A stretch of DNA of 63,246 nucleotides, filler included, from Globobulimina sp. (Eukaryota): assembly GCA_003354225.1 (NCBI GenBank). It is 44 parts of 44 records of this genome, joined end to end, with 100 filler letters (N's around TTAATTAATTAA, not from the genome) between each part and the next. Parts side by side here need not be neighbours in the genome. Positions count along the whole stretch, not along the records: positions 25,930 to 27,269 come from PIVH01018369.1; 43 more parts are not named here. One strand, 5' to 3'. The notes beneath the pieces were generated by a model. The model was not told the DNA's origin and did no database searches. It saw only the letters and a program-made list of their open reading frames with translations. Both the position numbers and the translations under genes were made by a program. Below, piece by piece: positions 1-63,246 of this stretch (position 1 is its first letter; each line of letters starts with the position of its first letter).

Positions 1-924
1 ACACCGTTTGAACTTTATTAAACAACTGGTTTTAATGTGGTTAAGCACGTTCTTGATGATTTTGATGGAAGTTAAACAAAACAAAGAGTAAGGTTTGGTT
101 TTAAAATGCAAGTCTTCATTTCTCATATCATTGCAATTATTTCTATTCTCTTTCTCAATCATTTCCTGTGATAATATATGACTTTGTGCTGCAGCAAACC
201 TTGCATAACTTGCCCAATATTCCTCTATATCCTCCAACAAATTCCCCTGCTTATTTCCCTCCAAATTATTCACTTCCGATTTGATATCGTTTCTCAATGA
301 CATTAACTGTGTATAAGCTGTGTCTTTCTTTTGTTGAGCTGCATTAATTTTGGTTTGATCTCTTGATTCTTGTGCTTTTGTTAATTTATGTGCACAAATA
401 TCAAATTGCGTTTTACCGCTTTTATATTTCAGTTTTAGTGTCTGTACCTTTTCAACATTGATATCTCTAAATTTCTCCAATGGAGTCACTAAATGTTGCT
501 CCATATCCTGCAAATATTGACATTTTACTTCATGCAAATTGGAAATATCAACACTCATTTTTTGCGCATACGACGCAAAGGGATCATTTTCTGCAGTTTG
601 TACATGTTTTAATGTGTCGGATAGTTGCAGCAAAAACAGTGGTTCATGCAAAGCGGCATCAAATAAATTACGAACCATATCAGATATTCCATATATATCT
701 GTTTTTGTCACCTTTAACTGTTCCAACGCGGGTATAATCTGTGGATCTGGCTCGGATATTGGCACTTTGGCAATTTTTTCGGCAGCGACCTGCTTTGCTT
801 TTACTGCACCTTTTGCCATTTGTTTGCCTGCCCGCGATAACCCTTTTTTTGCTGAACGACTCACGCTACCCATAATCATTCCAAATTTTGATTTTGGCTT
901 TTTTTTGTCACCTGGTTCTGCCAT
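1..924 (-). CDS. BAR-domain-like helical protein, 3' end runs off window (absent from ORF track)
   Basis: Manual translation from ATG at 924: MAEPGDKKKPKSKFGMIMGSVSRSAKKG...LQDMEQHLVTPLEKFRDINVEKVQTLKLKYKSGKTQFD...LLEDIEEYWASYARF; open to position 1; 'LVTPLEKF...K.K..K..FD' fits BAR helices 2-3. Confidence 0.65.
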   Translation of the reverse strand, partial: MAEPGDKKKPKSKFGMIMGSVSRSAKKGLSRAGKQMAKGAVKAKQVAAEKIAKVPISEPDPQIIPALEQLKVTKTDIYGISDMVRNLFDAALHEPLFLLQLSDTLKHVQTAENDPFASYAQKMSVDISNLHEVKCQYLQDMEQHLVTPLEKFRDINVEKVQTLKLKYKSGKTQFDICAHKLTKAQESRDQTKINAAQQKKDTAYTQLMSLRNDIKSEVNNLEGNKQGNLLEDIEEYWASYARFAAAQSHILSQEMIEKENRNNCNDMRNEDLHFKTKPYSLFCLTSIKIIKNVLNHIKTSCLIKFKRC

Positions 925-1341
925 TGTTGTAGCTTGCAGAGTTGGAATGTTTTTTACAATTTGTGTATATACTTTAGAACATCATATGATGCAGCATTTA
1001 TTTGAAAAAATATTCTTTGAAAATTTTTAAACAAAGATCTCAGTTTAAAAGCTGTATGTCTTAAAGGCAAAGGCAATCAATAACGTGTTTCAAATTCAAG
1101 ATGTAATTTTAAACTTTTTCTGTTTCAAATAAATGCTGTTGTAAAGTATATTTCCTATTCCTACGTATCTTGAATTGTTATATATATCTTGATCTCGCAC
1201 ACCAACGAAGTTTTCTAACTATTTTACTTTAACTCAATTTCCACTTGAAACATGAGACGAAGAAAAAGAGGCACAATATTTGGATCAACAAATGAGTTTA
1301 CAATAGCTAGTACAGAACCTAATATATTTCAGGAGAAAGCA

Positions 1342-1441
1342 NNNNNNNNNNNNNNNNNNNNNNNNNNNNNNNNNNNNNNNNNNNNTTAATTAATTAANNN
1401 NNNNNNNNNNNNNNNNNNNNNNNNNNNNNNNNNNNNNNNNN
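1342..1441. other. Artificial contig spacer (44 N + TTAATTAATTAA + 44 N); recurs 43 times, every ~1440 bp
   Basis: Identical six-frame stop linker between contigs of descending length 1341/1340/1339. Confidence 0.99.
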
Positions 1442-1442
1442 G

Positions 1443-2782
1443 CCAATATCTCGCCATTTATGCCAACAAAATCTAATCCAAAAATTGCCATCGATTTACA
1501 TAAAATATGGGCGCGAAATCGATATGAACCGAGGCATAATTTATTTATCCACAATCGACTATTTTTTCATGTCATTCATATCCTATCCAATCATAATCGG
1601 TCCACAAATACCAAAAATCTTAAATCATTTATATTCGTCATATAAATACGAAAAAGAGATAAATTCCATCAAAAATTCAAGAAATAAATTGATTGAATTC
1701 ATTTCTCTGTTTAGTCCTCGTCGTAGTAACAGCCACCACACTGACAACAATGACGAATTTCTAGATCTGCCAATCAATCCATTCAAACATATCAATTTTT
1801 ATTATTCTCGCATCTTTGACTGGTATTTGAATATGTTTCTGTCCTCAAACCAGATGAACAACCATTACCGCATCAAATTTATTGAAATTATCGGCGAATT
1901 ATGGTTTGGTCCCTCCTTTGAAGAGCGACCGATTGGCGATCGATGTCATACATTGCCATTAATGCAAGACTTATTATTCAAAATCATGGAAAAACAAATA
2001 GATTTTCAACATAATTGCATGAACACCACACAACCACAACAATCGCAGAGACAATCATGTATTTGCCCAGAATTACGCTGTTTGTTACCGTATTTATACT
2101 CATTTCTGAGGGAATCCTTTGAATTTTTCCCATTGGATTTTATCGCAAATTTGCGTATCATCATTGAAATGTTTCTCTATGTGTTGGCTCCATGGAGCAT
2201 ACAGTACAAATTACGGAATCCGGATTTTAATATAAAAAAAATGCGCGAAACCATCAGACACAAATACTTAGAAATGGAGCGAAAAAAAAAAGAAAATATC
2301 TTGACCAGAATCATCAAAAAATATCTCTTTGCCGCAAACGATTCAAATGGTTCAAATAATTTGCATGCCAATAATGCCATTGATGAGAACTTAAAATTTC
2401 TGAACAATAACAACGACGATCGGTTGCGAGATATCAATATAAATAATACACAATTTGAGAAGGCCGATGATTTGGTGGTGTACGAATTGGATGGCATTGA
2501 AAGTATAAACTTATTGGTTTGGAGCGAATACATCATTGAGATGTTGCCATTTTATTCTTCGTTGATTAACTATTTCATCGATACATTGGTAAAGTATGAT
2601 TTTGGCCATCCTTTGAAACAATTGCCAGTGTTGAAAGTATTCCATTTATATAAAAACAAACAAGTCATTAAAATCATAAAAGAGACTGAAAACGTATTAT
2701 ATCACAACAATTTTAATCAGGCAAATGAAAAGTTTCTGTATATCGTCAATATTATACAAGACATTACCTTTAAGCACGTCAA
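1443..2782 (+). CDS. SMPD4: Sphingomyelin phosphodiesterase 4 (nSMase3)-like, internal fragment
   Basis: Motifs LSTIDYFFMSF, IIGELWF, EMFLYVLAPW, WSEYIIEMLPFYSSLINYFIDTLVKYD...VLKVF match the SMPD4 pattern (EMWLSYLQPW; W..FV.ENLLMYTKLF..FL.RA...D). Confidence 0.6.
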
Positions 2783-2882
2783 NNNNNNNNNNNNNNNNNN
2801 NNNNNNNNNNNNNNNNNNNNNNNNNNTTAATTAATTAANNNNNNNNNNNNNNNNNNNNNNNNNNNNNNNNNNNNNNNNNNNN

Positions 2883-3240
2883 GACACCAAATCGCCCTAG
2901 AAAACGAGATAGAAAAACAAGAGAAAGTGAATTTTTTCCAGGCGATGTGGATGCTGATAACTATAATAACCCACAAACAATAATAACGCATGAAACAAAT
3001 ACCGAAGAATTTCAGCGGAGTTTAGATGAATTTATCGAGATTCAAGAAAATAATAAAAAATCAGGCGTAGGAGAATCAGAATTAGATGAAATGAAAAACG
3101 TATCTGTTGCCCATAGAATTGCTCAATTAAAACAAAGTATTGATAAACAAAATAGTAAACATCCATTTTTTGATAAACCACCACCCAAAAAGAAACGGAA
3201 AAAAACCAAACCATCTCCATACATTTCCAAATTAAATTAA
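2883..3240 (+). CDS. Unknown protein fragment (probably continues via intron to ~3366)
   Basis: Open frame with charged/low-complexity content; candidate acceptor ttgcaag near 3290. Confidence 0.35.
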
Positions 3241-3437
3241 ATGTTCATTAATATCTAATTGTATATCGACTATTACTCTTGCATTGCAAGGATGTTCCAG
3301 CAATCTACAATGAGTACAATGGAGTTATCGGGCTTAAGCACTGATGGTGTTCTTCAAAAGAACCAAGTGGGTTTTTTGAAGGCATCCTTTAGAATTTATA
3401 CCGTTTTGCTTAATTATATAATGTTTAATATTGACAA

Positions 3438-4223
3438 TCAAGAAGCAAATGCGCCAGCTTCATAAAGACTATACAAATGTATTGAATCTTGTAATTGAGA
3501 TGCAGTGATTGGTTGAGATGCATTAAATTGTAATTCATAAGCACCAGCATATAATATTCCAATTCCATTATCATTGAAATTCCCCGTAATATTTGTTTCC
3601 ATATATACAATGGCTGCAATATTTTTACTATTAAATGCTACAATAAACGTATTATCATTATTGTCTTTAACAGAAGTAATTTTTAATTGGGGGTCCATTG
3701 CTTTTGTGTTCTTTGGGGACGATATAAACATCCAATTCTCCGTAATAATATTATCCGTTTTTACATCAATTAATCGCCATTTTAATCCGCAATCATTTGT
3801 TAAACTTAAACATTTCGATTGTGTTAAAAAATCATTATGAGACAATGAATATACTTGTTTTGCAGATTCATAATCCATTGTTACACTCACATTCCATGTA
3901 TTCGTTTGCTTCGAGGTTGCAAACGAATTTGCTGTAAATTGTATAACGCACTCATTCGTTGAATCACATTTAAATTCATTTATATAATCATTAATTGCCC
4001 AAAAAGTATAATTGTTACCATTGTCATAACCAGAAACCAATACTTTTGCATGGAAATGTTTCGCATAATAAGCAACCAATTTATATCTATTTAAATAATC
4101 AACTCCCGACCAACTCGCACCAGGCCAAATATCGTTGGTCTGCCAATACATTGAACCCATAGTACAGCCAGGTGTCGATGCGCCGCATGTTTCCCTTAAA
4201 GATCTAAAAAATTCAACCTCAAC
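3438..4223 (-). CDS. MANBA: Beta-mannosidase (GH2), C-terminal part
   Basis: CTMGSMYWQTNDIWPGASWSGVDYLNRYKL..YYAKHF signature; C-terminal Ig-like GNFNDNG. Confidence 0.9.
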   Translation of the reverse strand, partial: VEVEFFRSLRETCGASTPGCTMGSMYWQTNDIWPGASWSGVDYLNRYKLVAYYAKHFHAKVLVSGYDNGNNYTFWAINDYINEFKCDSTNECVIQFTANSFATSKQTNTWNVSVTMDYESAKQVYSLSHNDFLTQSKCLSLTNDCGLKWRLIDVKTDNIITENWMFISSPKNTKAMDPQLKITSVKDNNDNTFIVAFNSKNIAAIVYMETNITGNFNDNGIGILYAGAYELQFNASQPITASQLQDSIHLYSLYEAGAFAS

Positions 4224-4399
4224 NNNNNNNNNNNNNNNNNNNNNNNNNNNNNNNNNNNNNNNNNNNNTTAATTAATTAANNNNNNNNNNNNNNNNNNNNN
4301 NNNNNNNNNNNNNNNNNNNNNNNTTGAAATAGCAACTAAAAAGTTGCGCGGCAACTATGATGGAAGTGTGAGCTCCAGTTTTTTTTTTAAGTTTTCATC

Positions 4400-5664
4400 A
4401 TGTCAGACGAAGAAGTGCCTTTACAATCTAATGATGAAGATAATCAACAATCTAATATCCATATTAATACCACTGCACCAAATGTAAACGAAAATGATGA
4501 GGAGATACAAGTGACAGATAATACAGATGCACGCAAAACTGATCATGACGAAACGCAAAATCTCATAAATGAAAATGACAATGACAATATAGCGTCATCT
4601 TCGACTTCTATCAATAATGATTTTGTTGATGTTACCGTCGATATGAATAATAATCCAGATAATGACACTAAAAATAACGATATCAACACAGATCAGTCTA
4701 AAAATGAATATATGGACCACGAAACCAAACAGAATGATAACAATGAAACTGAACATAATATAAACAACACACAGAATGACCTCAAAAATAAAAATAAACA
4801 CCATTTGCATAGCAAGTTATCTTCAGATAACATTCAAGCACAAATATCACCAGTCTCGTCTGCCTCCACTGTATCGCATAATTTCAGTGTCGATTCAATC
4901 GGCTCTGAGCCATTAGTATCCAATGCAAATGACACCATTAAAGCACGCATATTAACTACATGGGTCCCCAAAACCACATTAGCCTCAGAATTGACTGTCA
5001 TCGCCGGCGACACTGTCACCATCATACACAGCGAAGCTATACAATTAGTGGACAACCCATTGGCTGTCTTCATCGATAAAATCATTATACTAAACACCAT
5101 CCATTGGACACAAATACAACAACGCAGTGGCAAAATAGGTGTGGTCCCTTCCAATATATTGTGCTATGCGCAAAACCCCATCAACGACGTCTGGACCAAA
5201 GTAAAAATCCAACATTCCTTCATGGCCAAAGCTGCAAATCAATTATCAATCTCTGCCCACGAACGCATAAAGATCTATGGCTGCGTCGACGAAGATGATA
5301 TGATCACTGCACAGAGCAAAGAGTTAAGCATACACAATACGCATATACTAAAACTACATAAATCAACACAGCGGATCGCAAGGATTAATCCCATATAACT
5401 TTGTAGAAATCCCTACAGCTCAGAATATAAACGATGCATTGACTAAAAATGGCGGACAATCCCCGCATTTTCGTACTTCCGCAGGGTCCATATCCAGTGG
5501 ACAGAGCGATGAATATCCAGAGAACACAACGCACCGAAGCTCTATTAATATTTCCCGCAGTCGTCATTCTTCCATTGACCGAGTACACCATCCACAGACA
5601 TCTTCGTTGAAGTTTGTCATCGATGATACCATCGCCAATCTAACCGATGGTGCTTCTTCGCCTT
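4400..5664 (+). CDS. Tandem SH3-domain protein with Asn/Asp-rich N-terminus, 3' partial; 49-nt intron 5323-5371
   Basis: ELTVIAGDTVTI...W...GKIGVVPSN; second SH3 QLSISAHERIKI completed by splicing to QSKDGSQGLIPYNFVE. Confidence 0.75.
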
Positions 5665-5764
5665 NNNNNNNNNNNNNNNNNNNNNNNNNNNNNNNNNNNN
5701 NNNNNNNNTTAATTAATTAANNNNNNNNNNNNNNNNNNNNNNNNNNNNNNNNNNNNNNNNNNNN

Positions 5765-7006
5765 TAAATGATCAATATGGCATTTCTCACAATCAATATA
5801 TTTACTATAATCTGGCAGTTCTAATTTTGCTGCATATAAAATACAAAATTCATCAGCATAATATGCAACAACTACACATGATCTATGTTGATAACATAAA
5901 TAAATACACTCATTCTTGCTCATTACCCTATTTTCTGTTGGATTGAAATCAATATAAGTAATCCAAATAAATCCAATATCATTGAAATTATTTTCAAACG
6001 AATTAGTAAAATCATTCTTATTTTTAATTAACGATATTTGCTTCATTCCGAATAGTTTGTCGTCAACAAATGTTTCAAATGAATTAGATTTGCAATTCCA
6101 ACCAATTAATACTGATTCAATCACAGGAATCCCACTCAATATTTTATCATTATCTGTTTTGGGATCAATGGTCATTGAATAATCTGTTTTGGGATCAAAA
6201 TTTGTTTCAAATGAACATTGATTTGTTTGAAATTCATGATGAATACAAAAGTTATCAATGTCACATTTTTTTTTACAAAATGTCTCCAAGTCAACTTCCT
6301 TAACATTATCATCCACATAAACGTGTAAATAAGGAATTGGTGTCAACAAAGTGCCAATGATTTTGTCATTTGCGGTTTGTGGGTTACATAAATGTCCAGG
6401 CCATATATTACGATGATTATGGCCATGAATATAATAATAATTTAGCGCAGATTCAATAGATAAATCATGAATTTGTGAATATACAAATATTGCTTTATCA
6501 CAAACTAATTGGGATTCGCCAACTTGACAGATTCCCATTTTAATATCTTTTAAATTATAATCAAATGATGTTCTTCTTATTTGACCATCAGATCCATCAA
6601 TATAATAATAATAAACTCCAATTTTATCACATGTGATATATGCGGGTTCAGCAAAATAATTTAAAATATTTACATTTACAACATCAGCATTAGTTCGTAT
6701 CCACTTAACAGTTCCACCATTATTCCTATCACAGGTCATACCAATGAAACATTTATATTTCACTCCGAAACCACATAAATGTTTTGCTTTCTCATATTTC
6801 ATTCTATAATCAATATCTGTAAACTCCACTAAATGCCCGTCATAGCCATGTAATGAACATGACCAAGAACCCTTGTAGGAATTTAAGACAATTGGGGAAT
6901 ATAATTTGTGCAGTCCATTCCATCGTGGTGGGTGGTGGATCTTCCGGTGTACGTAACCTCCCGAGAATGATATTGTCCCATCGTGACTTCTTACGGAATA
7001 GGACAA
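5765..7006 (-). CDS. Cys/Tyr-rich extracellular-type protein with PAN/apple-like modules, partial
   Basis: Long ORF; ECIYLCYQHRSCVVVAYYADEFCILY and FCKKKCDIDNFC...QCSF fit C-x3-C-x5-C PAN spacing. Confidence 0.45.
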
Positions 7007-7205
7007 TGCATCTTATGCTAGATATGATATCTTTTTGTGTCGAGAGTGTGAAGATGATGGTGAGGAATTGTCCTGTACGAACGACATCATCGACCATGAA
7101 GGGGTNNNNNNNNNNNNNNNNNNNNNNNNNNNNNNNNNNNNNNNNNNNNTTAATTAATTAANNNNNNNNNNNNNNNNNNNNNNNNNNNNNNNNNNNNNNN
7201 NNNNN

Positions 7206-7991
7206 TTTAGAAATGACGTAAGGGTGAAAGGGAAAGGTTTGCCATCGTCCCAAATTAAGAAAATCTTCGAAATTGCAAATTTGGATGAAACTGATATGAA
7301 TAATATTGATGTTGACTTTTTAAATAATGTGAATAATGAGGATGAGGCCGAGGAGGAAGAGGATGAAGAAACAGAAACTGAACAAAAACAGACATTTGAA
7401 TTATTTGATGAGAATCCGGATGATACATTGGTGGGACATGAGTTTGTTGAGTGTTTGGTCCGCATCGCAAAACGCAAGTTTCCCACTGCACCAACATTAG
7501 CAAAATCGTACGAATTATTATTAGAAAAGTTTTTGCGTAAATATGCCTGTCACAGCAATAAATTTAGGGATCTTATTCTGACGCCAGAAATACAAAATAT
7601 TTTTGTTGAATTCGAATTAAATTTGAAAAAAATATTTATTTATTATAGTAAATTATCATTCAAAAAATTAAGTTTTGATATACCATCAAATACTGATTGG
7701 TTGCAATTAAGTATACGACCAAATGAATTTTGTTCCATGTTAAAAGATTGTCGGTTGGTCGGCAATACATTGACACAGCAAACATTAGATATTACATTAA
7801 ATAAAATTGCAAAAACTGACGAGGGTTTATTTGATTATCAACGTTTTTGTGAAGCATTGGCTGCGATCGCATGTTTAAGAAATCCGGATCCATACATTCC
7901 ATTAAAAGCGAAAATTACAATATTTGTTAGTTTAGATCTTATTAATCCATTAATTAAAGGACAATTAATTAAAAATGCGATCAAAAGATAA
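7206..7991 (+). CDS. EF-hand-like helical protein, C-terminal part
   Basis: DTLVGHEFVECLVRIA, IRPNEFCSMLKD, FDYQRFCEALAAIA degenerate EF-hand repeats. Confidence 0.55.
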   Translation, partial: FRNDVRVKGKGLPSSQIKKIFEIANLDETDMNNIDVDFLNNVNNEDEAEEEEDEETETEQKQTFELFDENPDDTLVGHEFVECLVRIAKRKFPTAPTLAKSYELLLEKFLRKYACHSNKFRDLILTPEIQNIFVEFELNLKKIFIYYSKLSFKKLSFDIPSNTDWLQLSIRPNEFCSMLKDCRLVGNTLTQQTLDITLNKIAKTDEGLFDYQRFCEALAAIACLRNPDPYIPLKAKITIFVSLDLINPLIKGQLIKNAIKR

Positions 7992-8148
7992 CAAAAATAA
8001 TATAACTCCACTAAATATGTATTGTACTGTGTTCTCTTTAATATTGTCACTGCACAGTTCTTCATAACTGCACTCGATTTCTATACTTTTACTATCAAAA
8101 CAGAATTTTTGGAAAGTGTGTTTCCGAAGTAGTGAACTTTGGATAATC

Positions 8149-8490
8149 ATGACCTTCCAAGGTAGAATCTCGTATACTCCTGTAGAAGGTCGCTACGGAT
8201 TTATAACTCCTGTAGAAGATTCTGCAGCGAGATTGATCGGTAAACTTAATGCCAGAGGAAATATCTATTTTAGTTTCCAAAATTATGATTCAGATGAAAG
8301 CAGTTGGCAGCAATTGGTTCAATTTGATATTTTCTTTGGTTTTTCTGAAACGTGGGTAGCTACGAATGTTAAAGCTGTGGATGATCATGGAAGTCATGAT
8401 ATAGTTTCGGATAATCAAAAAATTGCAATTAGACTATGGCTAACTAAGTTTTTTTCGAGACCGTTACATTTCAAGTCTACTTATGTCTAA
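8149..8490 (+). CDS. Small cold-shock/OB-fold-like protein
   Basis: MTFQGRI...GRYGFITP (RNP1-like), NIYFSF (RNP2-like), VQFDI...ATNV. Confidence 0.45.
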   Translation: MTFQGRISYTPVEGRYGFITPVEDSAARLIGKLNARGNIYFSFQNYDSDESSWQQLVQFDIFFGFSETWVATNVKAVDDHGSHDIVSDNQKIAIRLWLTKFFSRPLHFKSTYV

Positions 8491-8646
8491 GAGGATTGCT
8501 TGCCAGCAGCGTGGATTAATAAATAGTCCTCACTCTATTGCCTCTANNNNNNNNNNNNNNNNNNNNNNNNNNNNNNNNNNNNNNNNNNNNTTAATTAATT
8601 AANNNNNNNNNNNNNNNNNNNNNNNNNNNNNNNNNNNNNNNNNNNN

Positions 8647-9587
8647 GATGGGCATCGGGAGGATGATGATGGATTTGATTGGAGTGAGTTTATGGATGAA
8701 GAGGAAGATATGGATATTTATGATGATGTGCCAGCTATTACAGAGGAGGAGGAAGAGGAAGAAAAAGATCCCATTGAAGAGGAATTGACAGATAGTTATG
8801 TAAATGTTTATGTGTATCAGAAATTTCTTATATTTTTATTGCATGATATCCCACGTCATATTCATCTAAAAATACCTTTTTATTTTCATCCATCGAATGT
8901 TAACTTTTTTCTTTGTGCACAGATGATGAAAAGAAAGGTATTTTTGGTATTTTTAATTGGATTGTAACCCGTATAAAATCTGTGAAAAATACATTTTTCC
9001 CTCACGAGGATGATGATGATAATGATACATCGCACAGTCCATACACCAAAGGTTTAATATGTTTAAATATTGCGTATTCAATACATGTTAATATATATTT
9101 AGAGGCTCGCGAAGCGCGTAATGGCTACAACGATGTTGATAGAGAGGTGCGGAAATTGGAGGATGAGTTGAAAGCTATTGAGAAAGTTTTGGGAATGGAT
9201 TTTGGTGAGAAAAATATTTATGCGGCGTTGTTTGATGAGTGTTATTCTACGAAAATATCCAAATATGATTATGAATTTTGTGCATTTGGGAAGGCGCTGC
9301 AAAAGGAAGGAAGCTCATCGACTGATTTGGGCAGTTTTACATCGTTTGGATACAATGATAAGATGGAGTTAGTAATGTCATTCGAGGATGGACAGAAATG
9401 TTGGAATGGCCCTAAACGGAGTGCTTCGGTTTTGTTTGTGTGTGATACGGATAATGAGATTATAAATGTGAGTGAACCATCGACTTGCAGATATTCAATG
9501 ACTTTCCATACGCCATTGGCCTGTCAACAAGAGGAACTTGATAGATTTACAGAGTTAATCAATAAGCAGTTCAAGACGGAGTTGTAA
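8647..9587 (+). CDS. PRKCSH: Glucosidase II beta subunit, C-terminal part; introns ~8795-8922 and 9052-9102
   Basis: Acidic region, MRH domain (YDYEFCAF, GQKCWNGPKRS, VSEPSTCRY..TPLAC), terminal KTEL ER-retention signal. Confidence 0.92.
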
Positions 9588-10304
9588 AGTGATGTTATGA
9601 CCATGGAGCGTACACTTTTATTGACATTTTTTCTTTGACTGAGCATACAGAACGTTAACGTACTGTTTTTTCTTAATTTAATCATATTTCATAGAATCAA
9701 GGATTTTCGGAAAAGGAAGGATCTAAGGAAGGATCTGATATATGTCAGATATATGTAGATATAGCTGAGATACGTACATCTGTATACATCTGAGAAGTAT
9801 CTAGATATATTTGAGCTATATCACATAATTAATGGTGTTGCTGTAAACAACAAAACAAAAAAATGTAATCAATAATTGTTTGATTTATCTTAAGCAATGG
9901 TGTTGCCTGGATATCCTTTACTAGTTTGTATAAGTTCCCATAGCATATTTCTGTTATCCATATGATTAATTTTGTATTTCTCTTTCANNNNNNNNNNNNN
10001 NNNNNNNNNNNNNNNNNNNNNNNNNNNNNNNTTAATTAATTAANNNNNNNNNNNNNNNNNNNNNNNNNNNNNNNNNNNNNNNNNNNNATTTAAAACATGA
10101 TCAGTTTAAAATAAGCTCTTTAAATCAACAATTTTGAAAAGGCGATATTCTAAACACTATAATGTACAGTAATTGTTGATGTCTTTTATAATCGAATATT
10201 AATTGCAATCATTTCTTGTTTAATACAATTGAACTTTATTGTTACAAGATAGCAAATGCATGAAATGGTTATAATTTGCCACCATTGCATCACGTACTAT
10301 GTTT

Positions 10305-10664
10305 TCAGTGATTAATGAGAAATGCTATGATAGCACCAAAGCAAAATACAGCTAAGAATGGGAAACCACCTTTTGGTGGTTTCCCTAAACCAACAAACAA
10401 TTTACGCTCCACAAGCTTTCCAATTAAGAATGATTTGGAGAGATCCTTTGCCTTTTTAGAATGTGACTTGCTTTTAAAGCCTTGAGTTGCATCCTTTCCT
10501 CCATGTTGTTGCAATACCATAGATCCGCCAGGATGACTGTCTTGGAATTCAGTCACATCATAGACTTGCTCACCCAATACGAGCCATAAGTCTTTCTTTG
10601 TGTTATGTTTACACACTTCGTCCATTGTATATCCCTCCAAGTTGGAAACTTCTTTTGCTGCCAT
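10305..10664 (-). CDS. CYB5: Cytochrome b5 with C-terminal membrane anchor
   Basis: HN..KDLW, VYDVT.F...HPGG, GKDAT.GF...HS..A, hydrophobic tail. Confidence 0.95.
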   Translation of the reverse strand: MAAKEVSNLEGYTMDEVCKHNTKKDLWLVLGEQVYDVTEFQDSHPGGSMVLQQHGGKDATQGFKSKSHSKKAKDLSKSFLIGKLVERKLFVGLGKPPKGGFPFLAVFCFGAIIAFLINH

Positions 10665-11528
10665 TAATTTAATTCACTTCAGTGTTGTTGACTATACTTC
10701 AACATGGCAATAAAAGTGGTATGTACATATGATCATATTACAAGCCTCTATAAATTGTAAAATCATTAATTTCATAATAATAATAAGTTAAACTCTTTGT
10801 ATGTATACTGCACTACATTATAGGTTGCGACATTTTGCGTGATGTCTTTCTATGTTATTTGAAATTATGGTATACACAAAATTACACGGATTAGGTATTT
10901 TATTTACGGATAACGCCAATATTCTTTTCATCACCTAACAGCATCAATTATTTAAAATTTGTCCATAGGTGTTATATTTTTGTATCCTCGCACTCAGTGC
11001 GCAACTGGTTCCTTTATGTGCGAGGATAGAAAAAGTCATTGTATAAAGTTCAGACTTTTAATTCACATAAGTTCTCTTAAAATTTGTACATACGTAACGT
11101 GATACGTTCTCTTCATAGCAAATAGTAGTTTGGACTTTTATATAATTCCGTTTTTAAAATCAGTTGAAAAGGTGACAGTGTCAGTTATGTATCGTTCAAT
11201 TTTCAGATGAGAGTATACAAAACAAAAAAACATCTAATTTAATATAAACACGTGATAAAAACACTGAAAAATATAACACCCTAAACATGTTATAAAAGCA
11301 TATTATAATTCCCAAACATCGCACAACACGCATACAAATAAAATAACAGACACAGACACACAAACAAACAAACAAACAAAAAACACAAAACACATTTAAA
11401 AAGCACAAAAAACATTTAAAAAACACCCNNNNNNNNNNNNNNNNNNNNNNNNNNNNNNNNNNNNNNNNNNNNTTAATTAATTAANNNNNNNNNNNNNNNN
11501 NNNNNNNNNNNNNNNNNNNNNNNNNNNN

Positions 11529-12806
11529 ACCATAAAAATTAATAATTCTCATCAAATCCTTTCTATGTTTATTATTAATACCGTTTGCCATTAATTTCAT
11601 AAATTTGCGCACCAACTCAGTCGGGATAATCTCGCCTGTTATGAAAGCACATTTGAAATGATTTGCATCGATACTTTGACTGTGTTTAATTAATGAATAT
11701 ATGGTCGATGATAAGAAACAAGCTGCATTCACGCCATATAATTCAATCAATTTCCATAATTCGGATATATCACTTCTTTGTTTCGGATTTGGAATAACTG
11801 CGCAGTGTCCATGACTTACAGCGCATGCTAATATATATATATTTATATTATATGTTGCTTTCTTATCATATATAAAGATAACTTAATAGGTTATATGTTG
11901 TGATATGGAACGTAGACCTATTTTTTGTATGTGTTTGTGTTATATTACGCAGAAACAGTACAGGTAAAGAAACGCAATATACCCAGTTAATAATATTCTA
12001 CATCCAGATGGATATTCAGAGGGATCGAATATATTTTGATTATTATAATATTTAAACAATGTTAAATATTGTTTGGATGCACTACATTTGTTGCTAAATG
12101 AATGTGTAATTACTTTTGGTTTGCCAGTGGTACCGGATGTACTCATAAATTGGCAGATATTTGACATTGAGAATGCATTTGAAGATGATATATTTGCACA
12201 CATTTCTTGTAATAAATCTAATTGTTGTTGTTTATCACCAATCCAACTGTACTCGTCATTGAAACCTGGAAATAATTCTTCTAAATCAATATGTTGTAAA
12301 TCTGGGTTATTGCTTATATTTAAAGGGAATGGTTTTTCATAAACTATTAATTTGACCTTTGTGTTTTTAATGATTTCTATGTTTATATTTGCATTTACAA
12401 TGGGGTTTAATGGAAGAAATGTACAATTTAATATATGCGATGCTAATATTAATTGCACAAATTCTGGTCGGTTTGCGGTGATACAAGCAATAACATCTGA
12501 GGGTTGTATGTTGTATTTGTCTCGTAAATAAACAGTACATTGTAATACGCGATAATATAAATCTTGATAAGATATAGCATTTCCATCATATATAAGTGCA
12601 AATCTATTTGGATACAATTGGACTGAATTGAAGAAATCATTTAATATTGCATTGTTATGAGTGTTTATGTTTATTGTGTTTCTCTGGTTTATATCATGTG
12701 ATGGTTGAGAAACATTGAATTTTGCTAATGCGCAAAACTTAGGATAGATATGTGAATGCAATATATGAGTCCTGCTAAAAGTCCGCGAGCAAAGTCGTCG
12801 GAACAT
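11529..12806 (-). CDS. AMP-dependent (acyl-CoA) synthetase, N-terminal part, intron-containing, likely mitochondrial
   Basis: STSGTTGKPK P-loop; later exons ITGEII, IINFYG; presequence MFRRLCSRTFSR. Confidence 0.85.
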
Positions 12807-12969
12807 GACAAAAAGAGTTTCAGTGATCTTTGAGAATTTGAGCACAAAATAAATTAAACTTTTAGTTTTNNNNNNNNNNNNNNNNNNNNNNNNNNNNNNN
12901 NNNNNNNNNNNNNTTAATTAATTAANNNNNNNNNNNNNNNNNNNNNNNNNNNNNNNNNNNNNNNNNNNN

Positions 12970-14215
12970 GTCCATGAATATTGAATATCAATATCAGGAT
13001 TTAATACATTCATATATCGTTCCCTGGCTTTTACATCATTCCTATTCGTGACATGTCGACCAATCAATACCCAGACACCGTGTTTCCCGTTGCGTTTACT
13101 GCTACCATTCTCATATGGTTTCGGCAGATATGCATTATGCGACAATACACATTGAATATCTTCCACTGTGTCCCATTCGCCACTCCGTATATACGGTGCA
13201 GTGGATTTCAACCATCGGGATGAGCATTGTAATGGTGTTCGATTCTCAAGATTTGAGCCAATGTATAAAAAATTATTCTTTCCGTGTTTAAATACCAATT
13301 CTGCCAATACGTTATCCTCTGCTTTGCTCCATTTCCGATCTATTTTTGGGCGCGGTTTTACTTTTCGCATCCATTGAGATGCAGATTGCAGCGGTGTGCG
13401 TGAATAATTATGTTCCTCTGAAATGGAAATCCAATTTCTCTCTCCATGTTTCACCACAATCTCTAATAATTTCTCATTCTCCTCTCGACTCCAGGTCTCA
13501 TTGCGATTTATGTCTGGATTATCCGGACAGCTATGACCACTCCAAAATACTTTACATTCACTGGCAGTTCTGCCTTGCATCTGACATAAAATAAAAAACA
13601 TTAGAATTGTCCCATGAGTCAAAATGTGTCAAATTACGCAAAAACGCACATACATGTTGTATTGCAATACGTTGCCATGGAATTGGATATTCTTTCCAAT
13701 GTAGTAATGGCCAAAGTGCATTATTTGAATCTTTAATTCGAATTTTATTCAATTCATCCTGTAATCGTATTGTATTATTTCTCCATCTTTAAAAAAGTGT
13801 TTTTGTCCCATAAATACAAACAAAATACAAAAAAAATATATTGGCCAAACTTTTTATGCAAATGCTTTAAGTATAACAGTCTGATACCATTTGCAATTGC
13901 TTTTGATAGTTGCCTTTGTTCGCATAGTGAGAATTTTAACAAAGTATGGTCAATTTTAAAATTTGGCAATTTAGTTTTGTACAGTTGCGTATCTGCATTG
14001 TTTCCCATTGGTGCAATGGTTCCCGTTTCTTGGTCCATTGTATCAAACATCCAATGTGGTATTTGACAAAAATCCAAACGTTTTGGACCTCGAATTGTTC
14101 CAATAAATGTTTTTAAATCATATTTGGATATTTTTGATTTCAATAATCTCTGTTTGTTGATTATAATTTTATTGTTTGTTTTTATAATTATAACCGTAAC
14201 TAAAACATAAATCAA
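12970..14215 (-). CDS. SNAPC4: Myb-repeat protein, snRNA-activating complex subunit 4-like, multi-exon fragment
   Basis: Successive Myb repeats (RTASECKVFW, WSREENEKL, WSKAEDNVL, WDTVED, RNDVKARERYMNVLNP) preceded by an EQRQLSKAI exon. Confidence 0.75.
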
Positions 14216-14409
14216 TAAATAACTTGTTTTTCAGCGTTTTGTATCAATATTTTCTTTAGCCTTTTAATGTTTGATTGAATGGTTTTTTGGTATGACAAAT
14301 TGTGTTCTANNNNNNNNNNNNNNNNNNNNNNNNNNNNNNNNNNNNNNNNNNNNTTAATTAATTAANNNNNNNNNNNNNNNNNNNNNNNNNNNNNNNNNNN
14401 NNNNNNNNN

Positions 14410-15732
14410 ACCCATGGCTCGGTACAATATCTTATATAACAACTCACCACATTTGCTGACAACGGCACTCTTACTTTCCAGCATGCTCTGTGCCAAAAAC
14501 AACACAGAATCAAAGACCTGAAGCAAGCATTCTATATTAACTCCATTCTATTCCTCAATCGCAATGCTATCCGATATATATTTATCATTTATAACGCCAG
14601 CCTCAATCTTCTTAATCATGAGCTGTTGCACTTTGCTCTGATATCCGTCATATAATATGAATAAAAGCCAGATATCGATCACTGTCAATCGCGTGCTGCT
14701 ATTTATTTTATTTAATACAGTCAATATCGCATTGGATACATGCTTCTGAACATCAATGCATTGCTGAAAAGCAGCAAATATCTTCAGATTATGGATGGTG
14801 TCGAAAGGTATATTCTGCCGCATTGCACTGATAATAGTTTCAACATCATTTGTATTGACAGTACGCAATAAATATCGAATAATTATATCCAAATCCGTCT
14901 CGTGACTCGCCTGCAAACTGTCTAACAAAAAGGTTTGTGTCTTTTCTTTCAATGCCGGTGAGATTTTTAGCTGCGTTAAACACTCAATAATGGGTCGAGT
15001 TAATTCGATATCTGTTTCTAATAAGTTTTGCAATTTAACTGCTACGAATTCATGCTGTTCGTCGTGGATTATCTCGTCGAATAAACTGATAATTTGGATC
15101 TTTGTGTTTAACGGAGTGGACAGATCCAAATAAGTGAATAAATTGGCAGTGAATGACTGTTTATCACCGACCAAATGGTCCAGAAATTTAAATTGATGCA
15201 AGATTTGCAGTACTAAATCGATTCGCGTTTCGTCACTGATATATTCATCCAACTTATCGGTTAATAGTTGGATTATTTCTGTTTGCAAACAATCGACGTT
15301 TAATAAGATGCGAACAATGGATGGCTGCGTTTTGCTGCGGGTCGAGATACACTCAATTTCATTCTCATTGATTTGCGACATATTTTGCCATGCAGAGGAT
15401 ATAAATTTAGTGGCATTGTTTTTGCGTGGTATGGTTGGTAGTAATAACTGGTTCAATCGTTTTCCATTTGCTGCTTCAATGAAATCTTCAAACCTTTCAA
15501 CGAATTGTTTGCGACGTGATGCATCGCGAAATAATTTGCGTTGCAGATAATATTGAATGGATTCAGGTGCGTCTAATTCATGCGGTTTTGTAAAATTAGA
15601 CCGAAACCGGACTTTGCATTCATGCATTAAAGTAAGAAAAGCATTATCTTCGCCACTCATTCCTGGAAATTGAGAGATTTTCTGTGATTGTGCTTGTGAT
15701 TTGGACATGCGAGGCCTTTTGGAGGGGCGCAT
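14410..15732 (-). CDS. FANCD2: FANCD2 N-terminal region, with in-frame TAG at 14548-14550
   Basis: SIVRILLNVDCLQ, QILHQFKFLDHLV, IISLFDEIIHDEQH; homology continues past the stop (SVLFLAQSML...GELLYK). Confidence 0.88.
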
Positions 15733-16432
15733 ATCCCCATCATTGCCTGNNNNNNNNNNNNNNNNNNNNNNNNNNNNNNNNNNNNNNNNNNNNTTAATTA
15801 ATTAANNNNNNNNNNNNNNNNNNNNNNNNNNNNNNNNNNNNNNNNNNNNGTGTCTCATATCATATTTGCCTTTTCATATCTCATATCATATATATTGAGT
15901 ATATTCCCATAATTGAAGATTTGTTGTACATTTTGATATTTGTTTTGTTGCTTTTGTGAGTTAAATAATTTTTTGTCATATGTTTCTATTTTTTTTGGAT
16001 ACATACTCGTGTAAAACTTGACTCTATCCCACCAACCCACTGCAGACACAACTATTGAGCTAATTTCTTGTGGTGATCGATTTACTCAAAAAGTTGAAGT
16101 CCTGTGTTCTACGATTTCCAGTCAATTGGTAACTGTGACGTGGTGATCAATCAACGTTTTTCTTTTGTGGTGATTGATTACTACAAGAAAAAAACAAGAG
16201 AATAATTCATAAAATTAAAGAAAATTTAGTTTTAAACAATGTTTTCACAATTAAAAGTATAGAAAAAATAATAAAATAAAAAAAGAATGCTAATATCAAA
16301 TATCAGACACAAATCAAATATTGTGTCTATATTTGATAACTAATTTGAAAAAAAAAATTAAAAAAAAAACAAAGAAAAAATTAATTGATTCATGAATCAA
16401 ACGTTATACTAAAACATGTAATTGACTCCTGA

Positions 16433-17034
16433 CTATTGACTGGGTGTTGGAGAAGAATGTGGTAAACTCATTGAACTTTTGTTATGCATTCCATCAATTT
16501 CAGCGTCATCTGCAATCTCAGATAATTTCAGTGTTGTTGCATTATTATACATATCTTCAAATTCATCATCATCTACATTTCGCATTACATCTTTATCAAA
16601 ATCAATCGTAACAAACGACATATTCCCATGATTCATAACAAATTTTCTATTTCCATCATTATAATTATCATATATTTCATCGAAACTATCTTTATTCATA
16701 TTGCCATGTATTGAATGTACAGAAACCATTGATTTTGTATAACCATTACCATCCGATGTCTCTTGACCAGGAATGCCGTCATTCGAACCAAATAATGTCT
16801 CATCATCGCTTGTTTCACTTTCATCCAATTTCAAATCACTATCCTCAAATTCAATCACTTTTTCACCTGGTTGACAGACAGATATTTTCGTTTCTAAATA
16901 TGATACAACATATAATGGATCAAATTCTGTTACAGTAAGGTCAATGGTGGACAATTTACTATTATTATTAAGTAATGGTTCAGCTTTTCCATTTATCTTA
17001 TACTGCTTTTTAACTTTGTTGCGGATGGCACCAA
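16433..17034 (-). CDS. Acidic C-terminal exon of unknown protein
   Basis: Open D/E/S-rich frame; upstream limit approximate. Confidence 0.4.
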
Positions 17035-19077
17035 CTTATCGTATACAATGTTAACAAAAATGTTCTTTTGTGTGGGGTGTGTGTTCTGTCTGCTCTTTTG
17101 TGTGGGGTGGGCTCTGTCTGCTTTTGTGTGTGTCGTCTAACCTAAACTCTAAAAATAATTTTTTTCTGATTGGTTGACTCGAACATATGNNNNNNNNNNN
17201 NNNNNNNNNNNNNNNNNNNNNNNNNNNNNNNNNTTAATTAATTAANNNNNNNNNNNNNNNNNNNNNNNNNNNNNNNNNNNNNNNNNNNNACATATGACGC
17301 GCTGAACACAAGAACATCCGAAGCAGAGCCCATACTTTCATGGTCTTGTAGGTTAATTGCCCAAAAGGGTCTGCTTGTGGCTGTAATGCGCGCGTGCCCA
17401 GGAAGCATGTACCAGTTGAGCACAAGCGGCCGGGCGCTTCTAAAACTTTTGCCCAAGCGGCAGAGGCGTCTAGGTTTTTTCCGCAACATGCAATATGCAT
17501 GCGCAATTATGTTACAATCACTGCTTGTCTGTGCATAATTAGAGGGGTGGGCCGACTAAACAATAGAAATGGTTCAATTGACTACTAAACGATTCAAAAA
17601 TAAATGTTTCTAGGCCAGAAATTCCGTGCGAACACTGTGGTACACAGTACTTTTATTGAAAGCTAATACTCGACGAGTTATTCAACGATTTAGTCACCGG
17701 TGGCATATTTATCAATACACAAAAAATTGCACATTGATATAGACATAGCTATTGTATTGACTCAATGCCAATGAACAGTAAATTTACACTTTCTAAATAA
17801 GGATTTGCCCCTAGAGCCGAATTTCACTAGGAACACGCTGGTATAGTTTATTTTTCACCACTAATTGTTTTCGCCGAGATATTAACACTTTTAGGATATG
17901 ACACGGCCATCAAAATGTCTGAAATATATGTCAGTCGCAGAAATAACGTCAGTCCTGTCCGGCTACACAAATTATTGAAACAATAACAGTTCCGGCGGAC
18001 GGCGGGGCGATTTCTGGTCACTCATACATAAACTTAGGAACATCAACAACATGTCATTAGATTGTTGTATTAATGTACTTGCCCTGCAACTTTGATTTTG
18101 AGCCTATAGTTTTGTTGCGATTTCTTATGTTATGGCCCAAGCTAATTCTCCTTTCATTCGCTTTGCCCAAAGAATCGGCTCATTCGCCAAATGCTACGAA
18201 TTATGCAAAAACATCAGTGTTCTTTCTTGCTCAAAATCCTCCCACATGTCCCGTTTGCGGTAGAGACATAACTGTCGTCAAAAATGTGTCATTCAAGTAA
18301 AAGTTAATGTTCATTAGCTATTGAGTGCAATTTTCAGTCTTTCGATAAAGTAAACCCTATTTATGACATGATGCCGAACAAAAGGTCAGCTGGCTTGAGA
18401 CCACGAAGTAGAGGGGTCAGTGACTCTTGCAGGGATATAATGGGCTGCATGTCAATAATGTTTACGGCTTGGCGCCTGAGGTTAAAGTTGGGTGGACCGA
18501 CGACCCCTTTGTGCAAATGGCGTCGGCCTGTCTAGTGAGAAAATAAAGACAGGCATGTACTTTTTTATCAGAGAGACTCAGATAGAGGAAGTCACAAAGC
18601 ACACAGGGGTCGAGTTACCTTACCATATANNNNNNNNNNNNNNNNNNNNNNNNNNNNNNNNNNNNNNNNNNNNTTAATTAATTAANNNNNNNNNNNNNNN
18701 NNNNNNNNNNNNNNNNNNNNNNNNNNNNNGTTTACAAATATTTTGGAGAGCAAATAATAGCTTTTGGAGAGCAAATATTTTGGAGATATTTTGGTTTGAT
18801 ATGGATGAAAGAAAGAGAGAGCAGTTACAACACAAAGCAAATAATGTGTTTGCTTGCGTGGAATGGATTCATTTTTTATTGGACAACAAATGGGCAAAAG
18901 CATGCAATAGATATAAATATGATGTGTTTGCTTCAAATACGGATAACAAAAATGAGTGGGGAAAACATATTTGATTGCATCTTCAAAATATTGTCAGATG
19001 TATATTTTCTGCTCTATCTACCACCAAAGAAACAGAATCGATGATATGCCTTAAAGGCGCATTACATATTTTTTAAT

Positions 19078-19119
19078 GAATGCAGAGAATCAATGCAGAG
19101 AATCAATGCAGAGAATCAA
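19078..19119 (+). repeat. 13-bp tandem repeat AATGCAGAGAATC x3
   Basis: Direct reading. Confidence 0.85.
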
Positions 19120-19628
19120 AAGTATAGGCTCGAGTTAAGCTTCCATCATGTCTTCGCAAGTGGATATTGGAATATTTTATGGAGTGCGGATTGTCTTAAA
19201 TCTAGGAGTGCTTCTTGTTCACGCGGTCATCTTATCCATGCACTTCACACTCCATTCCTCCACGGTCACGATGAATAATCCAGACCCATCATCCCAAGTG
19301 CTTCCATGGCGTAGCCTCAGTTCATTTATATCCACATTCGTCACGTCACTATTTTCATGGATATTCAATGGCGTCGACGTTTTCCATTTTATGTCTGCTT
19401 TTTTATGCACATATCAACTATCGATATCACAACATAATAACTCTAACAACTCACTCACTCACTGAATAGTTCTGCTAAGAGATTGAAGCAAAAAATGAAG
19501 TAAAAAATTTCCATTGTTGTTTTATGAGATAATTATTAAATTTACAAAATATTAAAATTAACATAGTATTTGTTAACATTTGTTAAAACATAAATTATTA
19601 AATATACTATTTATCTGTGTGAGACTGT

Positions 19629-19828
19629 TGACTTTTTAGGCTTAAACTTCTAAACATTTCTTTTGTGATTGGCAAGGTTTTTGGGTTAGCTAGAGTGGTT
19701 TTCAACTTTGAATACTAGGATTCGAAACCTAGGTCAACTTCGAATACTAGGTTGAAAACCACTTTAGCTAACCCAAAAACCTTGCCAAACACAAAAGAAG
19801 TGTTTAGAAGTTTAAGCCTAAAAAGTCA
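19629..19828. mobile_element. Foldback/MITE-like element, 78-bp inverted arms with 44-bp spacer
   Basis: 19629-19706 vs 19751-19828 are reverse complements with 3 mismatches. Confidence 0.8.
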
Positions 19829-20169
19829 TGTGAGTTTGTGTTTGATTGCGTGTCGTGTCTCTTTTAAAGTTTTTTTTTTGCTCGGTAACCAAACCTAACT
19901 TCCACACATCTCAAAGCATCCTTTCGCAACAAGCCATTCCATTCAAGAAGTACTGCAGTTCTGTAATTGTTTGGAATTGTAATCCCAGGATAAGAGCTGC
20001 TGAAAGTGTCCATATTAAACTATAAGGAGTCAAGTAGAAAAACTGAATAAACTGAATCGAAATATATTANNNNNNNNNNNNNNNNNNNNNNNNNNNNNNN
20101 NNNNNNNNNNNNNTTAATTAATTAANNNNNNNNNNNNNNNNNNNNNNNNNNNNNNNNNNNNNNNNNNNN

Positions 20170-21195
20170 GTTTTGCTGATTATTTTTATTTTGAATATCT
20201 TGAATCACTGAAATAAAATCATATTCCCGACGACTGTCATCAAATACGGTGTCGTATGCATTCCAATCATCGTTAGATTCAATTTCAATGAAATTAATCT
20301 TTAAATTAAGTATATACACAAACAATATATTATTTCATTAGCAAATTATGTCAAATATTTGTATGTGTAACACTGTAATTCACACCTTGAGAAAATACGT
20401 AAAAACAACGCCAATTCCTGCCAATATTATTAAGAAAGCAACGAAACATAGCTGCATTCTATGATTATCATAATGAATATATCTGTGATGACCAAATAAT
20501 TGATGATTATTGAAGCCATATTGCACATAAACAGTCCATATGGATGTTATAACCACAGCAATGATCAATATATTAACAGCAATATCTGCTTCAATTACAA
20601 CTTGTTGATATAAGGTTGTTGGGGGCAACATTATTACAGTTGAGGTTGACTGATATAATCCATTTATGAATAAAATACATCCAAATATATATATCATGGA
20701 TAGTTTGCTGAGAAATAAAAAGAATACGGAACTACATAATGACTGATTGTTGGTCACGTTTATTGACGTGTTTTGTTTGAATGCCATACGTAAATTGTTA
20801 ACAATATGAATGAATGGAAAAATAAACGATGCGCAAAGCAATATTAGTGAAATATGATAATCTTTTGATGTCCATGAACCTGTGATAATATCTAATATTG
20901 ATGTTGTATAAATAGTTCTCAATTCTTTGTCTTGTGTATTACATGGAATTGTTTCTAGCGCAGTCTCTTGATAACATAATAAATTCGCATACATAAACGT
21001 TTGTATTAATGCTTCAACATTTAATACAATCAATGTTACTGCAATGAACAAGTGAATAAATGCATAGATTAATAAACATTTGGTGCTTAAAGCATTATTG
21101 TTTTTATTCGGCGGTAATAATCGCGTTGCTGGTTTGAATGGAGATATGGGAGTAATTACTTCCATCAACACTGGCGGTGATTTTGAATTCTGCAT
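20170..21195 (-). CDS. Polytopic membrane protein, PqiA-like, partial
   Basis: TSILDIITGSWTSKDYHISLILLCASFIFP and LSKLSMIYIF resemble PqiA repeat motifs; intron after ~20385. Confidence 0.5.
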
Positions 21196-21609
21196 GGTTT
21201 TGATAGTTTTGTTTGCTGCAAAGTGAAACTTTGGGGTTAACAAATTTAATACTTCGAAGGAGAGGCAATTATAAACAATTAGATCAATAATTCATTACAA
21301 TGAAAGAACAACACTGTTAGTAACACTTCTATTTCGATGTTTAATTGCCATCAAAACAGATTGCAAAAACGTTAACATATTGTTGCATTACTTGCATATA
21401 TTCAGGGAATTTGTGTATAAATACTATGTTTATATTTCATTGAATAATAATAAATGGATAATATCAATGTAACCAGAAATACAATGAATGATGGAAATAT
21501 ATTGGAATANNNNNNNNNNNNNNNNNNNNNNNNNNNNNNNNNNNNNNNNNNNNTTAATTAATTAANNNNNNNNNNNNNNNNNNNNNNNNNNNNNNNNNNN
21601 NNNNNNNNN

Positions 21610-22476
21610 TTTTCTAAAGGCTTGTATTTGACAACCTCACTTGGTTCGGATCCATTACTAAGGATGATTAAATATTTGGCAATTCTCCATCGTCGTTTTA
21701 CCACAAATGAGATCGTCAATTTTTCAGAGAGGACGTTGTCATGGATTGTGGAAAGCGCTGGTAATCATATGCTATTTTCCGGTGACAAATATTCATTTCA
21801 TGCAAACGATGTTAAGATCACAGACAAAGAAGCAACAGATATCAATGCATTGGTGACCTGCACACAACAAGTTACATCACAATGGTATATTCATAAAATG
21901 ATAAATCTTAAATATTATATCCATTCATTCACACAAAAATCAACAAATTTTGATTACATTAAAAATACATTCAAGTTATCCAATGACTGCACTGAAAGCA
22001 ACAACACATTGCACGATAAAAGCAATGATATAAGAATTGAGAAAGCAGCAATTAACGAATTAAGTTATGATTGGATACAAAGTAATAATTATAATGAATA
22101 TTTTGATATAATCATTGATGAGTTAGCATGTGATAATATTTTAGCAATGGGTATGGATAATTATATCGGTACAACCATATATGGAATATGCTTGAAAAAG
22201 AGTGGGATTATCTATGTGGTGGATAGGAAGATGACGGGAGACATTGCCGGAATAAAATTGAGACAAAAAATAGGAAAATTGTATCCAAACACACATTTTG
22301 AATTGATTGCCGAAAGAGATACGCCATGGACAACGCAATTCATATTTTTAAAAGTTGATTCTTGTTGGAATATGGATACGAATCGGGAGGAAAATCGTAT
22401 TGATGTTTGGGGAGATGGACATCGCCAATATACGCAAAACTCCATCAAAGATAATAGTGCTGTCATGAAGGTATGA
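21610..22476 (+). CDS. Probable divergent class I SAM-methyltransferase-fold protein, partial
   Basis: YFDIIIDE...CLKKSGIIYVVD resembles motif II/III of Rossmann MTases. Confidence 0.35.
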   Translation, partial: FSKGLYLTTSLGSDPLLRMIKYLAILHRRFTTNEIVNFSERTLSWIVESAGNHMLFSGDKYSFHANDVKITDKEATDINALVTCTQQVTSQWYIHKMINLKYYIHSFTQKSTNFDYIKNTFKLSNDCTESNNTLHDKSNDIRIEKAAINELSYDWIQSNNYNEYFDIIIDELACDNILAMGMDNYIGTTIYGICLKKSGIIYVVDRKMTGDIAGIKLRQKIGKLYPNTHFELIAERDTPWTTQFIFLKVDSCWNMDTNREENRIDVWGDGHRQYTQNSIKDNSAVMKV

Positions 22477-22665
22477 TTGCAATTTAACAATAATAAAAGG
22501 ATACATTGAACATTTTTAAATTGAATAAGAATGCTGGAGGAAGCATGGTTGAAGGAATGGATGCTGTCATGCAAAAGTTAGGGAAGAAGATTGAGCCACC
22601 TAAACCGCCAGGAGGTTTTGACTGAAAGTATACGTAACTGCAAAAATACATAAATGGTAGAAATC

Positions 22666-22854
22666 GATGACTAGCTCACTTCAAGAAAATCTTAATATCA
22701 GGGTTCTCACCTCATAGACGACAGTGCAAGGATAGATTTTTCCAGGATTCTGGCATATGAAAGAAGAGACAAATCTATGCAATAAAGGTAAAAATTTGTC
22801 GTCTATGAGGTGAGAACCATGATATTAAGATTTTCTTGAAGTGAGCTAGTCATC
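22666..22854. mobile_element. MITE: 58-bp TIRs, 7-bp target-site duplication AGAAATC
   Basis: Arms 22666-22723 and 22797-22854 (1 mismatch); AGAAATC at 22659-22665 and 22855-22861. Confidence 0.88.
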
Positions 22855-23347
22855 AGAAATCTTAAATTAAAAAGTTTGCTAGAGTCTAGTTAGACTTAAC
22901 GATATATTCCAAAAGATAACCCCCCCCCGTTTGGATACCCCCCCCCTTTNNNNNNNNNNNNNNNNNNNNNNNNNNNNNNNNNNNNNNNNNNNNTTAATTA
23001 ATTAANNNNNNNNNNNNNNNNNNNNNNNNNNNNNNNNNNNNNNNNNNNNATCAGACGAGGCGCTAGAAATAAACGAAAGGAACATCAACGTGAATAGTTG
23101 CTGTATCCATAGTGTCAAAATATACTGAATTGTTATTTCGCATTGGATCCCACATTTGAAAAAATGCTTGTTGCAAATGAGGAAACAAAAATGCAGACAG
23201 ACAATACAAATACAAAAAGAAAAAAGAAAATGCTTCAACATAAAAATATATTCACTCCTGTATACAAAACGACACTCGTAAATTGAAACAAATCAAATAA
23301 TAAAATTAACAAAAAGATGGAATATGACATGTAACGTAATACTGTAT

Positions 23348-24388
23348 TCATTGTTGTTGGTTACTGCCACAGTTCGTATTACCACAATGTATTAAATCAG
23401 TCATGGACAGATTTTTCCATATTTGCGCACATTTAAAACACCATTCTATCCCACAACTCGTGCATCTACATTTCCATTTTCTTATTGGCGCATTGCGAGG
23501 ATCCCTGCATTTTGGGCATGATTTTGTATCATTGATCAACATTTTCTCTTCTTCTCTCACAATATCAATGGGAACACCTACATTACCATTACCATTACAA
23601 TCACTATTTGGTTGTTTTATTAATGATTTTTTCCTTGCTTGGGATGGTAATAAATTACTATCCGCTCTCTTATGTTTATGTTTGTCAGCTGCAGCGGAGT
23701 GTTTTTTTTTCCCTTTCAACCTTACTTTGTATCCCTGCTTCAGAGCAATAATTTTATCTAAAATTGTCTCAAATTTATAAACGTCCATATTGCAAACATC
23801 ATAGCCATTGACAGCAGCAATAAACCATCCTTTTTTAACTCCGCATTCCTGCTTAAAAGCAGAACCATACTCATTTTTTTCAATATGATTTATCATTATT
23901 CCATTTATGGTCCCTTTTGGGGTGGGATCCCACCTCAAAAACTCACGTAAATCAATCGATAAACTGATTGTAATTTGGTTCTTTTCAGCTTTTATAATTC
24001 TAAATAAATCTAAAGACTGTCGACTTTGCATTCGCATCGAACTGTATATTTTCAATATCTTCTCTGGATTATTAAACTCGAAAATCTGTCTTTCCTTTTC
24101 CCATTTACAATATTTGCTGATCTCATATTTATTTTTGTGAGCAGTGTTCAATTTTTTCATCGATATTTGCTGATTCATTGCGTTTGTTGATTGTAAATAA
24201 AGTCTTTTATATTTCATCCAAATTAAATCATCCAGCTCCCATAACTTATCATGATACGTTCGAAACACAGTCAACATTTGCTGATAATTTTTAATTTTAT
24301 CTAAATTGAAAAACTTTGGCAAAATGCGCACTAAATCCAGCGGTTCGAATCTGCAGTATCCTCTATTATAAAATAAATACGTATTCAC
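23348..24388 (-). CDS. Protein with PDZ-like domain and C-terminal IBR/RING2-like zinc module, 5' partial
   Basis: GIMINHI...SAFKQECGVKKGWFIAAVNG (PDZ); TKSCPKC...CRCTSCGIEWCFKC...HC. Confidence 0.6.
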   Translation of the reverse strand: MNTYLFYNRGYCRFEPLDLVRILPKFFNLDKIKNYQQMLTVFRTYHDKLWELDDLIWMKYKRLYLQSTNAMNQQISMKKLNTAHKNKYEISKYCKWEKERQIFEFNNPEKILKIYSSMRMQSRQSLDLFRIIKAEKNQITISLSIDLREFLRWDPTPKGTINGIMINHIEKNEYGSAFKQECGVKKGWFIAAVNGYDVCNMDVYKFETILDKIIALKQGYKVRLKGKKKHSAAADKHKHKRADSNLLPSQARKKSLIKQPNSDCNGNGNVGVPIDIVREEEKMLINDTKSCPKCRDPRNAPIRKWKCRCTSCGIEWCFKCAQIWKNLSMTDLIHCGNTNCGSNQQQ

Positions 24389-25438
24389 TNNNNNNNNNNN
24401 NNNNNNNNNNNNNNNNNNNNNNNNNNNNNNNNNTTAATTAATTAANNNNNNNNNNNNNNNNNNNNNNNNNNNNNNNNNNNNNNNNNNNNCCTCGGCAAAC
24501 GCTATTTATGTGCCACAAAAACATATTGGTTTTGTTGGTGATTTGCTGGTGCGTAAATCCACGTAGCTCTATAATTATGTATCCTTGCACACTATAATTA
24601 CAAAAATTAAATTAATTTACAATTCAAGTTTCCTGTCATGCAGCCATTGTTTATCCACAACTGGTAATATTAAAGCAGATGGATATTGTCCACCACAGCA
24701 ACACAAAAACACAAAAATCATAATCACAACAACCATCCTGCACAAGCATTGGCGTTCAATAACCTTCGCCGTAAAATCAATATCAAATCACATCTGAACC
24801 AACATACAACAAAGCAAATATCTCACCCACCACATAAACATGTTGTACAAATGCTGCAGACGTCCTTCCCTTTTCATTGCTCTCCTGACTCTGTGGGCAG
24901 CACGGCTGTAAAATCAAGTTATTCCCTCCAGCGTAGTATTGCGTTCCAAACAGGATATGTCGGATTATATACATAGGATTGAGTACCGCTTCTTGTCGCC
25001 TTTGCAGTGCTCAGCGAAGCGCCACTTCTTTTTTTTTCGAAAGGGACTGCTATAAATTGCAAGGAATTAATTTAATTTCCACAAATTCAATCAATGAGAG
25101 GTACAATCACACGACGGTCTCGAAATAAAATTACAAAGACCGGTTTAGGGAATACCGACTTATAAATCCTTATAAGTCCGAGACCTCACAAAGATGCAAA
25201 AGAAAACAAATCAAAACCAAACAAATCCTTAAAAGGGAAAAAACACAAAAGGTTCAACTAAACCAAAAATAAAATAGAAATAATAATAATAATATAATAT
25301 TATCGTTTTTCAAAAATAAAGTAAATTATTTTAAGTACTTAGTTACTTCAAATACTCAAAAAACAAGGGCAGAGTCAGAGCGGCAACATAAGCACAAAGG
25401 GCACTACATATGTTTTAAATAAGGCGCTACACATACTG

Positions 25439-25828
25439 CTAATTCAATCGTCCGGTAGCCGTCACAAACGTTACTATCGATTGCAGGATGAATTTACGAT
25501 GGCACCATCGCATATCCATCGGTGGGAATAATATCGTTTTCAATTCAATTTCCCATCGTGAATTGAGATAATATGGCGATATAGTTTTAATAAATGATTT
25601 ACGCAGTACTCTATGTTTCACACATCGCAGAATCAAATGGTCAACATCTTCAATCGCACCACAGTCGCATCGCCCACTATTGTTTGATATGCAACAAATA
25701 GACTGACATCGTAAATATTGTATGTGCCCTTTGTTGCGACAATTCTCAGTATTATAATATGTGCGATGTTGACGAACGTGATGATATTCTATCCATATAA
25801 TATGGCACATTTCCATATTGTGGCAGAC
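25439..25828 (-). mobile_element. Non-LTR retrotransposon ORF2 C-terminus (CCHC zinc knuckle)
   Basis: CDCGAIEDVDHLILRC...R and terminal FVTATGRL typical of LINE ORF2 ends. Confidence 0.75.
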
Positions 25829-25940
25829 CNNNNNNNNNNNNNNNNNNNNNNNNNNNNNNNNNNNNNNNNNNNNTTAATTAATTAANNNNNNNNNNNNNNN
25901 NNNNNNNNNNNNNNNNNNNNNNNNNNNNNTTAATGTAACT

Positions 25941-26118
25941 GCTTAGTTGCTTAGTTCGTAATCCCATGAATAATGTGCTTAGTTGCTTAGTTGCTTAGTC
26001 GATAATCACCATTTCTTTCAACATCTCAACTGATATAACTGATATATATATAGGTACTACACAAACTAGGCAAATTAAGCAAATTAACAGATTTGCTTAG
26101 TTGCTTAGTTGCTTAATT
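25941..26118 (+). repeat. Three clusters of octamer GCTTAGTT (8 copies) upstream of the H3-tail ORF
   Basis: Copies at 25941, 25949, 25977, 25985, 25993, 26095, 26103, 26111; inverted variants at ~26064-26080. Confidence 0.85.
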
Positions 26119-26157
26119 CATCAACATCTAAAAACTTCAACATATAAATATAAAACA

Positions 26158-26928
26158 ATGGCACGTACGAAACAAACTGCCAGAATGTCATCTTCGCCCA
26201 CAAAAAGTACCAGTCCACCACGTCGTTATAAACCACGTCGTTATCTAACAAAATGCACCGAAATAAAACAAATGATGAAAACAAATGATGAAGAGAAGCA
26301 AATTATTGTCAAAACTGATATGGTGAAATCAAAGAAATATTATGCTGATTTAATTAAAAAACAACCAAAAGGTCCGCCAAAAGTGGACAAATGTTTTTTA
26401 GCGGGTTTAAGAAAACCAATACGAATTAAAACTGGCGGAGAATTATTTATCATCAAAGAGCAACCTATGATTCATAACTATTTTGAATTTAAAGAATCAT
26501 ACTTTGTATTTGTCGTAGTTAATGGTAGTGATTTCAATAAAGTATTAAATACAATTTGTTTTCGAGCAAAAGATTTATGTTTTGGTGAATTAATATATAC
26601 AGCCGCACAAGAATTAGGTATTGAATTTATGGATTACGACGATCCAACCAATATTAAAAAAGAAAGAAAATTCCTTGAAGGTGTACAGTGGCCAATGTGC
26701 GATTATATTTATCAGAATGAGAAAGGTAAATTCTGTAAAATACAAATTACGACACGCTCGAGCGCAAATAATTTACCCGCATTAAAACCAGCCACAAAAT
26801 TTGGTAAATACACGCAAGTAAATATCATTTGGGCGCATCATCCTAAAAGCTGTAATGTCACTCCATACCCTCGAAATTATTGTGAAAATTTAAATAATTT
26901 AAATAATTTCAATATTGTGGGATTTTAA
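26158..26928 (+). CDS. Intronless 256-aa orphan with histone H3 N-terminal tail mimic (K9M) and non-histone body
   Basis: ATG in A-rich context (aaaacaATG); MARTKQTARMS then PRRYKP...EIKQMMKT; no histone-fold motifs downstream. Confidence 0.8.
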   Translation: MARTKQTARMSSSPTKSTSPPRRYKPRRYLTKCTEIKQMMKTNDEEKQIIVKTDMVKSKKYYADLIKKQPKGPPKVDKCFLAGLRKPIRIKTGGELFIIKEQPMIHNYFEFKESYFVFVVVNGSDFNKVLNTICFRAKDLCFGELIYTAAQELGIEFMDYDDPTNIKKERKFLEGVQWPMCDYIYQNEKGKFCKIQITTRSSANNLPALKPATKFGKYTQVNIIWAHHPKSCNVTPYPRNYCENLNNLNNFNIVGF

Positions 26929-27564
26929 TATGTTGTAATTAACTTAAACATTTATTCTCATCCTTGCACTGATAACTCGACAGATTAGTCAACAATTCAG
27001 GTTAATAGTCAGCAATCTGTATTAATAGGCAGCTACTCCAATTAATTGGGCGTCTACATTTTTTGATTTAAATTAAAGTGAAAGTTTTTTAATTAAATGT
27101 CGGATGGCGCCAATGTCAGCTTCAACATTCAACTCTTGCATGTAAGTTTAGTATCCCGACCTCTGTTTCATCGCTCAGATCTTCCATATCTGCTGTGAAT
27201 GTTTATATGCCAATCCATTACGAAAACACACCTCAGCGATTGATGCAAGAGCAATAACAGGAAGGAAGANNNNNNNNNNNNNNNNNNNNNNNNNNNNNNN
27301 NNNNNNNNNNNNNTTAATTAATTAANNNNNNNNNNNNNNNNNNNNNNNNNNNNNNNNNNNNNNNNNNNNGTATTGCATTAATGAATTATAATTATGTTTT
27401 TGCGAATTGTTCTATTTAATCTAAAATCTAAACATCCATCTTGTTCGCTATATAAATCTGATTTGTTCTGTTGATGACGACGAACATCCAATGTGATTTC
27501 AACGTGGTCTGACGCAAAGATGTTCAACTCAAAAATCTACTGACTATTTTCTCCTTAAATCAGC

Positions 27565-28416
27565 ATGACAGCACATCTAACAAAACACGCATTACTCAAC
27601 AAAACAACATTAACAGCACCGCGCCCACTCCACGAATTACATCGTAATGCAAGATCACTCTACAAAGAACTATTAAAATACACCAAAGTCCATCCAAATC
27701 CGGTCAAAAAACAGAGATATTTAAAACAAATCCGAGCAGATTTCCGGCGTTATTCCTCCATTCGCGATGAACAAAAAATCGAAGACTTATTAAAAAAAGC
27801 AACCTCGCGTCTCGGCTATATACGAATGGAGGTCCCCGCACAACTAATCCCTCTCAAATATCGCATGCAAGAACATCGTGATACGGAGAGCCAACGGACC
27901 ACCACATTGCACGTGGACGCCGACGGCAAAATTGCCGCTGGCATATCCACCTTAATTAGCAAGGCACGCTTTGTAAACTGGTGTGACGGCAACAATGATC
28001 CGGACGAGAAGCGTAAAAACGATTCGTTGATTGAGAGGTTCCATTATCGAGGCCCTTATTGGGAGAAGCGAAGAAAAGGGTGGCTGCCTCAGGAAGCGCT
28101 GGATTTGTGGTCAGGGCCTGGCATCTCTGAGGCATTGATGCATAGAGAAAAGTATGACATAGGATTTGATGTTCCAACCCCGCATCTATCGGAACATCCG
28201 GATGTGAAGGGAAATATGCCCGATATTGCCTGTCGGAAAGACTTTGGCATTGATAATGAACCGGATGTGGTCGAGATGAAAGTGAGAAGGAAAAAGGAAC
28301 CGGATATGGGCGATATCAATAAGGGAATGCATTTGCAGTATAATGATGACCAACGTGCGAAAACGTTGGGACATCCGACTGTTTTTGAGTTCTTAAGGGG
28401 TAGACGAGATAAATAA
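27565..28416 (+). CDS. LYR-motif mitochondrial protein with C-terminal extension
   Basis: RSLYKELLK...YLKQIRADFRRY..I.D...IEDLL. Confidence 0.75.
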   Translation: MTAHLTKHALLNKTTLTAPRPLHELHRNARSLYKELLKYTKVHPNPVKKQRYLKQIRADFRRYSSIRDEQKIEDLLKKATSRLGYIRMEVPAQLIPLKYRMQEHRDTESQRTTTLHVDADGKIAAGISTLISKARFVNWCDGNNDPDEKRKNDSLIERFHYRGPYWEKRRKGWLPQEALDLWSGPGISEALMHREKYDIGFDVPTPHLSEHPDVKGNMPDIACRKDFGIDNEPDVVEMKVRRKKEPDMGDINKGMHLQYNDDQRAKTLGHPTVFEFLRGRRDK

Positions 28417-28836
28417 TACTGACATTGCGTTGACTGTAAAGTTTTTGAGCTAGTTTAGACTTTGAAGTTCTGTTTGCCGATTCTTTGGATTTCTTGCTTG
28501 AATCTGATGTTTTGTATTGGTGAGCCTTTGAGATAGAATGGGTTCATTAATAATTTTAGATAGACGTGATAGGTGTCACTGAAAAAGCGCTTGATTTGCT
28601 GCTCGTTCATTGATTTGTTGTGTAATAATAAAAAGCGAGTGGCTGTACATGTTTTGGTTTATGTTCAGTGATAAATATCGATGTTTCGTTTTATGTAAAA
28701 CATAACTTCNNNNNNNNNNNNNNNNNNNNNNNNNNNNNNNNNNNNNNNNNNNNTTAATTAATTAANNNNNNNNNNNNNNNNNNNNNNNNNNNNNNNNNNN
28801 NNNNNNNNNTATATTAACGGACTCAATGTTTGTATA

Positions 28837-30000
28837 TTATCGACAGTGTGTTTTGAATTTATTTCTTGTGAATGATGACTTGTTTGGTTTACGAAGTCTG
28901 AGCGTATTAAATTGTTTGGTATGTTGATTATAAATATGTTTGGAATTATATGTTGATTCACGTTTCTTAAGTTTTCTTCGTTCCTTTAATAAATATCTAG
29001 AATATGAATAATGATTTCCTGCTTTCTTTCTTGTGCTTTCCTGCTGGGAATCATGACACATCTCTGTAATTTGCGGAAATCTATTCAACAAATGTTTATT
29101 CCTATAATATTCCAATGAATCTGCATTAATTTGCACAAACTCATTACAATATATACTGTCATAAATATAAAAATATGGTATGTCATTCAATTGCGTCGGG
29201 GGATCAACTCTATTACAATAATAAATAAATAATACATCTCGATACTTCCAACTAATTACAATCAATATGAATATAAATAGAATAATATTTGGTATAATGA
29301 GAATAAATAATAAATTCAGTGTTAATGCATATTTATCAACAATGCTATACAATACATGTTTATATTTGTCATTAATTCCCACTAATTCAATGTTTTCAGT
29401 ATATTTTAATTTCAATTGACATAAAAAATATGCATCAGAGTGATGACAAATAATATCCAATAACACTGCAATAATCACATATACAACGCAATATTTATAA
29501 TCATGAGCATAATCATAAAACATTGACATAATAACAATATTTATTTGCGTCTTAAATAAAACAAAAGTGCTGGCATAAAATATAGAGAATGGAAGAAAAC
29601 AATCACATCCACAAACATATGGAATAAAAAATATTGTAAAATATTCGCAAGTTAATTGAAAATCGGAATGTTCGTAACGGCCACATAATTTTGTAAAAGA
29701 TTTTTTGAAAATGAATTGCAAGAAAATATAAATAAACGCAACAAACATAAAATAATCCAAAACAGATCCATGCGAATAATAATAACAAATAATTACAATT
29801 GCAAAACAAATATATTTTGATAGACAAACTAGAAACATTTTATATAATGATATTTTAAATAATGACCGAACATTACAATATCTCTGCATTGATATGGATG
29901 TTTGCCATAAATCCGAACATAAATCGGAACATATTAATGAATTTCTTATTGAATATAAATGATTTTTTGTATTTATAGAGCTATTCTTGGAATACTTCAT
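28837..30000 (-). CDS. Unknown multi-TM protein with basic C-terminus
   Basis: 387-aa uninterrupted ORF with several hydrophobic segments. Confidence 0.5.
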   Translation of the reverse strand: MKYSKNSSINTKNHLYSIRNSLICSDLCSDLWQTSISMQRYCNVRSLFKISLYKMFLVCLSKYICFAIVIICYYYSHGSVLDYFMFVAFIYIFLQFIFKKSFTKLCGRYEHSDFQLTCEYFTIFFIPYVCGCDCFLPFSIFYASTFVLFKTQINIVIMSMFYDYAHDYKYCVVYVIIAVLLDIICHHSDAYFLCQLKLKYTENIELVGINDKYKHVLYSIVDKYALTLNLLFILIIPNIILFIFILIVISWKYRDVLFIYYCNRVDPPTQLNDIPYFYIYDSIYCNEFVQINADSLEYYRNKHLLNRFPQITEMCHDSQQESTRKKAGNHYSYSRYLLKERRKLKKRESTYNSKHIYNQHTKQFNTLRLRKPNKSSFTRNKFKTHCR

Positions 30001-30250
30001 GTAAATACTATATAAATGGCTTTTTTTGGGTATATAAATGGCTTTTTCATATATAAATGATATATAAATAAGGGTGTTTCTTATAAATGGACCCCCCTAA
30101 ATGGCGAAATCGCTATATTTATAAGAAATAAAATCTTATAAATACTATANNNNNNNNNNNNNNNNNNNNNNNNNNNNNNNNNNNNNNNNNNNNTTAATTA
30201 ATTAANNNNNNNNNNNNNNNNNNNNNNNNNNNNNNNNNNNNNNNNNNNNA

Positions 30251-30643
30251 AGAACGCAGCAATTAAAAGAGGTTGTGGATAAATTAATGGATTTACTGAT
30301 TGCAGGAAGGCAAAAGTTGAATTGTTTTTGGCATCAAGTATTTGAATTTATCATTAATTTGATTCACGAATTAGGAATCACAGCGGACCATATCGGGGCA
30401 GCATGGACAGGATTCAATACATGGATAGTAACACATCCATGTTATATATTTGCATTATATTCATGTATTGTGGTATTGTCGGGTGCAATTTTGTATTTTC
30501 TTATATTTGGTGATGCAAACGAAAAAAAGATGGCAGGATGCGCTGCAATTGGGATGGGAATTGGTGCAGTGTTTGGAGGTCCAGCTGGAGCGGTAGTTGG
30601 AGGACTACTCGGTGGGGGAATTGGTGCTCTTTTGTATAATTAA
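30251..30643 (+). CDS. C-terminal fragment with TM helix and glycine zipper
   Basis: GCAAIGMGIGAVFGGPAGAVVGGLLGGGIG. Confidence 0.6.
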   Translation, partial: RTQQLKEVVDKLMDLLIAGRQKLNCFWHQVFEFIINLIHELGITADHIGAAWTGFNTWIVTHPCYIFALYSCIVVLSGAILYFLIFGDANEKKMAGCAAIGMGIGAVFGGPAGAVVGGLLGGGIGALLYN

Positions 30644-30862
30644 CGTGTGTCAGATTGTGGGTATATAGAGTAATTTTCTCAAAGTATATAACTTGACTGC
30701 TGACGTATCAATTTGTCATGGTTATGTTATTAGTTATGTTTGAGATCATTATTCAAAATAATAATAATTTAATTTTAATATTATATTATCTTAGTGTCTT
30801 GTCCTTAATACTAGTTAATAGACATTTTTGCTTTACCATAAAAAACTGAACCAACTAAAAAC

Positions 30863-31582
30863 ATGTTGACAGCCAGTGGCTTCGTCGTAGCATTATTTGC
30901 AACTTGTTGCTTCTCAAAACAACAATTTTTAATTCCAGCATATATCTGGTATGGTAATACAGCAGATTGGAATGCATTGTTGGATTTTGTGCCTGGTAAA
31001 ATAATCTTAAATCCTGGTTCAGGACCAGGCCCCCAAAGAGATGCGGGATGGGCCAATATTACAGATGCAGCGATTAAAGCCGGAACAGACGTGATCGGAT
31101 ATGTCCATTCGAGCTATGGTCAACGAAGTATGCAAGAAGTTACCAACGATGTTGACAAATTTTATGAATGGTATAACATATCAGGCATTTTTGTGGATGA
31201 AGTAAGTTCTTCAGCGAGTCAGTTATCATATTATCAACAGCTTTATTCATATATTAAACAAAAATATGGTAAATCGCAAAGTGTGACATTAAATCCTGGA
31301 GTTGTGCCTGACATTGCATATGCAAATGTAAGTGATGTTATTGTAGCGTATGAAAATGCATATAATTTATATCCATCGTATAAACCAGGTTGGACAGTCA
31401 ATGCCGCCCAATACAATGTGCAGATATCCAATATGATGCATAGTTTGGGCTCTGCAGATAATGCACAAGTACAGAGTCTCATCACCGCCACAGTACAAAA
31501 TAATGTCAACTATGTTTTTATTTGTAACACTTATACTGCAATGCCACCGTATTGGAGTTTGGAAAAGCAAGATGTAAAATAA
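30863..31582 (+). CDS. Secreted spherulation-specific family 4 protein (Sph3/GH135-like)
   Basis: Signal peptide; LIPAYIW, IILNPGSGPG, IGYVHSSYGQR, GIFVDEV, LNPG, VAYEN. Confidence 0.88.
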   Translation: MLTASGFVVALFATCCFSKQQFLIPAYIWYGNTADWNALLDFVPGKIILNPGSGPGPQRDAGWANITDAAIKAGTDVIGYVHSSYGQRSMQEVTNDVDKFYEWYNISGIFVDEVSSSASQLSYYQQLYSYIKQKYGKSQSVTLNPGVVPDIAYANVSDVIVAYENAYNLYPSYKPGWTVNAAQYNVQISNMMHSLGSADNAQVQSLITATVQNNVNYVFICNTYTAMPPYWSLEKQDVK

Positions 31583-31689
31583 TGTATANNNNNNNNNNNN
31601 NNNNNNNNNNNNNNNNNNNNNNNNNNNNNNNNTTAATTAATTAANNNNNNNNNNNNNNNNNNNNNNNNNNNNNNNNNNNNNNNNNNNNT

Positions 31690-32865
31690 AATAATAAATA
31701 TATTCACAAAAATAATACAAAGTCACTGACCAAATATAACAAAGAAAATCTAAAGAAAAAATGTTTTCAATTGAAAGAGAAAAGAGATAAATTTAATAAA
31801 TTGAATGATGGTAAAAATAACGATGGCCGCTCACATTATTTATTTCAGAAATATATCCGTTCGCAAATTGTAAATGATCATTGTGATTTAAATTATTTCT
31901 CCAAAAACATTGATAAGTTACTATTAAAATATTATACCAACGACGAGCAATATTCACATTTGAGTATGGAGATGAAATATTTTTTGTGGCACAAACACTT
32001 AAAACAACAACATTTTAACAAAAAAAAACAGGAAAATTATCATAAAATATCCAAGAAAAAAAAGAAAAAAAAATTGAAAAAACTGCAATCCATAAATATC
32101 GAATCAAAAATACGTTCCGCCATTAGGAAAAACAAGAAAAATAATCACAATTTTAGCAGATTTTTAGATGATAGCAATCAAAATAAAAAACGTAAAAAAA
32201 AGCGACATAAATTGGATAAATCACGGCGGTCAAATGAAGATATTGAAATTGATGACAATGAGATGGAAAATAATGCCAATCGCAATTATAATGATGATAG
32301 AAAAGAAAAAGAGAATGAACATAAAACGCAAGAAATAATTATAAAAAAGACAAATTATTCGTCATCGTCCTTCTCGTCGTCGTCATCGAATAACAATGAT
32401 AGTGATATTAATGAATACGCTGCCTTACAAAACACGCAATTTGTAAATGATGAGCTAAATGAAATAAATGTTGCTTTGTATCCGGGATACAATAAAAATG
32501 ATAGTGTTCATAAATTGGATTTAAATGAAATTGAGACCATATCGCAGTTAATAAATAATAAAAAGAGTAAAAAAAATTACAGTGAGTGCGAGGTGGGAAA
32601 TATGGCAGAGATTTGTGGGAATAATAATTCTTTGATCCAGGATGAGTATGTATTGAATGATTTTTTTGGTGGACATCATTTTATTGTCTCTGGGTCTGAG
32701 GACGGAAACGTTTGTATTTGGAATCGTATCACACAAAAAATAATCAAGTTATATGGACATAAAAAATCCGTAAACTGTGTCGTATGGAATCCTGTTGATT
32801 CTTTTATTTTGGTTTCTGGCTCGGATGATACACAAATTAGAGTTTGGACACCTGACAACAAATAA
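31690..32865 (+). CDS. WD40 protein (WDR26/GID7-like), C-terminal part with long low-complexity insert
   Basis: FGG..FIVSGSEDGNVCIW...LYGHKKSVNCVVWNP...SGSDDTQIRVW. Confidence 0.75.
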   Translation, partial: NNKYIHKNNTKSLTKYNKENLKKKCFQLKEKRDKFNKLNDGKNNDGRSHYLFQKYIRSQIVNDHCDLNYFSKNIDKLLLKYYTNDEQYSHLSMEMKYFLWHKHLKQQHFNKKKQENYHKISKKKKKKKLKKLQSINIESKIRSAIRKNKKNNHNFSRFLDDSNQNKKRKKKRHKLDKSRRSNEDIEIDDNEMENNANRNYNDDRKEKENEHKTQEIIIKKTNYSSSSFSSSSSNNNDSDINEYAALQNTQFVNDELNEINVALYPGYNKNDSVHKLDLNEIETISQLINNKKSKKNYSECEVGNMAEICGNNNSLIQDEYVLNDFFGGHHFIVSGSEDGNVCIWNRITQKIIKLYGHKKSVNCVVWNPVDSFILVSGSDDTQIRVWTPDNK

Positions 32866-33127
32866 TTATTGATTAAAACATTTGTATTTTTTCTTCTTTT
32901 TTTTGTATTCTTAAGCTTCTTTGTTCGTATTATTTTTTTGTAAGTGTTAAAATGAAAGAGCGTGTTCAAGAGTTGAAGAGTTTATTGATTTTGGTTTAAG
33001 CAAAATTCAAGTTCCAGTTTTTTTTTANNNNNNNNNNNNNNNNNNNNNNNNNNNNNNNNNNNNNNNNNNNNTTAATTAATTAANNNNNNNNNNNNNNNNN
33101 NNNNNNNNNNNNNNNNNNNNNNNNNNN

Positions 33128-34320
33128 CACTAATACTGTATATTGTTTGAGAAAATAAAAAATCAACGGATACGATGCCATCAATATTAACACAATTGAA
33201 AGTCTGGCAACATGGATTATCCACTTATTGTTACTGTCATAAATGCTTAAAAATAATACGCCACCTTTTGCACACAAATCCTGTGCTCTTTGTCCTTTTG
33301 TTTGTATTAATTGATCAGCAGTCGCCAAGTAACCAACCACTGCAAAACATACATTCAAAATTGCAATAAGTAAACAACTTCGCCTCGATATTTTAGTCCA
33401 TTTGCCATAGGAAGCATTGTCTAATGAAAAATACATATCAGACACGCCCATATGGAATAAATACGCAGTCAACCAGCTCCCCATTGCTTTCATGAAACCT
33501 AAGCATGTCGGTTCTAATGGGAATTCGTCACGGAATCGACCTTTGTGAGCGCCAATCTTTCTTCTTTCATCATATTCATCTTTACCATACCACATAGCAA
33601 CCAATAATACGAATAAAATTACAAACACTTTGATGATTGACACATAACTCAGTACTTTGAGGTCGCGGAGCAACAGAGATAAACCACATATTAACGAAAA
33701 CACAACAGACATTTGTCTAAATGATAATAATTCTGCATCATCAGCAGTGTTATAATAACCTCTGTACACATCGTTTAATTGCAGTCCCATCATCACAATA
33801 AAAATACTTAAAGCGCCAATTAATAAAAAAACCACAGAGACCGAATAAATATTAGCGGCAGTTGGACCTAATACTTTTTGAAACATCTCTTCCAATGATT
33901 TAGACTGTAAAATAATTATGACACATTTTAATTATTTGCTGACTATTTAAAGCAAGATAAGTTTAGATTGATAATGACTTAACTTTTGATTTGCAGGTGA
34001 CTTCAATCAATGCACGTGAGGACCAATCAGAAGCTAAACCAATCAAAATAATCCCTGCAACTCCGAAAATGATGCCAACTCCACAAAGTGTTGCAGGAAG
34101 GAATAATACACCAATACCAACGGCTGAACATAGCTGTTTCATATTGTTTGTTATGGATTTACTTTTGCACGGAGAAATAGATCAATTTACATACGATATT
34201 AAATATTGTTAACATGAATGAGATTTGCGGTTTTGATGAACCAGTTTCTTGAGACGTGTTTTGTCCATCAGCTATTTCACCAACGGTGGCCTCTATTACA
34301 GTATTGCTCCCAGAAGACAT
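33128..34320 (-). CDS. Amino-acid transporter (AAAP/SLC38-like); introns 34134-34194 and 33905-33983
   Basis: Spliced TM1 TIFNILCSAVGIGVLFLP; AYLFHMGV; GYLAT; SYPL. Confidence 0.88.
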
Positions 34321-34633
34321 TATTAATTGATTTCTAAAGGATGTTGTTTTGAGTTAATTAGTGCGAAAAAGCGGAATTATGAGAACAAACATTACAATTT
34401 ATACTAATTTTCATAATCATGTTTTACGATCCAGACTTTTGGGATTTTGGAACTTTGCTGCAGATANNNNNNNNNNNNNNNNNNNNNNNNNNNNNNNNNN
34501 NNNNNNNNNNTTAATTAATTAANNNNNNNNNNNNNNNNNNNNNNNNNNNNNNNNNNNNNNNNNNNNATACGGGATACACCGTCGATGCCAATAGTTATAC
34601 TGGGTAATGATTGGCTCAAGATAAACAAAGCAG

Positions 34634-35905
34634 TCATTGACTTTGGAAATGATTGTATGTAACTCCAGGGAACAGTAATGGCCAGAATGCTGCAGATGGC
34701 CATTTTGGGCAAATTAGGATGCCCCGAGCTTGACATTCGATTATATGCTTCAAAGTGTCAGGGATGTAAGAAACAGGTGGGACCATCCAATTATTGTCCT
34801 TAGACCAGTCTTGAGCAAAGGCATTAATGCCAGAAGATCCTGGCTGCCAAAATCGACTGTAGAATTTAGGTAATTTTGTATTGTCACAAGAAGCAAAAAC
34901 ATCGCATGTGAAGGGGCCAAAGGCCTGAGAAAGCAAAACGAACCAAGCAGGGGCGACGGCCCAATCGTCCCAATCCAAAATACGGCTGCAATAATCAGCT
35001 GCTTCATTAAGTGAACGAGGTATCCACACAGCGTCCAATATAATGTGATGTTGTAAGCAGAGTTTAAAAATAGAAAATGCGATTTTGTGTAATACTGGAT
35101 TTGAGCTACCTTTGGTTAGAATTGTAGCTACTGCTTGATTGTCTGTCAGCCAAAGGACCCGGTGACCATATAATTGGGTAATGAAGCTTGCAAACCCAAA
35201 TTGCACAATTTGTAATTCCCGCCATGTAGAGCTCTCCTTCTGTTCTTCTGTAGTCCAAATGGTATGAGCGATCGCTACAGTATTATTAAGAGTGAGTAGA
35301 GCACCGGCACCAGTGGCACTGGCATCACTGAGGACCATGGTGTCAATGTGAATTGTAGGTATCAAAAAACGTAAATTTAAGGAAGGCAAAGTTGAGACCC
35401 AAAAGAAGATTTCTTCATAAGCACTGTCAGAAATGGTGAAGTGAGAATACCAAGATTTGCCGCGATCAATATCACCGTATAAGGCACGTGTATATAGATG
35501 TGCGATTGGTCCGAGAACAGGTAACATACTAATAAGCTTTCCCACAAAACGAGACAGATGGCGGGCAGTGACATGCCGGCGATTGTCAAGTATTGATTGA
35601 CCAAGCGCGGAAGTACTTGTGATTCGGCGTGTTGTAATAGAGATTGTGAAATTGGATAAATCGATGTGAAATCCAAGCCAGTCGATGGCTGAATTAGGTT
35701 CCCAAGAGCATTTTTCGGGTGATGTTGAAAAGCCAGCTTGATTCAGATCCCGCGCAACTAAAAAACTTGATCGGCGTAGCTCTATTTCAGTCCCAGCAGT
35801 AATAAACCCATCATCCAGATAAGTCACTATGCAGATTCCCAAGGACCGCCAATGCTTGACTATGCAGCGAAAAACTTTAGTAAATACATATGGTGAACAA
35901 GAAAG
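34634..35905 (-). mobile_element. DIRS-type tyrosine-recombinase retrotransposon pol: RT, RNase H, methyltransferase-like domain
   Basis: YLDD; SDASATG, WREL, TDNQ, WIPRSLNEAADYCSR; DVFAS..NTKLPKFYSR...NAFAQDW..PP...PKWPSA.FWP. Confidence 0.92.
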
Positions 35906-36006
35906 NNNNNNNNNNNNNNNNNNNNNNNNNNNNNNNNNNNNNNNNNNNNTTAATTAATTAANNNNNNNNNNNNNNNNNNNNNNNNNNNNNNNNNNNNNNN
36001 NNNNNC

Positions 36007-37344
36007 ATAGCTTTGCCAGAAATGTCAGGCAAACTCCACCCAAAATCCGCTGAAGAAACTGCTTCGTGGCTTGACATATTGTCATTTGGATGGATTACAT
36101 CTATGTTCGCGACTGGTTACAAGCGTAGATTAGAAATGGGCGATTTGACTTATCTGAAAGGTACAGATCATACTCACCAAACACTGCGCACCTTTTATAA
36201 GTCCTGGCGTGCCCAGTTAAGAAAAACCAGACGGAAAAATAAAAGAAATGCCGTCAAACAGCAAAGGCGACTGGAACAGGTCCATGACCATAGGATAGAA
36301 TTTACCGATACGTCCAGCTATCCTTCCTCCATAATGCCTAAACATCGACCAGTTGGATATCAGCACCGTACACCGTCGTTGACGTATGCTATTTTGGCTG
36401 CGTTTGGCTCTGATTTTGTAGTGGCTCTCCCCATTGCTTTGCTCGCAGCGACTCTGCAATTTATGGGCCCTATGGTATTGCAGCAATATTTAACAGTTGC
36501 GGAACGTTTTGATGATGGCTCGAAAGACGCTATAAACAAAGCTTATTTGTACAGTGGCTTGCTATTTGCGAGTTATATGTTTAGCACTATTTTGTATCCG
36601 CAATGCTATCATCGTACGCGGCGTTGTGGTATGCGAGTTCGAGCCGCATTGATGGCTGCATGCTATGAAAAAACCTTAAAGTTAACTCAAGCTGCACGCA
36701 GTGAAAAAACAGCCGGACAGATATTGAATATTATCACTGTCGATGTGCGCAAAATACGTGATTCCTTTTCAATGACATGGAATGCAGTGACTCTGCCATA
36801 TCTTATCGGTGTTTCTGTCTATCTCATATATCAACAGATCGGTTCTGCTGTTTTCTATGGCCTGGCTTCACAACTTATTGTCGCGCCGATCATGCTTGGA
36901 ATTAGTATCAAGGCCAGAAGGACGGGGATAAAGTTACAAAAACAACGCGATCAAAGAATGAAAGTAATTAATGAGGTTTTTGGGTCCATGAAAATCGTGA
37001 AAATGTATAGTTGGGAACAATTATTTGATGACAAAATATCAGAACTCCGCAATGGCGAATTAAAATTATTACGAGTTATAGTTTGGTGCTTAGTTTACAT
37101 AATCTTAAATTTTTCCTTCTCGTCGAATTTAATGTGCTTGGTTTCGTTTGCTGCGTATTCTCTGACTGACGGCAATGACACATTAACTGCAGCACAGGCA
37201 TTCACATCGATAGCGCTGTTTAATTTGATACGTTTCCCTTTGGCTCAGATCCCAGGCACCATTTTGAATTTGATTGAAGCGAATATTTCAATAGGCAGAA
37301 TAAGGAGATTTTTGTCAGCAAATGAGATTAATGCTGATACCATC
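36007..37344 (+). CDS. ABCC/MRP transporter, TMD1 region
   Basis: PKSAEETASWLDILSFGW lasso; GMRVRAAL...YEKTLKL; D.RMKVINE...MKIVKMYSWE; AFTSIALFNLIRFPL. Confidence 0.95.
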
Positions 37345-37444
37345 NNNNNNNNNNNNNNNNNNNNNNNNNNNNNNNNNNNNNNNNNNNNTTAATTAATTAA
37401 NNNNNNNNNNNNNNNNNNNNNNNNNNNNNNNNNNNNNNNNNNNN

Positions 37445-37535
37445 AGCTGCAAGCGTTCTAAAAAGTGATTCACGTCCCTTCGAAACATCTATCAAGATAT
37501 ACATATCCAAAAATTCATTTCAAAATTACCTCTTA
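37445..37535 (+). repeat. 91-bp terminal direct repeat, copy 1 (contig start)
   Basis: Identical to 38693-38783. Confidence 0.95.
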
Positions 37536-37742
37536 CATAAAATTATTATACTCATAAACACCCATAAAAAGCATGGGGGATTCCATAATACAGCATAATA
37601 TATATATCCTTGCATGTTATATAATTGTTTGTTTGATATTTTATGAAATATATATGTTTTTTTTTATATTAAATTACAGAGTATACAAACATATACAACA
37701 GAAACACAAACAAAAACACAAACAAAAACACAAATAATAAAA

Positions 37743-37806
37743 TGTGATGATTGGGATTTGAACCCAAATCTTCTTTAAATAGATGCTTTCCTTAAGCCAT
37801 CATCAC
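37743..37806 (-). ncRNA. tRNA-like element with shortened anticodon/variable region (pseudo-tRNA or SINE-like head)
   Basis: GTGATGA/TCATCAC acceptor, GCTT-AAGGA-AAGC D arm, TTGGG-TTCAAAT-CCCAA T arm, followed by TTTT; only 16 nt between position 26 and T arm. Confidence 0.6.
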
Positions 37807-37814
37807 AATAAATT

Positions 37815-38180
37815 AGACGATAAACCGGGAAATATCCACGAAATGATAGCCGCACAGTTTCCTCATTAAAATATCCAATTGTGCCGACGCGCTCTTTTTT
37901 ACCGTTATACGAGTTAATCGGTAGTTTGTTGCATGTAATAATATGGTTTTCCAAGTCGACAGTAATGACATTATTGCCGATGATTAACTGATCATAAAAG
38001 GAGCGATGCATACCGAATATAAACGGTATGGGCCTCTAAGATCCGCGCAAAAGATTCAGGTAACACCGGTATGAAATTGTATTGATACTCAAGCGGCCAC
38101 AACAACGACTTCAACGTCTCCGCGCACGGTGTGATCAGCGCGTAATTGATGGAAATGAGTACAATTTGCCGCTCCAACAG
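37815..38180 (-). pseudogene. DENN-domain gene fragment with frameshift
   Basis: ERQIVLIS..YALITPCAETLKSLLWPLEYQYNFIPVLP...LEA / shift / IPFIFGMHR...VITVDLE. Confidence 0.8.
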
Positions 38181-38583
38181 GATAAAATCAATGAGATTAA
38201 TGATAATAATCAGTTATTGCTACGACAGGAATTCCTGTCTCGGAGACTAAAATATTTGGAGTCCTTATTGCCGGCTACAAACAACCTGCAATCTGAGGAC
38301 GGCAATGCCTACGATTATTTGTCCAAATTCATGGACTCGTATTGTATGTATATTTTTTCCATGGTGACGCAGTACAAAGCCATATTCGTGAACGTCTCCG
38401 GAGGGCACGGCGACAATTTGCTGATTATATGGTGCCACAAACAGATCATAAATATAATCAGCACCATCGAGAAGTTGTTGCCGCTGATTAAGAATGGCTC
38501 GTTTCTGAACAGCTTGGCGCAAACTTGTGATTATTGCGGTCAGTCTCTAGGTCACATTGGGATGGATTTTCGTGGTTTGTTGA
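38181..38583 (+). pseudogene. COG8: COG8 (Dor1) internal fragment
   Basis: LRQEFLSRR..YL, YDYLSK, IFSMVTQYKAIF, LIIW, CDYCGQSLGHIGMDFRGLL. Confidence 0.8.
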
Positions 38584-38692
38584 ATCTTACTCAATCTTAC
38601 TCAAAAATGTCAACTTATCATTAGACTAAGACTAACTAAGTTCGGAGGTTAAACATTCGAAAAAGCCTCTTTGTTTACTCCGGTAGGGCTTT

Positions 38693-38783
38693 AGCTGCAA
38701 GCGTTCTAAAAAGTGATTCACGTCCCTTCGAAACATCTATCAAGATATACATATCCAAAAATTCATTTCAAAATTACCTCTTA
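38693..38783 (+). repeat. 91-bp terminal direct repeat, copy 2 (contig end)
   Basis: Identical to 37445-37535. Confidence 0.95.
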
Positions 38784-38883
38784 NNNNNNNNNNNNNNNNN
38801 NNNNNNNNNNNNNNNNNNNNNNNNNNNTTAATTAATTAANNNNNNNNNNNNNNNNNNNNNNNNNNNNNNNNNNNNNNNNNNNN

Positions 38884-39996
38884 CAAAAGTTAATGAATGA
38901 ATTTAATGTGGCCACATTCAGTGATATAACGGAGAAAGTAGGCTTGCGTAAATTGTGTGAGTTTGTGGATGAATCGACAGCAATATGGATTTGGAGGATA
39001 TGTCATGGAATCGATGAGGAGGAAGTTAAAATTGTAGCAAATGTGAAACGGATTGGCAGCAGTAAGAATTTAAGAGGTGTTTATAAATACGAAGATGTGG
39101 CCAAACATTTAAGGATCTGCGCATCGGAGATGTTGGTGCGGATTCGAGAGGATAGGAAACTGTTTCATAGGATTGCTAAAACGTTGGCTCTTACTTATCG
39201 GACAAGACTGCATGGCGTAAAATCGTTGACTACGATGATGATACATTTGCCGTCCGACGATATTTTGACAAAACAACACGCAAAATATTGTGACATGTTG
39301 ACAAAAGTTAGGGTTTTTTTTGTATATTTATTGTGTGATTTGTTAGTAGGTTTTTTTTTGGTACAGCATGCTGGAAAATTACTACCTAAAGAGACTGGGA
39401 TGGAGTATACCAATGTTGGTATATCCGTGTCTGGATTTGTTGATCAACCTAAACAAAATATTGTGAATATGTGGAACAATGCGAGTAAGAATAAAGTGAA
39501 TGAAAGTCATGCTTTTTATAGTAATAATCTTGAGTATAAGACATCGGTTGAGGTTAAGAATAAAAAGAATACAAATTCTCATGGAATCGAGAAGTTTTTG
39601 GTGAAACATAATGGAATTCAAAAGAAATTGAGTGTAAATTATAATAACGTAACACAATGTAACTCAAAGAAAAGGAAACGGAAAGGAGCAATGTTTCAAT
39701 ATTTAAAGGATGAAAAACCTCCGTTGAAACGAAGGAAATTAAATCAAGATGTAAAGAATTCGAAGAATCCGGATATTAATGATAACGATATTATTTGTGA
39801 CAAATGTAAGAATTTGATTTGTGACCGAGATGATGAGAAAAGGGAATTATTAATACAAACTCATATGGATTCACATTTAGCCAATAAGTTGTCAACACAA
39901 TTGAATGCTGTTCCATTTCCACGACATGTAATCCCTAAAACAGCAAAGAAGAGAAACAGTAAGACTGGAATCATGAACTATTTTAAACATAAATAA
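38884..39996 (+). CDS. POLH: Y-family DNA polymerase (eta-like), C-terminal part; in-frame 60-nt intron 39307-39366
   Basis: WIWRICHGIDEEEV...KRIGSSK little finger; UBZ CDKC...HMDSHLA; PIP-like GIMNYF. Confidence 0.75.
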   Translation, partial: QKLMNEFNVATFSDITEKVGLRKLCEFVDESTAIWIWRICHGIDEEEVKIVANVKRIGSSKNLRGVYKYEDVAKHLRICASEMLVRIREDRKLFHRIAKTLALTYRTRLHGVKSLTTMMIHLPSDDILTKQHAKYCDMLTKVRVFFVYLLCDLLVGFFLVQHAGKLLPKETGMEYTNVGISVSGFVDQPKQNIVNMWNNASKNKVNESHAFYSNNLEYKTSVEVKNKKNTNSHGIEKFLVKHNGIQKKLSVNYNNVTQCNSKKRKRKGAMFQYLKDEKPPLKRRKLNQDVKNSKNPDINDNDIICDKCKNLICDRDDEKRELLIQTHMDSHLANKLSTQLNAVPFPRHVIPKTAKKRNSKTGIMNYFKHK

Positions 39997-40322
39997 AAAC
40001 TACATTTTTCAAATTCCGACTTGATTCTTTCGCTCTGAACAAAAAGCTAAAACTGTTTTAGCAAGAAATATGATAATATGTATCCCCCTATGATAATATG
40101 TAACCACACATTTGGTTTAAATTAAATTAAATTAAGAAAGAAAAAAAATGCGTATTAAAGACATTCCCACCAAATATATTTATTATTAACAATTATTTAT
40201 AAAATTCTAGTGTTTGAGTAGTNNNNNNNNNNNNNNNNNNNNNNNNNNNNNNNNNNNNNNNNNNNNTTAATTAATTAANNNNNNNNNNNNNNNNNNNNNN
40301 NNNNNNNNNNNNNNNNNNNNNN

Positions 40323-40526
40323 CAATGTAAGTTCTAAATCTGTGCCATCCTGTGTTGGAGGGTCAATATGCCAAGTATTGTTGATGGTGACTACGTTTGG
40401 TGTGGTGATAGCCATACTGATGCCTTCTCCACCTTCTTGAGACGTATTTAAAGTAACTGTGTTTTCAAAAGCGTTGATGCACAGCAGATATGCTAGAACC
40501 AGTAACATCGCTAGTTGCGGTGACAT
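40323..40526 (-). CDS. Secreted protein N-terminus, unknown
   Basis: Signal peptide MSPQLAMLLVLAYLLCINA. Confidence 0.5.
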
Positions 40527-40777
40527 GATGCAACAAAAAGATTTTCTGACTCACTAAGAATTTTCTGGCTCGACTTCAACTATTACTCTCAACGATTAAT
40601 ATATCTGAAACTCTGATTGAGCTTATATAGTTTTACAAAAATAAAATACAGATCAAATATAATTCAATTTAAAACACTAAACGAAAAAAGAAGCACAATG
40701 TCATATAAAAAAAAAGAATATAACATTTTTTTTCAAAAACACAACAAAATTAAATAAACATATAAATATAATATTCA

Positions 40778-41661
40778 TCATTTCCTTGGTACCCCTTCAA
40801 GTTCATCATCAAACGCTGTCAATTTTCCAATTTCCGCCATTATTTTTGTCTGATGCCCTTTCACCACAATTCCAATTTCGCATAATTCTGTTTTATTCGA
40901 TATCTCCCTGACAAACTTCAACGACTCATATCCATAACTTCCAAAATTCTCCAAATACTGCGGTAACAGCACATCATGCTGCAACCACTCCTTTATCTCA
41001 TCAGCCCCATCATTGCCATCATCACATTCACTTATTCCACTTTCCTCTCGCAGATAATTAGTGGACTGCATAGATTGGGATGCTCGCTTTCTGACTGCAC
41101 ATACCAATGGATTGTGATTGGTCTCTTCAGTCAATGTAGTCGGCGAACAATGCACCACCGGTTCTGTAGTATACATATCTTCGTATTCGTCACTATCCTC
41201 GTTCAAACTTTCTGCATTGCTGTTCATTGTGAATTTCCTGCGATTTCCCTGATACATATTACTCTGTGCATCACTGTTAATTTTACACACATTCACTGTA
41301 TTATTAGGCTGTGCACTCTGCGCATCACTATTTATCTTGTTTATTAATGGCATTTTTGTTTGCGATGCTATCCGCTGCAAAGATTTCTCACTGGTTTCCG
41401 ATTTGTTGTCACTTCCCATCTGCTTTGGAATTGCTTTATGTTTATGATTATGTTTCTGTTTCTCATCATTATCTACATACAAATTATACAAAAAATATGT
41501 ATACAGTACAAATTACGATAAATACATACCCGGTTTGTGGTGAATTTTGTTCCATTTGCAAACAATAAGTCCAATGGTTATCCCACATAAAAAACTCATC
41601 ACCGAGGCACAGATTGCGATTAAAATGTAAGTGAATGAATGGTCGATGTCTGCAGACTGCC
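40778..41661 (-). CDS. Single-pass membrane protein with C-terminal SAM domain, 5' partial
   Basis: TM exon YILIAICASVMSFLCGITIGLIVC, short intron, SAM IKEWL..V.LPQYLENF...GYE...L.EIGI..KGHQ.KI. Confidence 0.8.
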
Positions 41662-41761
41662 NNNNNNNNNNNNNNNNNNNNNNNNNNNNNNNNNNNNNNN
41701 NNNNNTTAATTAATTAANNNNNNNNNNNNNNNNNNNNNNNNNNNNNNNNNNNNNNNNNNNN

Positions 41762-42646
41762 TATGGTGAACACTCAACCTGAGGATGATAGTTCAACGGA
41801 TCACACAGTAGCTGATGTCCCTGACGAACCTACACCACTCCGCCCACGTCGTGCTGCGGCCATTCAAGGTCGTGAGAATGTTCAAAGATGGGTCCGTGAG
41901 ATGGTCGGATTACAATTTGTGGTGTCTTAACATTATCAAATGGATACTGCAAGTTAAGTTTTTCCATTCTGATTAGTATCCAACATTGTACTGACATATT
42001 TTGTAATATTTTTGCTTTCAGTACATTTCAATCTAGAAGTTGGTTACTAACTCGTGAACTCGTCACAAACAAATGATGTGTACAAACGAATGATGTGTAC
42101 AAACAAATGATGTGTTCAATCAAATAGACACTTACACAAGTTTTGTAATGTTAAAACTTTCTTGTGGGGAGTGTCGCGAAAGCGCGATACTTCTCAAGTA
42201 TTGTACTGCATTTTACTTAAACTTAAAATAGTCTATTTGGTAGGTAATTCATATATTAATACATTATGCATCATTTCTACTAAGGTTATACGTGCATTAT
42301 GGCGTCCACTGTATGTACTAACGGTCGTATTGATTCCTAATAGTGTACGTGCAGTGATCTGTTATCTTAACCGCAGTAACCTATTTATAGCGGCTGATCA
42401 AACGGCAACAGATGCGTCCTGCCTACCTAAATATTCAAAGGTTTTGGCGCTGCCGTTTGGTTGGTCGATTACTGGTTTATACTAGTTTTATATTGATTAA
42501 GTTAACAACGGGTGTACTCTCTAATGTATAATCACTTGCTCCAAGAACTACCTGCTGTGCTGTACTAACTTTCTTTGGTTTAATAAATATATTTATATAT
42601 TTCGGTTCTTTCTGTACAGCCTAGGTTGGTCTACAAGTCAACGACG
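41762..42646 (+). mobile_element. BEL/Pao-like LTR retrotransposon 3' end: ORF end, PPT, 3' LTR (~42172-42646)
   Basis: ORF ends ...RPRRAAA...* at 41930; GTGGGGAG then TGTCG at 42172; AATAAA ~42582; degenerate CGACG end. Confidence 0.6.
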
Positions 42647-43222
42647 TTCTTCTATATTTGGTATTTGGGTGTTTTCCATTTATTGCTGGGCCACTTCTCT
42701 GCTTCTTCTCTGCCTCAAACGAAGAATATTTGGAAAAGTTCAAATGTCAAATCATGGCGACCCTATGTGAATCAACACCACCTGCTCTATTGCTTTGATT
42801 GTTTGCTATTGCTTTGATCATCAGGTATTTTTTATTTTGCATAATTGTATTCATATATATTGTGTAAAGAAAATTTATCTACGACCAGACCACGGTCGTA
42901 AGCTTTGATGATCATATTACGAAAAAGGAAAGGGAAAAGGCTATAATAAATTATTCAGTGTGCTGCATTGTATGTATATATGTTGCTACCTTAGTTGGTA
43001 TTGATTGAGACATATATACCAACATTCTATCATTAGTCTATTCCTTTCATTCATTCAATTCACGGTCTTCATTCAATTTACGGTCCTTAAATTTTTCGAA
43101 NNNNNNNNNNNNNNNNNNNNNNNNNNNNNNNNNNNNNNNNNNNNTTAATTAATTAANNNNNNNNNNNNNNNNNNNNNNNNNNNNNNNNNNNNNNNNNNNN
43201 TTAAAAATGCGAAATAAAATAT

Positions 43223-43797
43223 TTAAATCTTACATTGCTGTTGCAACAACTGGGCAAATTTAAGAATTCCATCACCACCAAATACAGGATCTTGTGGCAG
43301 TGGTACTTTGTTTATTGTTTCCATTTGTTTTTTAGTTGGTCCATTATACGCAAACTCCCATTCGGGACTTGCTTTTGGATACACACCCATTGTAATACAA
43401 TCATTTGAACAGCCATTCCCTGCATGATAACATCCGGATGGTTGGAATATTACATCGCCTTTGTTTGCTGTACCAGCGATATCACCATTTTTGCCCATTT
43501 AATACTCGCAGATCCACGCAATATAATCAATGCTTCATGGCAATTGTCATGATAATGTGGTGTCGGAGACGCACCCGATCCCCAACTCCAACTATTTGCT
43601 GTCCAATTAAACTTTGACAAAAATGAACTTACTTGCTTTTTTTGTGTTGATTTTACAAATACGTTTCTATAAATCAATAATGGTAAAGATAAATTGTCGA
43701 TAAATGCTCCAAATACTTTTATTCCATTTTTAGTTGTAATCTCCATTAGTTTTGGTACTGATTCCTTTTGTTTTGATTTTTCTTCTTCTTGTGACAT
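43223..43797 (-). CDS. YjlB-like cupin, 1-nt frameshift at ~43499
   Basis: HYHDNCHEAL..LRGSA / GDVIFQPSGCYH...MGVYP...W...VPLPQDPVFG..G. Confidence 0.75.
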
Positions 43798-43950
43798 TGC
43801 AACTGAATTTATGAATTTATACAAACAAAGGGATGAGACGATCTAAACTTAACTGAAGAACTTTTGAAGTAAAACTCTGAGTCCTTAGCAGACTGAACTC
43901 CGGAACACACACACAAACCAAATATCTATATAAGTACATATTGTTATAAT

Positions 43951-44539
43951 ATGAAGTCAAAGAGATCTGCAGGAACGGGATTGACACGAATTTCGACAGA
44001 AACTGATTATGAAACTGAAGATTATGAAAGCGATATTGAAGAACCACAATTGGTGCTAAAATCCAATGAACGCAAACGTTACATTTGTCAAAATAAAAAA
44101 TGCAAATTCGTTTGTATTGCATTCAGCATTATCGCTGCGGCTATTTTTTGTTTTTTTATAATTAATTTTTTTGCATTGGCGCCTGAATCAAAAGAAACAA
44201 TTATGACTGAAGAGAGAGCATCATTCGTCATTGAAGAGTTAATGCAATTAAATATTAGTTATGATTATTTTGATGATGATGAAAAGGAAGAATATATTCA
44301 TGCATTTAATGCATTTGATAAAAATGGTGATCAATCATTGGATCAAAGCGAATTTGTCACTTATTTTAAGTTACAACTGTTAAGTGTCAAAATTTGTGAC
44401 TTATTTTATTTTCTGTGTATTATTTCTTATTTTCCCCCTTTGTTTTTTTACAATTCCGATGATAAAAAACTCTCACAATCCTGCTTTGTATTGCTATATG
44501 TTTCAAACAGTAATAATTGGGCTATATTTGACAGAATCG
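43951..44539 (+). CDS. Membrane-anchored EF-hand protein, 3' partial
   Basis: TM segment then AFNAFDKNGDQSLDQSEF. Confidence 0.7.
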
Positions 44540-46078
44540 NNNNNNNNNNNNNNNNNNNNNNNNNNNNNNNNNNNNNNNNNNNNTTAATTAATTAANNNNN
44601 NNNNNNNNNNNNNNNNNNNNNNNNNNNNNNNNNNNNNNNTTTCTAATTCCGATGTGGAGGACTATTTTTCAAATGAATGATAAATTTTATAATCTGGTCA
44701 GGGGAGGAGTGGGATGAGTACTTTTAATTAATCCACGCTCCCAGCAGGCAATTGACTAGGTGCTTTTTGAAGTTTTAAGTATTAGTACTTAGAAAAAAGT
44801 TAGTTAGCTCGAGTCAATTGAATCTTATATTTTGACCAAAAAGATCCATTCTGTCCTGTCCCATATTGAATGAGCTGCGCCAAGAATATTGGTATCATGC
44901 AAGCTTCACCTTTGCCAAAAACGAAACGCATCCGAGATAAACAAAATCAATCCACAATCAACAATCAACAATCATATTAAACTTAAGAGGGTACAAGACC
45001 CTGAAACCATTGGGAAAACACTCTGCGACTGCGAGTGCAAAGATAAAAATAAAAAACTAGAAGTAAGTACTAACTCAAAACTTAAACATTGAATGGCTGT
45101 TATCTTTGCCAAAAAATATGCAGGTAAATTCATATTGCTAATTCCATGCATGTATGTTAGTGAAGTACTTTATCTAAAAATATGAGGAAGTTTAAAATCC
45201 AACTAGTTCCATATTAAGTAAACAAAACCCATGGGATAAATACCCATGGGCTCAAAAAATTCGCTTTTCCCAAGGGGATAAATACACTTTATATCGAAAC
45301 CTAAATCAAAACATGCACAATGAATTTAATCGGTACTAGTACCAGAATGAGGAATAGACGCAACAGAAATATCAGTGGCTAAACATCGGTTAAAATCGAG
45401 TGACCTCATAATAGCCACTGATTTCTCACATGAACCGAACCGAACCGAGAACCAATACCACTGCTTTGTACAACCAATTGGTGCCCAAACTAAGACCAAA
45501 TCCAAATAATATGTACAGTACAGTTTACAGTACTTTTCTTTATCTATACTACCAAAGAATACTTTGTTATTGCTTGTTTTAATAATTTTTTGTATTGATA
45601 ACCATTTTTTCATCTTTCCAATAAATCCTGCAAACCATAATGTAAACCATATGTAAACTGTGTGGTTTGCAATGCAAACGTATCTATAATCACTGCATTA
45701 CTCCTAAATGATTGGCAATCCAATCCTTCCTAATGATATTCCCACTGTATTTTGATACATATTAAAGTGTTTCTTCAGCGTCGGACCATTGCCATGGAAA
45801 TTACTGTTTTTTGAAAGGCTTAGCAAAACGAAAAACATTAAATCGCTCCAATGAAAGAAACAGAACGTTGTGTAAGCGACGAATGTTTCATTTAATTTAA
45901 AGATAATTTAAGTGACTGACTGAAAGTGTTTTTGTTTTTTGTGTTTTGAATTCTTTCTTTCTTTTTCCTTGCACAAAGNNNNNNNNNNNNNNNNNNNNNN
46001 NNNNNNNNNNNNNNNNNNNNNNTTAATTAATTAANNNNNNNNNNNNNNNNNNNNNNNNNNNNNNNNNNNNNNNNNNNN

Positions 46079-47417
46079 CATATATTTACATAATTAATAT
46101 AAAAAAATCAAAGGAACAAATTATATTTTGTAAAACCTTTGGTTGGAATTGATGTTGGTGGTACTGTTGGGTCGATAGTTGGAGAACTCGTTGGCACTAA
46201 AAAACAAATTTTAAACAACAAAAATAAAAAAACACACAATAATATACCTTGTGTGGGATTTCCAGTCGGCGTTTCCGTTGGATTTACGGTCGGATCGTTT
46301 GTTGGTTCTAACACCAAAACATTTATATACAAAACAAATAAAAATTAAAAAAGAATACAAATACCTAAAGTTGTTGGATTTTGAGTTGGTTCTTGTGTAG
46401 GATCTAAAAAAAAACAATAACAGATACAATCCATTACAAACAGTATATTTGTATACCAAATTCCGGCAAACAAAAACAAAACACAGATACGCTCCATTTG
46501 CCAAACAAAAGCACTCTGTTTTTGATCGGAAACAATGTAAAACAAACCAAGCGTTAACGTCCCCCCGCTGGCACAAATAAACTCAGATAATGTATTGACA
46601 AAATATCTGGTATCAGGTGAGTTACCTTGCGATGGCGTATAGGTAGTTTTTTGGAAATATTCACACCATTCAATCGAACCATATTCTTCTTCAACTAAAG
46701 AGAGATCAGTATCACTCCAAAAACGCAACGCAAAAGTTGTTATCCCATCTAATAATTGCTCATTATACACATCACGGCAGTCCTGCAAAGCTGCATCATT
46801 TACAGAGGTATATGGTATATAATATATTAGCTTTGGCATTAAATCATTTTGCGTATCAAACCAATCCATTGCTTCTGATAACGCTTCACCTAAAATACAT
46901 TTTGTACATGTAATAAAATTGTAAATTTTTACATAAAATAAAGTACAAACATACATAGATTTGGTTGAGTTTTATTTTTTAACTCGTCCGGTAACTCGGC
47001 CATAGCGATTGGTTGTGGTTGCGGCGAGTCATCGACTTGAAATCCCCAATAATCATAGGGATTGTTCCCAGCGTATACAATTTCATCGGTGAAGAATATG
47101 TAATGTATATAGGTTTTATCAGTTTGAGGTAATATTTTCTCAGAAAACCACCAGGAAAAATACAGTAAATAATAATTAAATGAATCTGCGGTTTGTCCCG
47201 TAACATCTACCAACACTGCAACATGTCCTCCGCGGTTATCAACACAGCCTTGTTTTTGTTTATTTATTAAAACAGCGAATGTGTGAAACAACTAAGTGCA
47301 GAATGTGACATACCGCAGGATTCGGGCGTTGTGCTGTAACAATTATAATAGTCATCGTCAGTGGTTATGTCATCGGGACTGCAATCGTCCAGCAGACTGC
47401 CCAGGCGCCCAGGCCGC
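46079..47417 (-). CDS. vWA-like domain plus PT-repeat (PTxxPT) stalk encoded by micro-exons
   Basis: HVAVLVDVTGQT, LGEALSEAMDWF...PKLIYY; exons 46365-46403, 46248-46307, 46137-46196. Confidence 0.7.
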
Positions 47418-47576
47418 NNNNNNNNNNNNNNNNNNNNNNNNNNNNNNNNNNNNNNNNNNNNTTAATTAATTAANNNNNNNNNNNNNNNNNNNNNNNNNNN
47501 NNNNNNNNNNNNNNNNNACGCCTTTACATTGTCCAACGACAAAACTAGAAGTACCATTTTTTACTATTTATGATAT

Positions 47577-48047
47577 TTATCTCTCACAAAATTGCAAACT
47601 ATTACTCGCCAAACCCTTCTTAGCCACATAACTGGATGAATCGAACGACTCCGGCGGACCACCCATCACTCCGATCTTATATGCACCGACATGCACACCA
47701 TATTTGTTATATTTTTTCACAATCTGACAACACGTGTCCGAATTCATATTATTATCCAATTTGAATACACGACCACTCACATCTGAAAGAACCCTATCAT
47801 TACACTCCATTCATCTATCAGACACTCAAAACGCACTTCCATCACGATGACGATGAATTTTATCGTAAGCAACAGACCATTTTTTTGTTTTTGTTTGAGA
47901 CATCATCTCCTCGAGTGGATCCGTTGGTCTCACCGACTCATCCACAATTTCAATTTTTCTCTTTGTGCCACGGGATTCCACTTCATTTTGCTCCACCAAT
48001 TCACCTTCATTTGTCAATATTGGAGTTCTAGTTCTTTGAGTAGTCAT
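47577..48047 (-). pseudogene. Disrupted ORF (two in-frame TGA), unknown
   Basis: ORFs 47826-48047 and 47577-47810 are in the same frame: ...GSAF*VSDR*MECN... Confidence 0.35.
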
Positions 48048-48400
48048 ATTTTAGTCACAATATAAGCAACCAAAGTAATCTCAACAATCTCACTGCACGA
48101 CAAAGCAATTTCTTTCTCTCAAACCAAAGTTCGCTCTAACTCCGCCCTCCCTTTCGATAAGCTAATAGACTACAATCACAGACCAATCATCAAACATAAA
48201 ATAGGCGGAACACTCAAGATAAACCAATAATCGTCATCAGACTTTGCAACTACTGTTCATCCACTCCTCTGACCTATCTACAGTATGATAATGCACAGTA
48301 ACCCTCCTTTCATACATCTACAGGACATTCACGCACAACAAAACACTTATTTTGACTATCTACAGTATGATCATGCACAGTAACAATTAACCTTACACTA

Positions 48401-48856
48401 TCACTGTTGCATTTTAAAATATTCCCCTTGCAACACTTCTTCTGCCGAAAGTCTCGCATTTGGATCCATTCTAAGCATTTTCTAAAACAAACTACAATTC
48501 TTCATAAACAGTAATTACAGTACAATCAAATATTTCCTTTCTCACCAGTAACACTCTGATTCCTTCCATGTTCATGGTTGACTTTCCAAAGCGACCACAC
48601 TTTGTGAACATGTCATAAAACTCATTAGCCACCACTCTCTGACTTTTGTCCACCAACTTGTAACTCTATAAATATGTGTATATTACAGTACATACTGGAC
48701 AATAGTAATGAGAATCACCCATTACCTTCATTGTCTCTGAATAAATCCACCTAGATGATATCCCAGGCCAATCACTCTCTGTCGGAAATACCAAAGCCGT
48801 AAATATGGCCAAAATCTGAGCCACTTTGTCCTTGTTGCACGAAAAATCGATTGAAT
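48401..48856 (-). CDS. CMGC/CDK-like kinase, last three exons (absent from ORF track)
   Basis: AQILAIFTALVFPTESDWPG / ...GIRVLL / KMLRMDPNARLSAEEVLQGEYF* with GT-AG introns. Confidence 0.75.
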
Positions 48857-48956
48857 NNNNNNNNNNNNNNNNNNNNNNNNNNNNNNNNNNNNNNNNNNNN
48901 TTAATTAATTAANNNNNNNNNNNNNNNNNNNNNNNNNNNNNNNNNNNNNNNNNNNN

Positions 48957-49714
48957 GAATGGTCATATTGTTTAATTCCGATTCTTTTCAATTTACTGTC
49001 AATATCTAAAATATAAAAGCAATCAGAAAATGCAGAATATTTTGTATCTGAACATAATGTGATGATATCACCAACTCCCAATGTACCATTTATCAATGAT
49101 TTATTTTTATTGTCCCAATAATTCTCTTCTTATTTGTTGTTGGTATTTGAGAAATATTCATTTTCCAAAAAATACCGCATCCAACATTCGGGATCGCTTA
49201 AATCGAGAACATCTCTGTCAAGAATGTTTTTAAAGCACCATTCTGGATCATTTCGCATTTTGGCTAAGATAAATTGAGAGAAAATGTCCATATCAATCCG
49301 AATTAAATTCACATTGTTTCGTTGAATACATGAATCAATCTCATTTTTGACATAATCAAATAATTTGTCATAAAATAATTTTTTGAAAATGGAATTGTTT
49401 AAAATGTATTCATGATACAACGCAGTGGCAGTTGTTTGGTGTTTACGAGAAAATTCCGAAAAGGATCCACGGATCCTATCAATTATTTTTTGTGGCGGAT
49501 TGTCTGCAAACCATTGGAAATTGTTCTCCCGTGCAATTTGAAGAGTATTGTTTCTGATCTCTTGTAACTGTGATAAAGCATAATGTCCCAGGATTCGAAA
49601 GAATTCATTGTCTGACAGACTCTCAATGAATGAAATCGTCGATTGTGTACATTCAGGATGTAGTTTTAATTCATCTAGCAATGCTTTTCTTTTTTCAGTT
49701 GTTGGATCACACAT
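48957..49714 (-). pseudogene. Unknown ORF with in-frame TAA at 49130-49132
   Basis: 194-aa ORF continues in frame after the stop; neighbouring region 49794-50230 also has a stop and frameshift. Confidence 0.35.
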
Positions 49715-50397
49715 TAATTACAGCGAAGTCAGTCAAAGCGTAAACTGTGAACTATATTTTATAAATAATGCCTGCGATTATGACAATCAATCATCAACAG
49801 ATTTGATTCATCATCAGCATTCTCAATATCACGCTTTTCCAATATTTTACAATCAAATACAAGACAAGATTGACAAATATATGGATAATCCACGAAAATG
49901 TTTGCCCACTAAACCAAAAATACAGTTCTTGTTTGGCTGTGCTCGTATTTTCTTGAATTAATAAACATATTACACCAACCCGCATGCCACTATCATCTAA
50001 ACCAATCCACTCAAAAATATCTGTTCCCAATTGCATGAATTGTATACCAACATAAACTTTAAATAATTGAGTATCATTGAGCTGCTTCACATAATTCTTC
50101 ACAAATATAGTTCATCATTGAGAGTCCCATCTGATCAGAATATGGCCATATCAGAGCACAATCTTCCAGGTAAATCATCACAGTACATTATATTTTTGAT
50201 CCGACAGGCACCTAAACGACACTCTGCGAAAAATATAATTATAATATTGCAAATTTGCAATTGATGATAAGAAAAATGATATTGTGGATCAAATCNNNNN
50301 NNNNNNNNNNNNNNNNNNNNNNNNNNNNNNNNNNNNNNNTTAATTAATTAANNNNNNNNNNNNNNNNNNNNNNNNNNNNNNNNNNNNNNNNNNNNTT

Positions 50398-51734
50398 GAT
50401 AAGATTACTAAATCGACATTAGATTTATATAAAAAAACGGTGGCAAATTTCTTACCCACACCGTCCAAATGTCATTATTTATTTAATTTACGTGATTTTA
50501 GTAAAGTTTTTAGTGGCTTATTGCTTGCAAATAAAACATATTGCGATTCAAAAGACTCTTTATTGAAATTGTGGAGTCACGAATGTATGCGGATATTTTA
50601 TGATCGATTAATTGATCAACATGACAAGAGACTATTTGTCCATTATTTAGATAATATATTGAAAGATACGTTTGATTCGTCGTGGATCGCTTTATTTAAT
50701 GAGGAGGAAAACATACCAATATTCACTTCGTTTCATTCAAATGGCGACCACCAATCAAATATATATCAACAAGTCAATGATTACAAAAAATTGCATGAAT
50801 TTATTTCTGACAAATTGACAGAATACAACTTTTTACCGAAAAATACATCAATGAATCTGGTATTATTTGAAGAAGCAATCCATTCAATTTGCCATATCCA
50901 CCGCATTATCACTCAAAGCCGAGGCAATGCCGTATTAGTTGGCGTTGGTGGTTCAGGCCGGCAATCCCTCACAAAATTAGCAGCCTATATCGCTGGTTAT
51001 AAATTGCAGCAAATCCAAGTGGTGAAAGGTTATAAAAAGCAGAATTTTTACGATGATTTGAAAAATATTTATATCTCCGCAGCCTCTGGCGAAGAAACTG
51101 TATTTCTATTCAACGACACACAAATTGTGGAGCCATCCTTTTTGGAGGACATAAATAACATATTATCCTCTGGCGAAATCCCGCAATTATTCCCATTGGA
51201 TGAACTGATACCAATTTTAGACTCATTACGCGGCGAATTTATCAAAAAATATCCAGACTCGCAAGCAAATGAACAAGCGTTATACAGATACTTTATTGAA
51301 AAAGTGCGCAAACATTTGCATATCGTATTTTGTATGAGTCCAATCGGAAAGTTCTTCGTCAATTCGATCCGATTATATCCGTCATTGGTAAACTGTACAA
51401 CCATCAAATGGTTCAATGATTGGCCTGCCACTGCATTAAAAGAGGTGGCCTCACACTTCTTATCCGAGCCAGATGTGTGTAGGGAAATTGATGGCGGCAA
51501 CAAACACATGATTATGGACATTATACCCTCAATATTTTGCTATTCGCACACCTGCGCCATTATGATGTCCAAGAAAATGGCAGAAAATGACAAAAGATTT
51601 ACGTATATCACACCCACCAACTACTTATCGCTGGTGGTGGAATATACCAAGTTATTGAAATTCAAAAAGCAAGAAATTGAGTTATCTGCAAACAAATTAA
51701 TCAATGGCTTGTCCAAAATTGACGAGGCTAAGAA
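50398..51734 (+). CDS. Axonemal dynein heavy chain, AAA3-AAA4-stalk fragment
   Basis: FLPTPSKCHYLFNLRD, GNAVLVGVGGSGRQSL, FLEDINNILSSGEIP, YITPTNYL. Confidence 0.96.
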
Positions 51735-51834
51735 NNNNNNNNNNNNNNNNNNNNNNNNNNNNNNNNNNNNNNNNNNNNTTAATTAATTAANNNNNNNNNN
51801 NNNNNNNNNNNNNNNNNNNNNNNNNNNNNNNNNN

Positions 51835-51930
51835 CATCAACTCCGCCCGCACCCGGTATATTGGCAAATATTCGCGTAGTTGTTTGAGCGTTTTGTGTTT
51901 GGCGAAATTGGACACGGCTTCATTGTGCTT
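51835..51930 (-). CDS. DHX38: Prp16/DHX38 helicase short fragment
   Basis: NEAVSNFAKHKTLKQLREYLPIYRVRAELM, the segment preceding the helicase core of Prp16. Confidence 0.7.
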
Positions 51931-52273
51931 TAAGCATCATTAATAATCCAAATGATTGAATATTTACGTCGTTGATAATCTCAATCAAAGCTCTCTGAAT
52001 TAACATCTCATTATGCAATATATCTGTTAATATATTTAAAATATATTCGTTGTGGATGGTATTTAACTGTTGCAAAATAAATAAATTATTAATTATATCG
52101 GTTGGGTCAGTTACAACTATTTGCATCATTTTATTATATTTCATAGTTCTTGAATAAAAACCCAATAACCGACCTTGATAATAATGACTCATTTTCATTC
52201 CTTCAAAATAAGATTCATCACAAATATACGCTACATTATGCAAAGAGTCATTGATCGGTGTTATTTGTGATAG

Positions 52274-53173
52274 TTCCAAATAGCAATCGATGAGGAACGA
52301 AAATCATTGAAAATATACATAAAACACATCATTACATCCGCAGAACCCGCAAAATCCATTAAAACCGTAAAAACCGCAACGTATAAATCTATGTACGATA
52401 TTAGAATGCAACAAGAACAGCAAATACTTGATTTATTAAATGCAAATAAACCAACATTCAATCCACCAAATTATTTACATAAAAAATTGAAACAGAATGG
52501 GATTTGGAAAACGCAAAGGGAGAAAACAAAAAAAATTAGTAAACAAACAAAGAAATGGAATGAAACAGTGATTGAAATTAATTCGCAGGTTGAGTTGGAT
52601 CGAAATTATTGGAATTCAGCCTCAATAAATGATGAAATTACATTTAGAATACAAAGAATTGACAAAACATTGAAACAAATTGAAGCAATACAAAATAAAT
52701 TATCTGATGACAATGTTGAAAATCTCAAACAAAACGCAAATGCATTGAGACATAAACATAATAAATGTGCCATATTAGAGACAAAACAAAAGAATATCAA
52801 AACCAATGTAGAAAATTCTGAAAATATCATACAAAACATTATAACATTAGAAAATGATATTAATCATAGAATGATATCAATATTACGTATTCAAACAAGT
52901 GATGACAAGCCATTTTCGAGTATGTTTGCTTGTTTTTGTATTTTTTTTATAACACAATATTTGAAAACAGCCACAATACGAAGTCGGGCAAATTTTTTTG
53001 ATTCAAAAAATGAAACAGTAATCAAAGAAGCTGAAATGTATAATTATTATAAGTATGAATTAAAGAAATTAAATTTAATGAAAAGCAAAGCAAGTAAATA
53101 TATTAAAAAATGCCAATCTCACAAATCATGGGAAACAATTAATTGCCGTGCAAATAGCAAACAAAATAGTAAC
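52274..53173 (+). CDS. Coiled-coil protein fragment
   Basis: Long K/E/N/Q-rich ORF beginning after a tag acceptor. Confidence 0.5.
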
Positions 53174-53274
53174 NNNNNNNNNNNNNNNNNNNNNNNNNNN
53201 NNNNNNNNNNNNNNNNNTTAATTAATTAANNNNNNNNNNNNNNNNNNNNNNNNNNNNNNNNNNNNNNNNNNNNT

Positions 53275-53732
53275 TCAATAATAGATTTCGGATTGGCTGA
53301 AGGTATATATATTAATTACTATATTTTATGTTTAATTTACACTTTTTATACTTGAACACAACAGTTTTTTGCACAAATAATGAGTGCAATCATATCGATT
53401 ATCAGTGTCGTAAATATGTTGGCAAAAAGCAGTATAAAGCACCCAAAGTGTATGAGAAAAAAGAAATATTTGATGCGCGATGTGCAGATTGTTGGAGTTT
53501 ATCCGTTGTTTTTTTTATTATGATTGTTGGCTGTCCGCCATGGTATGAACCATCAATCAATGATTATTCGTATAATTTAATAATCAGTGGACATTTGCAT
53601 GACTTACTTGCTAAATGGGATAAAATTAAATATATTACCCCGTACATGTTTAATTTAATGACATTATTGTTTCAAAATGAAAAAAGTAGATTAACAATTA
53701 AAGAAATAAAAACACATCCTGTTTTTTTGTAA
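53275..53732 (+). CDS. Ser/Thr kinase C-lobe (APE replaced by APK); intron 53303-53364
   Basis: IDFGLAE / KYVGKKQYKAPKVY...FDARCADCWSL...SRLTIKEIKTHP. Confidence 0.88.
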
Positions 53733-54242
53733 ATTATACAGTAGCATCAATACATCGGGACACATTATGAACTCTTCATTGTTGACCATTGGTTAACATT
53801 ATTAAAAGTTAATAAGTTGTTTTTTTTGCGATGTTATGTTTATATATGAATATCACAGTAATATATAATAATATTTTGTCAATTAAGTTTCTTTGTATTT
53901 TTTAAATCCGTATTAGTACGTCTCTCCAGTTTGATATGTCAGACTGTCATTAATGTAGTTGATCTTCACTATTTTGATGTTTTGTGTTTTTTTTAATTTG
54001 TATTCAATTTTTAATGTGTGGATATATTAATTTCTATCTTCTTTTATTGTGTGTACATGTACCTCTCTTCTCGTGTGTTAACACGCTGCGTGTTTCAGTG
54101 TGTTTTAATGTGTGTTATTGTATTTTAAGTCATATGTATGCATGTTTGGTTCGAAACGTTTTTTTTATCGGTTAATTGCGTCGATCGCAAAAACATTTCA
54201 GGACAAAACTCAAAAAAGAAAAAAGAAAAAAGTGTTTCAACA

Positions 54243-54612
54243 ATGGCAGCTTATCTTCTAGTCATAGGAATGATTTATATCATTTCTTGCATGCTTGTGA
54301 ACGCAGAATATATGGTTTAGTTTCATATACATTTACGTTTTTATCAGTACGCAGATACGAATGCAAACAGGAAGGAAATGTAAACATATTAAACGACAAT
54401 GGCTTCAGTTTCTTAGGCCATTGGATGTTTGGGCATAACACCGGTAACAGCACCCCAGAATCGTGGCGCTTAAATAGATTCAAAGCAGGCATATTAGACG
54501 TCACCTTACGTTTACATAAACCATTAGAAGTCCCCACCACTTTCGAATTAGCACTATACGACGATCAGCGCGAATCGTTTCCATTATTATATGCCAATAA
54601 ATCCAATGCCTG
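54243..54612 (+). CDS. GPR180/TMEM145-like N-terminal luminal domain, partial
   Basis: Signal peptide; FSFLGHWMF...G.LD...LALYDDQ.ESF..LY. Confidence 0.55.
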
Positions 54613-54712
54613 NNNNNNNNNNNNNNNNNNNNNNNNNNNNNNNNNNNNNNNNNNNNTTAATTAATTAANNNNNNNNNNNNNNNNNNNNNNNNNNNNNNNN
54701 NNNNNNNNNNNN

Positions 54713-56051
54713 TCGCTGTTGTCCACAATATACTGGCAGCCATTGTTGGTTTTGGCCAATTCGCCGTAAAAATGCGGCAACGGTCGTACCAAAGAGTGCG
54801 ATTTTTGGATTTCTTTCAACGACCAAAAGACGCGCGATAAATGGCTGTGTGGTTCGAAAAAAAAGTAAGTTTGGTCCTGGTGGATCACCGCACAACTTTT
54901 GTATTGATGCGCTTCGATCATAGAAACAGTTTTTTTTAGACTCATTTCATTGTACAAATCGTCCAATGTTTCATGACCGACATTCAATCGCATTTTAATG
55001 CGTGAGTTCTTGTCGATATTTAGTGGTTTACTGCAGCCAGTTTTGTCTAAAATGATGCCATGAATGCCGGGGCCTAAACTGATGGGGTTCTTATTCCGTT
55101 TGTCTTTGTAATAAAAGCAATTGTAATCGAAAAAAGAGTCTGTGGTCACTTCGATTTCCTGCCCGGAAGCTCGGATAATTCGTATGGTGATACTCCAGGG
55201 AAACTGCGTCAAATATTCGTGGTATAACTCGTCTTCGTCGCTGCGGTTTTCGTGGATTAAATGGTATGGTAACCAGTCATGTTCTGACTGCTCTTCCTGT
55301 TGACTCTGACTGCGTTGTTGAATATTTTTATTTTCCTCCTCATCATTTTGCTCATTGGCGTTCATTTTGCGGTTTTTGATCGTCATCGTGGACGATACGG
55401 AGTGCACCAATGCTGTTTCTAACATGTTTGTATAGCGGCGATGGAATAGGTTCATCCAAGAGCTACGTTTATTTTTCAGCCAATTGGAAGAAGTCAGAAA
55501 CTCAAAACCTTGCTTGGTGGATAACATCTTAATAAACAAAAACTGTCCATACAAACCAATGATGGAATCTGTAGGTTGCGTATGAATCAAATCAATCAAA
55601 TACTGCGAGGATTTGATACTATGCTGTGACAAATTAATTTTTTCCAACACTTTGAGCGCAGTCAGAGCTAATCGCTGCTCTTTGTCCTTCAATATGACTG
55701 CCAAGACATTGATGCTCCATTCATCAAACTTTGGCATTTGCGCTCTATACAAAAGCTCCAAGTGTGTAATTAGACATTTCCGCAAATAATAACTGCCAGA
55801 GCTCATCCATTGGGGGTACAACATACGAAAATCATCGCACACTGCATAGTCCAAATTGGTTGCAATTAGCCGTAGCAAATAGTCATTGGGTCCAACCACG
55901 CGATTTTTCTCCATATCGTGGTCAGTTATTTCCTTCCTGGTCAACGGGAACAAGAATGCCAACATATGATGTTGACCGAAGAACTTTATCCCGCGTTCAG
56001 ACTCCGATAAGATGCCAATTAAAATCAAGTAAACGCGCGACAACGTATAGC
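54713..56051 (-). CDS. RICTOR: RICTOR (TORC2 subunit), internal fragment
   Basis: LIATNLDY...R..LITHL..LYRA..F.EW.I.VL...L.D; FIKMLSTKQGF.FL; PHFYGELAKT..GC. Confidence 0.85.
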
Positions 56052-56151
56052 NNNNNNNNNNNNNNNNNNNNNNNNNNNNNNNNNNNNNNNNNNNNTTAAT
56101 TAATTAANNNNNNNNNNNNNNNNNNNNNNNNNNNNNNNNNNNNNNNNNNNN

Positions 56152-57479
56152 GAAAAGTTCCGACCATGAGTGAAAATCTTCACCTTGTCGGCCTCGAAAG
56201 ATCGTAATGCTGCCTTGGGGGAGTCCCCCTGGAGTTCCTGCCCCTCCTGCTATCATTGCAGCGTCAGTATGTAAAGTCTGATCAGCACTCGTTGTCTGTA
56301 GTGTATTTATAGATGTAGTTACACCTGTGAATCTATCGTTTACACCGTCAAATTTTTCGTCTAGTGATTTATTTAGATTATGATAATGAGTGCTTACTTT
56401 GCCTACAGATTCAACTAATTGTAAGAAAGTATCTTGGTTTAATTCCTTTATCTCTTGTAATTTCTTGGCCATATATGGTACTGTAGGGATGTATAGAATA
56501 TGGATATAACAGTATGGATGTATGTAGATATAGCAATATAGAGGAATAAGAGATATAATATAACTATATAAGGATATGATGGATGTATTAGAAATGAATA
56601 GGATTATAGTAAACAAAATATAATGAACAAAACCCCACAAAATGGACTATGTAAAGATGGTAATAGGATAAATTAAAATTAAACTAATAAAATATATTCA
56701 ATTATGGCTATTAATGCCTAGTCTAATTGGCTCAGTATACTGTAGTTACGTACGTAAATTTAAATAGCAAGCGTGAACACAGCGTAACGGCTGGGCCAAT
56801 TCCAATTATTTTCTAATCAAGAACTACTTACAGCTCCTTGATTAGCGGTCAGATCGTAACGAAGCTGCTACCATATAATATGTTAATACCGTACACGTTT
56901 TATACCAGCACTACACATATAAATATCACAATACATGTACATATATCAACCACTCACTTTAGATTCGGGATAACCACCCGTTTAGATTCCGGGATTCTGG
57001 ATTGATTATGATGATCAAACCCTACCATATACTGAACACTAACGCGGCTTCGGCTTCTTTGATTGAAGACTACACTTCGAGCTACTACCGTTAAAACCAC
57101 ACCAACTGAGTTCTTTAGCTCCAACCTTTAGTTTTATAAACTATCCGCCCTCTTATCTCATGAGCTTCCTACGGCCTTTATATGTGTGTTAATTGGTCGG
57201 ATTAATAGTCGACTATCATCGTCAGTTCCTTATTGGATAACTTGCACTCGTGCGCATTGCGATGGGCGGATGTATACCATATTTCTAGCTATTGTCTACG
57301 ACCTATAAGCGAGCTACAAAGTCGAGCGATGTATGAGCCATATACGAGGCTTCAAATCAAATATAAACATCATATACTTTCCTATGTTTCAACATTGGCT
57401 ATTAAAAGATCAATGTATGTCAGCTATAAAGCGGAGGCAAAGCTACATGCGTCATTGAACGTTTATTGACACCTTAACA
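56152..57479 (-). mobile_element. Ty3/Gypsy-like LTR retrotransposon 5' end: LTR 56881-57479, PBS 56861-56873, gag from 56472
   Basis: TGTTAA...TTAACA termini; TGGTAGCAGC PBS; gag ITIFRGRQGEDFHSWSELF. Confidence 0.8.
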
Positions 57480-57781
57480 TCATACAAATANNNNNNNNNN
57501 NNNNNNNNNNNNNNNNNNNNNNNNNNNNNNNNNNTTAATTAATTAANNNNNNNNNNNNNNNNNNNNNNNNNNNNNNNNNNNNNNNNNNNNATCACATATG
57601 ACAATTTTACCTAAAGCATTACTGATTAGCAGTAACATTGGCAATATGAAAGTTTGTGTGAGCGACATTTTGAGCAGTTGAGTGGAGGATGATTTAAGAA
57701 AGGATTTTTTTAAGATAATTTCACATTTTGGTACAGAGTAAAGAGCATCCTCTCGTGTGAACTGATCACTCTAAATCAGGA

Positions 57782-58150
57782 ATGCCACAATTATCACAAA
57801 AACATTATGAAGCCGTACATCGGGCCATGGGACAATATAATGAACCATTTCATTATGATCGAAGTGGAATGCATAACCCGTACATGAGGCCGGATCGTCG
57901 GGTAAGACCAGGACATGTCAAATGGTGGTTTCATGGCTATTATCCGTGTTATGGCCGTGTATTTCGAAGATTAGCGCCAACAGAGGTTTATATGCATACA
58001 CCATTATTTTATGAATTTCATCACAAAGCAAAAGCTAATATCACAAAATATGGTCCTGTTTTATTGGTTGCTGGTACTTTTATTTATGGATATGTTCAAT
58101 TATGCGAGCATTGGACCCACGAAGCGTATAGAAATCTAAGGCTACAATGA
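57782..58150 (+). CDS. QCR8: Cytochrome bc1 subunit 8-like with N-terminal extension
   Basis: VFRRLAPTE....PLF.EF..K...ITK + single TM + E.YR..R parallels the plant/protist QCR8 layout. Confidence 0.55.
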   Translation: MPQLSQKHYEAVHRAMGQYNEPFHYDRSGMHNPYMRPDRRVRPGHVKWWFHGYYPCYGRVFRRLAPTEVYMHTPLFYEFHHKAKANITKYGPVLLVAGTFIYGYVQLCEHWTHEAYRNLRLQ

Positions 58151-58275
58151 AATGATCATAACCAATAACCAATAATGACATATGATATATTAAATGACTA
58201 TTTGTTCAACTTCAAGAAAAGTAATTTAAGCATTTTCATACCATTTACCAGAATTTTCCTCTGTTTTTTGTCACA

Positions 58276-58344
58276 TTGTATCGAATATGCTTTGTATCGA
58301 ATATGCTTTGTATCGAATATGCTTTGTATCGAATATGCTTTGTA
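58276..58344 (+). repeat. 16-bp tandem repeat TTGTATCGAATATGCT x4.3
   Basis: Direct reading, perfect copies. Confidence 0.95.
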
Positions 58345-59204
58345 GTCATTATATACAGTGACATATCGCTTAATTGCTTTATATTATCGAGTTTCATTCC
58401 ACCAAATGAACTTTACTTGAAAGGTTTTCACAGAAAAAAATAATAATATTCAATTCTACCAAAATATGCAACGACAGCCGACGACAGGTCAATTAGGTCA
58501 AACTATAATTATTATTGATAAAATCGCAATTCATAGGTCAGTCAACACAAAAATAGTAAAAAACAATTAAACAAAGAAATAAATATCCTTGCACTCATAT
58601 ATAAACATAAATGATTCATTTACGTACGATAAAATATCATGCGCGGCTCATTAAAAATGCAAAAAAGACAAAAAAAAACAAAGAAAATACAAAAACACTT
58701 GGCACTGATGACATTTTTGCCTGTATTTAATACAATATATATTACCGATACTATATATATCATATACGAGTATCCCCATTGGAGTGATTGGACTCAGATT
58801 TTTTTGGAGGCTCTGTGAGCGACACAGACGCTTTGGTCACTATCTCAAACTCACTGAGACGTTGCATATACAAAGCATTCTCCTCCTCCTCTTCCTCTAC
58901 ATCCTTGAACCTCACTCCTTTCTTTTTCCNNNNNNNNNNNNNNNNNNNNNNNNNNNNNNNNNNNNNNNNNNNNTTAATTAATTAANNNNNNNNNNNNNNN
59001 NNNNNNNNNNNNNNNNNNNNNNNNNNNNNTTTTTTGCTTTTCGTTTTAGTTTGGAGAAATTACAGTGATCCCGCAGCAAGGATGCGTGCTTTGAGGATGC
59101 TTTTACGCTCAGTTTAGATATGGTGGAAGTTGTCCGTCGTGATAATGTTGAGTATAACAGCAAGTTCATGGCTTGGACTTGGAGTAGACAGATATTTATA
59201 AAAG

Positions 59205-60368
59205 ATGGGGGCAAAAATCTTTACAATGCTAACAGTTATGCGTTCATTGTATTTGTCCGTTATTGCATGGATAATTTATGTTTGTGCCACGAATGTTGTG
59301 TTTTGGAAAAATTATCCATTAAAACACCATCTACCTCAAACTAAGCTGCTCTATACGCCGATTGTCGATGAATATGCCTTTGATAATAAACAAATTATAT
59401 GTACGAACATAGGCATTGTAATCCCATCCTATTTTAATGGCTATACACTGCGATATCTGCGTCGCATATTACATAACATATATTTATCCCAAATGGAATT
59501 TGAGCTTGAATCCAACCCAAATAATACAGTGAACCATATATATATCCCATCACAAATCATAATATCGATGAGTATAACGCCTGAATATTACCAATACACA
59601 TCAAATATGAGTGATATACTGCAATTTTACATTGACAGATTTTTAAATAATGATAGCAATCGATTGCAGATATTTTACCATTACAACGTCAGTATGAATG
59701 CAGCACAAAATAGAAACTATGGTCTGTCCAAAATAAATTACAAAATTGCAGATTATGTTGGTTTTTTTGATATGGATGATATTATGCATCCGCAGCGCAT
59801 CGGAATATTATATTTCATATTAAATGCAAATAAAAATAACATTGATTTTGTTTTTCATGCATTTATAATGAATAAAGATTGCAAAGAGGAAGACTTATCA
59901 CTTGATTATATCACTGAATTTCAGACAAAGTCCACTTTTATGGATGAGAATCAGTTACAATTATTATCACATTCTGTGTCAGATAGCAAAGCGTATAAAA
60001 TGGATTATTGTGTTGCTTATTATCGAAGTCGAACAAAAGGATATGGCAGATTTGATATTGAATGCAAGAATGAGGAAAAAAAACGATGGTTCATAAAGAA
60101 GCAGACATTGACTGAGGAGTTTGTTAAATTTGATAGATTTTATCATAACGCATTGGAACAAATAACATTTATAAATTATTCCAAATTAATAACGCATAGA
60201 TGTGAAAATATTGAGAGTGTCAAGCATAATATACTTGGGAAACCTCGTGATGTGTCTTGTGACTACGGGACGATGGCTGGTGGTTTAGAAGCGTTTAGAA
60301 ATGAAAAGGCAGTGACCCGGCATCATAATGGATGGCCAACTATGAAAGCCTCGTTTGCAAAGAAATTA
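59205..60368 (+). CDS. Type II membrane glycosyltransferase, GT2/GT-A fold, 3' partial
   Basis: N-terminal TM; IGIVIP; AAQNRNYGL; YVGFFDMDDIMHPQRI. Confidence 0.8.
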
Positions 60369-60495
60369 NNNNNNNNNNNNNNNNNNNNNNNNNNNNNNNN
60401 NNNNNNNNNNNNTTAATTAATTAANNNNNNNNNNNNNNNNNNNNNNNNNNNNNNNNNNNNNNNNNNNNAATTCATGGTCATTCAATTCCATTTTT

Positions 60496-60762
60496 TCATT
60501 TTGTATCAAGAAATGACCCCAGAATGCCAGTCTCTTTTGGATTGGGTCTTAAAAAGAAATAATACAAAAAGTGCTCTGAATCTTCACCAATGATGCGTGC
60601 CCAAAATAAAAATGATAATACAAAGAATAATGGCATTAAGTAATGAATGTGTATGGGAATTCCAAATAATTTACATGCTTTCCAGCTGTAATCCATGAAG
60701 GATTTACGTTGTGGAGAAGCGTTTGAATCGACGTGGTCATATCCTCCAACATTAGTTCTCAT
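60496..60762 (-). CDS. Site-2 protease (M50)-like N-terminus, truncated
   Basis: SWKACKLFGIPIHIH followed by TM; ends before HExxH. Confidence 0.5.
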   Translation of the reverse strand: MRTNVGGYDHVDSNASPQRKSFMDYSWKACKLFGIPIHIHYLMPLFFVLSFLFWARIIGEDSEHFLYYFFLRPNPKETGILGSFLDTK

Positions 60763-60880
60763 GGTGCAACTTACTCTGCAAATTAATCAAAGAAAAACTT
60801 TCTTTAGACATACCATATTCTTTCTGACTCTCGTCTGTACATATCATATCTATATGAATCTGAAAGGAGGTGTTTGTTTT

Positions 60881-61710
60881 ATGGAGGAAAAGAAACAGAA
60901 CAATGTAATTAATGTTTCTAATCAGAAATTAATCAAAAAGAACTTTATGTGTTCTGATGAAAAAGGAAACGAAACAAAAAAAATATCAAACAAAACCAAA
61001 CTTGCTATAAGTTCTGCTTATTTATTCTCAAAAATAATTTCTGATTTCTTTGCAAGTGTCAAAAATAAATGTGAGTATATTGAAGATGACGAATATGCGA
61101 TAATGGTGGATCAGATTTTGGACAATGTAGTGATTTGTGGCGGTGCATGTCGTGATTTGGAATTGCGGAAACCAATAAAGGACATAGATATTACTATTAA
61201 TACGCGAGAATTTAATAAAATCCAATTAGAGCATTTACAGAAATATCATAGCTATCACATTAAGGCAAAACAGATCAAACTGTTTCTTGTTGTTTATGGA
61301 ACCATTATTTAAATAAGTTCCTGGATAAAACAACATTATATGATAGAACTGTTATGAGTAAATACAAAAACAGCGTATCAAAGCAACACATAATGTCTAC
61401 ATATGAGTATATAAATGATTGTGATTATGTTTTGAATGCTAAGTTTATAACAAATATACTATTAAGTTGTGATCAGTTAAGTAACAAAGTGAATGTAAAG
61501 CAAAACAGGTTCCCGAAAGTATTCAAAATCAATATTATCTCTGATGTTATCTTCAATAAATTTAATTTGAATGGGCAACAATATGACATATTAGATGCGT
61601 TCAAACGTGATTTTTCAAAATATTATCAGTTAATTAACGCACCTGGACCAGTCATGAAAAAGTGTAAATTTGTCCACAATCAATTTGATTTACCCATTTA
61701 TAGACATTAA
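60881..61710 (+). pseudogene. Class II (CCA/poly(A) polymerase-like) nucleotidyltransferase, frameshifted
   Basis: VVICGGACRDL..RKPIKDIDI motif A; frame break ~61260-61310. Confidence 0.6.
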
Positions 61711-61907
61711 TTGTAGTATCAAATTGAGACAGATTAATATCGATATTGCTAATTACATTCCTTACAGACAATAATGATAAACAAAGAGTATTTACACTCA
61801 AATCAATNNNNNNNNNNNNNNNNNNNNNNNNNNNNNNNNNNNNNNNNNNNNTTAATTAATTAANNNNNNNNNNNNNNNNNNNNNNNNNNNNNNNNNNNNN
61901 NNNNNNN

Positions 61908-62254
61908 AATAAATAAATAAGGTATATTGTTTTGGAGACAATGAGGAGTATCAATGTGGTAATGGTTCAGATGAAACTGTATATTTACCACAACCAAATG
62001 AAACATTAGAAAAGGAAACAATTATTGATATTAAATGTGGTGCAAATCATAATATTGTTAAAACAGCGGATAATAAATATTATTTATGGGGAAATAATGA
62101 ATATAATCAATGTTTACATGTTCGTGATGCCAATCAGCCATTTTATATTAAGAAACCCTTATTATTTAATTCAAATTATTTTGATACAGATGAAGAAATC
62201 CTTGAAATGTATCCTGGATGGAATGAAACACGAATAATAATTTGTAAAATTTAA
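61908..62254 (+). CDS. RCC1-repeat protein C-terminus (not in ORF track in this frame)
   Basis: VYCFGDNEEYQCG...IIDIKCGANHN....DNKYYLWGNNEYNQC. Confidence 0.88.
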
Positions 62255-62384
62255 ATGAAGATTAAAACAAAGTGACATTTTTGATTTTTTGTTTCAATTT
62301 AAATACTTTAATATTTATTGGTCATATCAACTGCAAGTCGGTATTCTGATAATTAAATAGATAATTCATCATTATACCAATCGA

Positions 62385-63098
62385 ATGGATTACTATCAGA
62401 TAACTATTCCTTGTCTGCTATTGTGCGCCTTGCTTATTTTATTGCTGCTGGTTTTAGTAATTCGTGGTATAATATTATCAAAAATACGGATTAAAATTTC
62501 AAATAAAAAAAGCAGTTCATACAGAAAATTATATGTAATTATTACAAGTCTCACTCTTATAATATTCTCCCTAATTGGCACTATCAATGATGCAATACAT
62601 ATTATATTATGTTCAACCTCACCTCCATCAGATTGCCTGTCCAAATTTAAGACGAACCGAGTGATTGGAGACATATCTTACATCATTGCCTTTTGTTCAT
62701 TTTATTTTGTTATCATTGGCCGTTGTTATATAATATTCGCAGCATATAAATTATACAGAATCTCAATACGCATCTTAATGATACTGCTCTTATTGCTGCT
62801 GTTTTGCTTTATTCCTTATGTTATTATGTTAATAGTTGCTTATAATAATCATAAACAACAAACATTGGCCATGGTTAATTTAATTAATCTGTTAATATTT
62901 ATGATATTTAATTTCATGTTAAACGCATTGGTTTTAACATTATTCATTAGGAAAATGAATAAAATCATTGTCAATAAAACATCAAAACTGCTGGAATCTC
63001 AATCCGTGGATTCTTCCCCTCATCGACCAGCAAAGCAAGAGGAAAATGAAAGAGATAACAGCTATTTAGGCGAGCTAGAAACAAATATTATTTTGTGA
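62385..63098 (+). CDS. Serpentine/GPCR-like membrane protein (5 TM before stop)
   Basis: Regular hydrophobic helices; FYFVIIGRCYIIF after TM3; L.LFIRKM after TM5. Confidence 0.55.
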   Translation: MDYYQITIPCLLLCALLILLLLVLVIRGIILSKIRIKISNKKSSSYRKLYVIITSLTLIIFSLIGTINDAIHIILCSTSPPSDCLSKFKTNRVIGDISYIIAFCSFYFVIIGRCYIIFAAYKLYRISIRILMILLLLLLFCFIPYVIMLIVAYNNHKQQTLAMVNLINLLIFMIFNFMLNALVLTLFIRKMNKIIVNKTSKLLESQSVDSSPHRPAKQEENERDNSYLGELETNIIL

Positions 63099-63246
63099 CA
63101 TATTTATGATATTATCGTTTTTGTAAATATTTATCAAAATAATATTTGTTTCTGCGCATTTATAATTAGATTCGGTGTGTGATGTATCGTTAAATAACAA
63201 GGCATTATCTGTCCATGTCGTTATATCAATCCATATCTTTTGTTAT

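Follow-up and report, generated by a model that had tools for sequence, protein, structure and literature searches.

An intact open reading frame of 256 codons (P0001; 26158-26928, plus strand) in the 63,246-nt stretch of DNA analysed here (the window) encodes a copy of the histone H3 N-terminus with methionine in place of lysine 9, carried on a non-histone body. Judged from its sequence, the protein is not a divergent H3 or CenH3. The gene would be laid out as 11 codons for the H3 tip with Met for Lys9, about 35 residues of a degenerate, basic, Ser/Pro-rich and H3-tail-like segment, and a putative alpha/beta body of about 210 residues. We read P0001 as a real H3-tail mimic and a lineage-restricted chimeric gene, which may act as a pseudo-substrate decoy at the K9 position, and give this reading a probability of about 0.4.

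The ORF, its H3-like tip and its read support

Under the standard code P0001 begins MARTKQTARMSSSPTKSTSPPRRYKPRRYLTKCTEIKQMMKT and ends at a TAA stop (26926-26928), and no in-frame ATG lies between an upstream stop and the ATG at 26158. The earlier note had described a start MARTKQTAR-M-S, that is, H3 residues 1-10 with K9 changed to M, and the translation of 26158-26928 confirms it. The start codon and tip (MARTKQTARMS; 26158-26190, plus strand) match H3 exactly at residues 1-8 and 10, position 9 is methionine (ATG codon 26185-26187, plus strand) and T11 is replaced by serine. T6-A7-R8-M9-S10 equals H3 6-10 except for M9, which places a methionine at the acceptor position of the substrate motif. 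On sequence grounds, nine exact H3 residues right behind a start codon cannot be coincidence.

P0001 is not a chance ORF. In 2000 shuffles of the contig no ORF was as long as 256 codons (maximum 147), and the codon score is 0.157 in frame versus -0.27 and -0.53 out of frame, next to 0.175-0.263 for the Pfam-supported ORFs of the window. Its GC3 of 0.23 is lower than the 0.30-0.51 of conserved window ORFs. A ciliate-type reassignment of stop codons was rejected, as conserved window ORFs reach about 440 codons in the standard code with no in-frame stop. Contigs of the window encode axonemal dynein, FancD2, RICTOR-like and Spherulin4 domains, as in an AT-rich flagellated eukaryote; the best named match of the dynein fragment is just 45% identical.

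The window is composed of about 44 unrelated contigs of about 1340 bp with regular N44-TTAATTAATTAA-N44 linkers between them. The source contig of P0001 (1340 bp, 25930-27269, G+C 32%) lies between two of these artificial linkers with unrelated neighbours, and therefore 25930-27269 is the entire known context of the gene. It holds no second complete gene, and at such a size the absence of viral or transposon linkage is uninformative. Upstream of the ORF, a repeat scan found the octamer TGCTTAGT arrayed in three short blocks (25940-25956, 25976-25999 and 26093-26115), as the earlier note had seen, together with 9-nt repeats at 26028-26046 and 26062-26087 (whole region 25940-26115, plus strand). 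A 15-mer of TGCTTAGT has five matches against 0.03 expected, every one of them on the source contig. Read depth of run X1 over this region is 26-42 and exceeds the 14.6 over the ORF, so the upstream region is probably repeated in the genome. The 3′ flank is repeated as well: the sequence at the contig end (27134-27260) recurs in a diverged second X1 contig with 15 differences over 127 nt, and the depth is raised there. Rfam and tRNA scans of the window found nothing at the locus and one tRNA match elsewhere.

A separately built contig from run X1 (record 2) spans 26019-26574 gaplessly at a depth of 14.6, starting in the upstream repeats and extending as far as residue 139. This contig differs from the window at two positions only, 26144 (upstream) and 26182 (AGA>CGA, synonymous in R8), and represents a second haplotype that has the same fused frame and keeps M9 next to the synonymous R8 change. 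The ATG at 26185-26187 is thus present in reads assembled apart from the source contig, although run X1 is possibly related to the source sample and so not fully independent. Two further runs of that sample, X2 and X3, gave no contig on this stretch, which is not evidence of absence. As the gapless X1 contig carries both the M9 codon and the synonymous R8 change, the fusion of head and body was not produced by chimeric assembly. High fragmentation of the assembly, the shortness of the contig and the repeats at its ends would all suit a chimeric contig or a miscalled codon 9; given the X1 contig, we consider such an artefact highly improbable. X1 depth is 14.6 over the 5′ half and 7.4 over the 3′ half, about two-fold, and an X1 junction skips 219 nt (26574>26794). 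There is therefore a second version of the locus, unlike the first.

Degenerate tail, slippage repeats and orphan body

Past residue 11, P0001 has strongly diverged from H3, and K14 is absent. The earlier note had likened PRRYKP...EIKQMMKT to H3 38-57. With residues 1-10 omitted, this segment beats shuffles against only some H3 sequences: the observed score was reached by 0 of 500 shuffles against L010, 7 against L030, 28 against L029, 67 against L034 and 127 against L007. The likeness holds against L010 and L030 but is not significant against L034 and L007, and is overall weaker than had been claimed. H3 resemblance beyond residue 11 appears marginal at the sequence level.

Part of this segment was shaped by duplication. 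A 15-bp direct duplication, CCACGTCGTTAT-AAA-CCACGTCGTTAT (26218-26244, plus strand; ORF offset 60), encodes PRRYK-PRRY and contains the PxRY+P motif that resembles H3 38-43 in alignments. A perfect 13-nt tandem duplication (AAAACAAATGATG x2.2; 26265-26292, plus strand), found in the repeat scan and gapless in the X1 contig, supplies the KT of EIKQMMKT from its second copy. It is only through this 13-nt duplication that the H3-like head is read in frame with the body. When one copy is deleted in silico, the head is left as an ORF of 51 residues and the body frame starts from an ATG of its own (MHRNKTNDEEK...). As the duplication is perfect it is probably recent, pointing to a fusion of young age. 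The ORF contains a third slippage repeat, a 9-nt unit (AATTTAAAT x3.1; 26887-26914, plus strand), which encodes the C-terminal NLNNLNNFN. A frame shared only through the 13-nt duplication, together with a tail remodelled by slippage, weighs against a long-selected function.

The body (residues 46-256; 26293-26925, plus strand) has a mixed helix/strand prediction and belongs to no known family. The earlier note's view that it lacks a histone fold is upheld, since no Pfam family matches P0001 at E<=1 and tblastn of seven H3 proteins against the six frames of the contig matched nothing except the head. A frame-shifted H3 as the origin of the body was rejected on the same search. That P0001 is an H3 or CenH3-type variant with a degenerate histone fold is hardly credible and already contradicted. 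The best PDB match by sequence (phmmer) is indeed an H3 (7d69_A, E 0.065), but it covers the tail only and leaves the body unmatched; the Pfam Histone family (PF00125) has no match at E<=1, residues 46-256, aligned with five H3s, do not outscore shuffles, and strands are predicted in the roughly 210-residue body.

No relatives of P0001 were found at E<=0.001 in a full HMMER search of 1.84 billion representative proteins. A word-indexed protein search gave none at near lengths with P0001 and no candidate with residues 1-45 alone, and the exact sequence is absent from a collection of 15 billion proteins. There are no paralogues within the window and no relatives on IMG/VR viral contigs. The ESM Atlas gave no usable match for the whole protein. 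With the body alone, its best matches, which were phage hypotheticals and clusters of archaeal endonuclease/Hjc, scored 0.83-0.85. Such scores do not reach the 0.9 level and occur at chance frequency, so that these matches are no more than a lead. Single-sequence AlphaFold2 models of the whole protein and of the body are unusable (mean pLDDT 31.0 and 30.8), and the suggestion of a PB1/beta-grasp-like fold has no basis.

These features also fit a young neutral chimera, the main alternative, which we hold possible but rather unlikely. On this reading a piece of an H3 gene, comprising the promoter, the 5′ end and some of the tail, would have inserted upstream of an unrelated ORF and degenerated through deletions and slippage, K9M being one of the mutations, before a recent 13-nt duplication happened to join the frames; the fused protein would have no selected function. 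The dependence of the fused frame on that duplication speaks for it: otherwise there is a 51-residue head, and a body with its own ATG. The 15-bp and 9-nt repeats, the barely recognisable tail past residue 11, the orphan body, the two repeated flanks, the second locus version in X1 and the low GC3 point the same way. However, the decay would have been uneven, leaving residues 1-8 and 10 intact with the next 35 scrambled. The 256 codons are open in AT-rich DNA with in-frame codon bias over the length of the ORF, the second haplotype keeps the fused frame with a synonymous R8 change, and an M-bearing tip recurs on other non-histone proteins, as described below.

MARTKQTARM in environmental sequences

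A back-translated scan of metagenome contigs, which asked only for M at position 9 and so holds no K control in that collection, yielded 43 loci encoding MARTKQTARM. Full-length uninterrupted H3 genes account for 16 of the 43 (12 distinct sequences), and a further class of 11 consists of ordinary H3 genes in which a C|GTATGT intron lies inside the R8 codon. Eight loci are non-histone ORFs of at least 100 aa, from about six unrelated families, and MARTK stands at the first in-frame ATG in all eight. The body of L008 consists of ankyrin repeats (E 8e-59), and that of L026 matches WW weakly. Full-length H3K9M variants such as L007, L010 and L034 have the 10-residue start of P0001 on an H3, while the environmental proteins L006, L008, L013, L026, the L012 group and the L038 group share with it the same start, M9 and the first ATG. 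Their bodies are unrelated to that of P0001 and to each other, and the proteins belong to other organisms (G+C 0.43-0.60). This suggests, from sequence, that the MARTKQTARM design is not unique to P0001.

M9 is kept in all members of two clusters at 90% identity (3/3 and 4/4) and also across 90%-identical H3 variants (L007 versus L018/L043). In two other 90% clusters M9 is a minority beside K9, in 2 of 11 members and in 3 of 12 when two truncated entries starting at that Met are counted. Searches of IMG/VR for MARTKQTARM or ARTKQTARM, with or without the start codon, gave no matches. None of the 46 H3-tip loci found in IMG/VR has M; non-histone bodies occur in 2 of 38 MARTKQTAR-K loci and in one of two MARTKQTAR-Q loci. 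As tip fusions with K or Q at position 9 exist (L062, L080 and L077), H3-tip fusions do not need M. Both this and the clusters with M9 in the minority count against the decoy reading.

The interrupted H3 genes bear on the origin of M9. A phase-1 intron interrupts codon 8 in many H3 genes. M9 could be a junction residue and not a K>M change, if H3 exon 1 (MARTKQTA plus the first base of R8) had been captured, for example by exon shuffling or retrocopying; we judge this improbable. Exon 1 often ends at that point, as the intron in 11 of 43 loci indicates, and the H3 identity of P0001 ends at residues 10-11. Against it, S10 is shared and S11 is a conservative replacement of T11; further on comes a colinear PxRY+P...EI+ in the right distance order, which the shuffles support with L010 (0/500) and L030 (7/500) but not significantly with L034 and L007; and the R8 codon of P0001 is AGA, with no GT at the junction. 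This alternative concerns origin and is compatible with any function.

Proposed function and known histone mimics

H3 residues 5-10 are the stretch read by K9 methyltransferases. QTAR-M-S is kept in P0001 as well as residues 1-4 while the rest has diverged, which is the pattern expected if the tip matters. An Ala at position 2 makes removal of the initiator Met by methionine aminopeptidase likely, and P0001, with Ala as residue 2, would lose its Met in this way. ARTKQTAR-M-S would then be exposed as a free N-terminus, as in H3, and could be bound by proteins that recognise the H3 tip. Met9 cannot be methylated and, by analogy with H3K9M and EZHIP, may sit together with SAM in the lysine channel of a SET domain of the SUV39/Clr4/DIM-5/G9a type. 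P0001 would then either reduce H3K9 methylation as a soluble pseudo-substrate decoy or bring such enzymes to the binding target of the body. Expression, Met removal, nuclear location, binding, inhibition and any selection on M9 are inferred.

The occurrence of an M-bearing tip on histone and non-histone proteins of unrelated environmental eukaryotes helps the decoy reading. It would be a large step further, and a doubtful one, to take P0001 as the K9 equivalent of EZHIP, encoded in the genome and dedicated to inhibiting H3K9 methyltransferases, and as one of a repeatedly evolved and undescribed class. Such a class would comprise natural K9M tails on H3 variants or on unrelated bodies (ankyrin, WW, orphan), used by eukaryotes or their parasites against heterochromatin. 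If true, pseudo-substrate inhibition by a natural soluble K9M tail would stand as a means by which cells or selfish elements regulate H3K9 methylation, and the tail would be a ready-made genetic tool. The suggested recurrence of the design in the metagenome scan makes the question testable in several lineages. Should P0001 be a young neutral chimera instead, it would be a small example of gene birth by slippage, of little wider interest.

Histones with K-to-M changes are familiar from tumours, as mutations, and from the laboratory, as tools. The engineered or tumour-derived H3K9M oncohistone, which traps Clr4/SUV39/G9a, has QTAR-M-S at a true N-terminus identical to that of P0001. P0001 differs in being germline-encoded, non-histone and without K14; because it has no histone fold, it cannot enter nucleosomes. 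H3K9M is reported to sequester Clr4, and this trapping in vivo to be linked to H3K14 ubiquitylation (PMC8167812). Given that link, the absence of K14 from P0001 counts against the decoy reading.

The closest concept is that of EZHIP (CXorf67), likewise a cellular non-histone protein with a Lys-to-Met copy of an H3 methylation site, which is reported to inhibit PRC2 through a K27M-like peptide (PMC6513997). The EZHIP peptide is internal, merely H3-like and modelled on K27, whereas the copy in P0001 is N-terminal, exact for nine residues and modelled on K9, so that the target enzyme would differ. The two have no sequence relationship, and the function demonstrated for EZHIP is proposed for P0001 by analogy. 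Our literature search found EZHIP as the sole natural non-histone inhibitor of the K-to-M type; neither the terms "K9M-like" and "H3K9M-like" nor any paper describing a K9M protein encoded in the germline turned up in it.

Non-histone proteins that start with A-R-T/S-K bind H3K4 readers, as reported by Chen et al. 2021 (PMC8166343). P0001 has the defining features of these H3TMs (VRK1 and others), namely an initiator Met followed by A-R-[T/S]-K on a non-histone protein, with MARTK at the first in-frame ATG, and like them would be available to H3K4 readers and NuRD. P0001 may accordingly be an H3 N-terminal mimicry tag and nothing more, which strikes us as unlikely. Its exposed A1-R2-T3-K4 would dock readers or writers of the H3 tip (PHD fingers, NuRD-type complexes, K4 methyltransferases, import factors), bringing them to the body or the body to them, with no methyltransferase inhibited and position 9 of significance solely as an unmodifiable residue. 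The tip fusions with K or Q at position 9 (L062, L080, L077) agree with such a tag. However, residues 5-10 are also kept, with the sole change at the methyl acceptor, and H3TMs need only about the first four residues under the search rules of that study (PMC8166343). H3TMs share about four residues with H3, P0001 shares nine plus S10 and has M at the K9 position, and the proteins are unrelated and from another organism.

Histone-tail mimics are also known from viruses, for instance influenza NS1, SARS-CoV-2 ORF8 and the HDV antigen (PMC6028506, PMC10208167). The IMG/VR searches for relatives of P0001 and for ARTKQTARM gave no sign of a viral origin of the contig. The viral proteins, like P0001, carry a short H3-tail motif on a non-histone protein, and theirs is reported to engage the host chromatin machinery (PMC6028506, PMC10208167). 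The viral motifs are 4-5 residues long (ARSK/ARKS), internal or C-terminal, and retain the lysine, unlike the N-terminal, methionine-bearing tip of P0001.

The target gene and its support in sequencing reads

The target (P0001) is an open reading frame (ORF) of 256 residues at 26158-26928 on the + strand, which starts MARTKQTARMSSSPTKSTSPPRRYKPRRYLTKCTEIKQMMKT. In H3 numbering, which leaves out the initiator methionine, the protein matches histone H3 at positions 1-8 and 10 and has methionine at position 9 (M9), encoded by the ATG at 26185-26187. This agrees with the K9-to-M version of the H3 tip that an earlier note had placed at the start of the ORF. The ATG at 26158 is the earliest in-frame ATG downstream of the upstream stop. 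The octamer array said to lie upstream was also recovered, as three short arrays of TGCTTAGT at 25940-25956, 25976-25999 and 26093-26115. A 15-mer of this array has 5 copies in the window against 0.03 expected, all on the target contig.

Shuffling the contig 2000 times yielded no ORF of at least 256 codons, the longest being 147. A codon table trained on eight of the window's ORFs with Pfam support gave the target 0.157 in frame versus -0.27 and -0.53 out of frame, and the training ORFs scored 0.175-0.263. The GC3 of the target, 0.23, is below that of the training ORFs (0.30-0.51).

Contigs built from the public sequencing run X1 together span the whole stretch of the target. A single gapless contig of 556 nt, extending from within the upstream repeats as far as residue 139, has just two differences from the window, at 26144 and 26182. 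The change at 26182 (AGA to CGA) is synonymous in R8 and adjoins the M9 codon, which is unchanged in this read-derived sequence, as the earlier note had read it. A third X1 difference, at 26584, converts G143 to S. Because the gapless contig carries both the head-body junction and M9, an assembly artefact was ruled out as the source of either; X1 is possibly related to the source sample, so this support may be less than fully independent.

N blocks and TTAATTAATTAA linkers recur every ~1440 bases of the window, which comprises about 44 length-sorted contigs of 1339-1341 bp joined by N44-TTAATTAATTAA-N44 (linkers at 1342-1441, 2783-2882 and so on to 61808-61907). This regularity indicates that the contigs were joined artificially. 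Therefore ORFs entering linkers are join artefacts, and synteny is unreadable from the window. The real context of the target is 25930-27269 only, and the ORFs beside it in the window (among them an LYR-motif protein and a dynein fragment) are not its genomic neighbours. The source is a flagellated eukaryote, AT-rich and poor in introns, because the window contigs have a mean G+C of ~31% and hold long uninterrupted standard-code ORFs with axonemal dynein, FancD2, RICTOR-like, ABC transporter and Spherulin4 domains. On another contig, the ORF at 34634-35527 (- strand) matches a Dam-type N6-adenine DNA methyltransferase (E 3e-8) and, weakly, a reverse-transcriptase RNase H (E 6e-4); this pairing may mark a retroelement that encodes a DNA methyltransferase. 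On a further contig, the ORF at 23348-24388 (- strand) gave weak matches to a mitovirus RNA-dependent RNA polymerase (E 0.002) and an IBR zinc finger (E 0.0015), both below the Pfam cut-off.

Methionine at the acceptor position

H3 residues 5-10 are the part read by K9 methyltransferases. They are kept in the target, where the sole change is the acceptor residue. We propose that the target would act as a free H3-tail mimic. Clr4 is sequestered by H3K9M (PMC8167812), PRC2 is blocked by EZHIP via a K27M-like peptide (PMC6513997), and non-histone proteins starting A-R-T/S-K engage H3K4 readers and NuRD (PMC8166343). Like H3K9M and EZHIP, the target has Met at a methyl-acceptor position, and like the A-R-T/S-K mimics it is a non-histone protein that starts A-R-T-K. 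The target thus has the sequence features required of the K-to-M inhibitor and A-R-T/S-K mimic classes, and we infer any function beyond these. A milder functional alternative is that the head serves as a docking tag, with residue 9 incidental.

Searches for "K9M-like", "H3K9M-like" and germline-encoded K9M proteins or H3 variants found none in the open-access articles covered; the related work found was limited to engineered or tumour K-to-M studies and viral mimics. The target would combine an H3 N-terminal mimic with K-to-M pseudo-substrate logic, each of which is already known.

An orphan body and slippage repeats

The body, residues 46-256, is not a histone, as the earlier note had held. 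No Pfam family was found in the target at E<=1, the best PDB sequence match was an H3 (E 0.065) aligned over the tail only, and residues 46-256 scored at shuffle level against five H3 proteins. A frame-shifted H3 was likewise ruled out, because tblastn of seven H3 proteins against six frames of the target contig matched nothing beyond the head. Relatives were found neither in a word-indexed protein search, nor by HMMER against 1.84 billion representative proteins, nor on viral contigs; the window held no paralogue, and the exact sequence was absent from a 15-billion-protein collection. Sub-threshold ESM Atlas matches (0.83-0.85) to endonuclease/Hjc-type clusters are a lead only. The suggested PB1/beta-grasp fold found no backing, with mean pLDDT values of 31.0 and 30.8 in two single-sequence AlphaFold2 runs.

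The claimed resemblance to H3 38-57 held in part. The PxRY+P...EI+ motif is colinear with that segment and, with residues 1-10 removed, the score against one full-length H3 (L010) exceeded all 500 shuffles. This was the only H3 with such a result; the observed score was reached by 7/500 shuffles for L030, 28/500 for L029, 67/500 for L034 and 127/500 for L007. The resemblance also lies partly in repeats: PRRYK-PRRY is the product of a 15-bp duplication, and the second unit of a 13-nt duplication supplies the KT of EIKQMMKT. That residues 11-45 descend from an H3 tail is plausible, though not shown.

The 13-nt unit forms a perfect tandem of AAAACAAATGATG (2.2 copies, 26265-26292), and its duplication shifts the reading frame. 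Deleting one copy in silico left a head ORF of 51 residues and a body frame that starts from its own ATG (MHRNKTNDEEK...). The head-body fusion thus depends on this duplication, which looks young. This favours the main rival to the mimic reading, that the target is a young neutral chimera made by slippage. Both haplotypes seen carry the duplication, since the X1 contig runs through it ungapped. A third slippage repeat (9 nt x 3.1) encodes the C-terminal NLNNLNNFN. X1 depth was 14.6 over the 5' half versus 7.4 over the 3' half (~2x), an X1 junction from 26574 to 26794 skips 219 nt, and X1 holds diverged copies of both flanks of the locus. Repeats surround the locus, which also exists in a second version; the target itself shows signs suggestive of very recent origin. 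About 170 nt 3' of the target stop, 27098-27148 (+ strand) consists of 15 codons opened by an ATG (MSDGANVSFNIQLLH) and then GTAAGT; this could be exon 1 of a following gene, ending in a canonical 5' splice site. From 27134 on, the sequence is repeated in X1.

Residue 9 in other MARTKQTAR starts

A back-translated MARTKQTARM pattern, which admits only M at position 9 and has no control from the same collection, matched 43 metagenome contigs and none in IMG/VR. Uninterrupted full-length H3 genes with M9 account for 16 loci and 12 distinct sequences (L001, L004, L007, L010, L011, L016, L018, L022, L023, L028, L029, L030, L031, L034, L037 and L043). The 12 proteins share 49-98% identity, and M9 is kept between 90%-identical variants (L007 versus L018/L043). 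Another 12 loci have CGTATGT at codons 8-10. M9 is a false positive in 11 of these (L003, L005, L009, L020, L021, L027, L035, L039, L040, L041 and L042), which we take as ordinary H3 with a phase-1 intron, C|GTATGT, in the R8 codon; such introns are a systematic false positive for K9M scans by translation. The twelfth, L025, is H3-like and continues in frame. H3 exon 1 often ends inside codon 8, and M9 of the target could accordingly be a junction residue from capture of that exon, an explanation of origin only.

One locus (L017) is H3-like to about residue 35 and then diverges, and six are short or cut, of which three are partial members of the L026 and L038 families. The other eight are non-histone ORFs of at least 100 aa in six unrelated families: L008 (955-2424, +; ankyrin repeats, E 8e-59), L026 (3471-4562, -; weak WW match at the end) and, with no Pfam family, L013 (1679-2701, +), L006 (1466-2092, +), L038 (6787-7164, -) and L012 (1534-1833, +), which groups with L015 and L019. 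MARTK stands at the first in-frame ATG in all eight, and none of the six families has a body like that of the target.

As a rough stand-in control from a different collection, residue 9 of MARTKQTAR-x in 46 IMG/VR loci was K in 38, R in 5, Q in 2, H in 1 and M in 0. Three of these loci have non-histone bodies: L062 with K, L077 with Q, and L080 with K, whose contig has 18% G+C and whose product is an AT-hook-like repeat protein. H3-tip fusions therefore also occur with residues other than M at position 9. The counts suggest, but do not demonstrate, that M9 starts are enriched in non-histone bodies.

M9 is kept in 3/3 and 4/4 members of two 90%-identity clusters. In two further clusters it is outnumbered by K9 forms: one has it in 2/11 members, the other in 1/12, plus two entries whose called start is that Met. 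In P0132, P0164 and P0166, gene callers began the protein at the internal Met9. The resulting "histones" of 127-128 aa lack the first 9 residues, so database entries can conceal K9M variants. The H3K9M genes of L028 (22-kb contig) and L004 (134-kb contig) lie amid dense intronless ORFs on both strands, including SF1 helicase, ERCC4/MUS81 nuclease and tyrosyl-DNA phosphodiesterase, a layout compatible with either a giant virus or a eukaryote with a very compact genome.
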